Assembly (NCBI GenBank): GCA_965207445.1
Contig: CBDBLX010000002.1
Location: 128,001 to 192,000 of the forward strand
Direction: 5' to 3'
From: Nitrosopumilus sp.
GTDB lineage: Archaea; Thermoproteota; Nitrososphaeria; Nitrososphaerales; Nitrosopumilaceae
DNA length: 64,000 bases
The position numbers and the translations under genes are program-made. This document shows positions 1 to 64,000 of this stretch, piece after piece; position 1 is the first letter of the stretch, and every line of letters starts with the position of its first letter. The notes under the pieces are model-generated. The model ran no database searches. It was not told where the DNA came from and saw only the letters and a program-made list of their open reading frames with translations.

Positions 1-579
1 CCATATCTCTATTTTTTTGCGCAAGCCAGACTTTATGCCATCGGACTCACCAGCATTCAGCGCAGATTCTAGTTTTCTGGTAAATGGTGGTCTACAATCT
101 GGATAATGTGTATCACCTGTATGTGCACCATACGCTACACAAGACGCATCGATTGAAAATGCCCATGCAGTAGCAATTGATAAGAATATTGCATTTCGAA
201 TAGGAACAACAATAGAGTACTCGAACTTGCCAGGCATCTTTTTGTGTGCAACGCCAGTCAAGACGTTTGAGTTGCCATACAACTGTTTCATAAAACTAAT
301 ATCTACAATTCGGTGTTGTTTTAAATTGAGTTTTTTTGCCAATGTCTTGGCACAGCGTACCTCACGATTTGCTTTTTGACCATACACAAACGTAACACCA
401 TACACATCATCGTATCGTTGATTTAGCATAGACGCCACACAAACAGAGTCTATACCGCCACTAAACACAACTACTGCTGCGGTGTGGGTAGTTGTGGGGG
501 TAGTTGTGGTGCCAACAGACGATCTCACATCATCATCATCATCACTCTTTATACGAGCAGACAACTTGTCACCGCCCAT
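1..579 (-). CDS. queC: 7-cyano-7-deazaguanine synthase (runs off the window start; start codon 579 ATG or 566 TTG)
   Basis: Manual translation of the minus strand gives VVVFSGGIDS...VPIRNAIFLSIA...GAHTGDTHYPDCRP. Not in the ORF track because it is truncated by the window edge. Confidence 0.9.
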   Translation of the reverse strand, partial: MGGDKLSARIKSDDDDDVRSSVGTTTTPTTTHTAAVVVFSGGIDSVCVASMLNQRYDDVYGVTFVYGQKANREVRCAKTLAKKLNLKQHRIVDISFMKQLYGNSNVLTGVAHKKMPGKFEYSIVVPIRNAIFLSIATAWAFSIDASCVAYGAHTGDTHYPDCRPPFTRKLESALNAGESDGIKSGLRKKIEIW

Positions 580-1594
580 TTTTACTTGAAACTATCTTTG
601 CATTTCTTGCTATCTTGCAAATTTTGGTCTGGGATTCCACATTTGCAGACTTGAATCCTTTATACATCGCATCTGCTATCTTGCGCTTTGTCTTTGAATC
701 TGCATCAACCATTATCGCAATAACAGATGGTCCAGCACCACTAATCATTACCTCTTTTGCGCCAGCATCAAGTGCATATTTTTTAACAGTATCAAAGCCA
801 GGTATCATGTGCTTTCGTGCAGGCTCTGCGATTACATCAGTAGTTATACCACATCCAAACATTGTATTATTTTTAGTTGCAAGACAGCTGGCAAGTAAAG
901 ATGCATTTGCCATATTTTGTATCGTATTTTTGAGTGTAATTTTTTTAGGTAAGACACCTCTTGAGACCTTTGTCTTTTTATCGGGTACATCAATTACAGG
1001 TATAGCAACACAGAATCTCAAGTTATCAGCAGGCTCAAATCCAATCACAGATATCCTTTGATCAGATGGCCTCACTATAACAAAGCCACCTACAACAGAG
1101 GCAGCTACATTGTCATAGTGTATAGTACCTGCACTTGCCTTTTCGCCTTGACCTGCTGACATTACCAATTGTGTTTGTGTTTGCTTGAGACCAAACAGCG
1201 CGTCGCACGCAACAGCAGCAGCGGCAGCAGATGCAGCACTGCTTCCTAATCCCAAGCCGGTGGGAACACCCTTTTTAATTGAAATCTCAACGTCGTCGTT
1301 GATGTTGTGTTTGTTTAACATGGACTTTACGACCAGTCCTGCTGTGTTAGAGTTCGGATCAGTTGGTAGGGTTGTGGTGGTAGCACCCTCATATTTGATA
1401 GTGATATTGGAAGGGTTGTTTCTATTGTTGTTGCTACTACTATTGTTTTGTTTATCTATTTTTGTAACGGTTATTTCGTCATAAAATGCATCAAGTGCAA
1501 GTCCGAATATATCAAAGCCAGGCCCCAAATTAGCAGAGCTAGAATACGCCCTTGCCGTTTTTTTATTTACAGACTTCACTAGCCTCTTTTTCAT
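569..1594 (-). CDS. thrB: Homoserine kinase
   Basis: SSANLGPGFD, GHMP motif PTGLGLGSSAAS, HYDNVAA, ISGAGPS. Confidence 0.95.
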   Translation of the reverse strand: MKKRLVKSVNKKTARAYSSSANLGPGFDIFGLALDAFYDEITVTKIDKQNNSSSNNNRNNPSNITIKYEGATTTTLPTDPNSNTAGLVVKSMLNKHNINDDVEISIKKGVPTGLGLGSSAASAAAAAVACDALFGLKQTQTQLVMSAGQGEKASAGTIHYDNVAASVVGGFVIVRPSDQRISVIGFEPADNLRFCVAIPVIDVPDKKTKVSRGVLPKKITLKNTIQNMANASLLASCLATKNNTMFGCGITTDVIAEPARKHMIPGFDTVKKYALDAGAKEVMISGAGPSVIAIMVDADSKTKRKIADAMYKGFKSANVESQTKICKIARNAKIVSSKNGR

Positions 1595-1709
1595 ACATGT
1601 ACACCTTTTTTGTTTTCATATTTATTAAATACATGTACATTATCACAAGTATACATTGTATGTGTGGAGCACGCTACTGTATGTTGGCACATTGCACTTT
1701 GACACATAA

Positions 1710-2468
1710 TCAATCCTCCACCTCTTCTCCTCTGTTAAGTATACGGCTCAGTGCTCCTTCTAGAGTCACAAACCCATCACCTGATACATTTGAGATGGGA
1801 ACAAGTCCCTGCGCAAACCCGCCCAAATTCAGTCCTCGCAATATATTGGTAGTCAACGTATACGTCTCACCGTCTGATTCAGCAGCTATCGCATCCTCAA
1901 GTGAATCTAAATTTGTGGACCATTGTAGTATCTTTTTTATCTCCTTTGTAATTAAATCCACTTTTGTGAGTACATTGACAGTCGGCAAGCCAAGTCGAAG
2001 TCTTATTGATGTAGCAAGTAGTGCAATGGATACAAAATTCACCGGCGATGTGATCAATCCTCCATCAAAGAGAAATATAGACATTTTTTCATCTGATGAC
2101 AAGTTGTGCACAACATAACTACCACTTGAACGATATGCAAACAACTCTACTTGTCCTGGAGTATCGACTAAAAGATAGTCAGGGTTTACGTTATTTACTT
2201 GATCTTGTACAACATCTAGTTTTGTGGCCAACAAATCACTTGCCATCATCAATGAACCGTTTGGACCCAGATCATACTGTCGCATTATAGACACAAGATC
2301 AATATGATCTCTGACATCCACATCGCACGTATATGGCATACTCTCAACACCTGCATCAAGATTAAGTATAGCAGCAAAGGCTCCGTTTCGGGTATAATAC
2401 TCGTATAGTTTAGAGGTAAGAAGAGATTTGCCACTACCGGCAGTTCCAGAGATAAATATTGTTTTCAA
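1710..2468 (-). CDS. GPN-loop-type GTPase (ATP_bind_1 family)
   Basis: GTAGSGKS P-loop, LGPNG, DTPGQVELF, TKVD. Confidence 0.9.
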   Translation of the reverse strand: MKTIFISGTAGSGKSLLTSKLYEYYTRNGAFAAILNLDAGVESMPYTCDVDVRDHIDLVSIMRQYDLGPNGSLMMASDLLATKLDVVQDQVNNVNPDYLLVDTPGQVELFAYRSSGSYVVHNLSSDEKMSIFLFDGGLITSPVNFVSIALLATSIRLRLGLPTVNVLTKVDLITKEIKKILQWSTNLDSLEDAIAAESDGETYTLTTNILRGLNLGGFAQGLVPISNVSGDGFVTLEGALSRILNRGEEVED

Positions 2469-2658
2469 CTATTGTATAGCTGCACACCCATTATTCAAAG
2501 CTTGCATATACTCAGGCATACATTAAAATTCAAATACAATAACAACAACATACATTTTATATTAATTGAACACACATTATTGACTTGTTTTGTAATTTAC
2601 TGTATCACAAAAGGATTACAATCCATAATTCATATTTACAGAACTCTAATTTTTTACA

Positions 2659-3714
2659 ATGAATTGGAGACTCGCAATAGTACCAGTAACACTCATACCG
2701 ATTATAATAATTGCCATTCAATTTGACATAAAGCCAGAAGACGTATTTGCAATAGGCATAGTGCCGTTTATTGGAGCAGTAGCTGCAATAATGATGAAAC
2801 TGGTACTCCAAGGTGTAAAATTTGCATACATAACAAGAAAGTATCTTGCAGGATTCGACACCATACGTAAGCTTGTCGGTGTTAGAGTTGGAAGTGAATT
2901 TATTAAATTTACAACCCCAATGTTTATCGGCGCCGAATTTATAGTCATATATTATCTGCATAAAAAAGGCGTCAAACCCTCAAAGTCAACGTGGATTGCA
3001 ATAATGGATATCGTAACAGAAGTGTTAGCAGGAGGCATACTGTCAATCATGGCAGGACTCATTGCGTTGTTTAGTGGATTGTACTTGGTAGCAATAGTGG
3101 TGCTTTCAACTAGTATAACTGTGACTGTATTGTGGATGGTATTGTTTTTGCTATCCTCAAAGCGTACGTTTCAGGTACCTAGAGTATTGGCATCAGTCTC
3201 CATTAGATTGGGCAAGAAAAGAGCGGCCAAATACGTAAAGGAAACTAACATGTGGATGGAAGAAGTATGTAATATGAGCAGAAAACATCTTAAAACATCA
3301 GAGGCTAAAAGAATATTTTTGGTATCGTTTTTGATCTCACTTGCATCATGGTTATTTTATGGAATATCATTTATGATAATAGCAATTGGGCCAGGATATA
3401 TCATCACTGCATTTGATTCAATCATGGCAGTAATGGCAGCAAACGCAATAGGAAATCTACCCATAACAGTAGGTGGTTCGGGTCTTGCCGAATTTGGTAT
3501 TGTGGCGTATCTTCATGACTTGAATCCGTTTAGTTTTACAGATGATATGACAGGCGAAGATGGACTAGTGTGGGATGCAGTTATTGGATGGAGAATTGCC
3601 ACATATTATGTTCCAATTGTGATTACGTGGTTGCTACTAGTAAAGTTGGCACTTAGCAGAGTATCAAATAATCAACAGCCAACTACTACTTCCACAACTA
3701 TCAAGCCACAATGA
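2659..3714 (+). CDS. Flippase-like / lysylphosphatidylglycerol synthase TM-domain membrane protein (UPF0104)
   Basis: Multiple TM helices, TPMFIGAE, LPITVGGSGLAE, WRIATYY. Confidence 0.8.
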   Translation: MNWRLAIVPVTLIPIIIIAIQFDIKPEDVFAIGIVPFIGAVAAIMMKLVLQGVKFAYITRKYLAGFDTIRKLVGVRVGSEFIKFTTPMFIGAEFIVIYYLHKKGVKPSKSTWIAIMDIVTEVLAGGILSIMAGLIALFSGLYLVAIVVLSTSITVTVLWMVLFLLSSKRTFQVPRVLASVSIRLGKKRAAKYVKETNMWMEEVCNMSRKHLKTSEAKRIFLVSFLISLASWLFYGISFMIIAIGPGYIITAFDSIMAVMAANAIGNLPITVGGSGLAEFGIVAYLHDLNPFSFTDDMTGEDGLVWDAVIGWRIATYYVPIVITWLLLVKLALSRVSNNQQPTTTSTTIKPQ

Positions 3715-3846
3715 CAAGTAATTGATAGTGCTCAACCAATGCGTCTGCCCCTTGCCCACTCATTGCTCCCATTGTGCCAAGAAGATATAATGACAAGTAA
3801 TTGGCAATTAACAAGAATTTAATTTAAAACTACATCAACAACATAC

Positions 3847-4521
3847 ATGTCAAATAACAATAGCGACAATAATGGCGACAATAATGTACTTGAAGATCAC
3901 AAAAAAGAGATCTTAAAACTATTAAAAAAGACAGGTGCTGCAAAATTTTCTTTAAAAAAAGAGTTCAAACTAGCATCAGGTGTGATGTCTGATCACTATT
4001 TTGATCTAAGGGTTTTGTGCGGTGAACCCGATGGTATAAGAGCAGTTGCATCTGCGCTATACCACATGACAAGACACCTATATGATGATGATCATGACGA
4101 TGACCAACACACAATGATGCCAAAATCAGTTGGTGGATTAGAATCCGGCTCTATCTCAATTGCAACTGCAATATCATACAAGAGTGCTCAGATGCAACAA
4201 CACGACTCACAATCCAAGAACATGCCTAGTTTATCATCATTTTTTGTACGAAAGAACCGCAAAGAACACGGAACGCAAAAGATGATCGAGGGTGTGATAA
4301 ATGGTCCAGTAGTGGTGATAGTAGATGATGTAATTACAAGTGGTGACTCTGCACTAAAGGCAGTAAATGCCGTACGAAAAGCAGGTTTTAAGTGTGATTA
4401 TTTATTGTGTATAGTGTATAGGGGAACTGATGAGCAAAAAAGGGAGATTGAAAAAGTTGCAAGTATTAGATACCTCTTGACATCAAATGAGATAATCAAA
4501 TATCTTAAAGATACAAAATAA
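3847..4521 (+). CDS. pyrE: Orotate phosphoribosyltransferase
   Basis: FKLASG..SDHYFDLR, VRKNRKEHG, PRPP motif VIVDDVITSGDS. Confidence 0.92.
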   Translation: MSNNNSDNNGDNNVLEDHKKEILKLLKKTGAAKFSLKKEFKLASGVMSDHYFDLRVLCGEPDGIRAVASALYHMTRHLYDDDHDDDQHTMMPKSVGGLESGSISIATAISYKSAQMQQHDSQSKNMPSLSSFFVRKNRKEHGTQKMIEGVINGPVVVIVDDVITSGDSALKAVNAVRKAGFKCDYLLCIVYRGTDEQKREIEKVASIRYLLTSNEIIKYLKDTK

Positions 4522-4587
4522 CAGTAATTGTAAATTTATCTGTTGTTTAGTATATTATTTGTAAAAAGAGGGCGCGGTGGTTTGAGA

Positions 4588-5145
4588 TTAGTACTGTCTA
4601 TGTGGAATACTTCGTCTGATGTGTGCAACTATTGCCTCTCGTTCATCTTTTGCAGTGTATGTTCCACGAAATGCCGATGACAGTACGGTAGCGTCATTTT
4701 TAACACCACGCATCTTCATACAAAGGTGCTCAGCATCTGTCATAACAGCAACGCCACGAACTCCTTGTGAATACAACTCATCTGCAATGTTCTTTGTGAG
4801 TCGTTCTTGAATTTGAAGACGCTTTGAGTATTTTTCAACTAATCTCACAAGTTTTGATATACCAAACACCATCCCATTTGGAGAGTAGGCTATGTGGATC
4901 TTTCCATAAAAAGGCAACATATGATGCTCACACATAGAGTAAAACTGTATATCACAAGCAACCACGGTATCAGAATCCTCTGAGAACTGCACAGAGAGTT
5001 CAGCATCAGAATCGTAGCCACTGAATATCTCCTTGTACATGTTAGTAATACGTTTAGGTGTCTCTCGTAGCCCTTCTCTGGTAGGATCTTCACCTAATTC
5101 TATGAGTATTTCTCTTACTAGGTTCTGCATTCGCTCATCATTCAT
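4588..5145 (-). CDS. folE: GTP cyclohydrolase I
   Basis: REGLRETPKR, SMCEHHMLPF, RLQIQERLT, HLCMKMRG. Confidence 0.95.
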   Translation of the reverse strand: MNDERMQNLVREILIELGEDPTREGLRETPKRITNMYKEIFSGYDSDAELSVQFSEDSDTVVACDIQFYSMCEHHMLPFYGKIHIAYSPNGMVFGISKLVRLVEKYSKRLQIQERLTKNIADELYSQGVRGVAVMTDAEHLCMKMRGVKNDATVLSSAFRGTYTAKDEREAIVAHIRRSIPHRQY

Positions 5146-5213
5146 CTTAATCACTCTACATCAAGTACAGGTGTATATGAAGTTAATTTAGTCTAAAAGG
5201 GGAGAATCAATAT

Positions 5214-5990
5214 TTAAGGCGCACCAATTAATTTGTGAAGTTGTGGAACAACCCTGACATCTGTATAGATAGGTCTTATGGCATCATACATCTCAAGCAA
5301 CAAGTCAAGATCAGGTGCATCTTTTCCATAAACAGGTTGTATAACAAAACCAGATATGGCATTAGTACACCCAGATACAACATCAAGTATTTTTGATGCC
5401 AAGTCTTGTATCTCAGAGACAGCAGTCTTTGAGCTTGCAACGATCTTGATGTATGTTGTGGTTGCAGTTGTGGTTGCAGTTGCTTTATTCCCCCCTTTAA
5501 CATGATTATTATCGGATGTAGCATGTTTAAGACACAAAAGTGCTTGTTCTGTCATCTTTTGGTATTGTTGTTCTGTATTTGTAAATTCAGAGTCACGTGT
5601 CTTGAACTCGATCTTTGCAATGTCAATGTGTGGCAACACAAAGGCAAAACGTTTTGAATCAAAACAAGATGATTCTAAATATGTCAGTATATTTTTATTT
5701 TTTGAATGTACATGTTGTGCCATTTTGGCAACTGCTCTGTGTTGTAAAAGTGGGTCACCTCCAGTAAAGTTCACCTTGTAAGTATGCTCTTGAAGTGACT
5801 CGTCGATCAGTTTTGTTGCATCTCTTATCGTATATTCAACACCAGAATCAAGTGCAAGTGCATCTGTTGTATCGCAATAAAAGCAGGTAAATGGACACCC
5901 TGCTAATCTCACAAAGAGTGTCTTTGTTCCATACAGTATTCCTTCACCCTCTACAGACGTGAATATCTCATACAATCTTACTTTTGACAA
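5214..5990 (-). CDS. queE: 7-carboxy-7-deazaguanine synthase (radical SAM)
   Basis: EIFTSVEGEG, CPFTCFYCDT (CxxxCxxC), TGGDPLLQ, C-terminal PQLHK. Start placed at TTG 5990. Confidence 0.92.
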   Translation of the reverse strand: MSKVRLYEIFTSVEGEGILYGTKTLFVRLAGCPFTCFYCDTTDALALDSGVEYTIRDATKLIDESLQEHTYKVNFTGGDPLLQHRAVAKMAQHVHSKNKNILTYLESSCFDSKRFAFVLPHIDIAKIEFKTRDSEFTNTEQQYQKMTEQALLCLKHATSDNNHVKGGNKATATTTATTTYIKIVASSKTAVSEIQDLASKILDVVSGCTNAISGFVIQPVYGKDAPDLDLLLEMYDAIRPIYTDVRVVPQLHKLIGAP

Positions 5991-6535
5991 GATATCTCTC
6001 CTTTGTAAAATGTAGATGGATTTATTTGGCAATAAATTATACAATATATTATATGATACATTACACGACACATTACACGACATGGCTCAAAACAAGTGAA
6101 TATTTTGTAACTGGTATTTTTTTCAAACGACCCAAATAAAACAAAATTGATATTAGATATTTGATAAATGCACATATAATGATGACATGATTGCATCGTA
6201 ATTTTTGAAATAACACAATAGTCACTTGACATATTAGAAATTTTATTGCAAGGCATTTTAGGATTTGCAAACATCTAGCATCAATACACAAAAGTCTATC
6301 AGTTTTGATAGTAAAACCAAATGATCTACACAACCATATAATGAAAATCACATATGCAATGAAAGAATGAACAGTAGTATCAAGCAAATACTCTATAAAT
6401 TTTAATGAGAAATAGTCACAATAATGATTATATTTTTACAGTCAATTTATCTAGTAAAAAATATATGATTAAATATCAAGATACTAAAATCACAAGTTCT
6501 AAAAAGCCGTGACCGACCAAAAGCAAATAATACAG

Positions 6536-6736
6536 TTATTGGACAATAGGCTCTTTTGCATAAAATAGTCCTGCTATGAAGAATATAATGCCAAGTATGC
6601 CAATAGTGCTACCCACAAGCTCAACCTGGGGTGCATAATTTTCCGCGTCGACAGTAGGTGCCCATAAAAATGCCATTAGTGCTCCTACCACAATCATCGG
6701 AATGCCAACGCCGACAGTTATAGCCCTTGATGCCAT
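6536..6736 (-). CDS. Small two-TM membrane protein
   Basis: 66 aa with two hydrophobic helices and a clean ATG start. Confidence 0.7.
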   Translation of the reverse strand: MASRAITVGVGIPMIVVGALMAFLWAPTVDAENYAPQVELVGSTIGILGIIFFIAGLFYAKEPIVQ

Positions 6737-6850
6737 GATTTACGCCCATCTAAAACGTATATGATGTTTGCGAATAATGGCGATTAAATACTAGATTATC
6801 TGCCTCTCAAATTTTTATCCGTAGCTATGAAAAACAAACAGCCACGCAAC

Positions 6851-7196
6851 GTAACTATTTTGCTTTTTGAAGTGCACACATAAGCTAAAAGATCATGCCA
6901 TTTTTCTGACCATAATAATCTCGGCATTGTATATTCATATATAATCAATTGGCAATGATAACGCGTAGTTGATTACAATACACAGATTGGCACACAGATG
7001 ATTCTGTAGTTTTTAGCCGGGTTTGCATGCCTTGCACAACATATCAAAAAAGCTCTCGCCGCTGATCTTACTTGTTGCAAGCAGTGTGACAATATTGAGT
7101 TGGCCTCCATACCACGAGACGTTCTGTTTCCACTACCACCATCATGTTTTATGGATACAAATACTCGATTAGTTCGTTCAACGTCATAATTGTCTG
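6851..7196 (-). mobile_element. IS66-family end fragment (transposase 3' end plus TIR)
   Basis: Starts GTAACTATTTTGCTTTTTGAAGTG and aligns with 36677-~37017. Encodes DVERTNRVFVSIK..GSGNRTSRGMEANSIL. Confidence 0.9.
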
Positions 7197-7203
7197 ACTG
7201 CAC

Positions 7204-7250
7204 AGGTTCTCCTACAAACGCGGTTGGTGACAATTAATACAGATTTGAAC
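7204..7250. mobile_element. Terminal fragment of the IS6-like element seen at 60262-61063
   Basis: AGGTTCTCCTACAAACGCGGTTGGTGACAATTAATACAGATTTGAAC is close to the reverse complement of 61017-61063. Confidence 0.8.
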
Positions 7251-7445
7251 GTAACCGTTCAGCCCATAATAGTTTCATTAAAGATCCGATAGTTTTCTAA
7301 TATTTTGTATTCATAATATGTGCTCAACTTTGAGATGAATATCAATCAAAATATCGGATCTTTAATCATATCAGTACCCATTCCAAAATTTAGGCACAAA
7401 TTCACCGCCTAACGTCTGGTGCAGGTACGGGGGTTGAACGGTTAC
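7251..7445. mobile_element. MITE family B (GTAACCGTTCA termini, ~80 bp) interrupted by MITE A
   Basis: TIRs GTAACCGTTCA / TGAACGGTTAC. With MITE A removed it matches the reverse complement of 44235-44314. Confidence 0.85.
7267..7376. mobile_element. MITE family A copy 1 (110 bp)
   Basis: Imperfect 25 bp TIR with core ATTAAAGATCCGATA, 4 bp TSD CCCA, four near-identical copies in the window. Confidence 0.95.
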
Positions 7446-7596
7446 TAGTATTTTCAGATGGTATGCAGATTATATCAAAGCACTCGACTAAAACATTGGA
7501 GCACTCTGCAAACAAAATATTTAAAAAATACATAGTTATATATTATATATGAATGAAAGAGATCACAAATCATAACTTTCAGGGGTGGTTTCCGAT

Positions 7597-7815
7597 ATGA
7601 AGAATGTTTTGAATAATAGTAATGATAGCGCCGAACGAAAATTTGGACAACTGCAAGGATACACGAATGAATTAGAACGAATTGCAGATAGTCTATCTGA
7701 CAGTCAATTAAAAGCTGCTGTAAGACATGCCTGTACAATGCTTGCAGGTGGTTTTATAGGATATGGAATTGATGTTATAATTGAGGCGATAAACAATATC
7801 GGGGTGTTGTTATGA
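7597..7815 (+). CDS. Small hypothetical protein with hydrophobic, Gly-containing C-terminus
   Basis: ORF overlapping the next gene by ATGA. Confidence 0.5.
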   Translation: MKNVLNNSNDSAERKFGQLQGYTNELERIADSLSDSQLKAAVRHACTMLAGGFIGYGIDVIIEAINNIGVLL

Positions 7816-8231
7816 AACTGTTATTTTTGGCTGTACTTGTGCCATCCATATATTTTGCAGTAGTGTCATTGCCTGATGTATCTCTAACAAACCCAATTTT
7901 AGATATATTGTCAAATAATAATAATAATCATAATAATTATACACCAAACCTCATACCTGATACGTGGGGGGCAGTTGTTATGATTGCTATAGTATCATTT
8001 TTTGCTCTATCGTATAATACATGGATTGCACCAGATGCCGCATATTCAATGATATGTTTGTGTTTAATGGGGCTTGCAGGTGGTGTGTTATGTGGTCTAT
8101 ATCTCGTGCTGGGCATCTTTGATGGGTTTATCGTGTATGCTCTAACACTAGTATTATATGGGATCACACTTTTTAAAATTATACCAATGGGATTGCATAA
8201 CTTGCGTTTGGTATTTACGCAAACAAAATAA
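7812..8231 (+). CDS. Hypothetical membrane protein (~4 TM)
   Basis: Four hydrophobic segments, translationally coupled to the upstream ORF. Confidence 0.55.
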   Translation: MKLLFLAVLVPSIYFAVVSLPDVSLTNPILDILSNNNNNHNNYTPNLIPDTWGAVVMIAIVSFFALSYNTWIAPDAAYSMICLCLMGLAGGVLCGLYLVLGIFDGFIVYALTLVLYGITLFKIIPMGLHNLRLVFTQTK

Positions 8232-8828
8232 TAGAATAATTTAGCAGCATCTCACCCACGCAAAAGCCCAGATGTCATTTTCTCTATTAAGACAGGGCAG
8301 GTGTACAATTATGTATACACACTTGATATTTATGAATTCGGTGATGTGTCAGGTCCACTGTGGAATGCATCACATGTTATTGTAATTTATGCTCTGTATT
8401 TGCATCGACGCAGTATTTGATGAGTGTCTACAAAATTAAGAGGTGTGGTTGTTTGATTGTTGTGTAATTTGCCAATGTCTAACAGAATACAGTTTACAGT
8501 AGAGATCAGGTACGATTACACGAATGTGTGTTTTGATGCTCAAAAATAAAGTACAAGCATCAGCATCAATTATACTCTTGTGTTAGTTAAAGGATACGAA
8601 GAGATCATTTTTGTCAAAGTAGTAATGAAGAGTCACATGTAATTGATTACAATGTGATATTGTATATGTTAAATGAGGTAAATGCAATCACAAGAGAGTG
8701 ACAGTTCACAGAGAAATGAAAGGGTTATTGATTAGTGGTTGTGGTAAGAAGGTATGTTAGAGTGGAGGAGACTACTTTGTAATATGTACGATATATCGCA
8801 TAAATACAACATACCACATAAGTGCAAC

Positions 8829-10166
8829 ATGTATATGATAACAATAATACTGGCAACTAGCATATTGTTGATTACAGTAGACTACACGACGGCAAATGCT
8901 TTAACAAACCAATACAATGTTTTTAGTGACTATCATACTGTTGAAAATAATCAAAACACTAACAACATGTTTCCAAATAGTGTAATAACCCCATTCCAAT
9001 TCAACGTTTTAGATAGTAATGGGGAAGATAATGCTGACTCTATTTTGTTTGGAAAAAAAGTGTATAGTTGGACTGATAAAGTACACATAACTATTTTCGC
9101 ACCAGATCACAACTTTAACTCTAATGCAATCGACACTATTGGCAACACTGAACATGATTCAGTAAAAATATCTACCAGAGAAGCGACGCTGAAAGACTAC
9201 AAACTAATAGAGACAGGTGTGAACACTGGTATATTCCAAGGTGAGGTCACACTGATCGGTTTTAATCACAATGCAGACGGAGACACAAAGACAGGCTCCA
9301 TGTCAGCAGGATACGACAATCCACAGAGAAGTACGGGTGGGAATGGCCCAAGGGGTGGTTATATTGCAGCTGACAGAGACGATGGAATCACAGTCGCCTT
9401 TGATTACTCAGATGAAATTACAATATCAAACTCGGCAATAATTACATGGAATATTGGAAAAGTGGAATGGCTCAAATCATCATACACAATATCAGATACA
9501 GGCATAATCAGGGTAATTGATCCAGACATGAATTGGAACCCAGATGCTCTTGACAGATTTGAGATAAATGTGAGGTCCGAATCTGAACCTGTTGGAATCA
9601 CACTTGTTGTAACTGAGAGTGGGGAATCCTCTGGAATATTTGAAGGAGCCGTAACGTTTACATCAACTGGTAGATCTTCAGGGGAACAACTCAGAGTTGT
9701 ACAGGGCGATGTCATAACTGCATCATACAAAGACAATACATTACCAAGGCCATACTCTACAGCCGACAGCCAAGAGATAACATCCCAAACCAAAGTTGGT
9801 ACAGTCGTCCCTCCACTTGAGAGAATCAAGGTGTCAGAACCCAAGGTTACAACAGGTTTTGGCACAGATGTCGGTAATACAATATCGGCAGGCCAACAAG
9901 TACAGATAACATCATTGCTTACAAACGAGCAAGACAAAAGACAAAAGTTTGTCTATATTGTAATGATAAATGAACAAGATACCAATACCACAATATCACT
10001 GTCATGGATTATAGGAAGTCTACAAGCAAAACAATCACTTAATGCTGCTGCATCATGGCTACCAAAAACGGCAGGCGAATATACGATAAACGTGTTTGTA
10101 TGGGAGTCCATACCAAATCCAAATGCATTGTCGCCACCATCAAAGATCACAGTTGTAGTAAACTAA
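8829..10166 (+). CDS. Secreted S-layer-like / surface protein of thaumarchaeal type
   Basis: Signal peptide, repeated ETGxxTGIFxGxV motifs, C-terminal Ig-like domain (SWLPKTAGEYTINVFVW). Start uncertain. Confidence 0.7.
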   Translation: MYMITIILATSILLITVDYTTANALTNQYNVFSDYHTVENNQNTNNMFPNSVITPFQFNVLDSNGEDNADSILFGKKVYSWTDKVHITIFAPDHNFNSNAIDTIGNTEHDSVKISTREATLKDYKLIETGVNTGIFQGEVTLIGFNHNADGDTKTGSMSAGYDNPQRSTGGNGPRGGYIAADRDDGITVAFDYSDEITISNSAIITWNIGKVEWLKSSYTISDTGIIRVIDPDMNWNPDALDRFEINVRSESEPVGITLVVTESGESSGIFEGAVTFTSTGRSSGEQLRVVQGDVITASYKDNTLPRPYSTADSQEITSQTKVGTVVPPLERIKVSEPKVTTGFGTDVGNTISAGQQVQITSLLTNEQDKRQKFVYIVMINEQDTNTTISLSWIIGSLQAKQSLNAAASWLPKTAGEYTINVFVWESIPNPNALSPPSKITVVVN

Positions 10167-10351
10167 GTTTTATTCAGTAGTTAAAAGCCAACTGCTATTT
10201 AATAGTACATATATTATACAATGTGTGATACGTGATGCGTGATGTGCGATGTATGTTGAATAATAGTATTGAACATCATATAGTTTTGTATCCACATGAT
10301 GCAAATTCCAAGTACAACGCTGTTTTTAAATTGGGACCATACATAACGCAA

Positions 10352-11695
10352 ATGTTGGAAAACTCAAAGAATAAGAATGCCTACAATAGTGTGTTTGCCA
10401 GTCTTAAAGAGCATCATAAACTATTCTCAGAATCAATTCCACTCATTGCAAGTGAAAACATTCCAAGTCCAGCAGTGAGAGAGGCAGTCGCAACTGACTT
10501 TGGCAATAGATACGCAGAGGGCTGGCCAGGTGAGCGCGTCTATGCAGGTTGCGCCATGATTGATAAAGTTGAGGTTAAATGTATGAAACTAGCTCAAAGG
10601 CTATTCAAAGCAAAGTTTGCAGATGTGAGGCCCATCTCAGGAGTAGTTGCAAACTTGGCAGTATATTCAGCATTCTCCGAACCAGGAAACGTAATGCTAG
10701 CACCATCCATACCAGCAGGTGGGCACATCTCACACGGTAAAAAAGAACATGCAGGTACAGCAGGTCTAGTACACGGATTAGACATTGAATTTTATGCATT
10801 TGATGCGCATGATATGACCATAGATGTAGATGAGACGAAAAAACGTGTTAAAAAACTAGCAGAAAAAGGAAAAAAATACATTCCACAAATAGCAATGTTT
10901 GGAGGCTCGTTGTTTCTGTTTCCTCACCCAGTCAAAGAACTTGCAGAGTTTCTAAAAGGGTATGATAACATGCACATTAATTACGATGCAGCACATGTAG
11001 CAGGTCTGATTGCAGGCTCAAAGTTTCAAGACCCATTCAAAGAGGGGGCAGATACCATGACCATGAGTACGCACAAGACCTTGTTTGGTCCACAAGGTGG
11101 GCTAATACTTGGCTCAAATCAAGAGCACGAGGAGTCGATCAAAAAAGCAGTCTTTCCTGGAATGACTAGTAGTCATCATATAAACAACATGGCAGGTAAG
11201 GCAATTGCATTTGCAGAAGCACTCGAGTTTGGCAAAAAATACGCCACACAAGTAATCAAGAACGCAAAGTCGCTAGCACAAGCACTCAGCAATGAAGGTT
11301 TCAAGGTACTAGGTGAATCAAAAGGTTTTACAGAATCACACCAGATTGCAATTAATGTACTAGAGTACTCTGATGGCGGCAAGGTCGAGGCGGACTTGGA
11401 GAAGGCCAACATTATAGTAAATAGACAACTCATACCAGGCGATATCAAAGCAAAGAGAAATTATTTTCATCCAGGTGGCATTAGAATTGGAGTATCTGAG
11501 ATCACGCGACTAGGTATGAAACGTGCAGAGATGATAGAGATTGCCTCTCTGATACGACAGGTGGTAATTGACAAAAAAGACACCAAGAAAATACTCTCAA
11601 AAGTCAGATCAATGAGAAAAGAGTACCAAAAGGTGCGGTTCTGCTTTCCAGATGGCTCTCGACGTGGTGCTTATGAATACATCAAATTACGATAA
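10352..11695 (+). CDS. glyA: Serine hydroxymethyltransferase
   Basis: LIASEN, RYAEGWPGERVYAG, GGHISH, YDAAHVAGLIAG, STHKTLFGPQGG. Confidence 0.96.
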   Translation: MLENSKNKNAYNSVFASLKEHHKLFSESIPLIASENIPSPAVREAVATDFGNRYAEGWPGERVYAGCAMIDKVEVKCMKLAQRLFKAKFADVRPISGVVANLAVYSAFSEPGNVMLAPSIPAGGHISHGKKEHAGTAGLVHGLDIEFYAFDAHDMTIDVDETKKRVKKLAEKGKKYIPQIAMFGGSLFLFPHPVKELAEFLKGYDNMHINYDAAHVAGLIAGSKFQDPFKEGADTMTMSTHKTLFGPQGGLILGSNQEHEESIKKAVFPGMTSSHHINNMAGKAIAFAEALEFGKKYATQVIKNAKSLAQALSNEGFKVLGESKGFTESHQIAINVLEYSDGGKVEADLEKANIIVNRQLIPGDIKAKRNYFHPGGIRIGVSEITRLGMKRAEMIEIASLIRQVVIDKKDTKKILSKVRSMRKEYQKVRFCFPDGSRRGAYEYIKLR

Positions 11696-11741
11696 TTTTT
11701 TTTATGAAACTGTTCAGTAAAATAAATAGTGGTCATATGTA

Positions 11742-14700
11742 TCATGTATAGTCACTGATCATTGATTGATCTCCCTGACTCTTGCCAAACAGATAGGAGA
11801 GTTCATCTGCAAGTACTGCAATTCGTCCCCGATGATACGCACCAATATCATATTTTTTTGCAAGATTCTTTGTTAGTGACAAGTATTTTTCTATAGTAGG
11901 GCGTGTGACATTCAGTGATAGTTTTTGACCACAGTTAGTACATTTGCATGAGAGTGGCATACGCCTGTACTTTTTATTGCATCCAGTACAACGAAACGTC
12001 TGAGTTGCATACGCCCTCAAGTTTCCTGCCAAATCAGGCACAAGATGTGTAGTTAAAATATTCAAGACAGTCTCATTTGGATCAACTGCTCTTATCATAG
12101 CAGCATTTTTGAGTTGAAAGTCTAACTTGTTTGGCATAGAGCCTAACGTAGAGTATGCACTTCTAGACCGCGATGTTGTTAGAGTAGATGTCCCATGAGT
12201 AAAGTGATAATCATAAAACAGTCTCTCTGTTCCAAGCCTAGACTCGATAATCTCAACTGATTTTACATTACCAGCTTTTTCACCACGCATTGTAGCATTA
12301 AAGAACTCTAGTGGAAGTGTCTTTGTGACCTCTAGATTGTGTGCTTGTGGCTGTGACTCGTGCGGAAGGACAAGAGGTTGAATCAAGAGTGGAACATCCA
12401 TCAAGCCACCTATCCGCCCAGACAAAAATTTCTTTGAAAAATTCAATAATGCATCCATCAAAAGCATGATCGAGTCTGCATCCCCATCAGCATCCCTTCG
12501 TTTTGCAGAGTGCCAATTTGGAGTGGCAAAACAGACATGAGTCTCTGCAAACCCTATGATTCTACCCACTATACCTACTGATGTGTGAGGTGCAAGTCCA
12601 ATCACTAGATGCCCTATCATGTCTTGGATAGTCTTGGCATTATAGTATGATTCTGCATTGTGAAATTTAGAGAGAAGCATATCAACATATTTGGCAGTTG
12701 CAAGCAAGTATTTGCCACTTGTGTATGGTATGATGATATCTTGCATGCGAAGCTCGACTATCTGATCCTCACTAACAAGGGTATTGCCATGGATGTCATG
12801 TGTATAACCCAACTCACATAAACGACTGACTGTTGTCCCAATCCAAGATGGTTTAAATTGTGTTAGTGGAGAGTTTGTGGCATCAAAACGAACAGTACCA
12901 TCTTTGAATACACTAAGACCATACTTTTGGCGAATCAATCCTTTCTCTATAGGTTCAGCATGTTTGTCCTCACCTAAGAGTCCCTTTACACCCTTTAGAG
13001 GCTCTTGTGCACGCAGCTCTAGGCGTTCTTGTGCACGGAGTAGTTGAGATTTTAATGGAAACCACAATGATGAATAAAGTACAGTTCTACTCTTGCATCG
13101 CTCACAATATTCATGTTCGATCTCTTCTCTGCAACGTAAACATCGACGCGTAAGTGTTGACTCTATACCGCACTCACGGCAGACTAGTCCCAAAACAGGT
13201 ACATGACATGATTGACAGTGTCTATTACACATGTCAATCTGTATTAAATCGCCTGTCTTTGATGCCTTTATCAAATCTCTAGTGGCGCCACCCTTGTCAC
13301 CTACAGGAAACAGTAAATGTGTTGGGGGATTCATCTCACGAGCAGCAGACTTTTCAGGTCTACCATTACGTACACCAATAAAAGCAGAAGATTTTACTCT
13401 GATCCGAATACCACTAGTTGATAGAATCTCAGGGATGGTATCAGGTGATGTATCACCTTTACTTTTATTGTGATGTATGGATGGTTTTACCCTAAAGAGG
13501 ATATTGTACATAATCTTTGCTTGTGCACCTTTAATGATGATGTTGCCACGTAAAGGAATTTTTTGTTTGAGTATGTCATTTGGTGCGATTATGTGATCGT
13601 CATTATTCTCAATATCATCAGGGTCGTGTTGCGTATCACCACCATCACTGTGGCTATCACTGTGGCTATCACTGTGGCTATCACTGTGGCTATCACTGTG
13701 GTTATCATTATCCCCAACATCACAAGGCACAAAGACGTGCTGCACGCCTATCTTTTCAAGTGACCTTTTTGTCATATCATCACGATTATAACCATCATAT
13801 CTAATCTCAGATTCAGATACAGCATCTGGACTTAAAAGTGACTCTAGTTCTGTAATGTTTAACTCATCCCAAAAATACAGATACTTGGGGTAAAGGGATA
13901 TGCCAAACTCAAGGGATGCAGATATTGCCTCATCTACTGTAGGCACTCTACTCAAATAACTCTCAAGGTGTTGCCACGCATGGCCCTCAGAGGCATCATT
14001 ACTAGACTTTTGTAATAAGAACTCTTGTAGTTCTGCCAACCAATACTCTTCTACATAACCAGATGGTCGCAGTTGTGTATTATTTTCTATAAAATCACCT
14101 ATAGATATCAAGACATCACCCATATGCAAAATCTCAACTATTCTTGCCTTTATCTCAGATACATACTCTATACTCTCCACCTTAACTACGCTACCATCAT
14201 CAAGCAGCACAGTAGGTGTATCAATAGAGTCTACAAAGGCAACAGATGCACCCTTGCCAGGTATGTCTGTCTTGATTTGTGTACCCACTGCGATTGTGTG
14301 ATCAAGCATCTCTGCAATGACGGGATGAAACCCTACTGCAGCAAAGCCCGTATTACATGAGCGACCATACCGGAGACGAAAGCCACCATGTTTGCCAGGC
14401 ATCGAGAGCACGGAGCGTCCTGTGATAACCTCGCGCATCCTTTTTGCTCCTGCATTCTCTTTGTCATCTGCTGAGTCTCCACCTACCTGAACGGCACCCT
14501 TTAACTCTGCAAGCCAGTCCCAGCCATCAAGACCATAATTCTCTATTCTCTTGAGAAGTTTCTTTGACCTACCAATCAATCCGTCATTTAGCACACGCAG
14601 AGCGCCACCACGTACTTTGTCAGTCTTGATTCGTTTCATGTTGCGATGATTTACAACCTCAAAGTTATCAGTCTCAACCCCATCAAGCTCTACTGGGAGG

Positions 14701-15410
14701 TTTTGAATCACGTGCTCTATATCCTCATCACTCACGTGATACTGAAAGTTGTGAGCATCACGCTCATAGACACGAAGTTCTTCTACAAATCTGCCTGGTT
14801 CATCATCATATGAGGTAGATTGGTACTTGTCAAGTCCGACTGCCTTGCGGACATGATCTGCTATAAGCATCGTGACTGCTGATTCGGTACCTCCTGCAGA
14901 ACGCATAGGGCCAGCAATTGATATTGAGAGGTATTTGGTACCATCTTGGTTCTGTTTTACCAAAACATCACTGATCCCCTCAAGAGGAGCCATAGTCACG
15001 CCCTCTGTCACAATGGCAAGCCCCACTCTAACTGCCAAGTCTAATCGTTCCTCAACTGGAGTCTCCTCTTTGTGGTGCTTGCCTAGTGCGATATCTTTTG
15101 ATAGTAATAATGCAGAAAATTCTTTGCTGTTTTTAGCCAGCAACTCTCTCAACTCGCCGGCGATATCAATATCATGCATCTTTGATACACGATCTGCCAA
15201 ATCATAGGCAATCTTAGGCTCTACAATAACAGTAGAATCTGCTTGACTCTTTGACTTTGCAGTAGATGCCTTTTCAAATATGTAAGCGGCCTTTTCTGAG
15301 AGTTCTTTGTAGTAAACACGATACTCATCAGGCATCTTTGTATGTTCGAGTCGATTATCTACGTCTTTGTGACTTGTAGCGTTAACTGCATGGGTACTTG
15401 TGTTAGACAA
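11742..15410 (-). CDS. polC: DNA polymerase D large subunit DP2
   Basis: GPMRSAGGT, GGFRLRYGR, FKDGTVRFD, catalytic KRRDADGDAD, C-terminal zinc finger. Confidence 0.96.
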   Translation of the reverse strand: MSNTSTHAVNATSHKDVDNRLEHTKMPDEYRVYYKELSEKAAYIFEKASTAKSKSQADSTVIVEPKIAYDLADRVSKMHDIDIAGELRELLAKNSKEFSALLLSKDIALGKHHKEETPVEERLDLAVRVGLAIVTEGVTMAPLEGISDVLVKQNQDGTKYLSISIAGPMRSAGGTESAVTMLIADHVRKAVGLDKYQSTSYDDEPGRFVEELRVYERDAHNFQYHVSDEDIEHVIQNLPVELDGVETDNFEVVNHRNMKRIKTDKVRGGALRVLNDGLIGRSKKLLKRIENYGLDGWDWLAELKGAVQVGGDSADDKENAGAKRMREVITGRSVLSMPGKHGGFRLRYGRSCNTGFAAVGFHPVIAEMLDHTIAVGTQIKTDIPGKGASVAFVDSIDTPTVLLDDGSVVKVESIEYVSEIKARIVEILHMGDVLISIGDFIENNTQLRPSGYVEEYWLAELQEFLLQKSSNDASEGHAWQHLESYLSRVPTVDEAISASLEFGISLYPKYLYFWDELNITELESLLSPDAVSESEIRYDGYNRDDMTKRSLEKIGVQHVFVPCDVGDNDNHSDSHSDSHSDSHSDSHSDGGDTQHDPDDIENNDDHIIAPNDILKQKIPLRGNIIIKGAQAKIMYNILFRVKPSIHHNKSKGDTSPDTIPEILSTSGIRIRVKSSAFIGVRNGRPEKSAAREMNPPTHLLFPVGDKGGATRDLIKASKTGDLIQIDMCNRHCQSCHVPVLGLVCRECGIESTLTRRCLRCREEIEHEYCERCKSRTVLYSSLWFPLKSQLLRAQERLELRAQEPLKGVKGLLGEDKHAEPIEKGLIRQKYGLSVFKDGTVRFDATNSPLTQFKPSWIGTTVSRLCELGYTHDIHGNTLVSEDQIVELRMQDIIIPYTSGKYLLATAKYVDMLLSKFHNAESYYNAKTIQDMIGHLVIGLAPHTSVGIVGRIIGFAETHVCFATPNWHSAKRRDADGDADSIMLLMDALLNFSKKFLSGRIGGLMDVPLLIQPLVLPHESQPQAHNLEVTKTLPLEFFNATMRGEKAGNVKSVEIIESRLGTERLFYDYHFTHGTSTLTTSRSRSAYSTLGSMPNKLDFQLKNAAMIRAVDPNETVLNILTTHLVPDLAGNLRAYATQTFRCTGCNKKYRRMPLSCKCTNCGQKLSLNVTRPTIEKYLSLTKNLAKKYDIGAYHRGRIAVLADELSYLFGKSQGDQSMISDYT
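13644..13703. repeat. 12 bp tandem repeat (ATCACTGTGGCT) x~5, in frame inside DP2
   Basis: Encodes HSDS repeats in an acidic/His insertion. Confidence 0.95.
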
Positions 15411-15421
15411 CTTTTCACTCC

Positions 15422-16189
15422 TCAGTGTTTTGTCTTGTCGATCCTATCTATAATCTCATAGAGTCTGTTGTCCTTGTTTGCTGTCTTGCCGTCTTCAAAC
15501 AGAGTTCCGATCACAAGTGCATCAGCACCTGCCTCAGCAAGTGATGATGCCACATCAGCATCCCTTATACCGCCACCGACGATAAGAAAACCATCAAAGA
15601 CACTTCGGACTGTCTTGACCATCTTTGGTGTGACATTTGTCTTTGCGCCAGAACCTGCTTCAAGGTATACAAACCGCATACCCATAAACTGAGCTGCCAG
15701 TGAGTATGCTGCTGCTATCTTTGGTTTTTCATGTGGAATACCACGTGCTGATCCTACAAACCATGCAGTAGTCCCCTCACCTATAACTAAATATGCAGTA
15801 GGTAGTGGTTCAAGACCAAACTTTGCAACGGCAGGGGCACCGAGTGCTTGTGCTTGTGATATGAAATATGGATTCTCTGAGTTTAAAAGAGAACTAAATA
15901 ATATGGCATCAGCATCAGGTACAACCCCGGTCACGTTTCCAGGAAACAGTATAACTGGGATCTGTTCTGTACTCTGTTTGATCTCTTTGACTACATTTGA
16001 CATCTCCATCTGGTCAATTGCAGAAGATCCTCCAACCAATATTGCACAAGCACCAGCCTGCTCTACTGTGCGTACTAGTCTTGATGACTCTTCTATATCA
16101 GATACCTCAGAGTCAATCAATACAAATAATAATGTACCACGTCGCTCTCGTTCCGTATTCAAGTACCGCTCTACTCGTCCTTTCTCCAT
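15422..16189 (-). CDS. Geranylgeranylglyceryl phosphate synthase (PcrB family)
   Basis: ILVGGS, ILFPG, SLLNSENPYFI, YLEAGSGA, VGGGIR. Confidence 0.93.
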   Translation of the reverse strand: MEKGRVERYLNTERERRGTLLFVLIDSEVSDIEESSRLVRTVEQAGACAILVGGSSAIDQMEMSNVVKEIKQSTEQIPVILFPGNVTGVVPDADAILFSSLLNSENPYFISQAQALGAPAVAKFGLEPLPTAYLVIGEGTTAWFVGSARGIPHEKPKIAAAYSLAAQFMGMRFVYLEAGSGAKTNVTPKMVKTVRSVFDGFLIVGGGIRDADVASSLAEAGADALVIGTLFEDGKTANKDNRLYEIIDRIDKTKH

Positions 16190-16260
16190 ACCCGCTCATA
16201 GATGGTCTCATAGTCGGTATTTTAAAGTTTAATTTACGGTGTATACAAATTTGTATAGCT

Positions 16261-16623
16261 ATGAGCGACTCTGGTAAACCAACTTTTAATGCCGTTATAC
16301 GTAAAATGATAGAAAAATCACTATTTACTGAACGACAAATTGAAATTATTTTAAATCAGCGGGACTTGCTAGAAACAGAGTTCCCCATAACAAGAGGTGC
16401 ATACTATAGGCAAGTAGGGCAGACAAAGGAGAAAATGGTCGCACTCTTCTATACAATAGTTGTTTTGAGGGGTTTAGGTGTGATCTTACCTGATGATATT
16501 GATGTGATGTTAGATCTTTCAGAGAAGATTGATGTGATAAATGATAGTGATGTACCACCAGAGAACGTTGATGATGTGATAAATGTGATTGAAAAGTACA
16601 TTCGACAGGCATGTAACATGTGA
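16261..16623 (+). CDS. Putative HTH DNA-binding protein
   Basis: SLFTERQIEII...ITRGAYYRQVGQ helix-turn-helix-like pattern. Start placed at ATG 16261. Confidence 0.65.
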   Translation: MSDSGKPTFNAVIRKMIEKSLFTERQIEIILNQRDLLETEFPITRGAYYRQVGQTKEKMVALFYTIVVLRGLGVILPDDIDVMLDLSEKIDVINDSDVPPENVDDVINVIEKYIRQACNM

Positions 16624-16746
16624 TATATAATGTTGCATCACTAATACAGAAGATTAACTGATGTAGCATACTAGTGATTTTTTGTTGTGTTGTGTGAGAA
16701 AATATCAACCGAAGATGATATATCACAGTATGTTGTGACACATGTG

Positions 16747-17445
16747 ATGGCAGAGGAATCTCTTGATCCATGGTTTATGGCTAGTCTAGGTATTGCATTT
16801 TTGATAGGGTTGTTGTCACTTTTTGTGTTTTTTTGGTTTCGAACAACATACAAAGAGTCTGCACTTGAGAGTAAAAGTGGTGAGATGACAGGTTCAGAAC
16901 GGTTAGAATACTATGAGAGACAACTCATAGACATGAAGATACGACTAGATGCACTAGAGATAATACAAGGCACAAAACGTGACGAATCACAAGACAATAC
17001 TCAACCTATGACTGCACTACTGGCTGGATTGACCGAGTTGTTAACCAAAGTGCCCAGTGATGATAAAGAAAGTGATATATCACAAGACAACATATCACAA
17101 GACAACAAAGTAGAACAAAATGATGTGATGTCTACATCAACAAGTGATGTGAAAAAAGCAAAGAGTATAGATACTATACCTAAAATTGAGTTTAAAACAT
17201 ACCCAAACCCAATTGATTATGTGTTGCATTTAATCACAAATAACATCACAACATCACGTGATATTCAAATCACAATGAAGAAGAGTAGAGAACACACATC
17301 ACGCCTATTAAAAAAGATGTATGAGGATGGGTACCTGGAGAGAAGTAAAGACAAAAGACCATACACATACAGTACAACACAAAAAGGAATAGAGAGGTTG
17401 GAGAGTTTGAATAAGACGCAGCATACACTCAATTCATCATCATAA
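16747..17445 (+). CDS. Membrane-anchored coiled-coil plus winged-HTH (MarR-like) protein
   Basis: N-terminal TM helix, coiled coil (RLEYYERQLIDMKIRLDALE), C-terminal SRDIQ..KSREHTSRLLKKMYEDGYLER..RPYTY. Confidence 0.75.
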   Translation: MAEESLDPWFMASLGIAFLIGLLSLFVFFWFRTTYKESALESKSGEMTGSERLEYYERQLIDMKIRLDALEIIQGTKRDESQDNTQPMTALLAGLTELLTKVPSDDKESDISQDNISQDNKVEQNDVMSTSTSDVKKAKSIDTIPKIEFKTYPNPIDYVLHLITNNITTSRDIQITMKKSREHTSRLLKKMYEDGYLERSKDKRPYTYSTTQKGIERLESLNKTQHTLNSSS

Positions 17446-17644
17446 TAATTATTTTTGCTACTAGTGTGCCAAGTCAATATTTGAGAGTTGCAGTCATTTA
17501 TCAACCAATAGTGATTTTATTATAAATAATTAAAATATAAATTTAATAAATTAATGTAAAATTAAAATATAAATTTAATTTTAAATATTATTAATAAATT
17601 ATAATTTCAATAAATTATATATTGAAACAATATCCATACCAAAC

Positions 17645-17800
17645 ATGCAAGAAAACGAGACGCTCGTTAAAATTACATCTGCAGGAACTATATCCATACC
17701 AAAACAGTTCCGAAAGTTCATGGATGTATCAAAGGGTGATTATGTCAAAATGATATTCAAAAATGACGAATTGGTAATCCGTAAGGTTGTAATATCCTAG
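17645..17800 (+). CDS. AbrB/MazE/SpoVT-family DNA-binding protein (51 aa, missed by ORF track)
   Basis: MQENETLVKITSAGTISIPKQFRKFMDVSKGDYVKMIFKNDELVIRKVVIS. Confidence 0.85.
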   Translation: MQENETLVKITSAGTISIPKQFRKFMDVSKGDYVKMIFKNDELVIRKVVIS

Positions 17801-17885
17801 ATAGATATTTTGGGAATTACAAGACTCTGACCCTTTAATTTATTTTAGTTTGAGAATTTAATTTTGATTAGGATTGGTGGTCTAG

Positions 17886-18287
17886 TTAGTGTTTTTGAGT
17901 AATTTTTATAGTCTGATATGTCCATTCTCTACCTGTTTTTATCCTATCTAATTTGTTTTTTGTAGAGAATCTAGATAAATAAGTAGATATAATACTCAAT
18001 TTAATAGGTTCGTTAAACTCATCTTCATATTTCTCAAGCACAGAAGTAGATGTAAACTTACTGAGTGGGAAATATTTGTCTACTATATGCCAGATTTTTG
18101 AGCCAGTAGAGTCAATGTTAATATTATTAGATGATTTACTGTTTTCATCATCATTCTCAATATCCATTATCTGCATCATCTCATAGATCTTTAACATTTT
18201 ATCACGTGTAATATTCCCTTCTATTTTAAAATCATATTTGATATCATCATCATCTACAAGATCTATACGTATCCTCTGTTTTGTCAT
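17886..18287 (-). CDS. Hypothetical protein with C-terminal winged-helix-like domain
   Basis: FTSTSVLEKYEDEFNEPIKLSIISTYLSRF..KLDRIKTGREWTY. Confidence 0.7.
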   Translation of the reverse strand: MTKQRIRIDLVDDDDIKYDFKIEGNITRDKMLKIYEMMQIMDIENDDENSKSSNNINIDSTGSKIWHIVDKYFPLSKFTSTSVLEKYEDEFNEPIKLSIISTYLSRFSTKNKLDRIKTGREWTYQTIKITQKH

Positions 18288-18427
18288 ATATTATATTAAC
18301 AATAACAGTATTTAACACACCGTAATTGTTAACAAAATTTACTGTTAAGTTTACATGCCTAGCGTGTGCCTAGCATAAAATTCGATTATAACATGTTTGA
18401 TATAAAATTATTATTTTTCTCATAAAT

Positions 18428-18825
18428 TTCACGACTGGAGTGGAAATGAAGGGGTCAAATCACATATGTTGACAGTGTTAACATCAATCTTCACGACTGG
18501 AGTGGAAATGAAGGGGTCAAAATCAAGGACTTTGAGTTTAATTTTAACAAAAAATTAACTATTGTTAACTAGTGACCCCCACACCTTCATTTCCACTCCA
18601 CGCTTTCTATTTTTTTTTTTTTGAAAATAGATATTATATTTAATTATTAATAATAATAATTAATAATTAATAATTATAATAAAAGAAATAATAAAAGAAA
18701 AACCAAAGTAATATTAAAGTAAATTATTCTGGAGTGGAAATGAAGGTGTGTCTGTTGTATTTTTGTAATCTAGAGTACCTACAGTTCTGAGTGGTAGCGT
18801 CTGTGGAAATGAAGGTGTGTCTGTT
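18428..18825. promoter_or_regulatory. Chromosomal replication origin (oriC): five ORB boxes plus AT-rich DUE
   Basis: (CTGGA)GTGGAAATGAAGG(G/T)GT at 18435, 18497, 18574-18600 (inverted), 18729 and 18803. Near-pure A/T tract at 18606-18727. Immediately upstream of cdc6. Confidence 0.9.
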
Positions 18826-18926
18826 ATACTTTTGTAATATGTAGTGTGATGTGTGATAATGAATGATTCTGAATAATAGTTATGATGTATATAGTGAATG
18901 TTATTACACAATTCAGTAATACTAGT

Positions 18927-20128
18927 ATGATGGGTGATCCGATTGATAATCTACTTGATGCAGCAGAGGCAGGAAGATCTTTAATAATTAATAGAACTGT
19001 AATGCATTTTACACATATACCAGACACTATCCTTCATAGAGATGAAGAACAAAAGGCAGTTGCTCAAATTCTACTTCCTATCTTAAAAGGTGCAAGGCCA
19101 TCAAACTTACTTGTATATGGCAAACCTGGAACTGGTAAGACATTAGTTGTACGCAAGGTCATATCAAAGATACAACAACGAGTTGAAAATTCTGAGTTTC
19201 CAATACGACTTGTATATACAAATGCCAAAGATGAAACAACATTGGGTGGTTTACTCACGAGTCTTGGAAAGGAACTTGGTATGGATAAAAAACGTCTACC
19301 TGTGACTGGCCTTGCAATAAGTGAGATCTTCAAACGCATATTAGATGAGATTGCTAATAACCATCTCAACGTGGTGTTTGTTATTGATGAGATTGATCAT
19401 TTGGCACGATTGGTTGGACGTACTGGGAAAGATATTTTATATCAATTAACTGGCGCTAATGAACGTCTAGTATCTGGTTCAACTACCTTGGTTGGTATAT
19501 CAAATGATTTATCATTTAAGGATAATTTAGATGGTCGTGTGATAAGTAGATTGGCAGATGAGGAAGTGGTGTTTACAAATTACACAACAGAGCAGATTCA
19601 AAAAATTCTAAAAGAGAGAACAATAATAGCATTTACACCAAACTCTGTTGAAGATGCTGCTTTGAGTCTATGCGCGGCTCTAGCAGGAAAAGAACATGGT
19701 GATGCTAGGAGAGCAATTGACTTGTTACGTGTTGCAGGGGAGATTGCAGAGCGTAAATGTGATAGTACTGTCTCTGCTGAGCATGTGCGAGAGGCATCTA
19801 AAAAAATGGAGGAAGATAAAGAGATGACGGCTCTAAAATCATATCCTCTACATGAAAAGATCATCATACTTGCAATCATACAGACAGAAAATAACTCTAC
19901 GGGAGGAATATACGCGCATTACAAATTATTATGTAAGAATGTTACAGTAGAACACCTCACACAACGACGTGTAACTCAGATGTTAAATGAGATAGAGTTA
20001 TCTGGAATTATTACAGGTAAGATTGCAAGTCAAGGAGTACATGGTCGCACAAAAAAACATCAATTGACAGTATCACATAATACAGTTAAAAAAGCATTTG
20101 AAAGTGATCTTACACTACAAGAAGTACT

Positions 20129-20132
<4 letters not shown>
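18927..20132 (+). CDS. cdc6: Orc1/Cdc6 replication initiator
   Basis: YGKPGTGKT Walker A, VIDEID Walker B, HGDARRAIDLLR, C-terminal wHTH. Confidence 0.96.
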
Positions 20133-21592
<1,460 letters not shown>

Positions 21593-21858
21593 TTACAGAT
21601 AACTTTCTTGTTAATTAAATCGATTCTTAGTTAGATTTAGTTATAGGTTGTCTGTTAATGATCTTTCGTTTTAGGGTAAAACAGTTCAACAAAAAAGAGT
21701 GGTGATAATGTGTCAAGACCATATAAAAGATCTATACCTCTAATCTCAAAAATCACCATTTTGTTTATGAACAACTAACACACTGATCTAAAAACAATAG
21801 ATACGATTCCCCACATAGACACGGTTACCCACAAATAGACAGTAATACTTGTCACATT

Positions 21859-22386
21859 GTGGAGTACACTCGGCTGGTATGGTTTTTTGCAGTCATGGGA
21901 GCATTTGCAACCATCTACCAACTCGGCTCCATGTCTGAGATATCAGAGCCAGAAGCAGAACTCGTTATGGCTCAATTTGAAGAGTTGATCGATGGGATAG
22001 ATGCGTTTGGAATATTCTTACACAATACAACTATTGCACTATTAATGTTCATACCTGGGTTTGGTATGATATGGGGACTTTTTTCTGCTTGGTCAACTGG
22101 ATTTGTGTTTGCTGCGATCACTTTCAGTATGCCTGACGTTGAGGGAGTAATACCTACAATGCCACTTGCTTTGTTGTTCCTCACACCATTTGGCTTGTTG
22201 GAAATCTGTGCATACTCACTTGGCATGTCAAGAAGTTTGATCCTACTTTTCTCAATAATAAAGAGACAGCCGCTCTTAGTGCATTTGAAAAGTACAATAA
22301 TTGAAGTAGGTATAGTCATAATACTCTTACTGATAGGTGGTTATGTAGAGTTCTTTATGATAGAAGAGTTTCTAGAGCACAGTTGA
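21859..22386 (+). CDS. SpoIIM-like membrane protein
   Basis: GIFLHN.IALLMFIPGFG, PFGLLE, GGYVE pattern, multiple TMs. Confidence 0.75.
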   Translation: MEYTRLVWFFAVMGAFATIYQLGSMSEISEPEAELVMAQFEELIDGIDAFGIFLHNTTIALLMFIPGFGMIWGLFSAWSTGFVFAAITFSMPDVEGVIPTMPLALLFLTPFGLLEICAYSLGMSRSLILLFSIIKRQPLLVHLKSTIIEVGIVIILLLIGGYVEFFMIEEFLEHS

Positions 22387-22390
22387 TTGA

Positions 22391-23137
22391 TTATTGGCTG
22401 TCTTTTGTGGATTCGCTTTCCTCTTTACTACTATCCCACTGCCACTTGTAATTCATGTAAGAGTCTATTTTTGCTTGATTGAACACCATTACACACAAAT
22501 CAGAAAATTCTCTTCCTTCTAGATCGCTTGTCATTCCATCAAATCTTGTCTGTTCTTCTGTTGTGAGTGCTTCAAAGACACTCACACGCATACTTTTCGT
22601 ATCAAAACCATACTCTCTGAGATATATGGCCACCTCTGATGGCATAAAATGCTTGTCTGGTCTCTTTGGCCATGGTCTTGGAATCAAAATTACACTCAAT
22701 CCTACTTTGAGTGCCTCACACATTTCTTGCTTTTTACCCTCGATGGATGATGTGACATGCATTGTTATTATTCTAGATTTGTCAAGCGGCACACCTGTCA
22801 TAGCTGCTGCTACTTGAACTGAACTAATACCAGGAATTATCTCTACTTTATCTCTACCAAATATTTCAAATAATCTGTCTATCACCTCTGACTCTGAAAA
22901 ATTCGCGTCACCTGTAAATGGCACTACCAATGTCTCATCTCTAGTCATACTTGTTGCAACACTTTGCAAAACATCTTCCTGACTTGACATTGTAACTTTG
23001 TGTATGGTAGTTTTTTCTGATGTAATATGTCGTATTGTGTTGAGTGTATACTGGTATCCTACAATAATATCACATTTTTGTATGATCTCTTCTCCTATAC
23101 GAGTTACATATTTTGGAGAACCAGGCCCTACACCCAC
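22391..23137 (-). CDS. cbiE: Cobalt-precorrin-7 C5-methyltransferase (tetrapyrrole methylase)
   Basis: GVGPGSP.Y, TGDANFSE, IIPGISSVQVAAA. Start uncertain. Confidence 0.85.
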   Translation of the reverse strand: MGVGPGSPKYVTRIGEEIIQKCDIIVGYQYTLNTIRHITSEKTTIHKVTMSSQEDVLQSVATSMTRDETLVVPFTGDANFSESEVIDRLFEIFGRDKVEIIPGISSVQVAAAMTGVPLDKSRIITMHVTSSIEGKKQEMCEALKVGLSVILIPRPWPKRPDKHFMPSEVAIYLREYGFDTKSMRVSVFEALTTEEQTRFDGMTSDLEGREFSDLCVMVFNQAKIDSYMNYKWQWDSSKEESESTKDSQ

Positions 23138-23229
23138 TGCATAGACGCGCGTAGATGATTCTAGTTTTGTCGTTTTATGTCCCTCCTCTATATTATCATT
23201 ATACTCATCATATACTCATCATATACTCA

Positions 23230-23730
23230 TCACTGTTGCTGTAAGTGCCGTCGCCTATCTTTCACAAATTCAACGAATGGACCCCAATCAACTTTCATGT
23301 ATTTGGTGGGCTCCTTTGCAGGATACTTTACCCAGTCTTGTGCTATTGTATAACTATGCTTTTCTTTCTTACCTTTATCTTTTTGATATTCGATCTCCAA
23401 CACACTGCCCCATGCTTTTTCCTCATATGTGATATCCATTATACACTCGTATGGTATCTCGATATTTCTATCATCTAACAAATCATCTACCAAATTCTCC
23501 TCTGTGTATCCATCGTGTCGAATCATGGTATTTTTTGATCTGATAAACTTTACTACCTGTCTTCGCATTATTGCATCCCACCATTTATAGTTCGATTCTG
23601 TCTTGTGCACAAACGCTACGTGTCTATCTGTAAGAAAGAGCATTCCTTCTCTACCTCCAATTGAAAAGAATCCGATGGATTCTCTCCACACTGAGACTAT
23701 ATGTGCATGAATTTTTTCATCAGAGTGCAT
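23230..23730 (-). CDS. Hypothetical protein (PH-like fold possible)
   Basis: Clean ORF from ATG 23730 with the motif GGREGMLFLTDRHVAF. Confidence 0.65.
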   Translation of the reverse strand: MHSDEKIHAHIVSVWRESIGFFSIGGREGMLFLTDRHVAFVHKTESNYKWWDAIMRRQVVKFIRSKNTMIRHDGYTEENLVDDLLDDRNIEIPYECIMDITYEEKAWGSVLEIEYQKDKGKKEKHSYTIAQDWVKYPAKEPTKYMKVDWGPFVEFVKDRRRHLQQQ

Positions 23731-23843
23731 ATGCCTAACAAGTATGCCACCTTTTTTAAAGTAAGGTGCAACAAGATGGGCTTTTAAGTAAGTTGAATGA
23801 CACACCTATATTGAAAAACAGCACTAGGACTCTGAGTTTTAGT

Positions 23844-25625
23844 ATGACTATTATGACAATATCACTTTTAGTAACTGCATGTGCCGTATTGGCGTCATCA
23901 TCTACAATCACACAGGTGATGGTATATGCGCAATTGCAAGATAACGATGACAAGGTGGCAGTACTAGAGACAGAATTGGGTACGATCGTAATAGAGTTTT
24001 TTGATGATGATGCGCCCAACCATGTGTCTAATTTCATAAACTTGTCAGAGTCTGGATTTTATGATGGGGTTTTATTTCATAGAATCATATCTGATTTTAT
24101 GATTCAGGGTGGTGATCCCAATACAATTAATGGTGAACAAAATACATGGGGCATAGGTGGCCCAGGACATGCAATAGATGCAGAGTTCAATGACATAAAA
24201 CATAACCGCGGTATCGTGTCTGCGGCAAGATCTCAAGACCCCAATAGTGCTGGTTCTCAGTTTTTTATAGTTCATCAAAATTCTAACTTTCTTGACGGAC
24301 AGTATACGGTGTTTGGTAGGATCATTACAGATGGTAGTTTTGAGACATTAGATGCAATAGCCAGCGTCCAGACTGAAGCGCAAGACAGACCTGTTGATAT
24401 TGAACAGGTTCGAATAAACAGCATCCGTATCATAGAACGCTCTGAGATAACCGATGCACTTACACTCTCACCTCCTGAGCGTAGCACTGAATCTATACAA
24501 ACACCACCCCCTCCAACTGAGCAGGCATACATTAGCGATGAGCTTGGAATATCATTTATGGTTCCTCCAGGTTGGTTCATACAAGAACCAGGACGCCAAA
24601 ACCCCGAAGCCCCTAACGTTGTTGCTATAGGGCCACAGAACCCGGCAGATGGTTCTATGCCTCAATTCTATGTCTATGTTGTTGATGCTAACAATATGAC
24701 GATCGAGGAGCTTGTAGATAAACGAGTAGCAGAGATTCAGAGTATAGTAAGCGTAGAGGACTTTGATACATTAATACAAGAACCTACTGTTGTATCTGGA
24801 CTTGATGCTCATAAATTTGAGATTATCGAAAACATTGCTTTTGATAATACCACCATTCCAGTTAAACTTGTAGAGATATTGGTTTATGGTGACGAGTACT
24901 ATTACAGATTAGCTTATGCACATGTACAAACGCATTTTGAGACTGCTGTACCTGATTTTCTCAAATTATTAGAGACGTTTGAGGTGACTGGGCCACCAAC
25001 AATCGACTCTGACTCTCCATCCATGGACTCTGATGACTCTCCATCCATGGATACTAGTGAGACTATGTTAAATGATGATGATTCCCCATCCATGGACACT
25101 AGTGAGACTATGTTAAATGATGATGATGATGGTAATGGCAATGATGTAATGACTGGTGACACCACAACTGATACACAATTAGAAAACGAACTAACAGGTG
25201 CCATGTCCTCTGATACTGGTGGTGACAATGGTGGATGTTTGATTGCAACTGCTGCATTTGGCTCCGAGTTGGCACCTCAAGTTCAAAGCTTGCGTGAGAT
25301 AAGAGACAACACGGTTTTGTCCACACAATCTGGTGTTGCTTTTATGTCAGGATTTAACACTGTATACTATTCATTCTCGCCACATGTAGCAGATGCGCAA
25401 CGTGAGTACCCGATATTTAGGGAAGCAGTCAAGCTATTCATTACTCCCATGATATCATCACTTGCTATAATGAATGCTGCTGATACTAATTCTGAGGGTG
25501 ATGTTGTTGTGTTTGGCTCTGCGATAATAGTATTGAATATTGGATTGTATATCGTCGCGCCTCTAGTTGGATTCTTTACATACAAAAAGATTACAAACAA
25601 AAGGGCCCTTTACAGCATTAAATAA
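23844..25625 (+). CDS. Secreted cyclophilin-type PPIase fused to a PsbP-like domain and CFI-box-CTERM anchor
   Basis: FYDGVLFHRII.DFMIQGGDP, AGSQFFI, YTVFG, then GISFMVPPGW, then GGCLIATAAFGSELAPQVQ..RDN plus TM and basic tail. Confidence 0.88.
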   Translation: MTIMTISLLVTACAVLASSSTITQVMVYAQLQDNDDKVAVLETELGTIVIEFFDDDAPNHVSNFINLSESGFYDGVLFHRIISDFMIQGGDPNTINGEQNTWGIGGPGHAIDAEFNDIKHNRGIVSAARSQDPNSAGSQFFIVHQNSNFLDGQYTVFGRIITDGSFETLDAIASVQTEAQDRPVDIEQVRINSIRIIERSEITDALTLSPPERSTESIQTPPPPTEQAYISDELGISFMVPPGWFIQEPGRQNPEAPNVVAIGPQNPADGSMPQFYVYVVDANNMTIEELVDKRVAEIQSIVSVEDFDTLIQEPTVVSGLDAHKFEIIENIAFDNTTIPVKLVEILVYGDEYYYRLAYAHVQTHFETAVPDFLKLLETFEVTGPPTIDSDSPSMDSDDSPSMDTSETMLNDDDSPSMDTSETMLNDDDDGNGNDVMTGDTTTDTQLENELTGAMSSDTGGDNGGCLIATAAFGSELAPQVQSLREIRDNTVLSTQSGVAFMSGFNTVYYSFSPHVADAQREYPIFREAVKLFITPMISSLAIMNAADTNSEGDVVVFGSAIIVLNIGLYIVAPLVGFFTYKKITNKRALYSIK

Positions 25626-25680
25626 GAATTCTTGGTAATTTAATAATACACGTTATAAACAAAGTTTTGTAAGACGTTGT

Positions 25681-26185
25681 GTGGCAAAAAAGATGTTGTA
25701 AATTTCAGACTTGATGCATACTGATATGATTAAAGATCCGATATTTTGATTGATATTCATCTTGAAGTTGAGTACATATTATGAATACAAAATATTAGAA
25801 AACTATCGGATCTTTAATGAAACTATTATGCAGATGTAATAGACGATCTCAAAACACGTGCCAAACGTGCAGACATGACTTTAACAGACGTACTAGTAGA
25901 TGCTCTCAAGGATACAGACTGACTAACAAAGATAAAGTATGAACAAGAGTTGACAAAATCCAGACTTGATAGAGTTGAAAAAATGTATTACAATGTAACA
26001 CACAAACCAATTCCAAAGACACGCTCAATTACAATACGTGTTACAGATGCAGAATATACCTTGATCGTTAATATTGCAAAAAGGAAGGAATCAAAAAGAT
26101 TGATTTTGTTAGACATGCGGTTTTAGATCATACAATACCTGCAATTTCAGATACAGAAAAGCCTGTACTGGAAGTGACACAATAA
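25681..26185 (+). pseudogene. Tandem ribbon-helix-helix (CopG/MobC-like) protein pseudogene
   Basis: Removing MITE A and one TSD gives MAKKDVVNFRLDADVIDDLKTRAKRADMTLTDVLVDAL...KTRSITIRVTDAEY. Also an internal TGA and a frameshift. Confidence 0.7.
25719..25828. mobile_element. MITE family A copy 2 (reverse orientation)
   Basis: 110 bp, TSD TGCA. Confidence 0.95.
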
Positions 26186-26224
26186 TTATAATCTCTTATA
26201 TAACGAAAATAAGATAGATGTAAT

Positions 26225-26449
26225 ATGGTAAGTGAAAAAGATGATAGACCAGTTATGCATAGTGAATGGAAAGAAGATCGAGACTATATGAGAAATGCAT
26301 TAAAAAATGTGAATGGTAGACTGGATAAGGTAGACGCAGCAATAAAAGATGTAAACACAACATTACAAACACACAAAGAATGTCTCAATAGTATACTAAA
26401 GGCAGTGAACGGTAAAAAGAGCAAGAAAGACAAAAAGAGTAAAAAATAA
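26225..26449 (+). CDS. Small coiled-coil protein with Lys-rich tail
   Basis: 74 aa ORF with a TATA-like TTATATAA about 25 bp upstream. Confidence 0.55.
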   Translation: MVSEKDDRPVMHSEWKEDRDYMRNALKNVNGRLDKVDAAIKDVNTTLQTHKECLNSILKAVNGKKSKKDKKSKK

Positions 26450-26500
26450 TACGTAAATCAAAGTCATAAAGTATCAAATTTGTCCCTTATGTAATAAAGG

Positions 26501-26673
26501 ATAAACAAACAATAACAATTTTTGCAAGTATTATGATAATTATACGTCTGTCAACTACAGGAATTGCATATGCAGAGATACCAGACTGGATTAGAGAAGC
26601 AGCAAGTTTTTAGGCAGAAGGTGGTATAGATGATCAAACTTATCTAAATACAATATCTTGGCTTATATACAAT
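26501..26673 (+). pseudogene. Fragment of a thaumarchaeal secreted IPxWIxxxAxWW-motif protein
   Basis: ...GIAYAEIPDWIREAASF*AEGGIDDQTYLNTISWLIYN, cut by the ISL2-like element. Confidence 0.6.
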
Positions 26674-27987
26674 AGATCATATGCATAATCAATATTTTAT
26701 TAGTACATATTATTTTTTTATATTTAAAAGATTATATTAAGTATTTTTGATTAGTTAGTTTTATAATCATTTATGAAAATTTATCCAAACATTTAATATG
26801 TGGTCAGATTTAGGTCACACGCTTGACAGCACAACAAGAGCAAATTATAAGAGATTCAAGAGAAGAACTTTAAAAAACAAAAATACAGTTACAAGTAAAA
26901 GACGACACAATTCAGAAAAAAGACAAGACAATAGAAAAATTTACCAAAAAGGTAAATGAACTTGAATCTATGTGAAATTTCAATGTTCTCAAACGTGGTG
27001 GGAACTTACAATTCATGCATGCTCAAAACAACATCGAGACTACGATAAATAGTGGGCGTCCAATTAAGACGTACCGTCTCAATGTCAAAAGAAAGATTCA
27101 ATGACGTGTGTGTTAAAGTTGTCAACATATCTTGTAAAGATGACATTGTACTATAAAGATGGCAGTCCTCGACCTGACAACAGATGCAAACTGTCATGAA
27201 ATCAGACTATATACATGTCAATTTTATCGAAAAAGTCTGCCACAAGACAGGTAGACTTTGAGATGTGGCTTGGCATAAGCCAAAGTACCATCTCAAGGGC
27301 AATCGAACACATCGATTGTATACTTGTCAAAGTATTACCTACTGCCAATGTTATCCAGCAAAAGATCAAAGACGCAGATGCAACTACACTTGATCAATTT
27401 GTGCCTGATAATAAACACATGATTGATGGCACCGAGTTTACAATGAAACGCCCACACGACAATGACGTACAAAAAGAATACCATTCTGGAAAGAAAGAAA
27501 AAACTACATACTGTAAAATCGACGATCGTTATAAACAAACAGGATTGATAATCTATGCAGGATCTGTTTACAATGACAAGAAACATGACATGGCAATGCT
27601 TCGTTTAGATGATCCTGATTTGGGTGTTATAACTGAGCGTATGAAATCAACACAGACTGCAGATGAAGACAAACCCACAAGTTGGTAGAGCGTGCAATAG
27701 GAAAGCTAAAACATTTTTCAATGCTGCGAATATATACATCAGATCTGATGATTCTCTTGACTGTGACTTGCAGATTATATCAGGATTAGTTAACCACCGT
27801 CTACTTTGGGATTCTAAAGAGAAAAAATTAAAGTTTGATCTCTGACCAGTAATTAAGGATTCATTTTGCCCGGGCATGCTTTCATTTATTTTCCATCTAT
27901 AATAGATCATATAGAAATATGATTTTTTATTGAAATTTGTTTTAATTTTTATTTGTTCTTATAATATATTGATTGTGTAAAAGGTCT
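26674..27987 (+). mobile_element. Degraded ISL2/IS702-like (DDE_Tnp_4-type) element
   Basis: Frameshifted transposase with IDGTEFTMKRP..QKEYHSGKK and HD motifs. Imperfect ~30 bp TIRs (AGATCATATGCATAATCAATAT / AGACCTTTTACACAATCAATAT) flanked by AAT. Confidence 0.7.
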
Positions 27988-28035
27988 AATAATAATAATA
28001 ATACTACACAACATTAAAGATGGCTGACATTTGAC

Positions 28036-29433
28036 TTACCATAAATCGTCTACTTCATCAAGAACCTTGAACTCTTTTTCGGCCTTGCGCTCTGTAAGCT
28101 TGAGTCTAGATATGTCTCTCTTAAAGAACAAGTCAATAACCCAGTCAAGAAATATTCTAGTCTTTTTCTCCCCTGATGGAATCTTTGCAATATAGATAAT
28201 CCTCCATACAACCCACGCCCAAAACCCGGAAATATTTATACCAAAAATAGATGCAATGCCTGTCCTCTTACCTATGATGGCCATTTGGCCTTTATCTTTA
28301 AAGACAAATTTTTCTTTTTTATGATCCTTGATTATAGCAATTAAATTTTTGGCGGCAATCTTACCTTGTGCCTTTGCAATCTGAGCCGTGGGTGGTACGC
28401 CTCGCTCTGTGCATGGATCCACAAAATGTACACAATCCCCTATCGCAAAGATCTCAGGTGATCCTGGTACCTCCAAGTATTCATCTACTAGAATCTTACC
28501 CCTTTCAGTCTTTAACATGGATCTTTTGATTGTATTGACTGGTGTGACGCCTGCTGTCCACACAAGTGTCTTTGTCATTATTGTTTCCTCTTGTTCTACA
28601 TGATTTGAATCTCTTAGACTTTTCAAGGTGACCGTGGTACCATCAAACCCCTTGACAGCAGTTTGCAGTTTAAACTCTATTCCATGCGCTTCCATCTTTT
28701 CTTTTGCAAATTTCGCCAAGCTTTGATTAAATGCAGGCAGTACGTTTGGAAGCGCGTCTAACACTATGACCTTTATGTCATCTTTTTTTATAGAGTGATA
28801 GTACTCTACGCGCGCATCATGCAAGAGGTCTACAAGTTCACCTGCTGTCTCTATTCCTGCAAATCCTGCACCTGCAATCACAAAACAGAGCATACTCTTT
28901 CGTAAAATCGGATCAGTCTCATTTTCTGCCTGCTCCAACATGTCAATAATTCTATTTTTAAGTATGGCCGCATCACCAAGTGTTTTGAGTGTATATGCAT
29001 TATTCTCAACATCTGACATTCCAAAAAAGTTTGTCTCGCTTCCAAGCGCAATGACTAAAAAGTCGTAATGTATGTACAATCCTCTCTTGTCTGATGTGCC
29101 CCATAAAGTTACGGTTTTAGCATGCGGTTCTATTCCCTTTACCCTCCCTTCATAAAATGTGGTCTTTTTACAAATTGCGCGTATTGGTGTGACTATATGT
29201 CTAGTCTCTATCATACCTGATATTACCTGAGGCAACATTGGTGTAAATAGCATAAAATTATCTTCATTGATTAGTATGATCTCTATGTCTGGATCACTTT
29301 TTAATTCTTTTTCTAGATTCTGTGCACACTCAACTCCAGCAAACCCACCACCCAATATGAGTATCCTCTTCTCTCTTCTTTTACTAGTGCTCAATTGACA
29401 ATTTATCTTTAATTTGTTTATATATGCTATCAC
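28036..29433 (-). CDS. ndh: Type II NADH dehydrogenase / FAD-dependent oxidoreductase
   Basis: ILGGGFAG, FTPMLP, GAGFAGIETAGE, IFAIGD, PPTAQIA, KGQMAIIG. Confidence 0.88.
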   Translation of the reverse strand: MIAYINKLKINCQLSTSKRREKRILILGGGFAGVECAQNLEKELKSDPDIEIILINEDNFMLFTPMLPQVISGMIETRHIVTPIRAICKKTTFYEGRVKGIEPHAKTVTLWGTSDKRGLYIHYDFLVIALGSETNFFGMSDVENNAYTLKTLGDAAILKNRIIDMLEQAENETDPILRKSMLCFVIAGAGFAGIETAGELVDLLHDARVEYYHSIKKDDIKVIVLDALPNVLPAFNQSLAKFAKEKMEAHGIEFKLQTAVKGFDGTTVTLKSLRDSNHVEQEETIMTKTLVWTAGVTPVNTIKRSMLKTERGKILVDEYLEVPGSPEIFAIGDCVHFVDPCTERGVPPTAQIAKAQGKIAAKNLIAIIKDHKKEKFVFKDKGQMAIIGKRTGIASIFGINISGFWAWVVWRIIYIAKIPSGEKKTRIFLDWVIDLFFKRDISRLKLTERKAEKEFKVLDEVDDLW

Positions 29434-30113
29434 GCGCGTCTTATACCGTCACGCAATACACCATATGCTCGTACAGCATCTTTTTCCCTTACTATTATTA
29501 TAATGTCATCTTGACCAAAGTATGCATTTACAAGATCTATTCCTGCTGTGTGTAAAATGTCTGCTACATGCGACAACGCATCAGATGGACTGCCATTATT
29601 AGGCGTATCCACTACAACTCTGATCTTTGCGAGGCCTGTACTAAACATATTATCATTTGTTTTTCCTTCTTGCATACTACGGAAGATCTCTTTGACAACC
29701 TCCATATCTTCTGCCAAAAATCTAAAAGAGTCCGAGAACCTAAAGAACTCATAATCTCTACCTGCCTTGGCAAATCTTCTCAACACCTCTGGTGCTCCCC
29801 CCTGCTGGTCAAACTCATTGGTAGAGAACCTAACATCCATCATTCCATCAGTTAGTGTCACTCTTGCATTCTTTAGTATTGGTTCTTCTTTTGGTATCTC
29901 TTCTTCTGCCAACCTATCTGCGTATCTTTTAATAGCTACTACTATTGTATTGAGATTGACTTTGTTGCCTAGTATACTCTCAACGTCTGGTTGTATCTTT
30001 ACTGCTAGTGCAGTATAGTTGATCAAGTCCATCATCATACAGTCATATATGGATCTATTTCTTGATATGATCTCCCTCACTGCCTCTGGAACTGATGTAC
30101 CGATGGTTCGCAT
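29430..30113 (-). CDS. ACT-domain-containing protein
   Basis: DLINYTALA..I, N.NTIVVAIKRY, C-terminal ACT-like fold. Confidence 0.75.
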   Translation of the reverse strand: MRTIGTSVPEAVREIISRNRSIYDCMMMDLINYTALAVKIQPDVESILGNKVNLNTIVVAIKRYADRLAEEEIPKEEPILKNARVTLTDGMMDVRFSTNEFDQQGGAPEVLRRFAKAGRDYEFFRFSDSFRFLAEDMEVVKEIFRSMQEGKTNDNMFSTGLAKIRVVVDTPNNGSPSDALSHVADILHTAGIDLVNAYFGQDDIIIIVREKDAVRAYGVLRDGIRRA

Positions 30114-30220
30114 ATAGTATTACAGTTTGTAAGCTATAATAGTTTTTTGTAATACATTAGCACACATACAAGTAATCTTTATATAATGTAATATGTATTA
30201 CATAAGTAGGTGAATATGAC

Positions 30221-30793
30221 ATGTTCTTCGGAAACGACACAGACAGACTCCTAAAGAGATTCTTCTCTGATCCGTTTGGATTTGAGTTGGATACTTGCGA
30301 TGGAAGTTCTGGCTGTGGTATAAACCAAGACAAGAGTGATGTTTCACTTCGTAGCAACCCTAGTGTAAGATACTATGGTTTTGTGGCAACTATGGGACCA
30401 GATGGCCGTCCTATTGTACGTGAGTACGGCAACATGGGTTCTGTGGGGCACAAGCTATCAGAGCAAGAGGGATACTTGCAAGATGCTACACAATCTCGTG
30501 ATGCGAGAGAGCCCTTGATGGACACTATCGTTGATGAGAAAGAAAAAGTTCTCAAACTGATAGCAGAGATGCCTGGTGTCGAGAAGAGTGACATAAAGAT
30601 CACCGTCAACAAGAGCCACGTATCAGTATCCACTGATACTCATAATGACGGCAAAAAATACCAGATGCAGATCCCACTTGAGCACAAGGTTGATGCAAAC
30701 TCCGCCAAAGCTACGTATCGAAACGGAATTCTTCAGATTACCTTTGACTTGGTCAAAGGTCCACAAGATGGGAAGACGATCAAAGTAGATTAG
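30221..30793 (+). CDS. hsp20: Small heat shock protein Hsp20
   Basis: GPDGRPIVREYGN, AEMPGVEKSDI, AKATYRNGILQI. Confidence 0.92.
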   Translation: MFFGNDTDRLLKRFFSDPFGFELDTCDGSSGCGINQDKSDVSLRSNPSVRYYGFVATMGPDGRPIVREYGNMGSVGHKLSEQEGYLQDATQSRDAREPLMDTIVDEKEKVLKLIAEMPGVEKSDIKITVNKSHVSVSTDTHNDGKKYQMQIPLEHKVDANSAKATYRNGILQITFDLVKGPQDGKTIKVD

Positions 30794-30926
30794 TGTGATC
30801 GTCTTTTCCAATCTTATTTTTCTTTACTCTTTTCTATTTCTTACAAGTTGGTATTATTTAAAATGAATACATCGGGAAATTATATTTCTCCATAAAAAGG
30901 CATAAGGATGTATTATTATGCATAAC

Positions 30927-31118
30927 TTATTTTTTAATCGAATTTATGGTGTGGCCCCGATTCGTCACCATCTGTATTATGGTCTCTATGGAATAGTCAA
31001 TACCATGCTCTTCCTCAAAATGCTGTCTTAGTTCTTCAATCGTTGTATTTGTTGTCTCTGCACTAATAATATATCCACATTCAAATCCATAGTCTGCACA
31101 TCTTAAATTAAGAGCCAT
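30927..31118 (-). CDS. DUF1059-like small metal-binding protein
   Basis: LRCADYGFEC...HFEEEHG. Confidence 0.75.
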   Translation of the reverse strand: MALNLRCADYGFECGYIISAETTNTTIEELRQHFEEEHGIDYSIETIIQMVTNRGHTINSIKK

Positions 31119-31196
31119 TACCGAGTGCAAAATTTTAGTCTATAAAACTGTAATTATATACTAACTGTAATTATACATTTTTTACACTGACTAAAA

Positions 31197-31670
31197 GTAA
31201 CCATTCAACTACTTTCCAAATTTTATGCGTGGAATCACCGTCTACCTGAGTAGGCACTATCAAAATAGATTTAATTCAAATAAATTAGTGTATATTATTA
31301 ATGCATATTATTAATGCATGTTATTAATAGTACATTTTATAGATCCTTTATTACTTATCAAAACATATAGCGACGAGCATAAGTTTCCGTACAGTGAATT
31401 TTTGTGATTTCATGCCTGAAATAATTACATGTGCCAAAGTCCAATTGTGAAAACGTTACAGTAAATAACAATATGACTATTTTTATGTTCAAGATTATGG
31501 CAGTATGTTGCAATGTGCACGATATACGCCAAAGAATGGAATAAAATTCAAGCTTACACCCCTAGCGTAAGATATCAACGATTCTGCATATCAGTAGGCA
31601 TGAAATGAAAGTGCAACGACAGAATTACCTTATCAACGCCCCCAGGGGATTAACATAGGTGAACGGTTAC
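31197..31670. mobile_element. Longer (474 bp) degenerate member of MITE family B
   Basis: Left end GTAACCATTCAAC..TTCCAAA.TTTA..TCACCG.CTA matches the 7251 copy over ~50 bp. Right end TGAACGGTTAC. No TSD seen. Confidence 0.6.
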
Positions 31671-31785
31671 TTTTTTCATGATAAACTTTGGGTGTTCTTG
31701 TAGTATTAAAAACAGCACCAATTTGTGTATTGTTTTCTAATTTGTAAATGGGTTGATTCATTTTATACTTCTGTAATGTAGGTAT

Positions 31786-32094
31786 ATGCTTGATCTTCAC
31801 AAAAGAGTGTTTGGTCATATTACATTAAAAGAGATTATAGGCTCACAACCACCTGCAATTCCCGATACTAGAGACCTACTTGCATCAGAGTTAGATGTGC
31901 TGTTACAAGAACTCAAAGACAAAACTAGTAATGAAATATCACATCTATTACAAGAACAACACAAAATACAAGATATGGTCAATAGTAGACCAGGTGCCAT
32001 GGCACTTGCTCAAAATAAAATCCGATTATACAACAAGTATAGTAAAATGTACACTGACGTCATGTCTGCTAGTATATCCGACAGCGATAAATAA
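31786..32094 (+). CDS. Hypothetical protein
   Basis: Clean 102 aa ORF with the motif HKRVFG.ITLKEI..SRPGAMALAQNKI. Confidence 0.7.
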   Translation: MLDLHKRVFGHITLKEIIGSQPPAIPDTRDLLASELDVLLQELKDKTSNEISHLLQEQHKIQDMVNSRPGAMALAQNKIRLYNKYSKMYTDVMSASISDSDK

Positions 32095-32334
32095 TATCAG
32101 ATAATAACAAATGATACCAAATAATACAATTTGATATTTGTTGTGTAATTTGAGGGTGGTTGATTCAATTTTTTATAATGAATGTATTTTCAATACTTGA
32201 AATAACAACATATTGTATTTTATAAATACAAAGCCAACCAACCTATTTTTTGTGTGAATTTTATTTACTGCTTATTTTAATTCTCCAAATACAGTTATCT
32301 ATATGTGATAATTTTCAATTATATAATCATGTTA

Positions 32335-33309
32335 TTATTTTTCATGTCGTATGTGACGGTCAAACTTTTTCTTTAACAAGATTGAGATTATAGCTCCTGC
32401 TGGAATTCCTATAATGGTACCTATGCTTACGTACGGTGCTATGAAGATGTTTCCCAACCAGATACCACCATCTGTAGTTATTTCCATGAACATTCTTGGT
32501 CGTAGTATTACAGATACCGTCTGTGAATCTGTTTTTTCTTCTCCAATGTCATCTACATATGTGACGATAATCTCAAATGGTAGATTGTAATCTGTCGAGA
32601 TTTGTTTGGCAGGTGTGATGATCTGCGATGTTATACTGACAGGCATCTGTCTTTCTATCTTTGTGAATGTATGCTGTGTTTCTCCTCGAAAAGTGATATC
32701 AGATGGTGGCACTATTCTGATCTGTACGTTTCTAAGATCTATGTCATCTGTGGTCACTTCTACTGTAATTGGAAATTCGGCATTTGCAAATATTGACTCT
32801 GGTGTCTGTGTTCGTATAGTTATGTTTGGATCTTTTTTTACCTTGATTGGAACTGCAATGTCGTAAAAAAATGGCTCTTGTGGTGTCTCGTTGTTTGCAA
32901 CCAATACGTGTGTATAGCGCAGATTTAGATAATGCGTACTTGGACTTGCATCATTTGTTATGTGTAAATTTATACTCTTTCCGTATGAACCACCCTCTGT
33001 AAGATTTCCTATCTCTACACTAGCTGTGGGGTCAGTTGTGATTACTTTGTTATCTGATAGTGATATACCAAAGGCAATATCTTGTTTGTTTTCCCAACCG
33101 TTGTTTTTAACAAGAATTGATACTGTTCCCTCTCGTCCTGTTATCATACTGTCTGGGTATGTTATCTGTATGTCCACTCCCCCTTCTATTGTATAGTTGT
33201 CAGTTGTTTCTGCATGTGTAATGTTTGCTGTTGGTAATAGTACTGTTGATAATAATGTGACGATAATAACACACATGATTGCTGTTAAGACAAACGTGTT
33301 TATGGACAT
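32335..33309 (-). CDS. Secreted, membrane-anchored Ig-like (COG1361/CARDB-type) protein
   Basis: Signal peptide, two beta-rich domains, C-terminal TM plus KKK. Confidence 0.7.
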   Translation of the reverse strand: MSINTFVLTAIMCVIIVTLLSTVLLPTANITHAETTDNYTIEGGVDIQITYPDSMITGREGTVSILVKNNGWENKQDIAFGISLSDNKVITTDPTASVEIGNLTEGGSYGKSINLHITNDASPSTHYLNLRYTHVLVANNETPQEPFFYDIAVPIKVKKDPNITIRTQTPESIFANAEFPITVEVTTDDIDLRNVQIRIVPPSDITFRGETQHTFTKIERQMPVSITSQIITPAKQISTDYNLPFEIIVTYVDDIGEEKTDSQTVSVILRPRMFMEITTDGGIWLGNIFIAPYVSIGTIIGIPAGAIISILLKKKFDRHIRHEK

Positions 33310-33535
33310 CTTTTGCTTGTGTGTGTTAAGAGATGGATGGTAAAACATCTCTTTTGTCTGATGTATCGTCCTCATTACTATTACTGTATTTGACTCTCCC
33401 ACACCTCTAAAGTAACGTGCTTGAATAATAATAATGATGATGGTGGTGATGATGGTGATGGTAACATTTGATAATTATTACCCACACACGAAAAGTTGAT
33501 GGTTAATAAAGACCATTTTTAGAGAATAATAGCCA

Positions 33536-34438
33536 ATGGTTAGTATTTCAAAAGACCTGTGTACTAGATGCAAAGGCGTCATGGTCACAGATAACGAATC
33601 TGGAGAGATGTTTTGCTCTACTTGTGGCTATGTAGTTTCTGAAAAGCTACAAGAGTCCGGTCCTGAATGGCGTTCATTTGCTCAAGATGAGCACGGTGAT
33701 CGCGCAAGGGCTGGTGCACCAACATCATTGACAATGCACGACATGGGACTTGCAACAATCATCAATCCATTGAATAAAGATGCTTCTGGGCGTCCGCTTG
33801 CTGCAACCATGAAGAGTACTATTGAGCGTCTTCGAACTTGGGATAGTCGTAGTCAAGTACATGAACCAGTTGACCGAAACTTTCGACAAGCATTCAGTGA
33901 ACTCAACAGGTTAAAGGACAAGATGGCAATATCTGATCCTGTGATCGAAAAAGCCGCTTACATATACAGAAAGGCCCTTGATAAAGGACTCGTACGTGGA
34001 CGTTCTATATCTGCACTGATGGCATCTGCACTCTATGCAGCTTGTAGAGAGACTGCAACACCACGAAACCTAAAGGATGTCGAGCAGGCAGCTAACATCA
34101 AAAGAAAGGACATTGCAAGATGTTACAGACTACTTGTCAAAGAACTTGACTTGAAGATGCCTGTTACCGATTCAATTCAATGTGTGGCAAGAATTGCAAG
34201 TAGAATTGGAATCGAGGAAAAGACAAAGAGATATGCGATAAAAGTTCTCAAAAAAGCACAAGAACACGAAGTGTCTGCAGGAAAAGACCCAATGGGACTT
34301 GCAGCAGCAGCACTATACTTGTCATGCGTCAAAAATGGTGAGGATAAGACTCAACGTGATATCGCCGAATCTGCAAATGTTACAGAGGTCACTATCAGAA
34401 ATAGGTACAAAGGACTCAAAGACTCACTTGATTTGTAA
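33536..34438 (+). CDS. tfb: Transcription initiation factor IIB
   Basis: Zn ribbon CxxC..CxxCG, GPEWRSF, GKDPMGLAAAALY, VTEVTIRNRY. Confidence 0.97.
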   Translation: MVSISKDLCTRCKGVMVTDNESGEMFCSTCGYVVSEKLQESGPEWRSFAQDEHGDRARAGAPTSLTMHDMGLATIINPLNKDASGRPLAATMKSTIERLRTWDSRSQVHEPVDRNFRQAFSELNRLKDKMAISDPVIEKAAYIYRKALDKGLVRGRSISALMASALYAACRETATPRNLKDVEQAANIKRKDIARCYRLLVKELDLKMPVTDSIQCVARIASRIGIEEKTKRYAIKVLKKAQEHEVSAGKDPMGLAAAALYLSCVKNGEDKTQRDIAESANVTEVTIRNRYKGLKDSLDL

Positions 34439-34591
34439 GCGTGTCTTTTTGTTCTACTGTTTTTTCTTTTTATTATGATTATTTGAAAATGTGTATATTT
34501 TTTAGGATGGTGTGGTAAGTGTTCGTTATGATAATTTTCCTATAATGCGTGCAATTATTATTTGACTATCATGTGCAGATAATGTACGATA

Positions 34592-35140
34592 TTGAGTGCC
34601 ACGGAGATTTTACGAGAAGATCACCGGCATGTGCGCCGGTTTGATAGCATAATTATAAAATGTTATACTGCATTATATGATGGGAAGGATGTCCCCTTGC
34701 AGGATATAGAAAAGATGGCACATGTAATGGAAGAGTTTTTTGACTCTATACATTATTCTAGGGAAGAAGATGCGTACTTTCCGTGTGTTGCAAGTTATGA
34801 TCATCTAAAGCGTGAGATGCATGTGTTGTTAGTTGAACACGAATTCTCAAGACGTGTTGCAGTGCAATTACGCAAGTATCTGAGACTTTGGAAGGATACT
34901 GGTAGTGACCTGAACTCTAGAGAGCCATTAGCACGATACTTGAGGGCATACTCTGTGTATATTGCAGACCATCTCTCAAAAGAAGAGGACTTTTTTGACA
35001 GAGCAGAAGCCGAAATTCTATCAAAAGAAGAAGAGTATGAGATGTATGAACAGTTTCGTTCTATTATAGACACTTCAAAAAAATTAGATGACCTGCTCAG
35101 AGATGTAGATTATTTAGAGTCTCAACCGTGGGCTGCGTGA
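34592..35140 (+). CDS. Hemerythrin-domain protein
   Basis: LREDH, HYSREE..YFP, EHE, HLSKEE. Confidence 0.85.
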   Translation: MSATEILREDHRHVRRFDSIIIKCYTALYDGKDVPLQDIEKMAHVMEEFFDSIHYSREEDAYFPCVASYDHLKREMHVLLVEHEFSRRVAVQLRKYLRLWKDTGSDLNSREPLARYLRAYSVYIADHLSKEEDFFDRAEAEILSKEEEYEMYEQFRSIIDTSKKLDDLLRDVDYLESQPWAA

Positions 35141-35302
35141 CCTTTTTTGCAGATTTTGTTCAACAGCAAATATGGTTTACTTTGGTTTTGTGTATGTTAC
35201 AAAACATGATTATACTGCCGATTTTTGTATAAACAAAAAGACCGGCATTTAATACAATATATGATTAATTAAAATCATACACAACAACATACAGGATATC
35301 AG

Positions 35303-35688
35303 ATGATGTGGTACACGCCACTCCTCCTCCTATGCATAGGGGCCGGACAGCACGAGATAATCATAAGTTCCAGAGTTATCAAGGAGCTTGAGCGACACGG
35401 CTGGGCATGCAGGTCATGTTCGCCATACTACGTACAAGGCTCGGAATCCAGACGATCACGTTCGCCGAGGTGTCCGAGGTGGAGCGCAGGGTGTCAAAAC
35501 TGCTCGAGAAAAGGCACGATCTGCTGCACCGCGGCGACAGCGAGATACTGGCGTTTACCTACGCCCGGGAGTTCGTGCTCGTAATGTGCGACAACGGGCT
35601 GACGGTGGTCGCTAGGGACGTGGGCGTCAAATGCATCAACCCGTGCACAAAGGGGAGGCGGGCAAGGAGGCGCAGGATAAGACGATAG
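35303..35688 (+). pseudogene. Frameshifted, truncated PIN-domain (VapC-like) gene
   Basis: IIISSRVIKELERHG then frameshift to HRGDSEILA...VLVMCDNGL...ARDVGVKCINP. The N-terminal DT motif is missing. Confidence 0.6.
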
Positions 35689-36676
35689 GCCGCCGTGCGG
35701 GCACCCGCAAAAATGAAGCAATAAAAACGGTGGTTGGTGCGTAATTCATCAAATCGCCATCTACGTCGTACTTGGAAAATCATCTGCAAATATCGCCAGA
35801 GTTTTATGTGCATATATTTAATAAGCTCATATATAAAAGTATCTGCGCGCATACCAAAAGTTACTTATAGGGGCATCCCGATTGAATAATTGTAATATGA
35901 ACAAAGGGGATGCTAAACAACGTTGACTAGCCAATCTTATCAACGTATCGTTTGTGAAGTGTGGTGGAACGACGACATATGGTGGGTTGCCACAACATGT
36001 TACACTACACAGAATGACGCCCATTACAATGCATGGTTTGTGATGAATGTGGCGTCTGCTTGTTGTTTGTGTAAATTTAGTGTGTGGGTTTCAAATAAGA
36101 ACAGATTATGGAGGCAGACCGTACAGTGACAGAACAGCACAAGCGACGCGAAGGTTACTGGCAGTATTACGAACAGGCACGCAAATCTGAGCCGGATTTT
36201 ATGCGCAAGACATTGTTGTCGGCGATACGGAAAAACCCACATCCGTGCAAGGAAAAGAAGACAAATAGAGGATGCAAGCCGGTACACTCTCGTGACAAGA
36301 TGGATTTTTTGTGTCTTTTAAAAGTTGCAAAAAATATTCCTTTTCGTGACGTGGTAAATGATCTTGGACATATGCATGATGAATGGGTTGACGAGCCGAA
36401 GCCTGATTATAGTTGGGTAACCAAACATATGCAAACAATTGATCTCGACTGGCTTGATTCTATTTTAGCATATACTGCCAATATGTGTCTAGATGAACTT
36501 GAAAAATCTGGGACAGATCCGGTACCGATAAAAGGTAAAGAGACCATACTTACGCACGGATCCGAGGATTTTGAGAGCGGTAAACAAGACGTAAAAAAAG
36601 GACCTACCGCTCCGATTGGGATAGACAGTAGTGGGGTAGAGACTGATAGGTACGAAAAACAAGAAAGACCTAATAA

Positions 36677-38581
36677 GTAACTATTTTGCTTTTTGAAGTG
36701 CACATATAAGGTAAATGATCATGCGCATTTTTCCGATCATGATGATCTCGGCATTGTATATTCACATATAATCAATTGGCAATGATAGCGCGTAGTTGAT
36801 TATAATACGCAGATGGACATTAATGATTCTGTAGTTTTAGCCAGGTTTGTATCCCTTGCACAGCATATCAAAAAAGCTCTCGCCGCTGATCTTACCTGTT
36901 GCAAGCAGTGTGAATAATATTGAGTTGGCCTCCATACCACGAGACGTTCTGTTTCCACCACCATCATTTTTTATGGATACAAATACTCGATTAGTTCGTT
37001 CAACGTCATTATTGTCTGGTGGTATACCCTTTATGTGTAAAAAGGTGCTCATATGGTATCCTTCGCGTCTCCATCTCTTTTTGAATCTGTTTATTATGCC
37101 CTCTTTGTCACCGTCCCAGTCTTTTTCCTTTGTCCAATCATTGTTCATTAGTTGGCGCAGTTGGCTGTCCAAACAATATGAGGCCACTTGTCGTGTGTGA
37201 GGATCGTCTATTCCATCTGCTTTATAGAATTGTTTGAATATTTGAACTAATGTGTTGAGAAATCGTAGTACTGCACCTTTTGGATTCACATAGTGGATGT
37301 CTTTTTTTGGCAGTCGAAGCTGATGTGACAAACACATCTGATGTTGTAGTCCAATGTGACCCCATGATGGATTAGAGTCATGCCGTACTAGTCCATTGTA
37401 TTTTGGCAGGAATTTTTTGAGGGTGGATATTGTTTTGTTGTCAGTTATCTCTATTAGACAGCAGTCGTCTCCGAGCGCAATTAAACCGCACGCACGTTTT
37501 TTGTTTGCCCCAGGCCAGTCAAACTCATCACAGCCTAACTCGCTTTTGTTCAAAATTTTTTGTTTAATCTCATCGTGTTTTGGTTTTTGTGCTTTGGCAT
37601 GTGATATCTTGTCACGATATGCCGCCGATGGGGAGATCTCAACTTGCATGACATCTTTACTGAATTCTGCAGTCTTTGCGTGTGATAGACCTTTCATGTT
37701 TAATGTGACTGTGGTTGCAGAATGATTAGTTGAACGGCGTGCATGAGGCCTTACATTTGAAATGGGTTGCTGTACTTGCTTTTTGCATTTACTACACCAG
37801 CGACGTTTGATATCAAACTTGACATACTCTGTGATTGTTGTGATAATTTGGACCACCCTGTCATACTCGTCTGTTATGGTCGATGAGAGTGGGTTTTTGC
37901 ATTGTGGGCATGTAGTGCCATCTATCACCTCTGTTCTGGCTATGTCTACAGGGCGCGTAGTTTTGGTAGCTTTTTGCCCCTTGGGTCTGCCCCTTGGTTT
38001 ATTTTCACCTGGCGTTTTGTTAGGTTTATCACTAGCAGTGACTGCCTTGATGCCGTTTTTCTTGGCCCTTAGCTCTTTGTTGATCTTTTGATATTTTTTA
38101 TTGTCCTTGGCCAATTCTTCATTTTGTGTCTTTAACGTGTTGACATCTTGTAGCATCTCAGACACCCCATTGGACGTTATTTTTTTCTTTGAATTCGATG
38201 ACTCTTGCAATATCTTGTCAATTCCGGTATTCTCCAACCACCACTTACAACACTCGCAATCACTTTTGAGACATGGTTTTTTTGCATGTTGTGTGTTTTT
38301 GCCACGAGGTTCTGAGCAGCACAACTATGTTCCCTCCTCCTGCAAATAATTGACACTATTGCATTTCCAGTCACACTGATCGCTTAAATCAGATTTTTGC
38401 GATGATCTAATATCGTTCCTGTCTATCATTTTATTTGCACTTAATGATAGATGGAAGCGTTTTGATTTAATACCCTCTGGATTAAATTATTAGAGTTTTT
38501 GATCAAATTTTTTAAACCAAAATTATCATAGTATATAATCATAAGAATTTAAGTGTCCACTTCAAAAAGCAAAATAGTTAC
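36677..38581 (-). mobile_element. Complete IS66-family element (single-ORF type, 1905 bp)
   Basis: Perfect 24 bp TIR GTAACTATTTTGCTTTTTGAAGTG and 8 bp TSD CCTAATAA. Confidence 0.96.
36837..38324 (-). CDS. IS66-family transposase
   Basis: Coiled coil, KPRGRPKGQ, CPQC..CSKC zinc finger, CDE, HD, QMCLSHQLR, PPDNNDVER. Confidence 0.92.
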   Translation of the reverse strand: MCCSEPRGKNTQHAKKPCLKSDCECCKWWLENTGIDKILQESSNSKKKITSNGVSEMLQDVNTLKTQNEELAKDNKKYQKINKELRAKKNGIKAVTASDKPNKTPGENKPRGRPKGQKATKTTRPVDIARTEVIDGTTCPQCKNPLSSTITDEYDRVVQIITTITEYVKFDIKRRWCSKCKKQVQQPISNVRPHARRSTNHSATTVTLNMKGLSHAKTAEFSKDVMQVEISPSAAYRDKISHAKAQKPKHDEIKQKILNKSELGCDEFDWPGANKKRACGLIALGDDCCLIEITDNKTISTLKKFLPKYNGLVRHDSNPSWGHIGLQHQMCLSHQLRLPKKDIHYVNPKGAVLRFLNTLVQIFKQFYKADGIDDPHTRQVASYCLDSQLRQLMNNDWTKEKDWDGDKEGIINRFKKRWRREGYHMSTFLHIKGIPPDNNDVERTNRVFVSIKNDGGGNRTSRGMEANSILFTLLATGKISGESFFDMLCKGYKPG

Positions 38582-39360
38582 CCTAATAATTTACTACAAG
38601 ACTTTGAGCCGACACGCATCAAGACGTACCTAAAATATCACATTACTTCGATAACCGGACACCAGATCATACTTGCATCATACACAACTCCAAGCAATGT
38701 GAGTGACACGTCAATGCTTCCATATATGGTCAGCTTTCTCACAAAAAACTATACACGTATTGAAGAACGCTTATTCAACGGAGACAAGGGATACGACTCG
38801 GATCAAAACTGTGAGATAATATTCAATGCAAACATGAAACCGAACATAAAGCAGCGCAATCATACAGATGGCGCAGGTCATACAAACCGTGGTAAACCAA
38901 GCAGAAAAAAGGCAGCTGAGATCTTTGACCAAGATGCATACAAACAACGCGCACTTATCGAGGCAATATTTGGAGCAGAAGAAACAAAGAATCACAGGCT
39001 ACATTGTCGTATGCGTCTGGCCGAAAACAGAAAGCGGTTTAATAAAATATTATCGATTGCATGGAATATCAACGTCCTGAACAGATTTATCTGCGCTCAT
39101 GAAAAAGGGCAAAAGATTCCATCATACGAATGATAGTGACTGCTATCACACTTGCACGTTTTATGTTCTATAATCTGTCTGCTAAAACACACATGTATAT
39201 TCAAAAACAAAACGCACTATAGATAGATTTCAGTCTTTTGTAGATTGAATGTACAATAAATCAAGCTCACAGAAGGGTCACAGGCAGGCCTAATGTCAAT
39301 TACGCACCAACCTCATAAAAACGAGAACACCTAAATCGCAAGTCCGTCATCTGACAGTGT

Positions 39361-40080
39361 ATGTCAGAGCAAGATGGGAACACGACCGAGGCAAAGACAG
39401 GCGAGCCGGCGGACGTGTCCGTCGACGTAAACCTGTATTCCAGCAGCGAGGACAGGATCAAGTTCCTGGGAGAGGCACTTGGAAACGACATTAGCAGGCG
39501 CATGCTGCTCATGCTGTCAAAGTCCGAGATGACTGCGTACGAAGTCGCGAGGGACGCCGAACTGTCTCTCTCCCTGGTGGCCCATAATAGTTTCATTAAA
39601 GATCCGATAGTTTTCTAATATTTTGTATTCATAATATGTACTCAACTTCGAGATGAATATCAATCAAAATATCGGATCTTTAATCATATCAGTACCCACC
39701 ACCTGAAGAAGATGCAGAGCGCCGGGCTGGTGCGCGTCAGCAGGGTATCAAAGAACAGCAAGAACCGCGACATGAAGCACTACCGCGCCGTCTCCATAAT
39801 CATGGTTGTCCCGGAGGGGGCGTACGACAAGGCCAAGAGCAGCAAGCTGCTGTCGCTCTCGCTGAGGAAGATAATGAGATTCGCCGCCATAGGTATAGCC
39901 GGACTGGTCTCGTGGCTAGTCGCGGCTCAGGTGAACGTTGCAGACAACGTGTGGTATCTGACGGAAGACGGACAATTCGTGCCGACGGTGGCAGAACCGT
40001 TCGCGCCCGTGGCGGTCGGGTTGGGTGTTGTTGTTGCAGGACTGGTTTTGGAGAGGATACTTACAGCCTTTAACAAATAA
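39361..40080 (+). pseudogene. Membrane-anchored ArsR-type wHTH regulator disrupted by MITE A
   Basis: Removing the MITE and one TSD restores ...AELSLSLVAHHLKKMQSAGLVRV..., followed by two C-terminal TM helices. Confidence 0.88.
39585..39694. mobile_element. MITE family A copy 3
   Basis: 110 bp, TSD CCCA. Confidence 0.95.
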
Positions 40081-40105
40081 ACCTTCCAACCGTATATGTA
40101 TTATT

Positions 40106-40188
40106 AATTTGGTGTAATTTGTTTTGAATCAATCCCTATAAAGACAGCGCCGCTCCAGATCATAATGATTTCAAACAACGCGAAGAAA
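40106..40188 (+). repeat. Duplicated promoter plus first 8 codons (MISNNAKK); copy of 40920-41002
   Basis: 83 bp near-identical direct repeat containing a CTATAAAG TATA box. Confidence 0.85.
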
Positions 40189-40306
40189 TCTCCCTTTTTT
40201 TCTTCTTTTTGGCAGCCTCCCACGTCACCACCCGCCGCCAAGCCATCATGGCTGAACGTAACCCCACTCAAATCTTTAATAACATATCCGGCCGGTGAAC
40301 CCCATA

Positions 40307-40720
40307 ATGATTAAGACTATAAAACTGCGCATATTATTGATGGGGATTGCCACGATCGCCGTCACTGGCACTGCTATCGCCATCACTACTGACGTATTTG
40401 TCATAGATTCATCTGACGCGGGCAGCGACACCCGCATCTACAATCCGGACATGACGGACTGGTGGGGTGAGTTAATCGACAGTCTTGGAGACGAGACTAG
40501 CGCAATATACACTGAGGATGGTTGGGGCGACGAATTATGGGTCGAGATAGAAGACCTCGGCGGAGACACGTATCACATATCCCTACACGGCATCTCTGCG
40601 TCTGGCCTGCCCATAGAATATACGATAACGGAGACTGAAGACGGATACTTCGCGTACGGGCCAGAATTTCCAGATGGTAGCATGGGCGCACGTAACTACG
40701 TGACCAGCTTGGACGATTAG
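40307..40720 (+). CDS. Secreted or membrane-anchored acidic hypothetical protein
   Basis: N-terminal hydrophobic helix, D/E-rich body, GC-rich codons. Confidence 0.7.
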   Translation: MIKTIKLRILLMGIATIAVTGTAIAITTDVFVIDSSDAGSDTRIYNPDMTDWWGELIDSLGDETSAIYTEDGWGDELWVEIEDLGGDTYHISLHGISASGLPIEYTITETEDGYFAYGPEFPDGSMGARNYVTSLDD

Positions 40721-40978
40721 TAAAATGAAAAGAGATTTGAACGTACAACTCCTTAAAGATTTTGTGTTGAACACCATGATGTGGCAGATGGAGCAGGCGC
40801 AGTATGCAGGCAAGAGATCATAAATTTACAACAGTATCTCCGTGAGTTACCTATTCTTATTACATATGACATCATCATTACCTGCCTGCACCCCCATCAA
40901 CGAATTCACAACAAGACCTAATTTGGTATAATTTGATTTGAATCAATCTCTATAAAGACAGAGCCGCTTCAGATCATA

Positions 40979-41586
40979 ATGATTTCGAACAACGCGAAAA
41001 AACTTTCCATAGCCGCAGCTGCAATACTCCTGGTGGCGGCGTCCGTGGTCGGCTTTGACCTCGTTTCCGGACAGGGTAAAGCCGGCACGGAGTCCAGCGG
41101 TACGACCGTCTACGAACCGGACCCGGTACAACGGCCAGCGGACGACCGCACTAGGCTCAACGAACTTGAGGCTACATTCGACAGAGCAACTACCGACGAA
41201 GAGCGGAAACGCATCATCGCAGAGGCTTCAACGCATCTCAAAGAATCCGCCTCGCCCGCAAACCTCCAGAGGACGGCGCAGTATACCGCGGCAGCACACC
41301 TCCTGACCGCCGCGATCGCCGACATGCCAAAACAGGAGAACGGACATGCCGCAATCCCGTTCACAAGGATGGGATACAGCGAGCAGGACGGGATGCTGGT
41401 GGTGAGGATTCACCAGGACTTTTCCACGCTGGACAACATGAAGAAATACGAAAAAACCATCAGGGGCGTGATTGGAAACGAGATAGACCTCAAACTCGTC
41501 TACGGCGGAGGTTACTGGCAGTTGTCATAATGCCCAAACGGCCCTCTGAACGACTGCGATCCGCTTGAGTCGGGCATTGAGATGCA
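40979..41586 (+). pseudogene. Truncated secreted protein (possible protease pro-region)
   Basis: Signal peptide. ORF stops at 41530 but the frame continues CPNGPLNDCDPLESGIEM up to MITE A. Confidence 0.55.
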
Positions 41587-41696
41587 TACTGATATGATTA
41601 AAGATCCGATATTTTGATTGATATTCATCTTGAAATTGAGTACATATTATGAATACAAAATATTAGAAAACTATCGGATCTTTAATGAAACTATTA
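41587..41696. mobile_element. MITE family A copy 4 (reverse orientation)
   Basis: 110 bp, TSD TGCA. Confidence 0.95.
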
Positions 41697-41826
41697 TGCA
41701 CTGGCATCTACACTACCAACATTCTGCTTGAAGGAGTCTAGAAGATTAAATGGTTGTGAATCAAGTATACAATTTCCTAGTAGATAGGTCACAAACTCTT
41801 TAAGTGTTTTAAATCACGCCCATATA

Positions 41827-42345
41827 ATGAAACCATTTGTTCTGTGGATGACAGGACTGCCTTGTTCTGGCAAGACTACCATAGTCAAAGATCTTCAAAA
41901 GGACATTCCAAACTTGGCGATGCTCGATGGCGACGAGTTGCGAGAGTGGTTTTCACCAAAAGACTTTTCCAAAAAAGGACGAGACGAACATAACAAAAAA
42001 GTTGCACATCTTGCTAAACTTTTACTAAAACATGGTGTACCTAGTGCAGTGTCTCTAGTCTCACCATATGTGGAGAACAGAAGTAATGCAAAAGAGATCA
42101 TTGATTCTGGTGACCAGTTTGTAGAATGTTACATAAAATGCTCACTTGCTAAGTGTGAGGAACGTGACGTCAAAGGTATGTATGCCAAGGCACGTAAAGG
42201 TGAGATCAAAGGATTTACTGGTATAGATGACCCATATGAACCACCTGAGAATGCTGATTTGGTAATTGATACGGAAAATGAACCACTAGAGGATAGCGCA
42301 AAAAAAGTCAAGATATTTTTGGGCAAACGCAACCTACTACTCTGA
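41827..42345 (+). CDS. cysC: Adenylyl-sulfate kinase
   Basis: WMTGLPCSGKTT, LDGDELR, RDVKGMYAKARKGEIKGFTGIDDPYEPP. Confidence 0.96.
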   Translation: MKPFVLWMTGLPCSGKTTIVKDLQKDIPNLAMLDGDELREWFSPKDFSKKGRDEHNKKVAHLAKLLLKHGVPSAVSLVSPYVENRSNAKEIIDSGDQFVECYIKCSLAKCEERDVKGMYAKARKGEIKGFTGIDDPYEPPENADLVIDTENEPLEDSAKKVKIFLGKRNLLL

Positions 42346-43146
42346 CTAGTATCGTGCCGCAAACTCTTTAACTATTTTATCATGTATCACACCATTTGTT
42401 GCCAAAATTCCATGATGATGATATATGTCGTCTTTGTTATATGCTAGTTCATCTCCATTCACATCTGTCATTTTACCACCTGCCTCTGTTATGATACAGT
42501 GTGATGCAGCAGTATCCCACACTTTCATCTTGTTTGTGGTTGTAATGTATGCTTCTGCCTCACCTGAGCTTATCAGACCTACTTTGAGTGAGCTACCGAT
42601 ACTAACAAAATTAGATGTTTTGAGGCTCTTGATGAATATAATCTCTTTTTCTGTAAGGTGATGTTTTGAGCCTACCATTCTACACTCCGATAGTGTATCA
42701 ATATCTGTCACTGTAATTTTACTCCAACACTTGTTCTGATATTTATATGCGCCCTTTTCTTTTTGTGCTACAAATATTGTATTTCCAAGAGGCCACAATA
42801 TCACACCCAATATTGGCACTGTTTTTTTTACAAGTGATACCATTATGGTAAACTCCCCTGTGCCATTTACAAAGTGTGATGTCCCATCAAGTGGATCTAT
42901 AATCCAGATAGTATCTGATTTACCTATGTTTGGATTTTCTTGCTCTTCTGAGAGTATGGGATATTTACTCTTTGAGAGTACATCTGTCAAAATTCGATGA
43001 CTTGCAAGATCCGCTTCTGTGACTGGAGAGCCATCTTGCTTTTTTTCTGTCTTTGTGGTATTTTGTTTGTACATATCAAGAACTATACTACCTGCATTGA
43101 TGACTGACCTCAATGCAAGATCAAATATGGTGTTTGATATTGGCAT
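42346..43146 (-). CDS. cysQ: 3'(2'),5'-bisphosphate nucleotidase (inositol monophosphatase family)
   Basis: SPVTEAD, ILSEE, WIIDPLDGT, GSSLK, WDTAA. Confidence 0.92.
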   Translation of the reverse strand: MPISNTIFDLALRSVINAGSIVLDMYKQNTTKTEKKQDGSPVTEADLASHRILTDVLSKSKYPILSEEQENPNIGKSDTIWIIDPLDGTSHFVNGTGEFTIMVSLVKKTVPILGVILWPLGNTIFVAQKEKGAYKYQNKCWSKITVTDIDTLSECRMVGSKHHLTEKEIIFIKSLKTSNFVSIGSSLKVGLISSGEAEAYITTTNKMKVWDTAASHCIITEAGGKMTDVNGDELAYNKDDIYHHHGILATNGVIHDKIVKEFAARY

Positions 43147-43169
43147 ATGTTTTGCCAGATGGTTGTATT

Positions 43170-43376
43170 CTATGTGGTCAATTCTGGTTTTAATGTCCAA
43201 ACCACCCCTAGTACGACAAACGGTATTGACATGATCCCTATAATACCAAGTATGGTATTGAACTGTGATTCGGAGATCAATGGATTGTTTATTATCCATG
43301 GCAATGGTAATGTTATGATTACCCAGATGATTCCTAATAATATGATTAATTTAGCTTTTGCTTTTCTATTCATCAT
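43170..43376 (-). CDS. Small two-TM membrane protein
   Basis: 68 aa with two hydrophobic helices. Confidence 0.7.
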   Translation of the reverse strand: MMNRKAKAKLIILLGIIWVIITLPLPWIINNPLISESQFNTILGIIGIMSIPFVVLGVVWTLKPELTT

Positions 43377-43552
43377 GTATCTAAATACTCTCTAGTCATA
43401 ATAAATGTGACAAGTTTTTTGCAAACTTTGTGTTTAATGTCCATTTGGTATAATTTTTATTTTTTTACCTTTTTTTCTAAAATTTTTTTAATAAAAAGTA
43501 TAAAAAAATCTATTATATTACAAAAAGTATTAAATACCTGCATTTTCTATAT

Positions 43553-43683
43553 ATGGTATGCCGATGGAAATCACTCCTATCGACTAGTTTAGCGTGACCC
43601 CGCAGAACGAACAATTGCACGGAAACATGTCCGAATTGAGAGGAATCTCTCACTGTTCTGTAGTACAGGGGTTGCGCCATTTT
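43553..43683 (+). ncRNA. Candidate structured non-coding RNA of unknown family
   Basis: GC-rich island in an AT-rich spacer, nested helices with G-U pairs on the + strand, BRE/TATA ~25 nt upstream, T-run at the end. Confidence 0.6.
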
Positions 43684-44183
43684 CATTCTAATATATGATA
43701 CAGGTATACTGATACTGAGCCTCGTGTGTTGCCGTTGGGGTCAACTGTGATCTCAATTACTGTATTGCCCTTTGGAATAAACACTGTATCATCTCCTAGA
43801 TATTCCCACGTGTAAAACTCCCCTAATCCTGCTTCATGTCTTGTCCCATTTAGATCAAAGTCTTCTGAATAGCTTAGAGTCTCACCATTTAATGTGATAG
43901 ACAACACATCTGGGCTACTTCCATTTGGCACAAAATCAAACACATACTGGCCGTTAGATTGATTTTCATCTATCATATTATTATATTCAATCTCAAATGT
44001 ATCTGTATAGATACCATTAACATATAATTTGGGTTCTGCAAGTGTGGCATGAAAGACAATCTCTTTATTTTGCGTGCTGTCCTTTTTCTCAGAGTGTGGT
44101 AAAAGTGTACCTCCGATTATTCCACTAATCATTGCTATAATAATTATAAATCCACATATTACTAGTAGATTTTTGTGTCTCAT
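43683..44183 (-). CDS. Membrane-anchored secreted hypothetical protein
   Basis: N-terminal TM, FDFVPNGSSP, FYTWEYLG motifs. Confidence 0.7.
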   Translation of the reverse strand: MRHKNLLVICGFIIIIAMISGIIGGTLLPHSEKKDSTQNKEIVFHATLAEPKLYVNGIYTDTFEIEYNNMIDENQSNGQYVFDFVPNGSSPDVLSITLNGETLSYSEDFDLNGTRHEAGLGEFYTWEYLGDDTVFIPKGNTVIEITVDPNGNTRGSVSVYLYHILE

Positions 44184-44234
44184 CTTTTTTGTATATGAAA
44201 TACCAATTAAAAAAGTCATGTGAATCGTGTGGGG

Positions 44235-44314
44235 GTAACCGTTCAACCCCCGTTATCTGCGCCAGACGTTAGGTGGTGAATTTGTGCTTATTTGAGAAGG
44301 GGTTGAACGGTTAC
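44235..44314. mobile_element. MITE family B (80 bp)
   Basis: GTAACCGTTCAACCCC...GGGGTTGAACGGTTAC perfect 16 bp TIR. Confidence 0.85.
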
Positions 44315-44354
44315 TCATGTGGGTGGTTAAATACTGTATTTGTGATAAATTGAT

Positions 44355-45008
44355 ATGGGAAATATTCAAAAGACATGGACACGTCCACAGACACCGACCA
44401 TATCTGAGAGAATAGGCTCTACCATACATCCCAAGGGCCCACTAAAACCCCGCATTCGAGATGCGATAAAACAGTTACAGCCTCAGATTAAAAGATTAGA
44501 CAGAATGATTGAAAATTTACAAAAGCGAGATTCAGCACTATTTCAAAGAGTAGTTTCTGCTGTTCAAAAACATGATCAACATACTAGTAATGTACTTGGT
44601 AATGAACTCGCAGAGATCAGAAAAGTTATCAAAGTTTTGAGTGGTGCTAGAACTGCGCTTGAGCGCATAGAGATGCGACTTGGAACATGCAGTGATCTTG
44701 GTGATACCGTAGTCACCATAATGCCAACGATCGCTTTAATGAAAAACATCAAATCATCACTAGGAAAAATCATGCCTGGAGCAGAGCAAGAGCTATCTCA
44801 GATGGCAACTATGCTAGGTGGATTCTTAACAGAGAGCTTTGCAGGTGAATCTGCATTTGGTACAGATGAGAATACAAGTGTCGAAGCCGAGGCAATACTA
44901 AAAGAAGCTGCAGTTATAGCTGGTAATACTACTGGGGAGATGTTTCCGTTTGTACCAACACAGACTCAGGAAACAACTATACCTTCTACAAATAATTTTA
45001 ATAAATAA
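44355..45008 (+). CDS. cdvB: ESCRT-III/Snf7-like cell division protein (CdvB paralogue)
   Basis: Snf7-type helices: NELAEIRK, LERIEMRL.T..DLGD, EAEAILKEAA. Confidence 0.85.
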   Translation: MGNIQKTWTRPQTPTISERIGSTIHPKGPLKPRIRDAIKQLQPQIKRLDRMIENLQKRDSALFQRVVSAVQKHDQHTSNVLGNELAEIRKVIKVLSGARTALERIEMRLGTCSDLGDTVVTIMPTIALMKNIKSSLGKIMPGAEQELSQMATMLGGFLTESFAGESAFGTDENTSVEAEAILKEAAVIAGNTTGEMFPFVPTQTQETTIPSTNNFNK

Positions 45009-45566
45009 TTAATCATTTATTGAGAATCTCTCTTGTGCAGTTGTTGTAGCATCATCCCTCGTCTCTTTTATCTTTCTGACCTTGTCTCCTTCTGCATCTA
45101 TAATTTGGTCAATTCCTGCAAGCTTGTTTCTGAGATTGTTAATTATTGTGCCTACTTCGTCGGCCTCGTTTTCTACCTCTCTTCTCTTTAGTGCAAGTTT
45201 TGTGATTCCTGCATTCTCATCTTCAATATACTCGTTGACTTTTTGAAGTTTCTCTTTGAGATTTTTTATGTCCACTGATTCATCCTCGATATCTTTCTCA
45301 AGCAAGGTTCGCTTGTCTTTGAGATTCTTTATCATCACACCTACATAATCAATTGCTTCCTCTAGTCTTGCTCGTTTGTCCATAAGATCCCCAATTCCGA
45401 TTTGACTGTTACCTGATACAGGTGTTGATTGTTCTATTGTTGTAGCCGTTGACATTTCAGTATCAGATACTATCTTTGCTGTTGTTGTTGTTGTGTTGTC
45501 GTTATCTTGTTCTGTTGTTGCCATCGTTGACTCTCTCTCTCCTTCATTTCTAAATCTATTAAACAT
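45009..45566 (-). CDS. Coiled-coil hypothetical protein
   Basis: Long heptad repeat region, convergent with cdvB. Confidence 0.75.
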   Translation of the reverse strand: MFNRFRNEGERESTMATTEQDNDNTTTTTAKIVSDTEMSTATTIEQSTPVSGNSQIGIGDLMDKRARLEEAIDYVGVMIKNLKDKRTLLEKDIEDESVDIKNLKEKLQKVNEYIEDENAGITKLALKRREVENEADEVGTIINNLRNKLAGIDQIIDAEGDKVRKIKETRDDATTTAQERFSIND

Positions 45567-45855
45567 TTTACATTGTTAATTTTATCAAGATAAAAAGATA
45601 ATTGTTTGGTGGTGTGTTCTCAGAGTCTGATATATGGATATTGTGTCAATACTAGATAAAGCCTATACTACTGGATGTGGATTTTTACAACTATATTTTT
45701 GGTGTAATTGGGCATATAATATTTGTTCATTAATTATTAGACTATGTGTTATTTTCTAAAGCAAATTATATGAATAATTATGAGAAAAACTCTAAAACCG
45801 CACCTAAATTATCTTGATCTTAAGATATAAAAAGTGGATTTTTGGGGGCGTAATT

Positions 45856-47571
45856 ATGGCAATACAAGCAACATCTAAAGGAACCATGCCAGTTGTACTC
45901 TTAAAAGAAGGTGGCAGTGAGACCAAGGGCAAAGATGCTCAAAAGAACAATATTGCTGCATCAAAGATTATTGCAGAGATTGTTCATTCTAGTCTAGGAC
46001 CACGAGGCATGGATAAGATGCTTGTTGATTCACTTGGAGATGTTACTATAACAAATGATGGTGCTACTATACTAAAAGAGATAGATGTGCAACATCCTGC
46101 TGCAAAGATGCTAGTTGAGATATCAAAGACTACTGATAATGAAGTTGGAGATGGAACCACATCTGCTGTAGTACTTGCAGGTGGATTGCTTGAGAATGCA
46201 GAGTCACTATTGGATCAGAATGTCCATCCAACAATTATTGTAGATGGATACCGTAGGGCAGGCAAACAAGCATTGGAGTTTCTCAAAGAGATCGCAGAGC
46301 CAGTCTCTTCTGATGATAAAGATATTCTAACTAAAATTGCAAAGACCTCTATGCAAACCAAACTTGTTCGCAAGGACTCCGATCAGATAGCCAATATTAT
46401 AGTAGATGCAGTACTGACCGTATCTGAAAAGAGTGAGGATGGCTCGTATGATGTTGATATTGATGATGTTAAAGTTGAGAAAAAAGCAGGCGGTTCTATA
46501 AAAGACTCTTCAATTATTCAAGGTATAGTACTAGACAAAGAGATAGTGCATGGTGGCATGCCAAAAAAAGTATCTGATGCCAAGATTGCATTACTAAACA
46601 CGGCACTAGAGATAAACAAGACTGAAACTGATGCCAAGATCAACATATCTGATCCGCAACAACTAAAGTCATTCCTTGATGAGGAGAACAACATGTTAAA
46701 GTCGATGGTTCAAAAAGTCATTGACATTGGTGCTAGTGTTGTATTGTGCCAAAAAGGCATAGATGAGATGGCACAACACTATCTTGCAAAGGCAGGAATC
46801 ATATCTGTTAGGCGTATAAAGGAGAGCGATCTTACAAAACTCTCAAGGGCCACAGGTGGTAGAGTTGTCACTAATCTAGATGATCTCTCTGCAAACGATC
46901 TAGGCTCTGCTTCTCTTGTTGAGGAGAGAAAGATAGAAGAGGACAAGTGGGTGTTTGTTGAAGGATGCCAGAATCCAAAATCTGTTACGTTGCTTTTACG
47001 TGGTGGCTCACAACGGGTAGTAGATGAGGTGGAGCGTTCTGTTCATGATGCATTAATGGTAGTTAAAGATGTCATATTGAATCCATCTGTGGTGGCAGGC
47101 GGAGGCTCACCTGAAACCTTTGCAGCTACAAAACTTCGTAACTGGTCAAAATCACTTGAGGGCAGAGAACAGTTAGCAGCAGAAAAGTTTGCCGATGCGC
47201 TAGAGTCAATCCCACTCACACTTGCTGAGAATGCTGGTATGGACCCAATAGACACATTAACACTCTTACGCTCAAAACAACAACGCGGTGAGAGCTGGAC
47301 TGGTATTGATGTCATGGAGTCTAGAATAGCAAGCATGAAGCACAGTGAGATTATAGAACCACTTGCAGTAAAGCTACAAGTGACATCATCTGCAACAGAG
47401 GCTGCATGTATGATACTACGAATTGATGATGTCATTGCTACTCAAAAGTCTGCAGGTGGACCACCTGGAGGCGGTGAAGGCGGTATGCCTGGCATGGGTG
47501 GCGGCATGGGCGGTATGCCTGGCATGGGTGGCGGCATGGGCGGTATGCCGGATATGGGCGGTATGATGTGA
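45856..47571 (+). CDS. ths: Thermosome (group II chaperonin) subunit
   Basis: [27 protein letters not shown]-rich tail. Confidence 0.97.
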
Positions 47572-47609
47572 CCGTTATTTAGTCAATTCTATGTCTTACG
47601 GGTGTATCT

Positions 47610-47891
47610 ATGGCACTAACTAAAAATGTAATTGCATCGAACAGTTTCAAATATGTATATATTATTGTATTTTTTATGTTCTTGGCAGGATTCTTTCATC
47701 CTCTTATCACTAATACTAGTTTTGATATAGTTGTGGTGGGTGTACTGGTCTTGTTCTTAGGCCTCGCCGGTGGCATACTATTGTACAAAGCCGCCACTGA
47801 CAACAACAAAAGAGAGATGTTACTTGGAATCGGCTTTGCCCTCATGACAATATCCTCATTTGGGATATTTTACATGACAGGGCGATTCTAA
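47610..47891 (+). CDS. Small three-TM membrane protein
   Basis: 93 aa hydrophobic ORF. Confidence 0.7.
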   Translation: MALTKNVIASNSFKYVYIIVFFMFLAGFFHPLITNTSFDIVVVGVLVLFLGLAGGILLYKAATDNNKREMLLGIGFALMTISSFGIFYMTGRF

Positions 47892-47911
47892 TTATCATTT
47901 TTTGTTTTTCA

Positions 47912-47956
47912 TTTTGTTTTGTTTTGTTTTGTTTTGTTTTGTTTTGTTTTGTTTTG
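47912..47956. repeat. (TTTTG)9 microsatellite between convergent genes, possibly an expanded T-rich terminator
   Basis: Nine perfect units. Confidence 0.9.
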
Positions 47957-47993
47957 TTGGCATTCAGTGAAGGTATGTCTATGAGTTTGTGCA

Positions 47994-49454
47994 TTATATA
48001 TCAAAATACAGGTAAAATTCGTGCGGATGGGGCCTAATTGCTATTGCACGTTGATCCTTTCTCTCAAGTGATATGATCTTGTCTATAACATCATTTGTGT
48101 ATATTGGAAGCAGGAACTTTCTGTCACTCTCCAATTCATCTAGCGCATCCCCTAGACTCTTTGGTAGTACGCCTATGCCGCGTTTTGCTCTATCTGAGCG
48201 TGTCATCTTGAATATATCATCATGTATTTGGTCACCTGGTTCTAGCTTTTTCTTTATACCATCAAGTCCCGCTGCTGTTATTGCAGCAAATACCAAGTAT
48301 GGATTTGATGCTGGATCTGGCGCCCTAAACTCTAATCGTTTGAGATGAGCATATTTTTTACCTGTCAAATGTCTTGGAACTCTTATGATTGCTGAACGAT
48401 TTCCTGCACTCCATGCAATATATGCTGGTGCTTCGTATCCTGGTACGAGTCTATGGTATGAGTTAGTCGTCGGATTACATATTGCAGAGAGCGCTTTTGC
48501 ATGTGTTATCATACCTCCGCAAAAGTATCTTGCAGTCTGACTCAACTCATCTTTTTCGTCTGGATCGTAAAACGTATTCTGGTCATTTTTCCACAGGCTC
48601 ACATTAACATGCATACCACTACCAGAGTCCATGGCAATTGGTTTTGGCATTACAGTTGCTACCTTGCCATACTTTTGTGCAATGTTTCTAATTACATATT
48701 TGTATGTTTGAGCTGCATCAGCAGCATTTGTCAAATAATCATATTTAATGTCAATCTCACATTGCCCTGCTGTTGCTACTTCATGATGGTGATTGTCACA
48801 CAGTATTCCAAAGCTGTTATGTAGTATGTTTACACATTCATTTCTGTATGGTGTTAATGTATCTGAGGGTGTGCTTGGGTAGTATCCTTCTTGTAGTCCC
48901 ATTGGGTATCCATCTCCTTCTTGACTCCATGGCGCTTCTTTTGATTCGATCGAGTATGATTGGCCCTTGTATGGTGTTAATACATCCCAGTTCACTCTAT
49001 CAAATACAAAGAACTCTACCTCGGGGCCCCATGTTGAGAAATCAAAATTTTGAGATTTGATGTACTCTTCTGCGTTTTGTGCAATACCACGTGGGTCTCG
49101 TGAGAGTCTACCACGATTGCCTCCCCAATATACGTCACACAAGAGACGTGCTGTCTTATTCTCTGTCATCCATGGAATTATCGCAAATGTATTAGGATCA
49201 GGTTTTAAGAGCAGATCAGAGTCATCTATGCTTGTAAATCCAACTATTGATGAGCCGTCGAGCTTTGGCAGTCCATCTTTCATCTGTTCTGGTGTGAATG
49301 TTGATGCTGATATTGTCGTGTGATGGAAATGTCCTGTTAGACCTGTGAACTGTAGATCAATGAATTGTATCTTTTCATGTTGTATCTTTGAGAATACCTC
49401 ATCAGGTGAGTATGTAACCTGCATCGTTTTTCCATGACTTACTCTATACGGCAT
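47994..49454 (-). CDS. glnA: Glutamine synthetase type I
   Basis: DGSSI, GPEVEFF, HHEVATAGQCEI, SGSGMH, NSYHRLVPGYEAP, RLEFRAPDP. Confidence 0.97.
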   Translation of the reverse strand: MPYRVSHGKTMQVTYSPDEVFSKIQHEKIQFIDLQFTGLTGHFHHTTISASTFTPEQMKDGLPKLDGSSIVGFTSIDDSDLLLKPDPNTFAIIPWMTENKTARLLCDVYWGGNRGRLSRDPRGIAQNAEEYIKSQNFDFSTWGPEVEFFVFDRVNWDVLTPYKGQSYSIESKEAPWSQEGDGYPMGLQEGYYPSTPSDTLTPYRNECVNILHNSFGILCDNHHHEVATAGQCEIDIKYDYLTNAADAAQTYKYVIRNIAQKYGKVATVMPKPIAMDSGSGMHVNVSLWKNDQNTFYDPDEKDELSQTARYFCGGMITHAKALSAICNPTTNSYHRLVPGYEAPAYIAWSAGNRSAIIRVPRHLTGKKYAHLKRLEFRAPDPASNPYLVFAAITAAGLDGIKKKLEPGDQIHDDIFKMTRSDRAKRGIGVLPKSLGDALDELESDRKFLLPIYTNDVIDKIISLERKDQRAIAIRPHPHEFYLYFDI

Positions 49455-49500
49455 TTTTCTTGCGCTTCAATCACACACAAATAGAACTAACATTTAAGGA

Positions 49501-50214
49501 TTGGGTAGTAAGTTGCCAGAACCCCCACTAGCAGATACCTCTGCTGAAGATTCACCATATGTAGCAGACACTGATGCTCAGACTATTCTCAGCAAACTGT
49601 ATCATGATGTGTTGCGTGAGGTAGAAGATGATGTTGCACTCACAGAAATAAGTGATGAACTGTATAGAAATGTCTCTGTGTTCATTGATACTCAAAGCAG
49701 AAAACGATACTCTGATGTTGAAGGCAGTATAATGGAGCAGATAATCTCAACTGCGTCGCAACTCGTTTCATTAATGTTGGATGTGCGTCTTGCAAAAGCT
49801 ACACGGTTCATGTTTTATGATGGTGATGGTGGTGGTGGTGATCATAATAATAATGATGATAATAATGGTGGGAAAAGAGATAACACTACCCTGATGATGC
49901 AGCGGTTGCTTGATGAGGAAAAGTTTATCCTCAATTCAGCAGAAGAGTATGAAGAGCGTCAGGATATTGTGTTGTCTGCGACTATAAGTGGTCGGTCCAA
50001 ACTGTTAGAATCTATATCTGAGAAACACAAGACTAGTAGGATACTAGTTCGGTTTATCAAAGATGTAGAATCGATGATAGGTGTAGATATGGAGATGTAT
50101 GGACCATTTAAGATAGAAGATATTGCAACCATACCTTATGAAAATGCTCAAGCTCTAATATCCGAAGATGTTGCAGTTCACGTGCGCTCAGAAGATTATG
50201 GGGGAAGATTGTAG
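49501..50214 (+). CDS. GINS complex subunit (Gins15/51-type)
   Basis: Helical A domain followed by B domain VRFIKDV..IGVDM..YGPFKIEDIATIPYENAQAL. Confidence 0.8.
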   Translation: MGSKLPEPPLADTSAEDSPYVADTDAQTILSKLYHDVLREVEDDVALTEISDELYRNVSVFIDTQSRKRYSDVEGSIMEQIISTASQLVSLMLDVRLAKATRFMFYDGDGGGGDHNNNDDNNGGKRDNTTLMMQRLLDEEKFILNSAEEYEERQDIVLSATISGRSKLLESISEKHKTSRILVRFIKDVESMIGVDMEMYGPFKIEDIATIPYENAQALISEDVAVHVRSEDYGGRL

Positions 50215-50384
50215 TTATTTATATGCAAATATATTTTTCAATGATATATTTAATGACCCTAATCAAATATATGCATATTAAAAATAATTATTTCGTGTAT
50301 GCGTATTTTATCTGTCGTGGGAATATGTACATTGTTGTTATGAACACATGTTATGAACACATCACTATCTGCATTGATTTTATC

Positions 50385-50530
50385 GTGTGAACCAAGATCC
50401 ATGACTGATATAATCATTCAAAATAACTACTAGCCAAATGCATCACATGCACAATACTCGACATGCAGACAGACGTGACAAAATACAAGTGTGTAATTTC
50501 ATTATTGTGTCCAAAGAGTTTGGTTCACGC
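50385..50530. mobile_element. MITE family C, left copy (146 bp)
   Basis: Termini GTGTGAACCAA...TTGGTTCACGC; inverted homologue of 52854-53001. Confidence 0.88.
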
Positions 50531-52782
50531 TAATACTCCAGCTCCAAGTCTTCAGTTTGGCTTTTTTGTCCCTCCGACCTGCAATATTTTAGTTTGATCT
50601 CGTTCTCAAAGTGCAGGCATCGCTTCATTCCAACAATTATGCCAACAGGCGCTCCGACATACATTCCCAAGTTCAATAGAATAAGTGAGATTCCATATCC
50701 CAATACCGCATGTTCAGAATTTAGGTCGACATGACTTAGAATTGACAACGAATGAATCATTGGAGTTATCGCAAGCTTGACAGCATCTTTGAGTATTGGG
50801 TTTTCCCTTTCATAATCTGCAATTGTTGGGCTGAATGAATAGTAGAAGCTATTAAACGTACTCACAAAAACAGTACCTGACTCGGTTTGCAACAATCTGT
50901 TGTCCCGGAGTTCTCGTAGCTGTTGGACTTGTGGATCTAGTTCGGAACCGTATGTAGCTGTTGCGATAAGACAGCCACCTCCATTTTCCGTTTGTTTGTT
51001 TGGTGGTTCTTCATCAAAAGACACATTTTCTGTTTGGTGAATTGTAGGCTTTTCATCAAAGGCCACAGTGCTGATTGAATTTGTAAATGCATCATGATAC
51101 GTGGGAAAATCAACAGTGTCTGCGGCAAAAAAGAGATAGTAGAATTCTCCATTTTCAAATGCCCATACAACAACATCCAGTTGGCGTTCTATGAGATAAC
51201 CATCCAGATCGAATTTCATAAATGCATCTATGTTAACTTTTGCCATATTATCGAAAAGATCTACGTCAGAGTCTATAATTTCAACTTTTATGTTTTCGCC
51301 CGTGCCCCCTGATAACCCCTCACTAAAACTTTGTAAAAATTGCTCACGGACATCTTGGTCGTCTAAGTTCAGTGATCTTTCAAAATTCGCATACATCAAG
51401 GTCACTGCCGGAGGTATAACTCCTTGAAAATTGGGTGGAATAAACAGTGCTACTGCATTTAGTGATCCAGGAGTGGATACTAGTTCAATTTGGGCATTAA
51501 GATTTTCTTGCTTCCATTGCTTCGGGGGAATAAACGAAAACCCCAAGTCAAAATCAACAAACACTTCTGAATCAGTCGTTATTTCCTCATTTACGGGTAT
51601 TGATGACGTGTCACCCAAGTAAGAAGATTCCAGCATTAGCGCGTGATCATCATAACTGATTGTAGAATAATTGTCGCCATAATACACAATCTCGACGATT
51701 TTCCCATCATCGAAGATCAAATAGGACACGTCGTATTGAATCGGTTCACCTGCATCATCGAGTTGGAAAAATGTTGCTCCTGTTAGAAACCCGTCGTTGA
51801 ATTTTATAACCGCCAGATAATCAACATGGAAAAATCCTGGAAACCTGCTAATGGACTCGGTCACCATCTTTTCTGCTTCTTCGTATAGTTGGTCTGTTTC
51901 AAGCCCATTGAATGTCTGAAATAAGTCCCGATCTTCAATGAAAAGTTCTATCTTTCCATCTGTGTTTTTAGATGAAAACTCGGCGAATTTTTGTCCGCTG
52001 AAGGATTCATTTACATCCCAATTTTCTTCCCACGAATGGGGAAATTTTATCGCAAAGCCATGTTCGTCATTAACATACCATTCTGGGGAAAATTCTACCG
52101 GAGTTATCAAGCTCATCGGTCGGGGACTAAGATCTAGAAATCCGTTAATGTTCTCCTCAAAAATTATTCTACTGTCACCTGTAGGTGCCATTCTTTCAGC
52201 AGGAGTCTTCAATACGTCAAATGAGCTTACCGACGAGATAATTTGATCTCTGTAGGATAAAAATACGTCAGTTGCGCTTTCAGAATAAATGATCCAAGAA
52301 CCAAATCCATCAGGAATCATCGTGTTAATGCTAATGTTCTCATACTGCGTCGAGTCTTCCAGTGTTTCAGTCCAAGAATAGGTATGCTGGTAGGATTTTT
52401 TTCCATCAATGTATATTACTCTTGAATCTATTAATTCGTGGTTGGTACATGTGCTTCCAAATACCTCAAGTGTAGACAATTCACAATTTTGTTCCAAACC
52501 CATGCTTAACGCATTCAGCAACTGTTCATCATCGCCTGCCCATACGAGTGACACGCTGGGAGCATATCTTACTACTAACACCGAACTCCATCCACTTGTA
52601 TCATCATAAAAAGTCACCAAATAATCAACGCCAGATTCTGAAAAGAATGTATTTTCAACCCCCCATCCAGCAGGATAATCTATGGAAAACCCCTGTTCTT
52701 CGTCAACGTATTGTAATCCATACGCTTGTATTATTCCCAACGGGGTGCACAAAACAAACAGTAACACAAGTATGGCCCTCAT
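50530..52782 (-). CDS. Acidic surface protein with three PsbP-like repeats and CFI-box-CTERM anchor
   Basis: Signal peptide; GFSIDYPAGW / GFAIKFPHSW / GFSFIPPKQW repeats; GGCLIATATYGSELDPQVQQLRELRD plus TM. Confidence 0.85.
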   Translation of the reverse strand: MRAILVLLFVLCTPLGIIQAYGLQYVDEEQGFSIDYPAGWGVENTFFSESGVDYLVTFYDDTSGWSSVLVVRYAPSVSLVWAGDDEQLLNALSMGLEQNCELSTLEVFGSTCTNHELIDSRVIYIDGKKSYQHTYSWTETLEDSTQYENISINTMIPDGFGSWIIYSESATDVFLSYRDQIISSVSSFDVLKTPAERMAPTGDSRIIFEENINGFLDLSPRPMSLITPVEFSPEWYVNDEHGFAIKFPHSWEENWDVNESFSGQKFAEFSSKNTDGKIELFIEDRDLFQTFNGLETDQLYEEAEKMVTESISRFPGFFHVDYLAVIKFNDGFLTGATFFQLDDAGEPIQYDVSYLIFDDGKIVEIVYYGDNYSTISYDDHALMLESSYLGDTSSIPVNEEITTDSEVFVDFDLGFSFIPPKQWKQENLNAQIELVSTPGSLNAVALFIPPNFQGVIPPAVTLMYANFERSLNLDDQDVREQFLQSFSEGLSGGTGENIKVEIIDSDVDLFDNMAKVNIDAFMKFDLDGYLIERQLDVVVWAFENGEFYYLFFAADTVDFPTYHDAFTNSISTVAFDEKPTIHQTENVSFDEEPPNKQTENGGGCLIATATYGSELDPQVQQLRELRDNRLLQTESGTVFVSTFNSFYYSFSPTIADYERENPILKDAVKLAITPMIHSLSILSHVDLNSEHAVLGYGISLILLNLGMYVGAPVGIIVGMKRCLHFENEIKLKYCRSEGQKSQTEDLELEY

Positions 52783-52853
52783 ATTGGTAATCTTTGATTC
52801 TTTTGTAAATACTTTTTGGGATTTGAGTGTAATCTACAGATAGAAACTAATCT

Positions 52854-53001
52854 GTGTGAAGCAAGCTCATTGTACACAACAATGAAATACATACTTGTAT
52901 TTGGTTATATTCCTATCTGTATATCGAGTATCGTGCATGCGATACATTTGGCTAGGAATTATTTTTGAATGATTATATCAGTCATGGAGATTGGTTCACA
53001 C
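52854..53001. mobile_element. MITE family C, right copy (148 bp, inverted)
   Basis: Termini GTGTGAAGCAA...TTGGTTCACAC. Confidence 0.88.
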
Positions 53002-53221
53002 ATTTTATCAATAATCTTTTTTTGTGTATTACGAAATCCTTTTTTGAGATTGCCAGCATTTACACCAAAAAGGTACAAATCTTATTTGTGTATGGTGGTG
53101 TCTTCTGATCAATAAAAGATTGATTCTGTGGCTGTCATGTTATTCTTAAAAAATTGAACAAACGATGATGCTCTAGATAATTATCAAATAGGTAAAAATT
53201 ATCAGAAAAATAACTAGACTT

Positions 53222-53506
53222 ATGTCTCATACAGGTGTTGATGTGATTGATTTTCTTTTTTATACGATATATCCTGTCATTGGATTGTTTGTTGTAGAGG
53301 GGATAGCTCGATTAATACGCGCACCAAAATGGGCCAAACTCTGGACTCAGGCTGCTGTGTCGATCGGATTTGGAATTTACTATTGGTTTTTGTTACCTGC
53401 ACCACAAAACTTTCCAATGACTGCACTGGTGTTGTTTGCACTCGCAGCTGCGCTCTTGTATCAGGGAAAGCGTGCCATGATATCACCTGAAAAGAGTCCT
53501 TACTAG
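53222..53506 (+). CDS. Small three-TM membrane protein
   Basis: 94 aa hydrophobic ORF. Confidence 0.75.
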   Translation: MSHTGVDVIDFLFYTIYPVIGLFVVEGIARLIRAPKWAKLWTQAAVSIGFGIYYWFLLPAPQNFPMTALVLFALAAALLYQGKRAMISPEKSPY

Positions 53507-53728
53507 TTATGATTTACCAAACATACGCTTGAAGATATTGGGCTTGCCACGTCCCCCGTCTCGTACTACTCCTTTTTGTCCAAACCTCTTTGCCCTGATC
53601 TGGCTGAGCTTTACACAACGATGCTCTTCTGGCAGTCTATGTTCGGCACAAAATGGATCCTTGCAATAGTTGCAATGAAACGGCATGTCTGTCATCTCTC
53701 CACAATAGGCGCATTTCTCTTCGTACAC
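53507..53728 (-). CDS. AN1-type zinc finger protein
   Basis: CAYC..MPFHCNYCKDPFCAEHRLPEEHRC. Confidence 0.9.
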   Translation of the reverse strand: MYEEKCAYCGEMTDMPFHCNYCKDPFCAEHRLPEEHRCVKLSQIRAKRFGQKGVVRDGGRGKPNIFKRMFGKS

Positions 53729-53857
53729 GTTGTTTTAACATGTAAAAGCTATTAATCAAGTTTTAGTACTCGTGCTGATTTGTAATGTGTGATTGTGGTA
53801 AAACTGTATGAGTGTTGCATTCTAAAGATTTTTAGGCACGCATTAAAGCCGTAATTC

Positions 53858-54598
53858 ATGATAGCTGGCAAAGTTGCAATTATTACTGGTGCTAGTAGTG
53901 GAATTGGGCTTGCTACTGCACTTGCACTCTCAAGGGCTGGTGCAAAAGTTGCAATTGGTGCGCGTAGAGTCGATAATCTTGCAGAGTTGGCAGATACTAT
54001 AAAAAGTGAGGGTGGACATGTACTGTACAGAAAACTTGATGTCTCAAAGAGATCTGATTGTGACGAGTTTGCAGCAGCAGTTCTTGATGAGTGGGGTTCT
54101 ATTGATATATTGGTAAATAATGCGGGCTTGATGCCGCTGAGCTTTTTTCAAAACTTGAAGATTGATGAGTGGGATCGCATGATCGATGTAAATATCAAAG
54201 GTGTAATGTACTGCACAGCTTCTGTCATTAAACACATGAAGGATAAAAAATCAGGACATATAATTAATATATCTTCTGTGGCAGGAAGAACTGTCTTTCC
54301 GTCTGGTAGTGTGTACTGTGCCACAAAACATGCCGTTACTGCTTTGAGTGAAGGACTGAGGCAAGAGTTCAGTACACGATCAAACATACGTGTATCATGT
54401 ATTGAACCTGGTGTTGTGGATACTGAACTAACCTCAACTATAACTGATGAATCACTTGCTGACTTTGTCAAAAAAGCAAAAGAGATGACATCCCTCAGGG
54501 CAGAGGATATTGCATCTGCAATTGTATATGCTGCTGACTCACCACCACATGTTAATGTTAATGAGATTTTGATACGGCCCACAACACAAGAGCGCTAG
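53858..54598 (+). CDS. Short-chain dehydrogenase/reductase
   Basis: TGASSGIG, NNAG, YCATK. Confidence 0.93.
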   Translation: MIAGKVAIITGASSGIGLATALALSRAGAKVAIGARRVDNLAELADTIKSEGGHVLYRKLDVSKRSDCDEFAAAVLDEWGSIDILVNNAGLMPLSFFQNLKIDEWDRMIDVNIKGVMYCTASVIKHMKDKKSGHIINISSVAGRTVFPSGSVYCATKHAVTALSEGLRQEFSTRSNIRVSCIEPGVVDTELTSTITDESLADFVKKAKEMTSLRAEDIASAIVYAADSPPHVNVNEILIRPTTQER

Positions 54599-54904
54599 TA
54601 GTAGTAGTTTGATGCCCCACTCCCAACATCTTATCATTAAATTGAAATGTGTGAAATTAATTGACTATAACATTTTAATAAATGTCCATATGGAATTTTA
54701 AAATTTATTCTGACACAAATATTCTATGGATAACATGTGTTGTAACTATAAAGAGGTATCTATACATATTCAACTCAATTATTTTGTATATTTTAAAATA
54801 GTATTTATTTTTATGAATATATTTAAAACACATATCTAGTTTGTTTGTATCGTTTTTGAAATATTTGTAAACATAGTGGCATAAACGCAATTATTCGTAA
54901 TAAT

Positions 54905-55120
54905 TTATGATCTTTCTGATTCTATCTTTTCTCTTGCCATATACTCTAAAATTGCCTTTATCTCAACTCCCAAATTATCTGAATCCTTTTCCATGTCAAG
55001 TTTCTCTGGCAATTTCTCTTTGAGATTATCATCTTCCATCTTTATTCTTCTCTGTTGTATACAATCTATATGATCCGAATCAGTTGCAGATAACTTGTTG
55101 CATATGCGACAGATCTTCAT
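54905..55120 (-). CDS. Small hypothetical Cys/His-motif protein
   Basis: MKICRIC....DHIDC. Confidence 0.6.
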   Translation of the reverse strand: MKICRICNKLSATDSDHIDCIQQRRIKMEDDNLKEKLPEKLDMEKDSDNLGVEIKAILEYMAREKIESERS

Positions 55121-55167
55121 TAATCTAACACTACGATTTAATAATTTCAAGTTTTGTAAATGAGCAG

Positions 55168-55244
55168 GGGATCGTCGTCTAGCTTGGTATGATACTAGTC
55201 TGGGGGGCTAGTGGTCGCAGGTTCAAATCCTGCCGGTCCCACCA
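55168..55244 (+). tRNA. tRNA-Pro (GGG), CCA encoded
   Basis: Acceptor stem GGGATCG/CGGTCCC, anticodon arm CTAGT-CTGGGGG-GCTAG, T-loop GGTTCAAATCC, ACCA end. Confidence 0.93.
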
Positions 55245-55641
55245 TTATCCTATTTTTTATATACTTTTGACACCAAACAACAACCGTTTGACTTTATACC
55301 TAAACAAAACACAACTAGTAAATTTTTGTCTAGTTTAAAAATACTGAGACGGGGCCTAGATTGTAAAAGAAATTATTAATAAATTGAGAATTTCTCGTAC
55401 TGTTTTAGTATGCATTTCTTGATGGCTTTCCACACTCAGAATATCTTTATGATACGTAATCCAAGTGATCTTGAAAAGACAAATAGTGCTATAATCATAT
55501 ATAGTATCTGAGTGAGTGTAGTCGTCATGTGTTTGTATATACTATGTATGAAATTTATTAATGACTACTAAAAGGATTACTTGTAATACATGAATTATTT
55601 TTAATATTACTCTGGATTTTTTAAAAATGACTAGTTATGTA

Positions 55642-56379
55642 TTAACCATCAATTTTGAGTGTCTCAAGTATTGTGTTAAAAGTTTGTTCATTTGGTGAGC
55701 TTTTATAGTCTCTCAAATTTGATATTATCTGATCTTTTGATGGTAAGGTCTTTTTGTATATTCTTTGAACTTTGTTTGCAATGGGTGATGAGATAAAGAT
55801 AGCTTGTGTGATGGATGTGACGTTTGATGGTCTTCGAATATCGCTGGCACTCTCAAAGTCAATTATCACTGGCTTGTCGTTTTTACCATATATGATAACA
55901 TGTTTTGATATATTGCTTATCTCACCATGATCTACTCCCCTCTTATCTAGTCTGTAACAGTCAGTTATGACAGAACGTATGACTCGCTTGAGTCTTGCAA
56001 TCGTATTTGGGCCCTTTAGACACTCTACCCAGTCACTTATTCTTTGACCATTGACATACTCCATGACAATAAAATTTCTACTATATGCATACAACTTTGG
56101 CCCCACACTCTCCTGATTTGCTTGCATTAATCGTGCTACTTCATGCATCATATTTTTTCTGGGCGCATCTGTTCGTCTTGCCTTTATTGCACAATACTTG
56201 TTGTGTGCGTCTTTTGCTAACATTACTACACCAGTATACCCTTTACCGAGCACTGTTATCTTACCAAGTGTAGTTGCTGAACCTGAAAACGAGACGGACT
56301 TTATACCCAAATTCAACAGTTCTTGTACCCTGGCTTTTTTCTGTCTTTGCGTTGCGTGTGGATATGCCAAGACTGCCAA
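55642..56379 (-). CDS. RIO-like Ser/Thr protein kinase
   Basis: LGKGYTGVV, AIK, VDHGEI, IIDFE. Confidence 0.85.
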   Translation of the reverse strand: MAVLAYPHATQRQKKARVQELLNLGIKSVSFSGSATTLGKITVLGKGYTGVVMLAKDAHNKYCAIKARRTDAPRKNMMHEVARLMQANQESVGPKLYAYSRNFIVMEYVNGQRISDWVECLKGPNTIARLKRVIRSVITDCYRLDKRGVDHGEISNISKHVIIYGKNDKPVIIDFESASDIRRPSNVTSITQAIFISSPIANKVQRIYKKTLPSKDQIISNLRDYKSSPNEQTFNTILETLKIDG

Positions 56380-56404
56380 GGCATCAGAATTATTTGGTAT
56401 ATTC

Positions 56405-57796
56405 TCAGTTAAGATATACGATCGTCGTATCAGTTGAGATCACCTCCTCTGCTGCTTCTTTGATGGCCCCACTCAAATTCTTCTTCCCGATCCATACTTT
56501 GGGTGGTGTAGTCTGTCTTACTGGCAATAATGTGGCATTTTCTTTCAAGATATGTTTTACGTATTTGTCTGCTACTGTATATGATCTTCTTTTGAGTGCT
56601 ACAAGCCTTCCTTGCTTATCAACCCACATCATCTCAGTCTTATCTGCAAAACTTTTTTTTATGTACATGTCAACTTCTCTTCGCCTCTTAAACTCTGGAC
56701 CATATACATTGTATGTGAGTGGTATCGTAACAGAGTTCAAGAGCACAAAGAGGTATCCATGTCTGTTCTTCAAATCTACAAAAGTTCCATATCTGAGTAC
56801 TGGAAATCCGTCTTGCTCCATGAACCTTACAAGCTTTGTGACGGATTTTTTTATTTGTCCCCATATTGAATCAGGTGGCCGTTTCTCAAATCCAAACTTT
56901 ACTACCAGTATGTTGTTCCAACATGTATTTACTATTGTCTTTTTTTTACTTTTTTTCATACTGTTTGTATCAAAGAACTTGACTGTTGGTCTGTGCAAAA
57001 ATGATCTGCATGCTAATATGAACCTAATCATATTTGTATCTGATATTGCTGCTGCAAGGTTTCTGTTACTATCTATGGGATCCATTATGGTTATCATAGT
57101 ATTGAACTCTTTTGTGGCATGTCCTATTATATGACTAGAGTTAATATTTGCAAATTTTTTTATCGTTTTTTCACAACTCTCAAAATGTGTAATCAAAACC
57201 TCAGCGACATACCCGCTGAATCCATTTTTGGCAATTTGAGCACCATATAATCCATTGGCCATTAGGAATGCTTTGAGTAGTCTCACTTGATCTCTCTTCT
57301 TTTGGTCTAATTGTCTAGTCATGTATTCTGTGTGAATCTGTGACCTATCAGTTGCACTCTTCCACTCCCTTGACTCTATAATCTCATAACATGGAACCAC
57401 ATTTACTAATACACCTGGCTCAAATTCGGACTCTACATATGGATGCTCTGAGAACTTTATGTAAGGGTTATAGTCTTTGAGGGACTTTTTTCCTACATCA
57501 ACTCCGACATCTTTGAATTTCTTTCTATCTACATTATAATCAAATATGAGATAAATGTCAATATCCATCTCAGAGTTTGCAACCCATGTGTCTTTTCTAT
57601 AAGAACCACCTGTCTCTACTCTTTTGATCTCTGGGTGTTTTGTGGCCTCTTCATTAACTAGTGTTAAGAGTATATCGGCAATTCCATCGATCTTTGTCTG
57701 TTTCTCTTTTGTGGGTATGACAAAACTATGTGCTTGTTTTATTGCTTGTTGTGTGCTTTGTTTGTCATCTTGTGGCATTGTGAGTTTTTTGAGCAT
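56405..57796 (-). CDS. cca: CCA-adding tRNA nucleotidyltransferase (class I)
   Basis: GGSYRKDTW..DIDI, EHPYV, SATDRS, GFSGYVAE, DPIDSNRNLAAA. Confidence 0.95.
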   Translation of the reverse strand: MLKKLTMPQDDKQSTQQAIKQAHSFVIPTKEKQTKIDGIADILLTLVNEEATKHPEIKRVETGGSYRKDTWVANSEMDIDIYLIFDYNVDRKKFKDVGVDVGKKSLKDYNPYIKFSEHPYVESEFEPGVLVNVVPCYEIIESREWKSATDRSQIHTEYMTRQLDQKKRDQVRLLKAFLMANGLYGAQIAKNGFSGYVAEVLITHFESCEKTIKKFANINSSHIIGHATKEFNTMITIMDPIDSNRNLAAAISDTNMIRFILACRSFLHRPTVKFFDTNSMKKSKKKTIVNTCWNNILVVKFGFEKRPPDSIWGQIKKSVTKLVRFMEQDGFPVLRYGTFVDLKNRHGYLFVLLNSVTIPLTYNVYGPEFKRRREVDMYIKKSFADKTEMMWVDKQGRLVALKRRSYTVADKYVKHILKENATLLPVRQTTPPKVWIGKKNLSGAIKEAAEEVISTDTTIVYLN

Positions 57797-57798
57797 TT

Positions 57799-58503
57799 TT
57801 ATTCATCTCTTGATTTAATCACTGCAAGATCAGTATAGATCGGTCCCTTTGGTGTCAGTTGACTTTTTTTTAGTTTGATCTCTTTTATTTTTTGAATGCC
57901 AAATGTAGTATTTTTTAATATGTTCAATTTATTTGTAATCGACTGTTCTCTCATTTTAACCCTAAATATTGTACTGTGTGGCTTGAATGGTTTGTCTCTT
58001 TTGTATCCTAATGGCTCTAGTACTTTTGCTACCTTTTGTGCTAGTTCTGTTATGTTGCTGTTATTGTTATTGTGGTGATACTGACGATTTGTATTGTTGT
58101 GTTGTGTGCCGTTGTGTTGTGTGCCGTTGTGTTGTGTGCCGTTGTGTTGTGTGCCGTTGTGTTGTGTGCCGTTGTGTTGTGTGCCGTTGTGTGCTGTTAC
58201 TGCAATGGGCGTGTCTGCTCCTACCCATACTATCTTTGGCACCTTGGGGTTTGGAAACGCACCTACAGTCTTTATCTCTATATCAAACGGTACAAACTCT
58301 ATTGTTGAGAGTGCTGTTGTAATGGGTGCCTGTTTTGTATCTGGTATATCACCTAGAAATTGTAATGTAAAATGTAACATATCCGCATCGACTAGTTTAA
58401 TGCATTTGAGATCTGGTAGTGATTCTGTAAATTCTGTCTGTATATTTTTTATACTCTTAATTATATCAGAGTTGTTAATCTCTACTGCAACAAACACTCT
58501 CAT
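57799..58503 (-). CDS. thpR: RNA 2',3'-cyclic phosphodiesterase (2H family)
   Basis: MRVFVAV, HFTLQFLG, FKPHSTI, LTPKGPIY. Confidence 0.92.
   Translation of the reverse strand: MRVFVAVEINNSDIIKSIKNIQTEFTESLPDLKCIKLVDADMLHFTLQFLGDIPDTKQAPITTALSTIEFVPFDIEIKTVGAFPNPKVPKIVWVGADTPIAVTAHNGTQHNGTQHNGTQHNGTQHNGTQHNGTQHNNTNRQYHHNNNNSNITELAQKVAKVLEPLGYKRDKPFKPHSTIFRVKMREQSITNKLNILKNTTFGIQKIKEIKLKKSQLTPKGPIYTDLAVIKSRDE
58096..58191. repeat. 15 bp tandem repeat x6, in frame in thpR, encoding (HNGTQ)6
   Basis: GTTGTGTTGTGTGCC perfect units. Confidence 0.95.
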
Positions 58504-58570
58504 GCAGTTTTGTCATATATCTTACTAAAAAATTTAGATAGATGTGTTCAAACTGGTATTTGTGATATAA

Positions 58571-59140
58571 TTGAGGGGAAAACTGATCGTCTGTCTGACA
58601 GGGATGCCTGGTGCAGGCAAGTCTACTATAGCAGATGGATTACGTGCTCGTGGATTTGATGTAGTAGTTATGGGTGATGCTATAAGGGAGGAGGCAAAAC
58701 GGCGAAACTTAGAACCCACTCATTCAAATTTTGCCATTATTATGATGGAGTTGCGCAAAAAAAATGGACCGGGTGCAATAGCAGAGTTAACAAAACCAAA
58801 AATTTTACAGTCAAAATCTGATGTAATACTCGTTGATGGCGTGCGCTCTAATGATGAAATTGCGTCACTCTCGGATCTTGGAGTTTTGAAAATTTTGGCA
58901 GTTCATGCATCTACTGATAATCGGTTTGAATTTTTAAAGACAAGAAAGAGGTATGATGATCCACATACACGTGACCACTTTGATCAGAGAGATTCACGTG
59001 AACTCTCAGTTGGAATAAATGATTCTATTGCATTATCTGATTATGTATTATCAAATGATGGTCTTACAAAAAAAGGTCTAGTGGATGAGGCATTTCGTGT
59101 AATTTCAAAATGGCAAAAAGATCTTAATCAACTCAATTAA
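58571..59140 (+). CDS. P-loop nucleotide kinase (UPF0200, dephospho-CoA kinase-like)
   Basis: LTGMPGAGKST, MGDAIREE, VDGVRS, RDSREL..G. Confidence 0.85.
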   Translation: MRGKLIVCLTGMPGAGKSTIADGLRARGFDVVVMGDAIREEAKRRNLEPTHSNFAIIMMELRKKNGPGAIAELTKPKILQSKSDVILVDGVRSNDEIASLSDLGVLKILAVHASTDNRFEFLKTRKRYDDPHTRDHFDQRDSRELSVGINDSIALSDYVLSNDGLTKKGLVDEAFRVISKWQKDLNQLN

Positions 59141-59146
59141 CATGCA

Positions 59147-59563
59147 ATGATGATGATTATAATGATTAAACCATTTACACTTCCAATCAATATTGCAGTT
59201 TTTGCTGCTGTACATCCTTCAGAGGATCCAGATAAAGTCAAGACTGCCATATGTAATGTCTTTGATGGTACAACGAGTAGCCGAGCTTTTTCTGTTCATG
59301 CAAATTCAACTGATCTGTTCTCCCTTGAGATTATACGTGAGTCGATTCGTACACGTACTATTGGTTCTGCATATAGGCGTAATATGATGACAAATACTCT
59401 AAAAGACACCACGTGGTTTTATCTCAACAAACAAGCAGCTTTTGCAGGTCACGTGGCAATCTGTAAAGAGGCAGACGAGTCCCCACTCGGACCGATCAAA
59501 ATTACCATCACATGTTCTGATTTAATGCAGTTCATAGACTGGTTTGTGTCTGTTGCAGATTAG
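59147..59563 (+). CDS. UPF0201/DUF54 putative RNA-binding protein
   Basis: HPSEDPDKVKTAI.N, LNKQAAF.G, ESPLGPI. Confidence 0.88.
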   Translation: MMMIIMIKPFTLPINIAVFAAVHPSEDPDKVKTAICNVFDGTTSSRAFSVHANSTDLFSLEIIRESIRTRTIGSAYRRNMMTNTLKDTTWFYLNKQAAFAGHVAICKEADESPLGPIKITITCSDLMQFIDWFVSVAD

Positions 59564-59865
59564 ATGTTGCCATTTTATACAAAGCATATCAGATACTATA
59601 AATGAGTAATTTACGAGTTCTTGTCCGATGAACTGGATGTGGCATGTTTGTTATTTACAACTATGCTCTTTGTACTATAATGATAATGCTAGATTCATCG
59701 AATTCTAAATTCTCTGTTATAAAGTAATTAACCCAATACTACTCTAAAGATGGTTGACAATGCAACTCGGAAATTAATATACAAAAATGAATAATATTTC
59801 CAACTCTTGGGTTGATTAAAAACTATATTTTTTGTTGTTAAATACTATTTACTATATCAAATATC

Positions 59866-60204
59866 ATGATAGTGAAACTTGCTATTATTGTAGGGCTGGT
59901 TATATTGGGCGGTCTTATATTTTCTAATGAAATTGTTAAATTGTTTCCTAGTACTGCATCCACTGTACCAGACCTGTTAAAGTCTGATGTTGAAAAGATA
60001 AGTAATGAGACTACTGGTTTTGTTGATGATAAATTGTCTGAGACAAGCGAACATATCACTCAAGCAGTAAATGACACTACTGGTAGCATAATTGATAATG
60101 TACAAGACATACAAGAGCGTGTGATAAATGAGACCTCTGGGCTAAATCCATTTGATTCTGTTCAAGATATTTTAACAGATAACAAAAATGATGATGCAGA
60201 ATAA
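59866..60204 (+). CDS. Membrane-anchored hypothetical protein
   Basis: N-terminal TM plus acidic amphipathic helices. Confidence 0.7.
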   Translation: MIVKLAIIVGLVILGGLIFSNEIVKLFPSTASTVPDLLKSDVEKISNETTGFVDDKLSETSEHITQAVNDTTGSIIDNVQDIQERVINETSGLNPFDSVQDILTDNKNDDAE

Positions 60205-60347
60205 TTTTTTATATGTAATATAATATATTAAAATATTATATATATAAAAATATGAGAATTAGGTTTTCTCTTGCAAACGCAGTTGATTGGTGTTTATATG
60301 AACTTTTTATCTGAATTTGGTATTTGAGGCTGAAAAAGTGTAAATTT

Positions 60348-60674
60348 TTAGTACTTTATTGCATGACTGTGACGATAGTTTGGAATAGTTTTTCTGCGCC
60401 CGCACCACCACTCTTTGTCTAAGAGTTTGTATGCACCCACCACATACTTGCATATCTTTTTTCCACCTGCATTGGACTCGCACTGACATCTCATTGCAAG
60501 TGAACAAGCGACACCGCATACAACAGATTGCACAGTTTGTTATACGACTGTACATTTAATCGAGCTCAGTGTAGTTATGGCACCTGCAATGCATACAATC
60601 TGAATTCCTGCTTTTCCTAATTGCATCAATCTGAGCCTTGGAGCGTCTCTACTTGCCAGACTTTGGGTTGTCAT
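60348..60674 (-). pseudogene. SWIM-zinc-finger N-terminal remnant of a transposase
   Basis: One frame with an internal TAA: ...KCTVV*QTVQSVV...RCQCESNAGGKKICKYVVGA. Confidence 0.5.
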
Positions 60675-60834
60675 TTTCTAATGTTTTTGATCTTGATTGG
60701 GTAGTTTCGTCTACCACCTTTTCTTCCTGAACTGTTTTTTGTTTCATTGTACACATATCACCAATTGGATATATAAGCATTTGTGTGCAATCCGATATCA
60801 GTGACGTTATAACGTTGGATTGACAACAATAAAC

Positions 60835-61008
60835 ATGACTAAATGGGCTGCCAATGCCACTGAATTCCAAGTATCCATAACCCACAACGTGAAAAGGGGT
60901 ACCAGTTACTCGTACATTCCAAAGCCGGTCCTTGCCAAACTTGGTAACCCGGAGGGTTTGAAGTTTATCATACGTGGCGACAAAATACTAGTTACGTGTC
61001 CGGATTGA
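60835..61008 (+). CDS. AbrB-like small DNA-binding protein
   Basis: SYSYIPKPVLAKLGNPEGLKFIIRGDKILV. Confidence 0.7.
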   Translation: MTKWAANATEFQVSITHNVKRGTSYSYIPKPVLAKLGNPEGLKFIIRGDKILVTCPD

Positions 61009-61222
61009 CTACAACGGTTCGAATCTGTATTAATTGTCACTAACCACGTTTGCAGGAGAACCCATACACAGAGCTCGGTTCACACCATTTTACTACTAGC
61101 ACAATAACTACCAAACATATCATTACTAAATGACCCTATTCAGTTAATATTGCCACCCAGCTGTAATTCAAAGTATAATATTATCACTTTTTATTTTGAA
61201 AATAATTTATTGCATAATTACT

Positions 61223-62125
61223 CTACACAACCAAAATCTCCAACATGTCAGTTGCAGTTGTCACACTAGGGTGAATCTTTTGCGCTTGCAATAGGTGTTC
61301 TTTGTCATCTTTATATCTTGCAGAAAAGTGTGTCAGAATTAAATTTTTTACACCAGCTGATTTTGCAAGCATGGCCGCCTGCGTTGCAGTAGAGTGTCTA
61401 GTGTCTACTGCTCTCTGCTCATGCTCATCTACAAAGGTGCCATCAAATACTAAATAATCACATTTTGCAAAAAATTCTTGCAACTCTACACTAGGTGTGG
61501 TATCACCTGATATACCTATTGTCTTTCCTACTTTTTCCTCACCTAACACTTGTTCGGGGCGTATTACTGCCCCATCTACTGTTATGTCTAATCCTCGTTG
61601 GAGTTTTCCCCATAGATGTCCTCTTGGCACTTTGAGTTTTTTGGCATTCTCAACATTAAACTCACCTGGCCTGTTTTTTTCACGCAACATGTATGAAAAT
61701 GCAGTGATCGTGTGGCTTGCTTTGCATGCATATATCTCGTATTTGTTATTGTAATCTACAATCTTACCTTGCTTTACTGTATTGATGGTTATCTGAAACG
61801 ATGGTATAAAGTTGAGCATTCTAATGTTTGTAGTGACAAACTCGTTTATGCCGGCAGGCCCGAATATCTCAAGTGGAGTCGTTCTATGTTGCATGGACAT
61901 GGTCTGCAACATACCTAGTATTCCTATACAATGATCCCCGTGCAGATGTGTGATGAATATCTTCATCTTTTTGTTCCATCCTAGTTTTGCTTTTGCGTAT
62001 GCCATCTGTGATCCTTCACCTGCATCAAATACAATAATCTCATTGTCAGTATCAATACATGTGCATGAGAGACCTCTTGATGCTGTGGGCTGTGAGCCTG
62101 AAGTTCCTAAAAAGATGATTCTCAT
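61223..62125 (-). CDS. rnz: Ribonuclease Z
   Basis: FLGTSG, DAGEG, THLHGDH, SGDT, HST, THFSARY. Confidence 0.96.
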   Translation of the reverse strand: MRIIFLGTSGSQPTASRGLSCTCIDTDNEIIVFDAGEGSQMAYAKAKLGWNKKMKIFITHLHGDHCIGILGMLQTMSMQHRTTPLEIFGPAGINEFVTTNIRMLNFIPSFQITINTVKQGKIVDYNNKYEIYACKASHTITAFSYMLREKNRPGEFNVENAKKLKVPRGHLWGKLQRGLDITVDGAVIRPEQVLGEEKVGKTIGISGDTTPSVELQEFFAKCDYLVFDGTFVDEHEQRAVDTRHSTATQAAMLAKSAGVKNLILTHFSARYKDDKEHLLQAQKIHPSVTTATDMLEILVV

Positions 62126-62225
62126 ATAGTGATTTGTTATGGGTATACTTTATGCCTAACCATATGTTGTTTTGTTAATTGTGTATGGTATGATTTTGTG
62201 TATTTATTCACTTTTGGTATTTATG

Positions 62226-63146
62226 CTATTTTTCTATAACTTTCACTATTGCATCTGATACATCAACTTTGGCAGTAGTTGTATTTGGTATCGTATTGGT
62301 GCTGATTATCTTGTTCACACCTGCCTTTTTGATCTTTGATCTTGCACCATCTACAAGTAGCGCGTGTGTACATGCAACAAAGATTTTGTTGCTGTTTTGA
62401 CTCTTTAGAAACTGTGCAGATTTTACTATACTACCACCGGTACTTATCATATCATCGATAATTATCGCGTCCTTTCCTCTCACTATACTTGCTTTTTTAG
62501 TCTTGATGCAAACTTCTCCTGTCTTTCTATCCCTTGATTTTTCAAGTATAATGTGGTCGCATCCTAACTCTTTTGCAAATTGTTGCGCCCTCTGTGCCCC
62601 ACCTTTGTCCGGTGATATCACAATGGGATTTTTGATATGGTGTTGCATTGCGGTGTCAAAATATTTAGCAAGCGCAGGTATTGCAGTCACGTTCTTGGCA
62701 TGACGTCCTAGTAGTGTGAGTCCTTTTGTACTATGTATATCAACTATGATAATTTTAACAACACCCATTTTTTTGAGCAGAGTACCGATCACCTTTACTG
62801 TTATGATCTCACCTTTGAGAAACTCGGCATCTTGTCTTGCATATCCCATGTATGGTATCACAATGGTTATGTCAGATGTACTCTCCTTTACTTTTGATAT
62901 CAAACATAGCGCTCTGAATAGATTGGTATCTACTGGCATGTGCAATGACTGCACTATTATCACTTTACTGTTTTTTGGTATCTTGGCACAAAGTCTTATC
63001 TTACTCTCTCCATCAGAAAACACACGTATCTCTGATTTGATCAGTTTTGCGCCAAGTTTGTCTGCTATACTGTCTGCTATACTGTCTACCATACTATCTA
63101 TTTGATTGGATATTACGCATGTCGTTTTTGCTCTTTTACTTTTCAT
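62226..63146 (-). CDS. prs: Ribose-phosphate pyrophosphokinase
   Basis: FSDGE, PYMGYARQD, DIH, SPDKGG, IIDDMISTGGS. Confidence 0.96.
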   Translation of the reverse strand: MKSKRAKTTCVISNQIDSMVDSIADSIADKLGAKLIKSEIRVFSDGESKIRLCAKIPKNSKVIIVQSLHMPVDTNLFRALCLISKVKESTSDITIVIPYMGYARQDAEFLKGEIITVKVIGTLLKKMGVVKIIIVDIHSTKGLTLLGRHAKNVTAIPALAKYFDTAMQHHIKNPIVISPDKGGAQRAQQFAKELGCDHIILEKSRDRKTGEVCIKTKKASIVRGKDAIIIDDMISTGGSIVKSAQFLKSQNSNKIFVACTHALLVDGARSKIKKAGVNKIISTNTIPNTTTAKVDVSDAIVKVIEK

Positions 63147-63189
63147 ACTTGGCTATGTTTATGCCTGTATCTTAAGTCTTGAGAGTTTA

Positions 63190-64000
63190 TCAATCATTAT
63201 CATTATCGGCGCGTCCAATATCCCCTGTACCATACTCGTCGATGACTTTCTCTCTTTGCTCATCTAACATGCCAATCTCTTGGTCCTCTCTCTTCTCATC
63301 TCCGTGATATATGGTCCTGATTGGCCACGGAATCCTAATGTCGTATTTTTTAAACTCTTCGTACATTATCATGCGCATATCAGTTGTGGTTTTGAACTGT
63401 GCTCCATAGTCACGAACATACACCCATAATGAAAAGTCAAGTGATGAGTCATTAAAGTTTGTAAATCTGACTACTGGCTGTGTGAGTTCTACATGTAAGT
63501 CCTTGTCGCATCCGCAACTTGGTTTGTTCTGACTTCGATATGGACATACAGACTGCCTGACAAGATGCCTTCCCTTTGTGTCTACGACCTCTACCATTGC
63601 ACGCTGTCCTATCTTTACCAAAATGGATGCGACTTGTCTTGGATTGTTCAAATATGAGACTCCTACTTTGACTATTGCAGGTACTAGTTTGTTCTCTTTG
63701 GTGTAGTTTATGATCTGAGCTGAGGTTAAACTGCTTGTGGGTATGATTGCTATTGACTCGTATAATGCGTCTATAATATACGTGACTAGTGGCGTAATCT
63801 TGTGTACATTTCCATTGTATCCCGATTCTAATTGCACTCTGTCTCCTTCAATTACGATCTTGTCCTTTCTAATTCTCAGATATGCAAAGTAGCTCTTCAT
63901 AGTCTCTTGCAACGCTAGTCCAAGACCTATTGAGAACCCACCTGTTGCAGTCGCAACTACAAATAGATCTACGCCCCACCATCCTAACACGCCCAAAAAA
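63190..64000 (-). CDS. mscS: Small-conductance mechanosensitive channel family protein (5' end beyond window)
   Basis: IGLGLALQET, GDRVQ, IINYT, VGVSY, F..FNDSSLDF, IRIPWP. Confidence 0.88.
   Translation of the reverse strand, partial: FLGVLGWWGVDLFVVATATGGFSIGLGLALQETMKSYFAYLRIRKDKIVIEGDRVQLESGYNGNVHKITPLVTYIIDALYESIAIIPTSSLTSAQIINYTKENKLVPAIVKVGVSYLNNPRQVASILVKIGQRAMVEVVDTKGRHLVRQSVCPYRSQNKPSCGCDKDLHVELTQPVVRFTNFNDSSLDFSLWVYVRDYGAQFKTTTDMRMIMYEEFKKYDIRIPWPIRTIYHGDEKREDQEIGMLDEQREKVIDEYGTGDIGRADNDND

Follow-up and report, generated by a model that had tools for sequence, protein, structure and literature searches.

The window, by which we mean the whole stretch of 64,000 nucleotides of Nitrosopumilus sp. 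DNA that was analysed, carries on its plus strand a stand-alone structured RNA of about 122-125 nt. The element is flanked by cysC, a cysQ-like gene and a small gene on its 5' side and by a convergent gene and a cdvB-like gene on its 3' side (Table 1). The first-pass annotation of this DNA had proposed an independent RNA gene with its own promoter and a 3'-terminal T-run, and both were found again: a TATA-like box, preceded by the BRE-like heptamer CAAAAAG, lies upstream of the element, and the T-run is present at its end. The same annotation had regarded the RNA as purely non-coding, with a small ORF overlapping it by accident; the stand-alone character was confirmed, but a frame of nine codons turned out to be an integral part of the element. 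The convergent gene is kept across the family, with its stop codon within about 2 nt of the 3' end of the RNA in many genomes, and forms the largest cluster of neighbouring genes (41 members, main locus A).

Two other features of the region were recorded. An IS66-family transposase gene and a partial DDE transposase gene (below the Pfam cut-off) lie at 36837-39133, 5' of the cys cluster, and a second long inverted repeat occupies the intergenic positions 44226-44318, 5' of the cdvB-like gene, with the arm GGGGGTAACCGTTCAACCCC (about 44232-44251) being complementary to the arm GGGGTTGAACGGTTACTC (about 44299-44316).

Table 1 Position of the element, its parts and its neighbouring genes in the window.
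Feature	Position	Strand	Remarks
cysC	41827-42345	+	upstream context
cysQ-like gene	42346-43146	-	upstream context
68-aa gene	43170-43376	-	upstream context
Promoter	43521-43536	+	BRE-like CAAAAAG and TATA box TTAAATA (43530-43536); TATA-like 7-mer at the expected place in 110/110 motif-found loci
Predicted transcription start	43556-43557	+	leaderless, 1-2 nt 5' of the AUG; deduced from a syntenic published TSS and the 1269-nt spacing
Leaderless micro-ORF	43558-43587	+	9 codons, MPMEITPID, and TAG (43585-43587); frame kept family-wide
P1	43562-43582 (43562-43568 with 43575-43582)	+	weak hairpin made by the micro-ORF itself; minimum-energy fold
Spacer, stop codon to P2	43588-43591	+	4 nt in this copy; family range 3-5 nt
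Structured domain	43592-43677	+	minimum-energy fold and covariation in held-out homologues
P2a/b	43592-43601 with 43668-43677	+	minimum-energy fold
P2c	43602-43608 with 43655-43661	+	minimum-energy fold; the longer helix 43602-43609/43654-43661 also forms
Junction	43610-43619	+	minimum-energy fold
P3	43620-43623 with 43630-43633	+	minimum-energy fold
P4	43637-43642 with 43647-43652	+	minimum-energy fold
Bulge	43662-43667	+	6 nt; minimum-energy fold
Terminal C, then A and T-run	43678-43683	+	unpaired conserved C, candidate junction partner; T-run likely terminator
Convergent gene	43683-44246	-	no family in Pfam or NCBIfam; stop codon directly next to the 3' end of the RNA
CdvB1/B2-like ESCRT-III gene	44355-45008	+	NF041005, E 4.8e-41, below the curated cut-off

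Fold, strand and covariation

The minimum-energy fold of the window copy contains all three helices that had been proposed from the sequence (P1, P2a/b and P2c in its longer version) as well as the hairpins with the stems CGGA/UCCG and GAGAG/CUCUC. Two further proposed pairings were not recovered, since the pair probabilities were at most 0.034 for the 5' AUGG with the terminal CCAU and at most 0.039 for the CAAUU/AAUUG helix. The bulge described as AGTACA does form, but its sequence is unconserved and its length varies in the homologues. With a free energy of -42.8 kcal/mol (z -3.0), the fold was equalled by none of 200 shuffled sequences. Since the reverse strand also beats its shuffles and even folds slightly better (-46.1 kcal/mol, z -3.7), the strand is not fixable from the single sequence. 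Across homologues, G-U exceeds A-C at the paired core columns by 53 to 12 in the training alignment and by 34 to 7 in the held-out alignment, which supports the plus strand. The assignment to this strand is thus backed by the promoter, the G-U excess and a published transcription start site (TSS).

The expectation that the fold would be conserved and covary among family homologues was borne out in both alignments. In the training alignment, 93.5% of the cells are paired and 12 of the 32 pairs have changed on both sides. The corresponding values for the held-out alignment of 42 distant homologues are 87% and 24 of 32, compared to 37-49% paired cells for slid controls; the held-out sequences were aligned to the model and their values are hence biased towards it. 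From the model input, 11 of 77 matches were dropped (incomplete or missed by the regular expression) and 7 were re-added by hand. P1 is the weakest helix, with 81.5% and 65.4% paired cells in the training and held-out alignments, respectively. Judged by this comparison, P2, P3 and P4 are solid and P1 is weak.

In alignment A4, conservation of at least 97% was found for the A of the AUG, the U of the stop codon, GCG, CGCC, one G of P2c and the GAGG/UCUC of P4, the loop of which follows G-N-R-N-U. The CGCC end is present in 201 of 203 distinct cores, the extraction of which had required an end of the form C/T-A/G-C-C. The junction strand is variable in the same alignment, which argues against an aptamer or a ribozyme core; together with the mostly convergent orientation of the next ORF, this upholds the first-pass view that the element is not a riboswitch. 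The invariant GAGG of P4 (window 43638-43651) could pair with the anti-Shine-Dalgarno sequence that ends the 16S rRNA; it is, however, tied up in a hairpin, and the match is a post-hoc lead without a control.

Distribution and genomic loci

By BLAST, the element was found in 21 of the 24 genomes of the window's genus. A covariance model built from 62 sequences (R1) matched in 135 of 150 genomes and 25 of 27 genera of the family Nitrosopumilaceae, with one to four copies in each and a single copy in the window's genome, and a broader model (R2) added the genus g29. With R2, no match was obtained in 121 genomes of the order outside the family nor in 130 genomes from elsewhere in the phylum, and laxer filters yielded none in five genomes. 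The genus g21 gave no match either (0/4 genomes with R1, 0/2 with R2); its genomes (G044, G071, G095 and G114) have 0.8-0.9 Mb, are 79-95% complete and contain no copy that we could find. Since no copy was found in g21 or outside the family, the element is not essential to all relatives.

Among the 80 of 118 core-motif loci listed, the records are mostly labelled Nitrosopumilus, Nitrosarchaeum, Nitrosotenuis, Nitrosopumilaceae or Thaumarchaeota, and two Nitrososphaeraceae-titled records and one Bathyarchaeota-titled record carry copies that score like those of Nitrosopumilus. The Bathyarchaeota-titled record (L140) is a contig of 3.5 kb with a Nitrosopumilus-type copy of 126.8 bits and is probably mis-binned. 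We rejected as family members the match in G025 (L022), which is an AT-rich promoter likeness only, L123, which has neither P2 nor an ORF, and the pattern matches L262, L269 and L270, in which the domain is absent.

Three types of loci recur. Locus A, to which the window copy belongs, lies beside cysQ, an SDR gene and cdvB, locus B is convergent with a DUF1246/DUF1297 gene, and locus C lies between the genes for chorismate synthase and EPSP synthase and has a variant P4. A crude longest-ORF rule was used to determine the nearest downstream ORF of 134 loci: 109 have a convergent one and 15 one on the same strand, while in 10 no ORF was called. The few fixed loci and the mostly convergent next ORF characterize the element as a stand-alone RNA which is neither a leader nor a mobile repeat.

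Some copies deviate from the common form. The members of a third paralogue type (L097, L098, L099, L242-L247, L083, L265, L266, L272 and L273), usually at the chorismate synthase/EPSP synthase locus, have a different P4, mostly with an AAUG loop, and no separate P2c, and have kept both the ORF of 9 codons and the terminal CGCC. At L102:1575-2000 and L103:1492-1922, two copies of the RNA lie in tandem at a distance of about 300 nt, where each member has its own TATA box and one has 9 codons and the other 8. Two syntenic copies of the genus g29 (L121:1501-1627 and L122:1501-1627) retain P2, P3 and P4 and have a stronger 5' hairpin, while the ATG, the stop codon and the CGCC end are all absent, and thus represent a natural ORF-less variant.

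A published transcript at the syntenic position

According to Table S6 of PMC5069720, the fosmid KF901103 carries cysC, cysQ, a small gene, a 'hypothetical ncRNA' and a convergent gene, followed by a 'protein implicated in secretion' and a coiled-coil gene, the order being that of the window reversed. The 'hypothetical ncRNA' (thaum_gene2313) is listed with 114 nt and on the matching strand. Its in-situ TSS count of 72 equals that of amoC, compared to 12 for cysC and 5 for cysQ, and its RNA-seq coverage is 0 (PMC5069720). The starts of the flanking genes are 1269 nt apart both on KF901103 and in the homologous locus L090; this equal spacing places the TSS 1-2 nt 5' of the AUG, provided that there are no compensating indels. 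We conclude that thaum_gene2313, as matched by gene order, relative strand and spacing alone, is very probably a member of the family.

The entry itself is a bare row that gives no sequence, structure, family or ORF, and the main-text passages on Thaumarchaeota in PMC5069720 contain no discussion of this RNA. In the literature searched, the family, its fold and its micro-ORF are undescribed; the locus seems to have been recorded once, in this unannotated row, and the transcript may have been mentioned before. The putative marine small RNAs of Shi et al. from 2009 reportedly may include a crenarchaeal group. The passages of PMC2864571 that were covered mention neither Nitrosopumilus nor Crenarchaeota, and none of five ncRNA terms occurs in the main text of bioRxiv 10.1101/175141.

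A leaderless micro-ORF of conserved position

All 110 loci that were found solely by the 3' motif of P4 and P2c (8 of 118 were left out, six with short flanks and two duplicates) have a TATA-like box and a start codon 21-23 nt beyond it, and in 109 of them a frame of 8-9 codons follows, then 3-5 nt and then P2, the lone exception being a mis-picked first ATG. By an automatic rule, 8-9 codons were also assigned to 40 of 42 held-out distant homologues; of the two remaining loci, one has a 7-codon frame and the other a mis-picked TATA. Among the 110 loci, TAA is used in 75, TAG in 30 and TGA in 5 (including the mis-picked case), and the spacer between stop codon and P2 measures 3 nt in 45, 4 nt in 58 and 5 nt in 6. 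The length of the frame changes by steps of 3 nt and that of the neighbouring spacer by single bases, and of 73 distinct sequences, 53 carry a stop in the one and 19 in the other of the two alternative frames. In some copies the ATG is replaced by GTG. At L023:1467-1599, ACA is found in its place, with an in-frame TTG one codon on.

In the window's genome, the distances from TATA box to ATG of long ORFs peak at 21-22 nt (45 and 48 sites, about 8 elsewhere), and 56 of 852 sites with TATA box and ATG (6.6%) open a frame of 8-9 codons by chance. The pattern TATA-ATG-24 nt-TRR-GCGY occurs in 85 of 89 family genomes and in 8 of 211 others; in six matches from five f15 genomes the structured domain is absent. 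The overlapping ORF of the first-pass annotation, with 14 codons from the ATG at 43553, is not the conserved frame, since its ATG lies 16 nt from the TATA box, which is background spacing in the window's genome, and ATG is outside the eight commonest triplets at the equivalent site of 66 homologues.

The encoded peptide drifts. We found 60 different peptides among 65 nine-codon sequences, with pN/pS values of 1.58, 1.26 and 0.98 for close, middle and all pairs, respectively, and third codon positions that vary no more than second ones. D recurs at codon 9 (41/65) and D or V at codon 4 (49/65), and one peptide was found in 24 of the 110 loci. At the stop columns of 62 sequences, TGG was seen in none with about one expected, a difference which is not significant. 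On these comparative grounds, we consider with good confidence that the RNA is translated, and ribosome position, rather than the peptide, is probably what matters; we infer that the act and the end-point of translation, and not the product, are under selection. The conserved position of the ORF and the lack of conservation of the peptide suggest that the ribosome itself is the partner of the RNA.

Possible pairing of the 3' end with the junction

Duplexes between junction and tail were more stable within a copy than between copies, with -5.6 versus -4.5 kcal/mol in 55 representatives of less than 80% identity (0 of 20000 permutations) and -4.4 versus -3.9 kcal/mol in a stricter set of 35 representatives of less than 70% identity (p 0.016), in tests that ignore kinship. 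An upstream control segment gave no such effect of own versus other. The base 5' of the junction GG pairs with the base 3' of the terminal CC in 28 of 33 representatives (null 14.1; U-A 10, A-U 10, G-C 5, G-U 3), a count from which 22 of the 55 were left out for having no junction GG. The duplex of the window copy is weak (-2.0 kcal/mol). A tree-aware test, which was underpowered, identified 1-2 independent pairs on well-supported branches (p = 1), and by parsimony the two sites require 18 and 12 changes separately and 21 jointly. In g29, the ATG, the stop codon and the CGCC end were lost together, a single event in one lineage. These results are suggestive of a pairing of the 3' CC end with the junction GG, which would be a pseudoknot in competition with the outermost pairs of P2.

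Comparison with known RNA classes

The element is a new RNA family with an architecture unlike any class tested, for which a mode of action can be proposed. In agreement with the first-pass statement that it resembles no known family, Rfam 15 at gathering thresholds matched nothing in the whole window except for one tRNA elsewhere in it. Near the element only chance-level matches were obtained at E up to 10 (best E 0.71), and 10 homologue loci gave none at E up to 1. ARAGORN called only a tRNA-Pro at 55168 in the window and neither a tRNA nor a tmRNA at the element. SRP and RNase P RNA were rejected, since both were found over cut-off elsewhere in the window's genome. SmpB (PF01668), which was detected in 10 of 14 controls, was not found in this genome (96% complete), and neither was Ro60/TROVE (PF05731), the protein that would go with a Y RNA. 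A box H/ACA or C/D guide was rejected because the ACA of the bulge varies and no conserved box C (consensus RUGAUGA) is present in the alignments. Likenesses to H/ACA RNAs, to the glycine and cobalamin riboswitches and to the sarcin-ricin loop proved unconserved or wrongly ordered.

As in attenuators, comparative evidence places a short leader ORF at the start of the transcript and, as in dual-function small RNAs, a small ORF resides in a stand-alone RNA, the peptide showing no purifying selection. The nearest archaeal likeness described in PMC12612679 is sRNA154 of Methanosarcina mazei, also a stand-alone small RNA with a leaderless small ORF. Its ORF of 20 aa is described as highly conserved and it regulates mRNAs, whereas the family described here has 7-9 codons, a drifting peptide and a stop codon fixed against a three-way-junction domain. 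Leader-peptide attenuators and the attenuator RNAs released from them, such as rnTrpL/peTrpL (PMC12612679), share the short ORF whose ribosome is placed so as to alter folding and a length of about 130-140 nt; here, by contrast, there is mostly no same-strand operon, there are no control codons and no bacterial-type terminator hairpin, and the promoter is archaeal.

tmRNA is likewise a structured RNA with a frame of about 10 codons that acts at the ribosome, and some copies of the element end in GCC followed by A. Unlike tmRNA, which has a resume codon, the element starts its frame with an AUG; no tRNA-like domain was called in it, it has no conserved tag, SmpB was not found, and just 51 of 203 cores have an A after the CC. 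In readthrough pseudoknots and bacterial SECIS elements, too, a structure follows closely on a stop codon, at the entry channel of the ribosome. Here, in contrast, all three stops are used, UAA most, and there is no downstream coding region; unlike in recoding structures, no reading frame is kept past the stop, since the length of the spacer varies by single bases. By analogy, the element would come closest in its action to a leader-peptide device that lacks an operon, or to a dual-function small RNA without a conserved peptide.

A possible mode of action and its alternatives

In the mode of action that we favour, a ribosome would load on the leaderless 5' end, unwind the weak P1 and reach the stop codon, at which point, owing to the spacer of 3-5 nt, the invariant GCG/CGC pairs of P2 would come to lie where the mRNA enters the ribosome. 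Roughly 6 nt of mRNA beyond the codon in the A site lie single-stranded in a ribosome. The ribosome would melt the outer pairs of P2, and the freed 3' CGCC tail could pair with the N-N-G-G of the junction as a pseudoknot, yielding a ribosome-bound conformation. In the least certain step, the domain would hold or delay the terminating ribosome and serve as a ribosome-parking or translation-sensing device, and the 1-4 separately promoted paralogues per genome would act as such devices. We give this whole switch-and-retention model somewhat less than an even chance; its frame side derives from sequence comparison and its ribosome steps are inferred. The length of the ORF could be set by the P1 hairpin instead of by ribosome geometry, and in the g29 copies the core fold persists without an ORF. 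A further formulation, in which the element would be an archaeal ribosome-targeting RNA, that is, a leaderless mini-mRNA with a throw-away peptide whose ribosome-triggered pseudoknot at the stop codon traps or releases the ribosome, appears possible but is rather unlikely; the family would then constitute an RNA-based system for ribosome storage or translation sensing that is near-universal in Nitrosopumilaceae.

Few marine microbes are as abundant as the Nitrosopumilaceae, to which much of the nitrification in the ocean is due, and we know of few regulatory RNAs that have been described from them. The family reported here is near-universal and multicopy in this group and seems to be transcribed in situ, with a TSS count on the level of amoC, and an ORF that seems to be kept for the position of its stop, with no downstream gene to control, fits none of the classes matched. 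If the ribosome is held at the stop, this would bear on the management of idle ribosomes in slow-growing archaea. Cultured members of the Nitrosopumilaceae exist. On the fallback reading, it is still a new, well-covarying RNA family for Rfam.

Among the alternatives, the RNA might act in trans, with P4 and the terminal helix binding a protein and the micro-ORF shielding the 5' end or coupling the lifetime of the RNA to translation, in the manner of a dual-function small RNA; we regard this as unlikely, if conceivable. The GAGG/UCUC of P4, kept both in sequence and in pairing, and its G-N-R-N-U loop would suit a binding site, the pairing of the 3' end could merely hide it from nucleases, and in the g29 copies the fold is retained although the ORF is gone. 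The leaderless ORF of sRNA154 provides an archaeal precedent (PMC12612679). Protein binding, however, leaves the stop codon 3-5 nt from P2 and the frame of 7-9 codons unexplained across 25 genera, and no conserved single-stranded seed for base-pairing was seen, the junction being variable in alignment A4.

It is improbable that the peptide is the product, as a signal or small regulator, and the structure a stabilising 3' region. The frame is conserved, the recurrence of residues at codons 4 and 9 and of one peptide in 24 of 110 loci would fit a product, and signal peptides can diversify fast. But pN/pS is about 1 or higher, the recurring residues fall on conserved bases of P1, a peptide of 9 residues carries no secretion signal and a 90-nt junction domain with invariant bases would be excessive for stability alone. 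The opposite reading, a pure non-coding RNA in which the AUG and the URR of the stop serve the structure or the promoter and the frame simply results from the geometry of P1, has an equally poor standing in our view. P1 does run from the G of the AUG to the last sense codon, the absence of TGG is insignificant and the g29 copies lack the frame; yet the distance from start to stop changes by triplets only (7, 8 or 9 codons), GTG substitutes for ATG in some copies, the frame is kept where P1 pairs poorly (65% of cells) and the AUG has the spacing that is typical of leaderless protein genes.

Attenuation in cis by means of a leader peptide, in which the position of the ribosome would set termination at the U-tract and read-through would be antisense to the convergent gene, is very unlikely. 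The layout of the element is like that of leader-peptide attenuators, a pairing of tail and junction would hide the U-tract, and the convergent ORF next to most loci (109/134) would supply the target. The usually convergent next gene at the same time argues that the element is not an attenuator, since a same-strand ORF follows in 15 of 134 loci only; moreover, the convergent genes have no relation to one another and code for an unknown protein, a DUF1246/DUF1297 protein and EPSP synthase, and the per-codon spectra show no conserved control codons or arrest motif.

A MITE remnant or a self-cleaving ribozyme is extremely improbable: several copies per genome, the IS66 and DDE transposase genes 4-7 kb away and an imperfect 17-nt inverted repeat flanking the window copy would suit a MITE, but, in line with the first-pass annotation, the window's genome has one copy and the paralogues sit at few fixed syntenic loci, the P4 motif gave 0 matches in viral contigs, the flanking repeat was unseen in the homologues inspected and its right arm lies inside the coding sequence of the neighbour; against a ribozyme speak the absence of an Rfam ribozyme match and of an invariant unpaired core.

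As a minor observation on the assembly, the window's genome has a contamination figure of 5.47%, and an identical 57-nt context was found at C1:119001 and C2:118827. The near-equal offsets of this shared context suggest that C1 duplicates part of C2.

Follow-up and report, generated by a model that had tools for sequence, protein, structure and literature searches.

A probable composite transposon with two IS66-derived MITEs around a predicted surface protein gene in a Nitrosopumilus genome

Gene-carrying MITE pairs in bacteria and archaea

The closest described counterparts of the locus reported here are TIME-COMP1 and TIME-COMP2 of Pseudomonas, in which a pair of MITEs encloses a core without any transposition gene, in opposite (TIME-COMP1, 2469 bp) or the same (TIME-COMP2) orientation (PMC4133298). 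As far as the available parts of that account go, the likeness extends to an outer duplication and to mobilization in trans, which is proposed here on the evidence set out below; both orientations also occur in the genome under study. TIMEs themselves are described in those parts as Tn3-derived elements of 262 bp with 38-bp IRs and 5-6-bp duplications, whose flanking copies are 99.6-100% identical (PMC4133298), whereas the present pair comprises IS66-derived MITEs of approximately 148 bp that are 85% alike, are associated with 8-bp duplications, and reside in an archaeal chromosome. Membership in the TIME family proper was rejected, as the duplication is 8 bp long and the ends match those of an IS66 element. 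Furthermore, transposition of TIMEs has been demonstrated with trap plasmids (PMC4133298, available parts), whereas movement of the present unit is deduced from its sequence. Composite-like MITE pairs that enclose accessory genes and are mobilized in trans have also been described for MITE-flanked class 1 integrons and MITE-297 regions in Acinetobacter and for IR148 mobilizing mcr-5; in the portions of these reports at hand, they differ from the present case in being bacterial, mostly plasmid-borne, flanked by identical copies, and loaded with resistance cargo (PMC6382973, PMC10969869).

Archaeal accessory genes located between elements are known from the mal region of Pyrococcus furiosus and Thermococcus litoralis, which is thought to have been transposed between genera; this region is nevertheless bounded by insertion sequences rather than MITEs, and an outer duplication is unmentioned in the available part of the account (PMC2246101). 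According to the accessible text of a 2019 survey covering 21 genomes of thaumarchaea, composite transposons that carry passenger genes belong to those classes that went undetected in archaea (PMC6563490), and the corresponding portions of a 2026 archaeal IS survey make no mention of the word "composite" (PMC13343696). Going by these partial texts, the design of a gene-carrying MITE pair is known in bacteria and little documented in archaea, with the proviso that a 2007 review of archaeal IS elements may describe compound transposons. The unit described herein adds a clean archaeal case, in which the outer duplication is exact, the transposase can be named, and several sister units exist, and it offers a mechanism by which thaumarchaeal surface proteins could have come to be so patchily distributed. 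To the specialist it will be useful more than surprising, since the bacterial design is established and IS-flanked cargo has already been proposed for the Thermococcales; units of this type are, moreover, missed by searches keyed on transposase or integrase genes.

The unit and its locus

The window, i.e., the whole stretch of DNA that was analyzed, spans 64,000 nucleotides (G000:C2:128001-192000) of the host assembly (G000; 2.6 Mb, 39.6% GC); positions without a contig prefix refer to it (Table 1). As an earlier note on the bare sequence had claimed, two inverted, diverged MITEs surround a 750-aa gene. Both left ends face outward, the identity between the two MITEs is 84.8%, and their lengths are 146 and 148 bp rather than the approximately 147 bp given in that note. 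The left MITE has the termini GTGTGAACCAA...TTGGTTCACGC, while in the right MITE GTGTGAACCAA forms the outer end and GTGTGAAGCAA the inner end. Several further details of that description were borne out: the G of the cargo's TAG stop is the final base of the left MITE, the flanks of the individual MITEs bear no duplication of their own (5 and 6 mismatches out of 8 positions), an 8-mer is duplicated outside the pair so that 2617 bp lie between the two copies of ATTTTATC, and Pfam and NCBIfam scans of the cargo returned no transposase family. Measured against the criteria of the TIME-COMP type, a transposase-free core is thus present between two MITEs, and a duplication of the length typical of the family flanks the pair while neither copy has one. 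On the target profile used to score ATTTTATC, solo duplications average 1.8 bits. The closest copy of the left MITE in the genome is 96.6% identical (C2:840725), and the closest copies of the right MITE, which falls in a distinct clade of the family tree, are 93.9% identical.

Table 1. Positions of the unit, its host genes, and its sister composites
Feature	Position	Strand	Evidence and remarks
Left host gene, GINS51-like, outside the element	49501-50214	+	PF22090, E 3.2e-17; syntenic in congeners
Target-site duplication, left copy ATTTTATC	50377-50384	+	Sequence; 2.4 bits on family target profile
Left MITE, 146 bp, IS66-derived	50385-50530	+	Left end outward; last base finishes cargo TAG stop
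Cargo gene, 750 aa, predicted surface protein	52782-50530	-	ORF; CFI-box-CTERM
Candidate BRE and TATA-like box (AAAAAG TATTTACA)	52804-52817	-	Starts 29 nt ahead of ATG
Right MITE, 148 bp, other subfamily of the same family	52854-53001	-	Left end outward; 71 bp upstream of ATG
Target-site duplication, right copy ATTTTATC	53002-53009	+	Sequence
Right host gene, conserved 94-aa hydrophobic protein, outside the element	53222-53506	+	77-85% identity in congeners
This unit and four sisters with exact outer 8-mer	Within 20 kb		Three use two left ends, two direct
L017, MITE and 526-bp IS66 remnant	G000:C2:413551-416440		Outer AAAAAATG twice
L018, direct-orientation MITE pair	G000:C2:840725-843455		Outer AAAATATC twice
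L019, direct-orientation MITE pair, 69% alike	G000:C2:2255053-2257328		Outer AAAATATC twice
L021, 15.7-kb island, IS66 left end to MITE	G000:C2:2220820-2236555		Outer GGAATTTA twice

The locus was compared with those of 18 congeners, all of which matched the region and 14 of which returned loci. At all 14 loci the GINS51 and 94-aa genes are separated by 30-33 bp, as opposed to 3007 bp here, and the cargo gene is absent; relatives holding the gene at this position without MITEs, which would have spoken against the composite, were thus not encountered. Subtraction of the unit leaves a spacer of 382 bp (50215-50376 plus 53010-53221), AT-rich and unique to this genome, as compared with approximately 31 bp in congeners, and because of this residual DNA the empty site is shown at the gene level only and a single ATTTTATC can be matched in no relative. 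The GINS51 gene also contains a low-complexity insert near 49810-49875.

Unbranched contigs from four of four sequencing runs span both MITE-cargo junctions and both outer junctions with 0 differences, and the read depth of the cargo equals that of its flanks (four runs, one sample); as the assembly may itself derive from these runs, they are not independent support for it. No joint skipping the unit was found in these four runs of one sample, from which contigs drop rare variants, while a control site (C2:37787) gave an empty allele in the same runs; the unit therefore appears to have reached fixation in the population sampled. A misassembly by chimeric joining at the repeated MITE copies might be suspected from the repeat content of the assembly, its listed contamination of 5.5%, the presence of a second haplotype contig, and the fact that no Logan contig among those listed covers the whole unit. 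Such an artifact is nevertheless extremely unlikely: the two MITEs are unique variants, contigs of all four runs proceed from flank to MITE to cargo at similar depth, and a misjoin would not produce matching outer 8-mers. The haplotype contig in question, C1, is a 121-kb second version of C2:1-128,800 together with its junction to the end of the contig; identity between the two is 98-99% for the most part, but their mobile elements differ. Variation of this kind is absent from the runs at the locus of the window.

The MITE family, its candidate mobilizer, and the composites of the genome

A family profile built from 67 BLAST hits matches the genome 119 times, with 82 full-length copies of 139-152 bp that carry an 11-bp TIR core at both ends; no Rfam match was obtained for the MITE. 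Exact flanking duplications of 8 bp accompany 14 of the 82 full copies (22 when one mismatch is allowed, leaving 60 without), as opposed to at most one copy at every other length from 4 to 12 bp. The solo copy at C2:37787 is absent from contig C1, where AAAAATTT stands once, and its empty form recurs in four of four runs as a joint that skips 156 bases and has 8 shared letters. Given these counts and this empty allele, the family is a true MITE with an 8-bp target duplication, and the doubt raised beforehand, that solo copies might not generate such duplications, is removed. The family likewise has the attributes by which prokaryotic MITEs are recognized, being short, non-coding, TIR-bearing, and multicopy, with a duplication of fixed length and an autonomous partner that has the same ends. 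In other congeners the element was matched in only one of 150, as 40-bp ends close to contig edges of G090. Three truncated copies (C2:1271918, 1450832, and 1777133) break off at GTAACCGTTCA, a sequence suggestive of the terminus of a different IS integrated within the MITE.

Twelve further matches cover only the first 39 bases of the MITE, and one of them forms the left end of a longer element. This autonomous element with the same TIR and an 8-bp duplication, the existence of which had been proposed as a check, is found at C2:1264815-1266654; it is 1840 bp long, is flanked by the duplication TCGGGATC, and contains one long ORF matching PF03050 (DDE_Tnp_IS66; E 9.4e-27, 94.6 bits against a cut-off of 23.1). 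A second copy (C2:652719-654915), 98% identical and free of stops, is flanked by AAATTTTG. The MITE and the IS share their left ends over approximately 39 bp and their right ends over approximately 35 bp, and since these ends match, the resident single-ORF IS66 element of the ISBst12 type, with its two open-frame copies, is the likely mobilizer. Residues D313, D361, and E482 are invariant in six of six aligned transposases and presumably constitute the DDE catalytic triad. In the available text of PMC12898284, the ISBst12 group of IS66 is characterized by a single ORF and an 8-bp repeat, a definition that the parent IS fits with its one ORF, IS66 DDE domain, and 8-bp duplications TCGGGATC and AAATTTTG. 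Members of this group such as ISDge4 resemble it further in PF03050 content and in TIRs starting with GT, whereas its TIR sequence (GTGTGAACCAA) differs, and neither a MITE derivative nor composites are described in the portion of the paper at hand (PMC12898284).

Whether the outer 8-mers of the unit could match by chance was gauged with a catalog of 226 ends of MITE and IS copies in the genome. Of the cross-element end pairs, 4 of the 33 within 5 kb and 5 of the 120 within 20 kb have an exact outer 8-mer in common, where permutation gave means of 0.076 and 0.26, respectively, and 20,000 shuffles of the flanks never reached the observed counts (the maximum at 5 kb was 2 matches). Distant left-right pairs have the same 8-mer in 9 of 12,086 cases, and the chance rate per pair is 7e-4 empirically or 3e-4 from the target profile. 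The probability of some chance match among the 33 pairs is 0.07, and the excess of 4 matches over 0.076 expected implies that any given one has a probability of approximately 2% of being fortuitous.

These figures bear most directly on the notion that the gene arrived first by another route and that two MITEs then inserted independently beside it, lost their own duplications, and ended up with like outer 8-mers by coincidence. Such a history draws on the density of the family, the AT-richness of its targets, the prevalence of copies without duplication, and the residual 382-bp spacer, which attests to another gain of DNA at the site; it is nonetheless highly improbable in view of the low match rate per pair and the occurrence of ATTTTATC at 2 of the 226 catalogued ends, both of them at this unit. 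Three other routes were rejected for this unit on geometry, namely inversion between the two inverted MITEs, inverse transposition via the inner ends, and recombinational integration of a circle bearing a MITE. They would produce outer flanks that differ, a duplication on the inside, or repeats in direct orientation.

Because 4 of 33 pairs match where about 0.08 are expected, the genome contains several composites without a transposase, of which this unit is one, and the anticipated MITE pairs with different cargo were indeed found (Table 1). L017 holds a nucleotidyltransferase-HEPN (MNT-HEPN) pair and another repeated element. L018, whose left MITE is the closest relative of the left MITE studied here, holds a 375-aa protein without a Pfam match and a 1-kb repeat with about five genome copies; its flanking genes have matches in each of 12 congeners, at a spacing of about 55 bp wherever the two are listed for a single contig. 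The cargo of L019 is an AAA_14 and DUF4143 gene distributed across two frames, and L021 contains several IS-like genes together with predicted exported proteins with a coiled-coil-like tail in common at the C-terminus. A sixth candidate pair (2176024-2176977) has outer 8-mers with one mismatch. For the two direct-orientation sisters, L018 and L019, integration of a circle is a conceivable alternative route. A broader reading is put forward tentatively and with more doubt than confidence: the IS66-derived MITE family may be a recurring gene-capture system, with at least five units, in which any two ends, including two left ends or a MITE and an IS remnant, take along the DNA between them and which moves surface-protein genes between thaumarchaeal genera.

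Taken with the duplications of solo copies, the resident IS, and the sisters, the outer duplication supports the earlier contention that the block moved as one, but to call it direct evidence was a slight overstatement, as neither an empty allele of this unit nor a donor site was found. The 2617-bp block is, very probably, a non-autonomous composite transposon inserted in trans by the resident IS66-type transposase. Two MITEs of different subfamilies would have inserted in separate events, one on each flank of the gene, at a donor site that was not located. The transposase would then have paired their two outer left ends, a plausible step given that the family consensus has one and the same 15-mer as its left and its right TIR. 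The block would next have entered the spacer between the GINS51 gene and the 94-aa gene, duplicating ATTTTATC, and would finally have become fixed in the sampled population with the gene and its candidate promoter intact.

What landed may nevertheless have differed from what is now present. The 114 flanks of the 57 full copies with at least 3 flank mismatches score 1.05 bits on the transposase target profile, as compared with -1.86 bits for nearby DNA (p 2e-27); as these unlike flanks still fit the profile, ends seem often to have been rearranged after insertion, a sign that end-mediated deletion, or exchange between MITE copies by recombination, is frequent in this genome. A composite could accordingly have landed and made the duplication and then changed in content, either by inner-end deletions that trimmed it to the stop and the promoter or by recombination at both MITEs that swapped the cargo, in which case the unit that moved would not be the present 2617-bp one. 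Besides the flank scores, the very tight fit to the gene (0 bp past the stop and 71 bp before the ATG) favors such a change, as does a cargo tail of 31 residues after the "GM" that closes the membrane segment, where nine orthologues have at most 14. Against it stand the full length of both MITEs and the score of the left inner 8-mer on the target profile (2.1 bits), a fit expected of a donor duplication remnant (the right one, at -1.6, does not fit); nor was any longer version of the unit seen in the runs or in the assembly. Later alteration of the content is on the whole improbable, if less so than independent insertion, and insertion of the block in its present form is preferred.

The cargo gene, its promoter, and its relatives

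The cargo is predicted to be a surface protein. It contains a CFI-box-CTERM (NF041770) at residues 604-676, with a score of 78.3 bits against a cut-off of 40 that places it within that family, along with a hydrophobic N-terminus (a predicted signal peptide) and a C-terminal hydrophobic segment; 16% of its residues are acidic, and it has 4 N-glycosylation sequons. A PsbP-like domain is recognized at residues 24-190 (26.8 bits versus 23.5), and weak self-similarity (p 0.01-0.05) suggests that two more diverged repeats probably follow, for a total of three. A sequence search of the PDB yielded no match for the cargo, and the term CFI-box was not found in a literature search. MITEs are not a general feature of CFI-box genes, as only 1 of 8 other CFI-box matches has a family end within 6 kb.

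The leaderless promoter described in the earlier note is a candidate that is well positioned but weakly matched. The TATA-like TATTTACA lies at -29, within the TATA peak of the genome at -30 to -27, and would as a candidate promoter yield a leaderless transcript; in score it ranks at the 82nd percentile among 746 genes and is equaled by 9.5% of shuffles, and the match is therefore not statistically strong.

Ten full-length relatives of the cargo are 48-74% identical to it over the first 585 residues, with the orthologues P0002 and P0013 at 74%. Judging by the names and taxa attached to relatives of the cargo, the host is probably a thaumarchaeote. Among 150 congeners no full-length orthologue was detected, and 6 had partial matches of 22-31%; among 400 genomes of the family, G222, which belongs to another genus, contains a 62% orthologue, the best one with a known genomic locus, in addition to which one near-full-length match of 29% and one partial match were obtained elsewhere. 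The G222 orthologue occupies another locus, convergent to Lsm-rpoA-rpoB-rpoH, with no MITE adjoining, and the sole match of the MITE profile on its contig is weak and lies inside rpoA. A dN/dS of 0.16-0.21 between the cargo and this orthologue indicates purifying selection on the gene throughout the span that separates them. Two scans of metagenomes and one of viruses gave no further cargo loci, and the genome scan gave the G222 contig only. Within G000, only CFI-box paralogues and no second copy of the cargo were found, and the inner 8-mers (TAATACTC and ACTAATCT) adjoin no other family end, so that no donor site could be identified in the genome; the G000 locus that is syntenic to that of the G222 orthologue likewise lacks any end of the family.

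On account of this distribution among relatives, rather than of codon usage, it is likely, albeit with considerable reserve, that the cargo reached this lineage from outside its genus; its patchiness could also stem from loss in congeners instead of gain. The exchange of surface proteins between cells, for which the earlier note saw a possible route, is deduced from the same patchy distribution only. The codon usage of the cargo does differ from that of seven neighboring long ORFs, as had been remarked, but it is no genome-wide outlier: the various measures span the 11th-48th percentile, with the codon log-likelihood at the 11th percentile of 790 ORFs and Karlin B at the 27th, and GC3s is 0.35 against 0.32 +/- 0.09 for the genome. 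Codon usage was hence rejected as proof of foreign origin, both usage and GC being ordinary for this genome. Elsewhere in the window, an ORF at 57799-58503 that by eye resembles a 2',3'-cyclic phosphodiesterase contains an in-frame 15-bp tandem repeat in which TQHNG recurs about six times.
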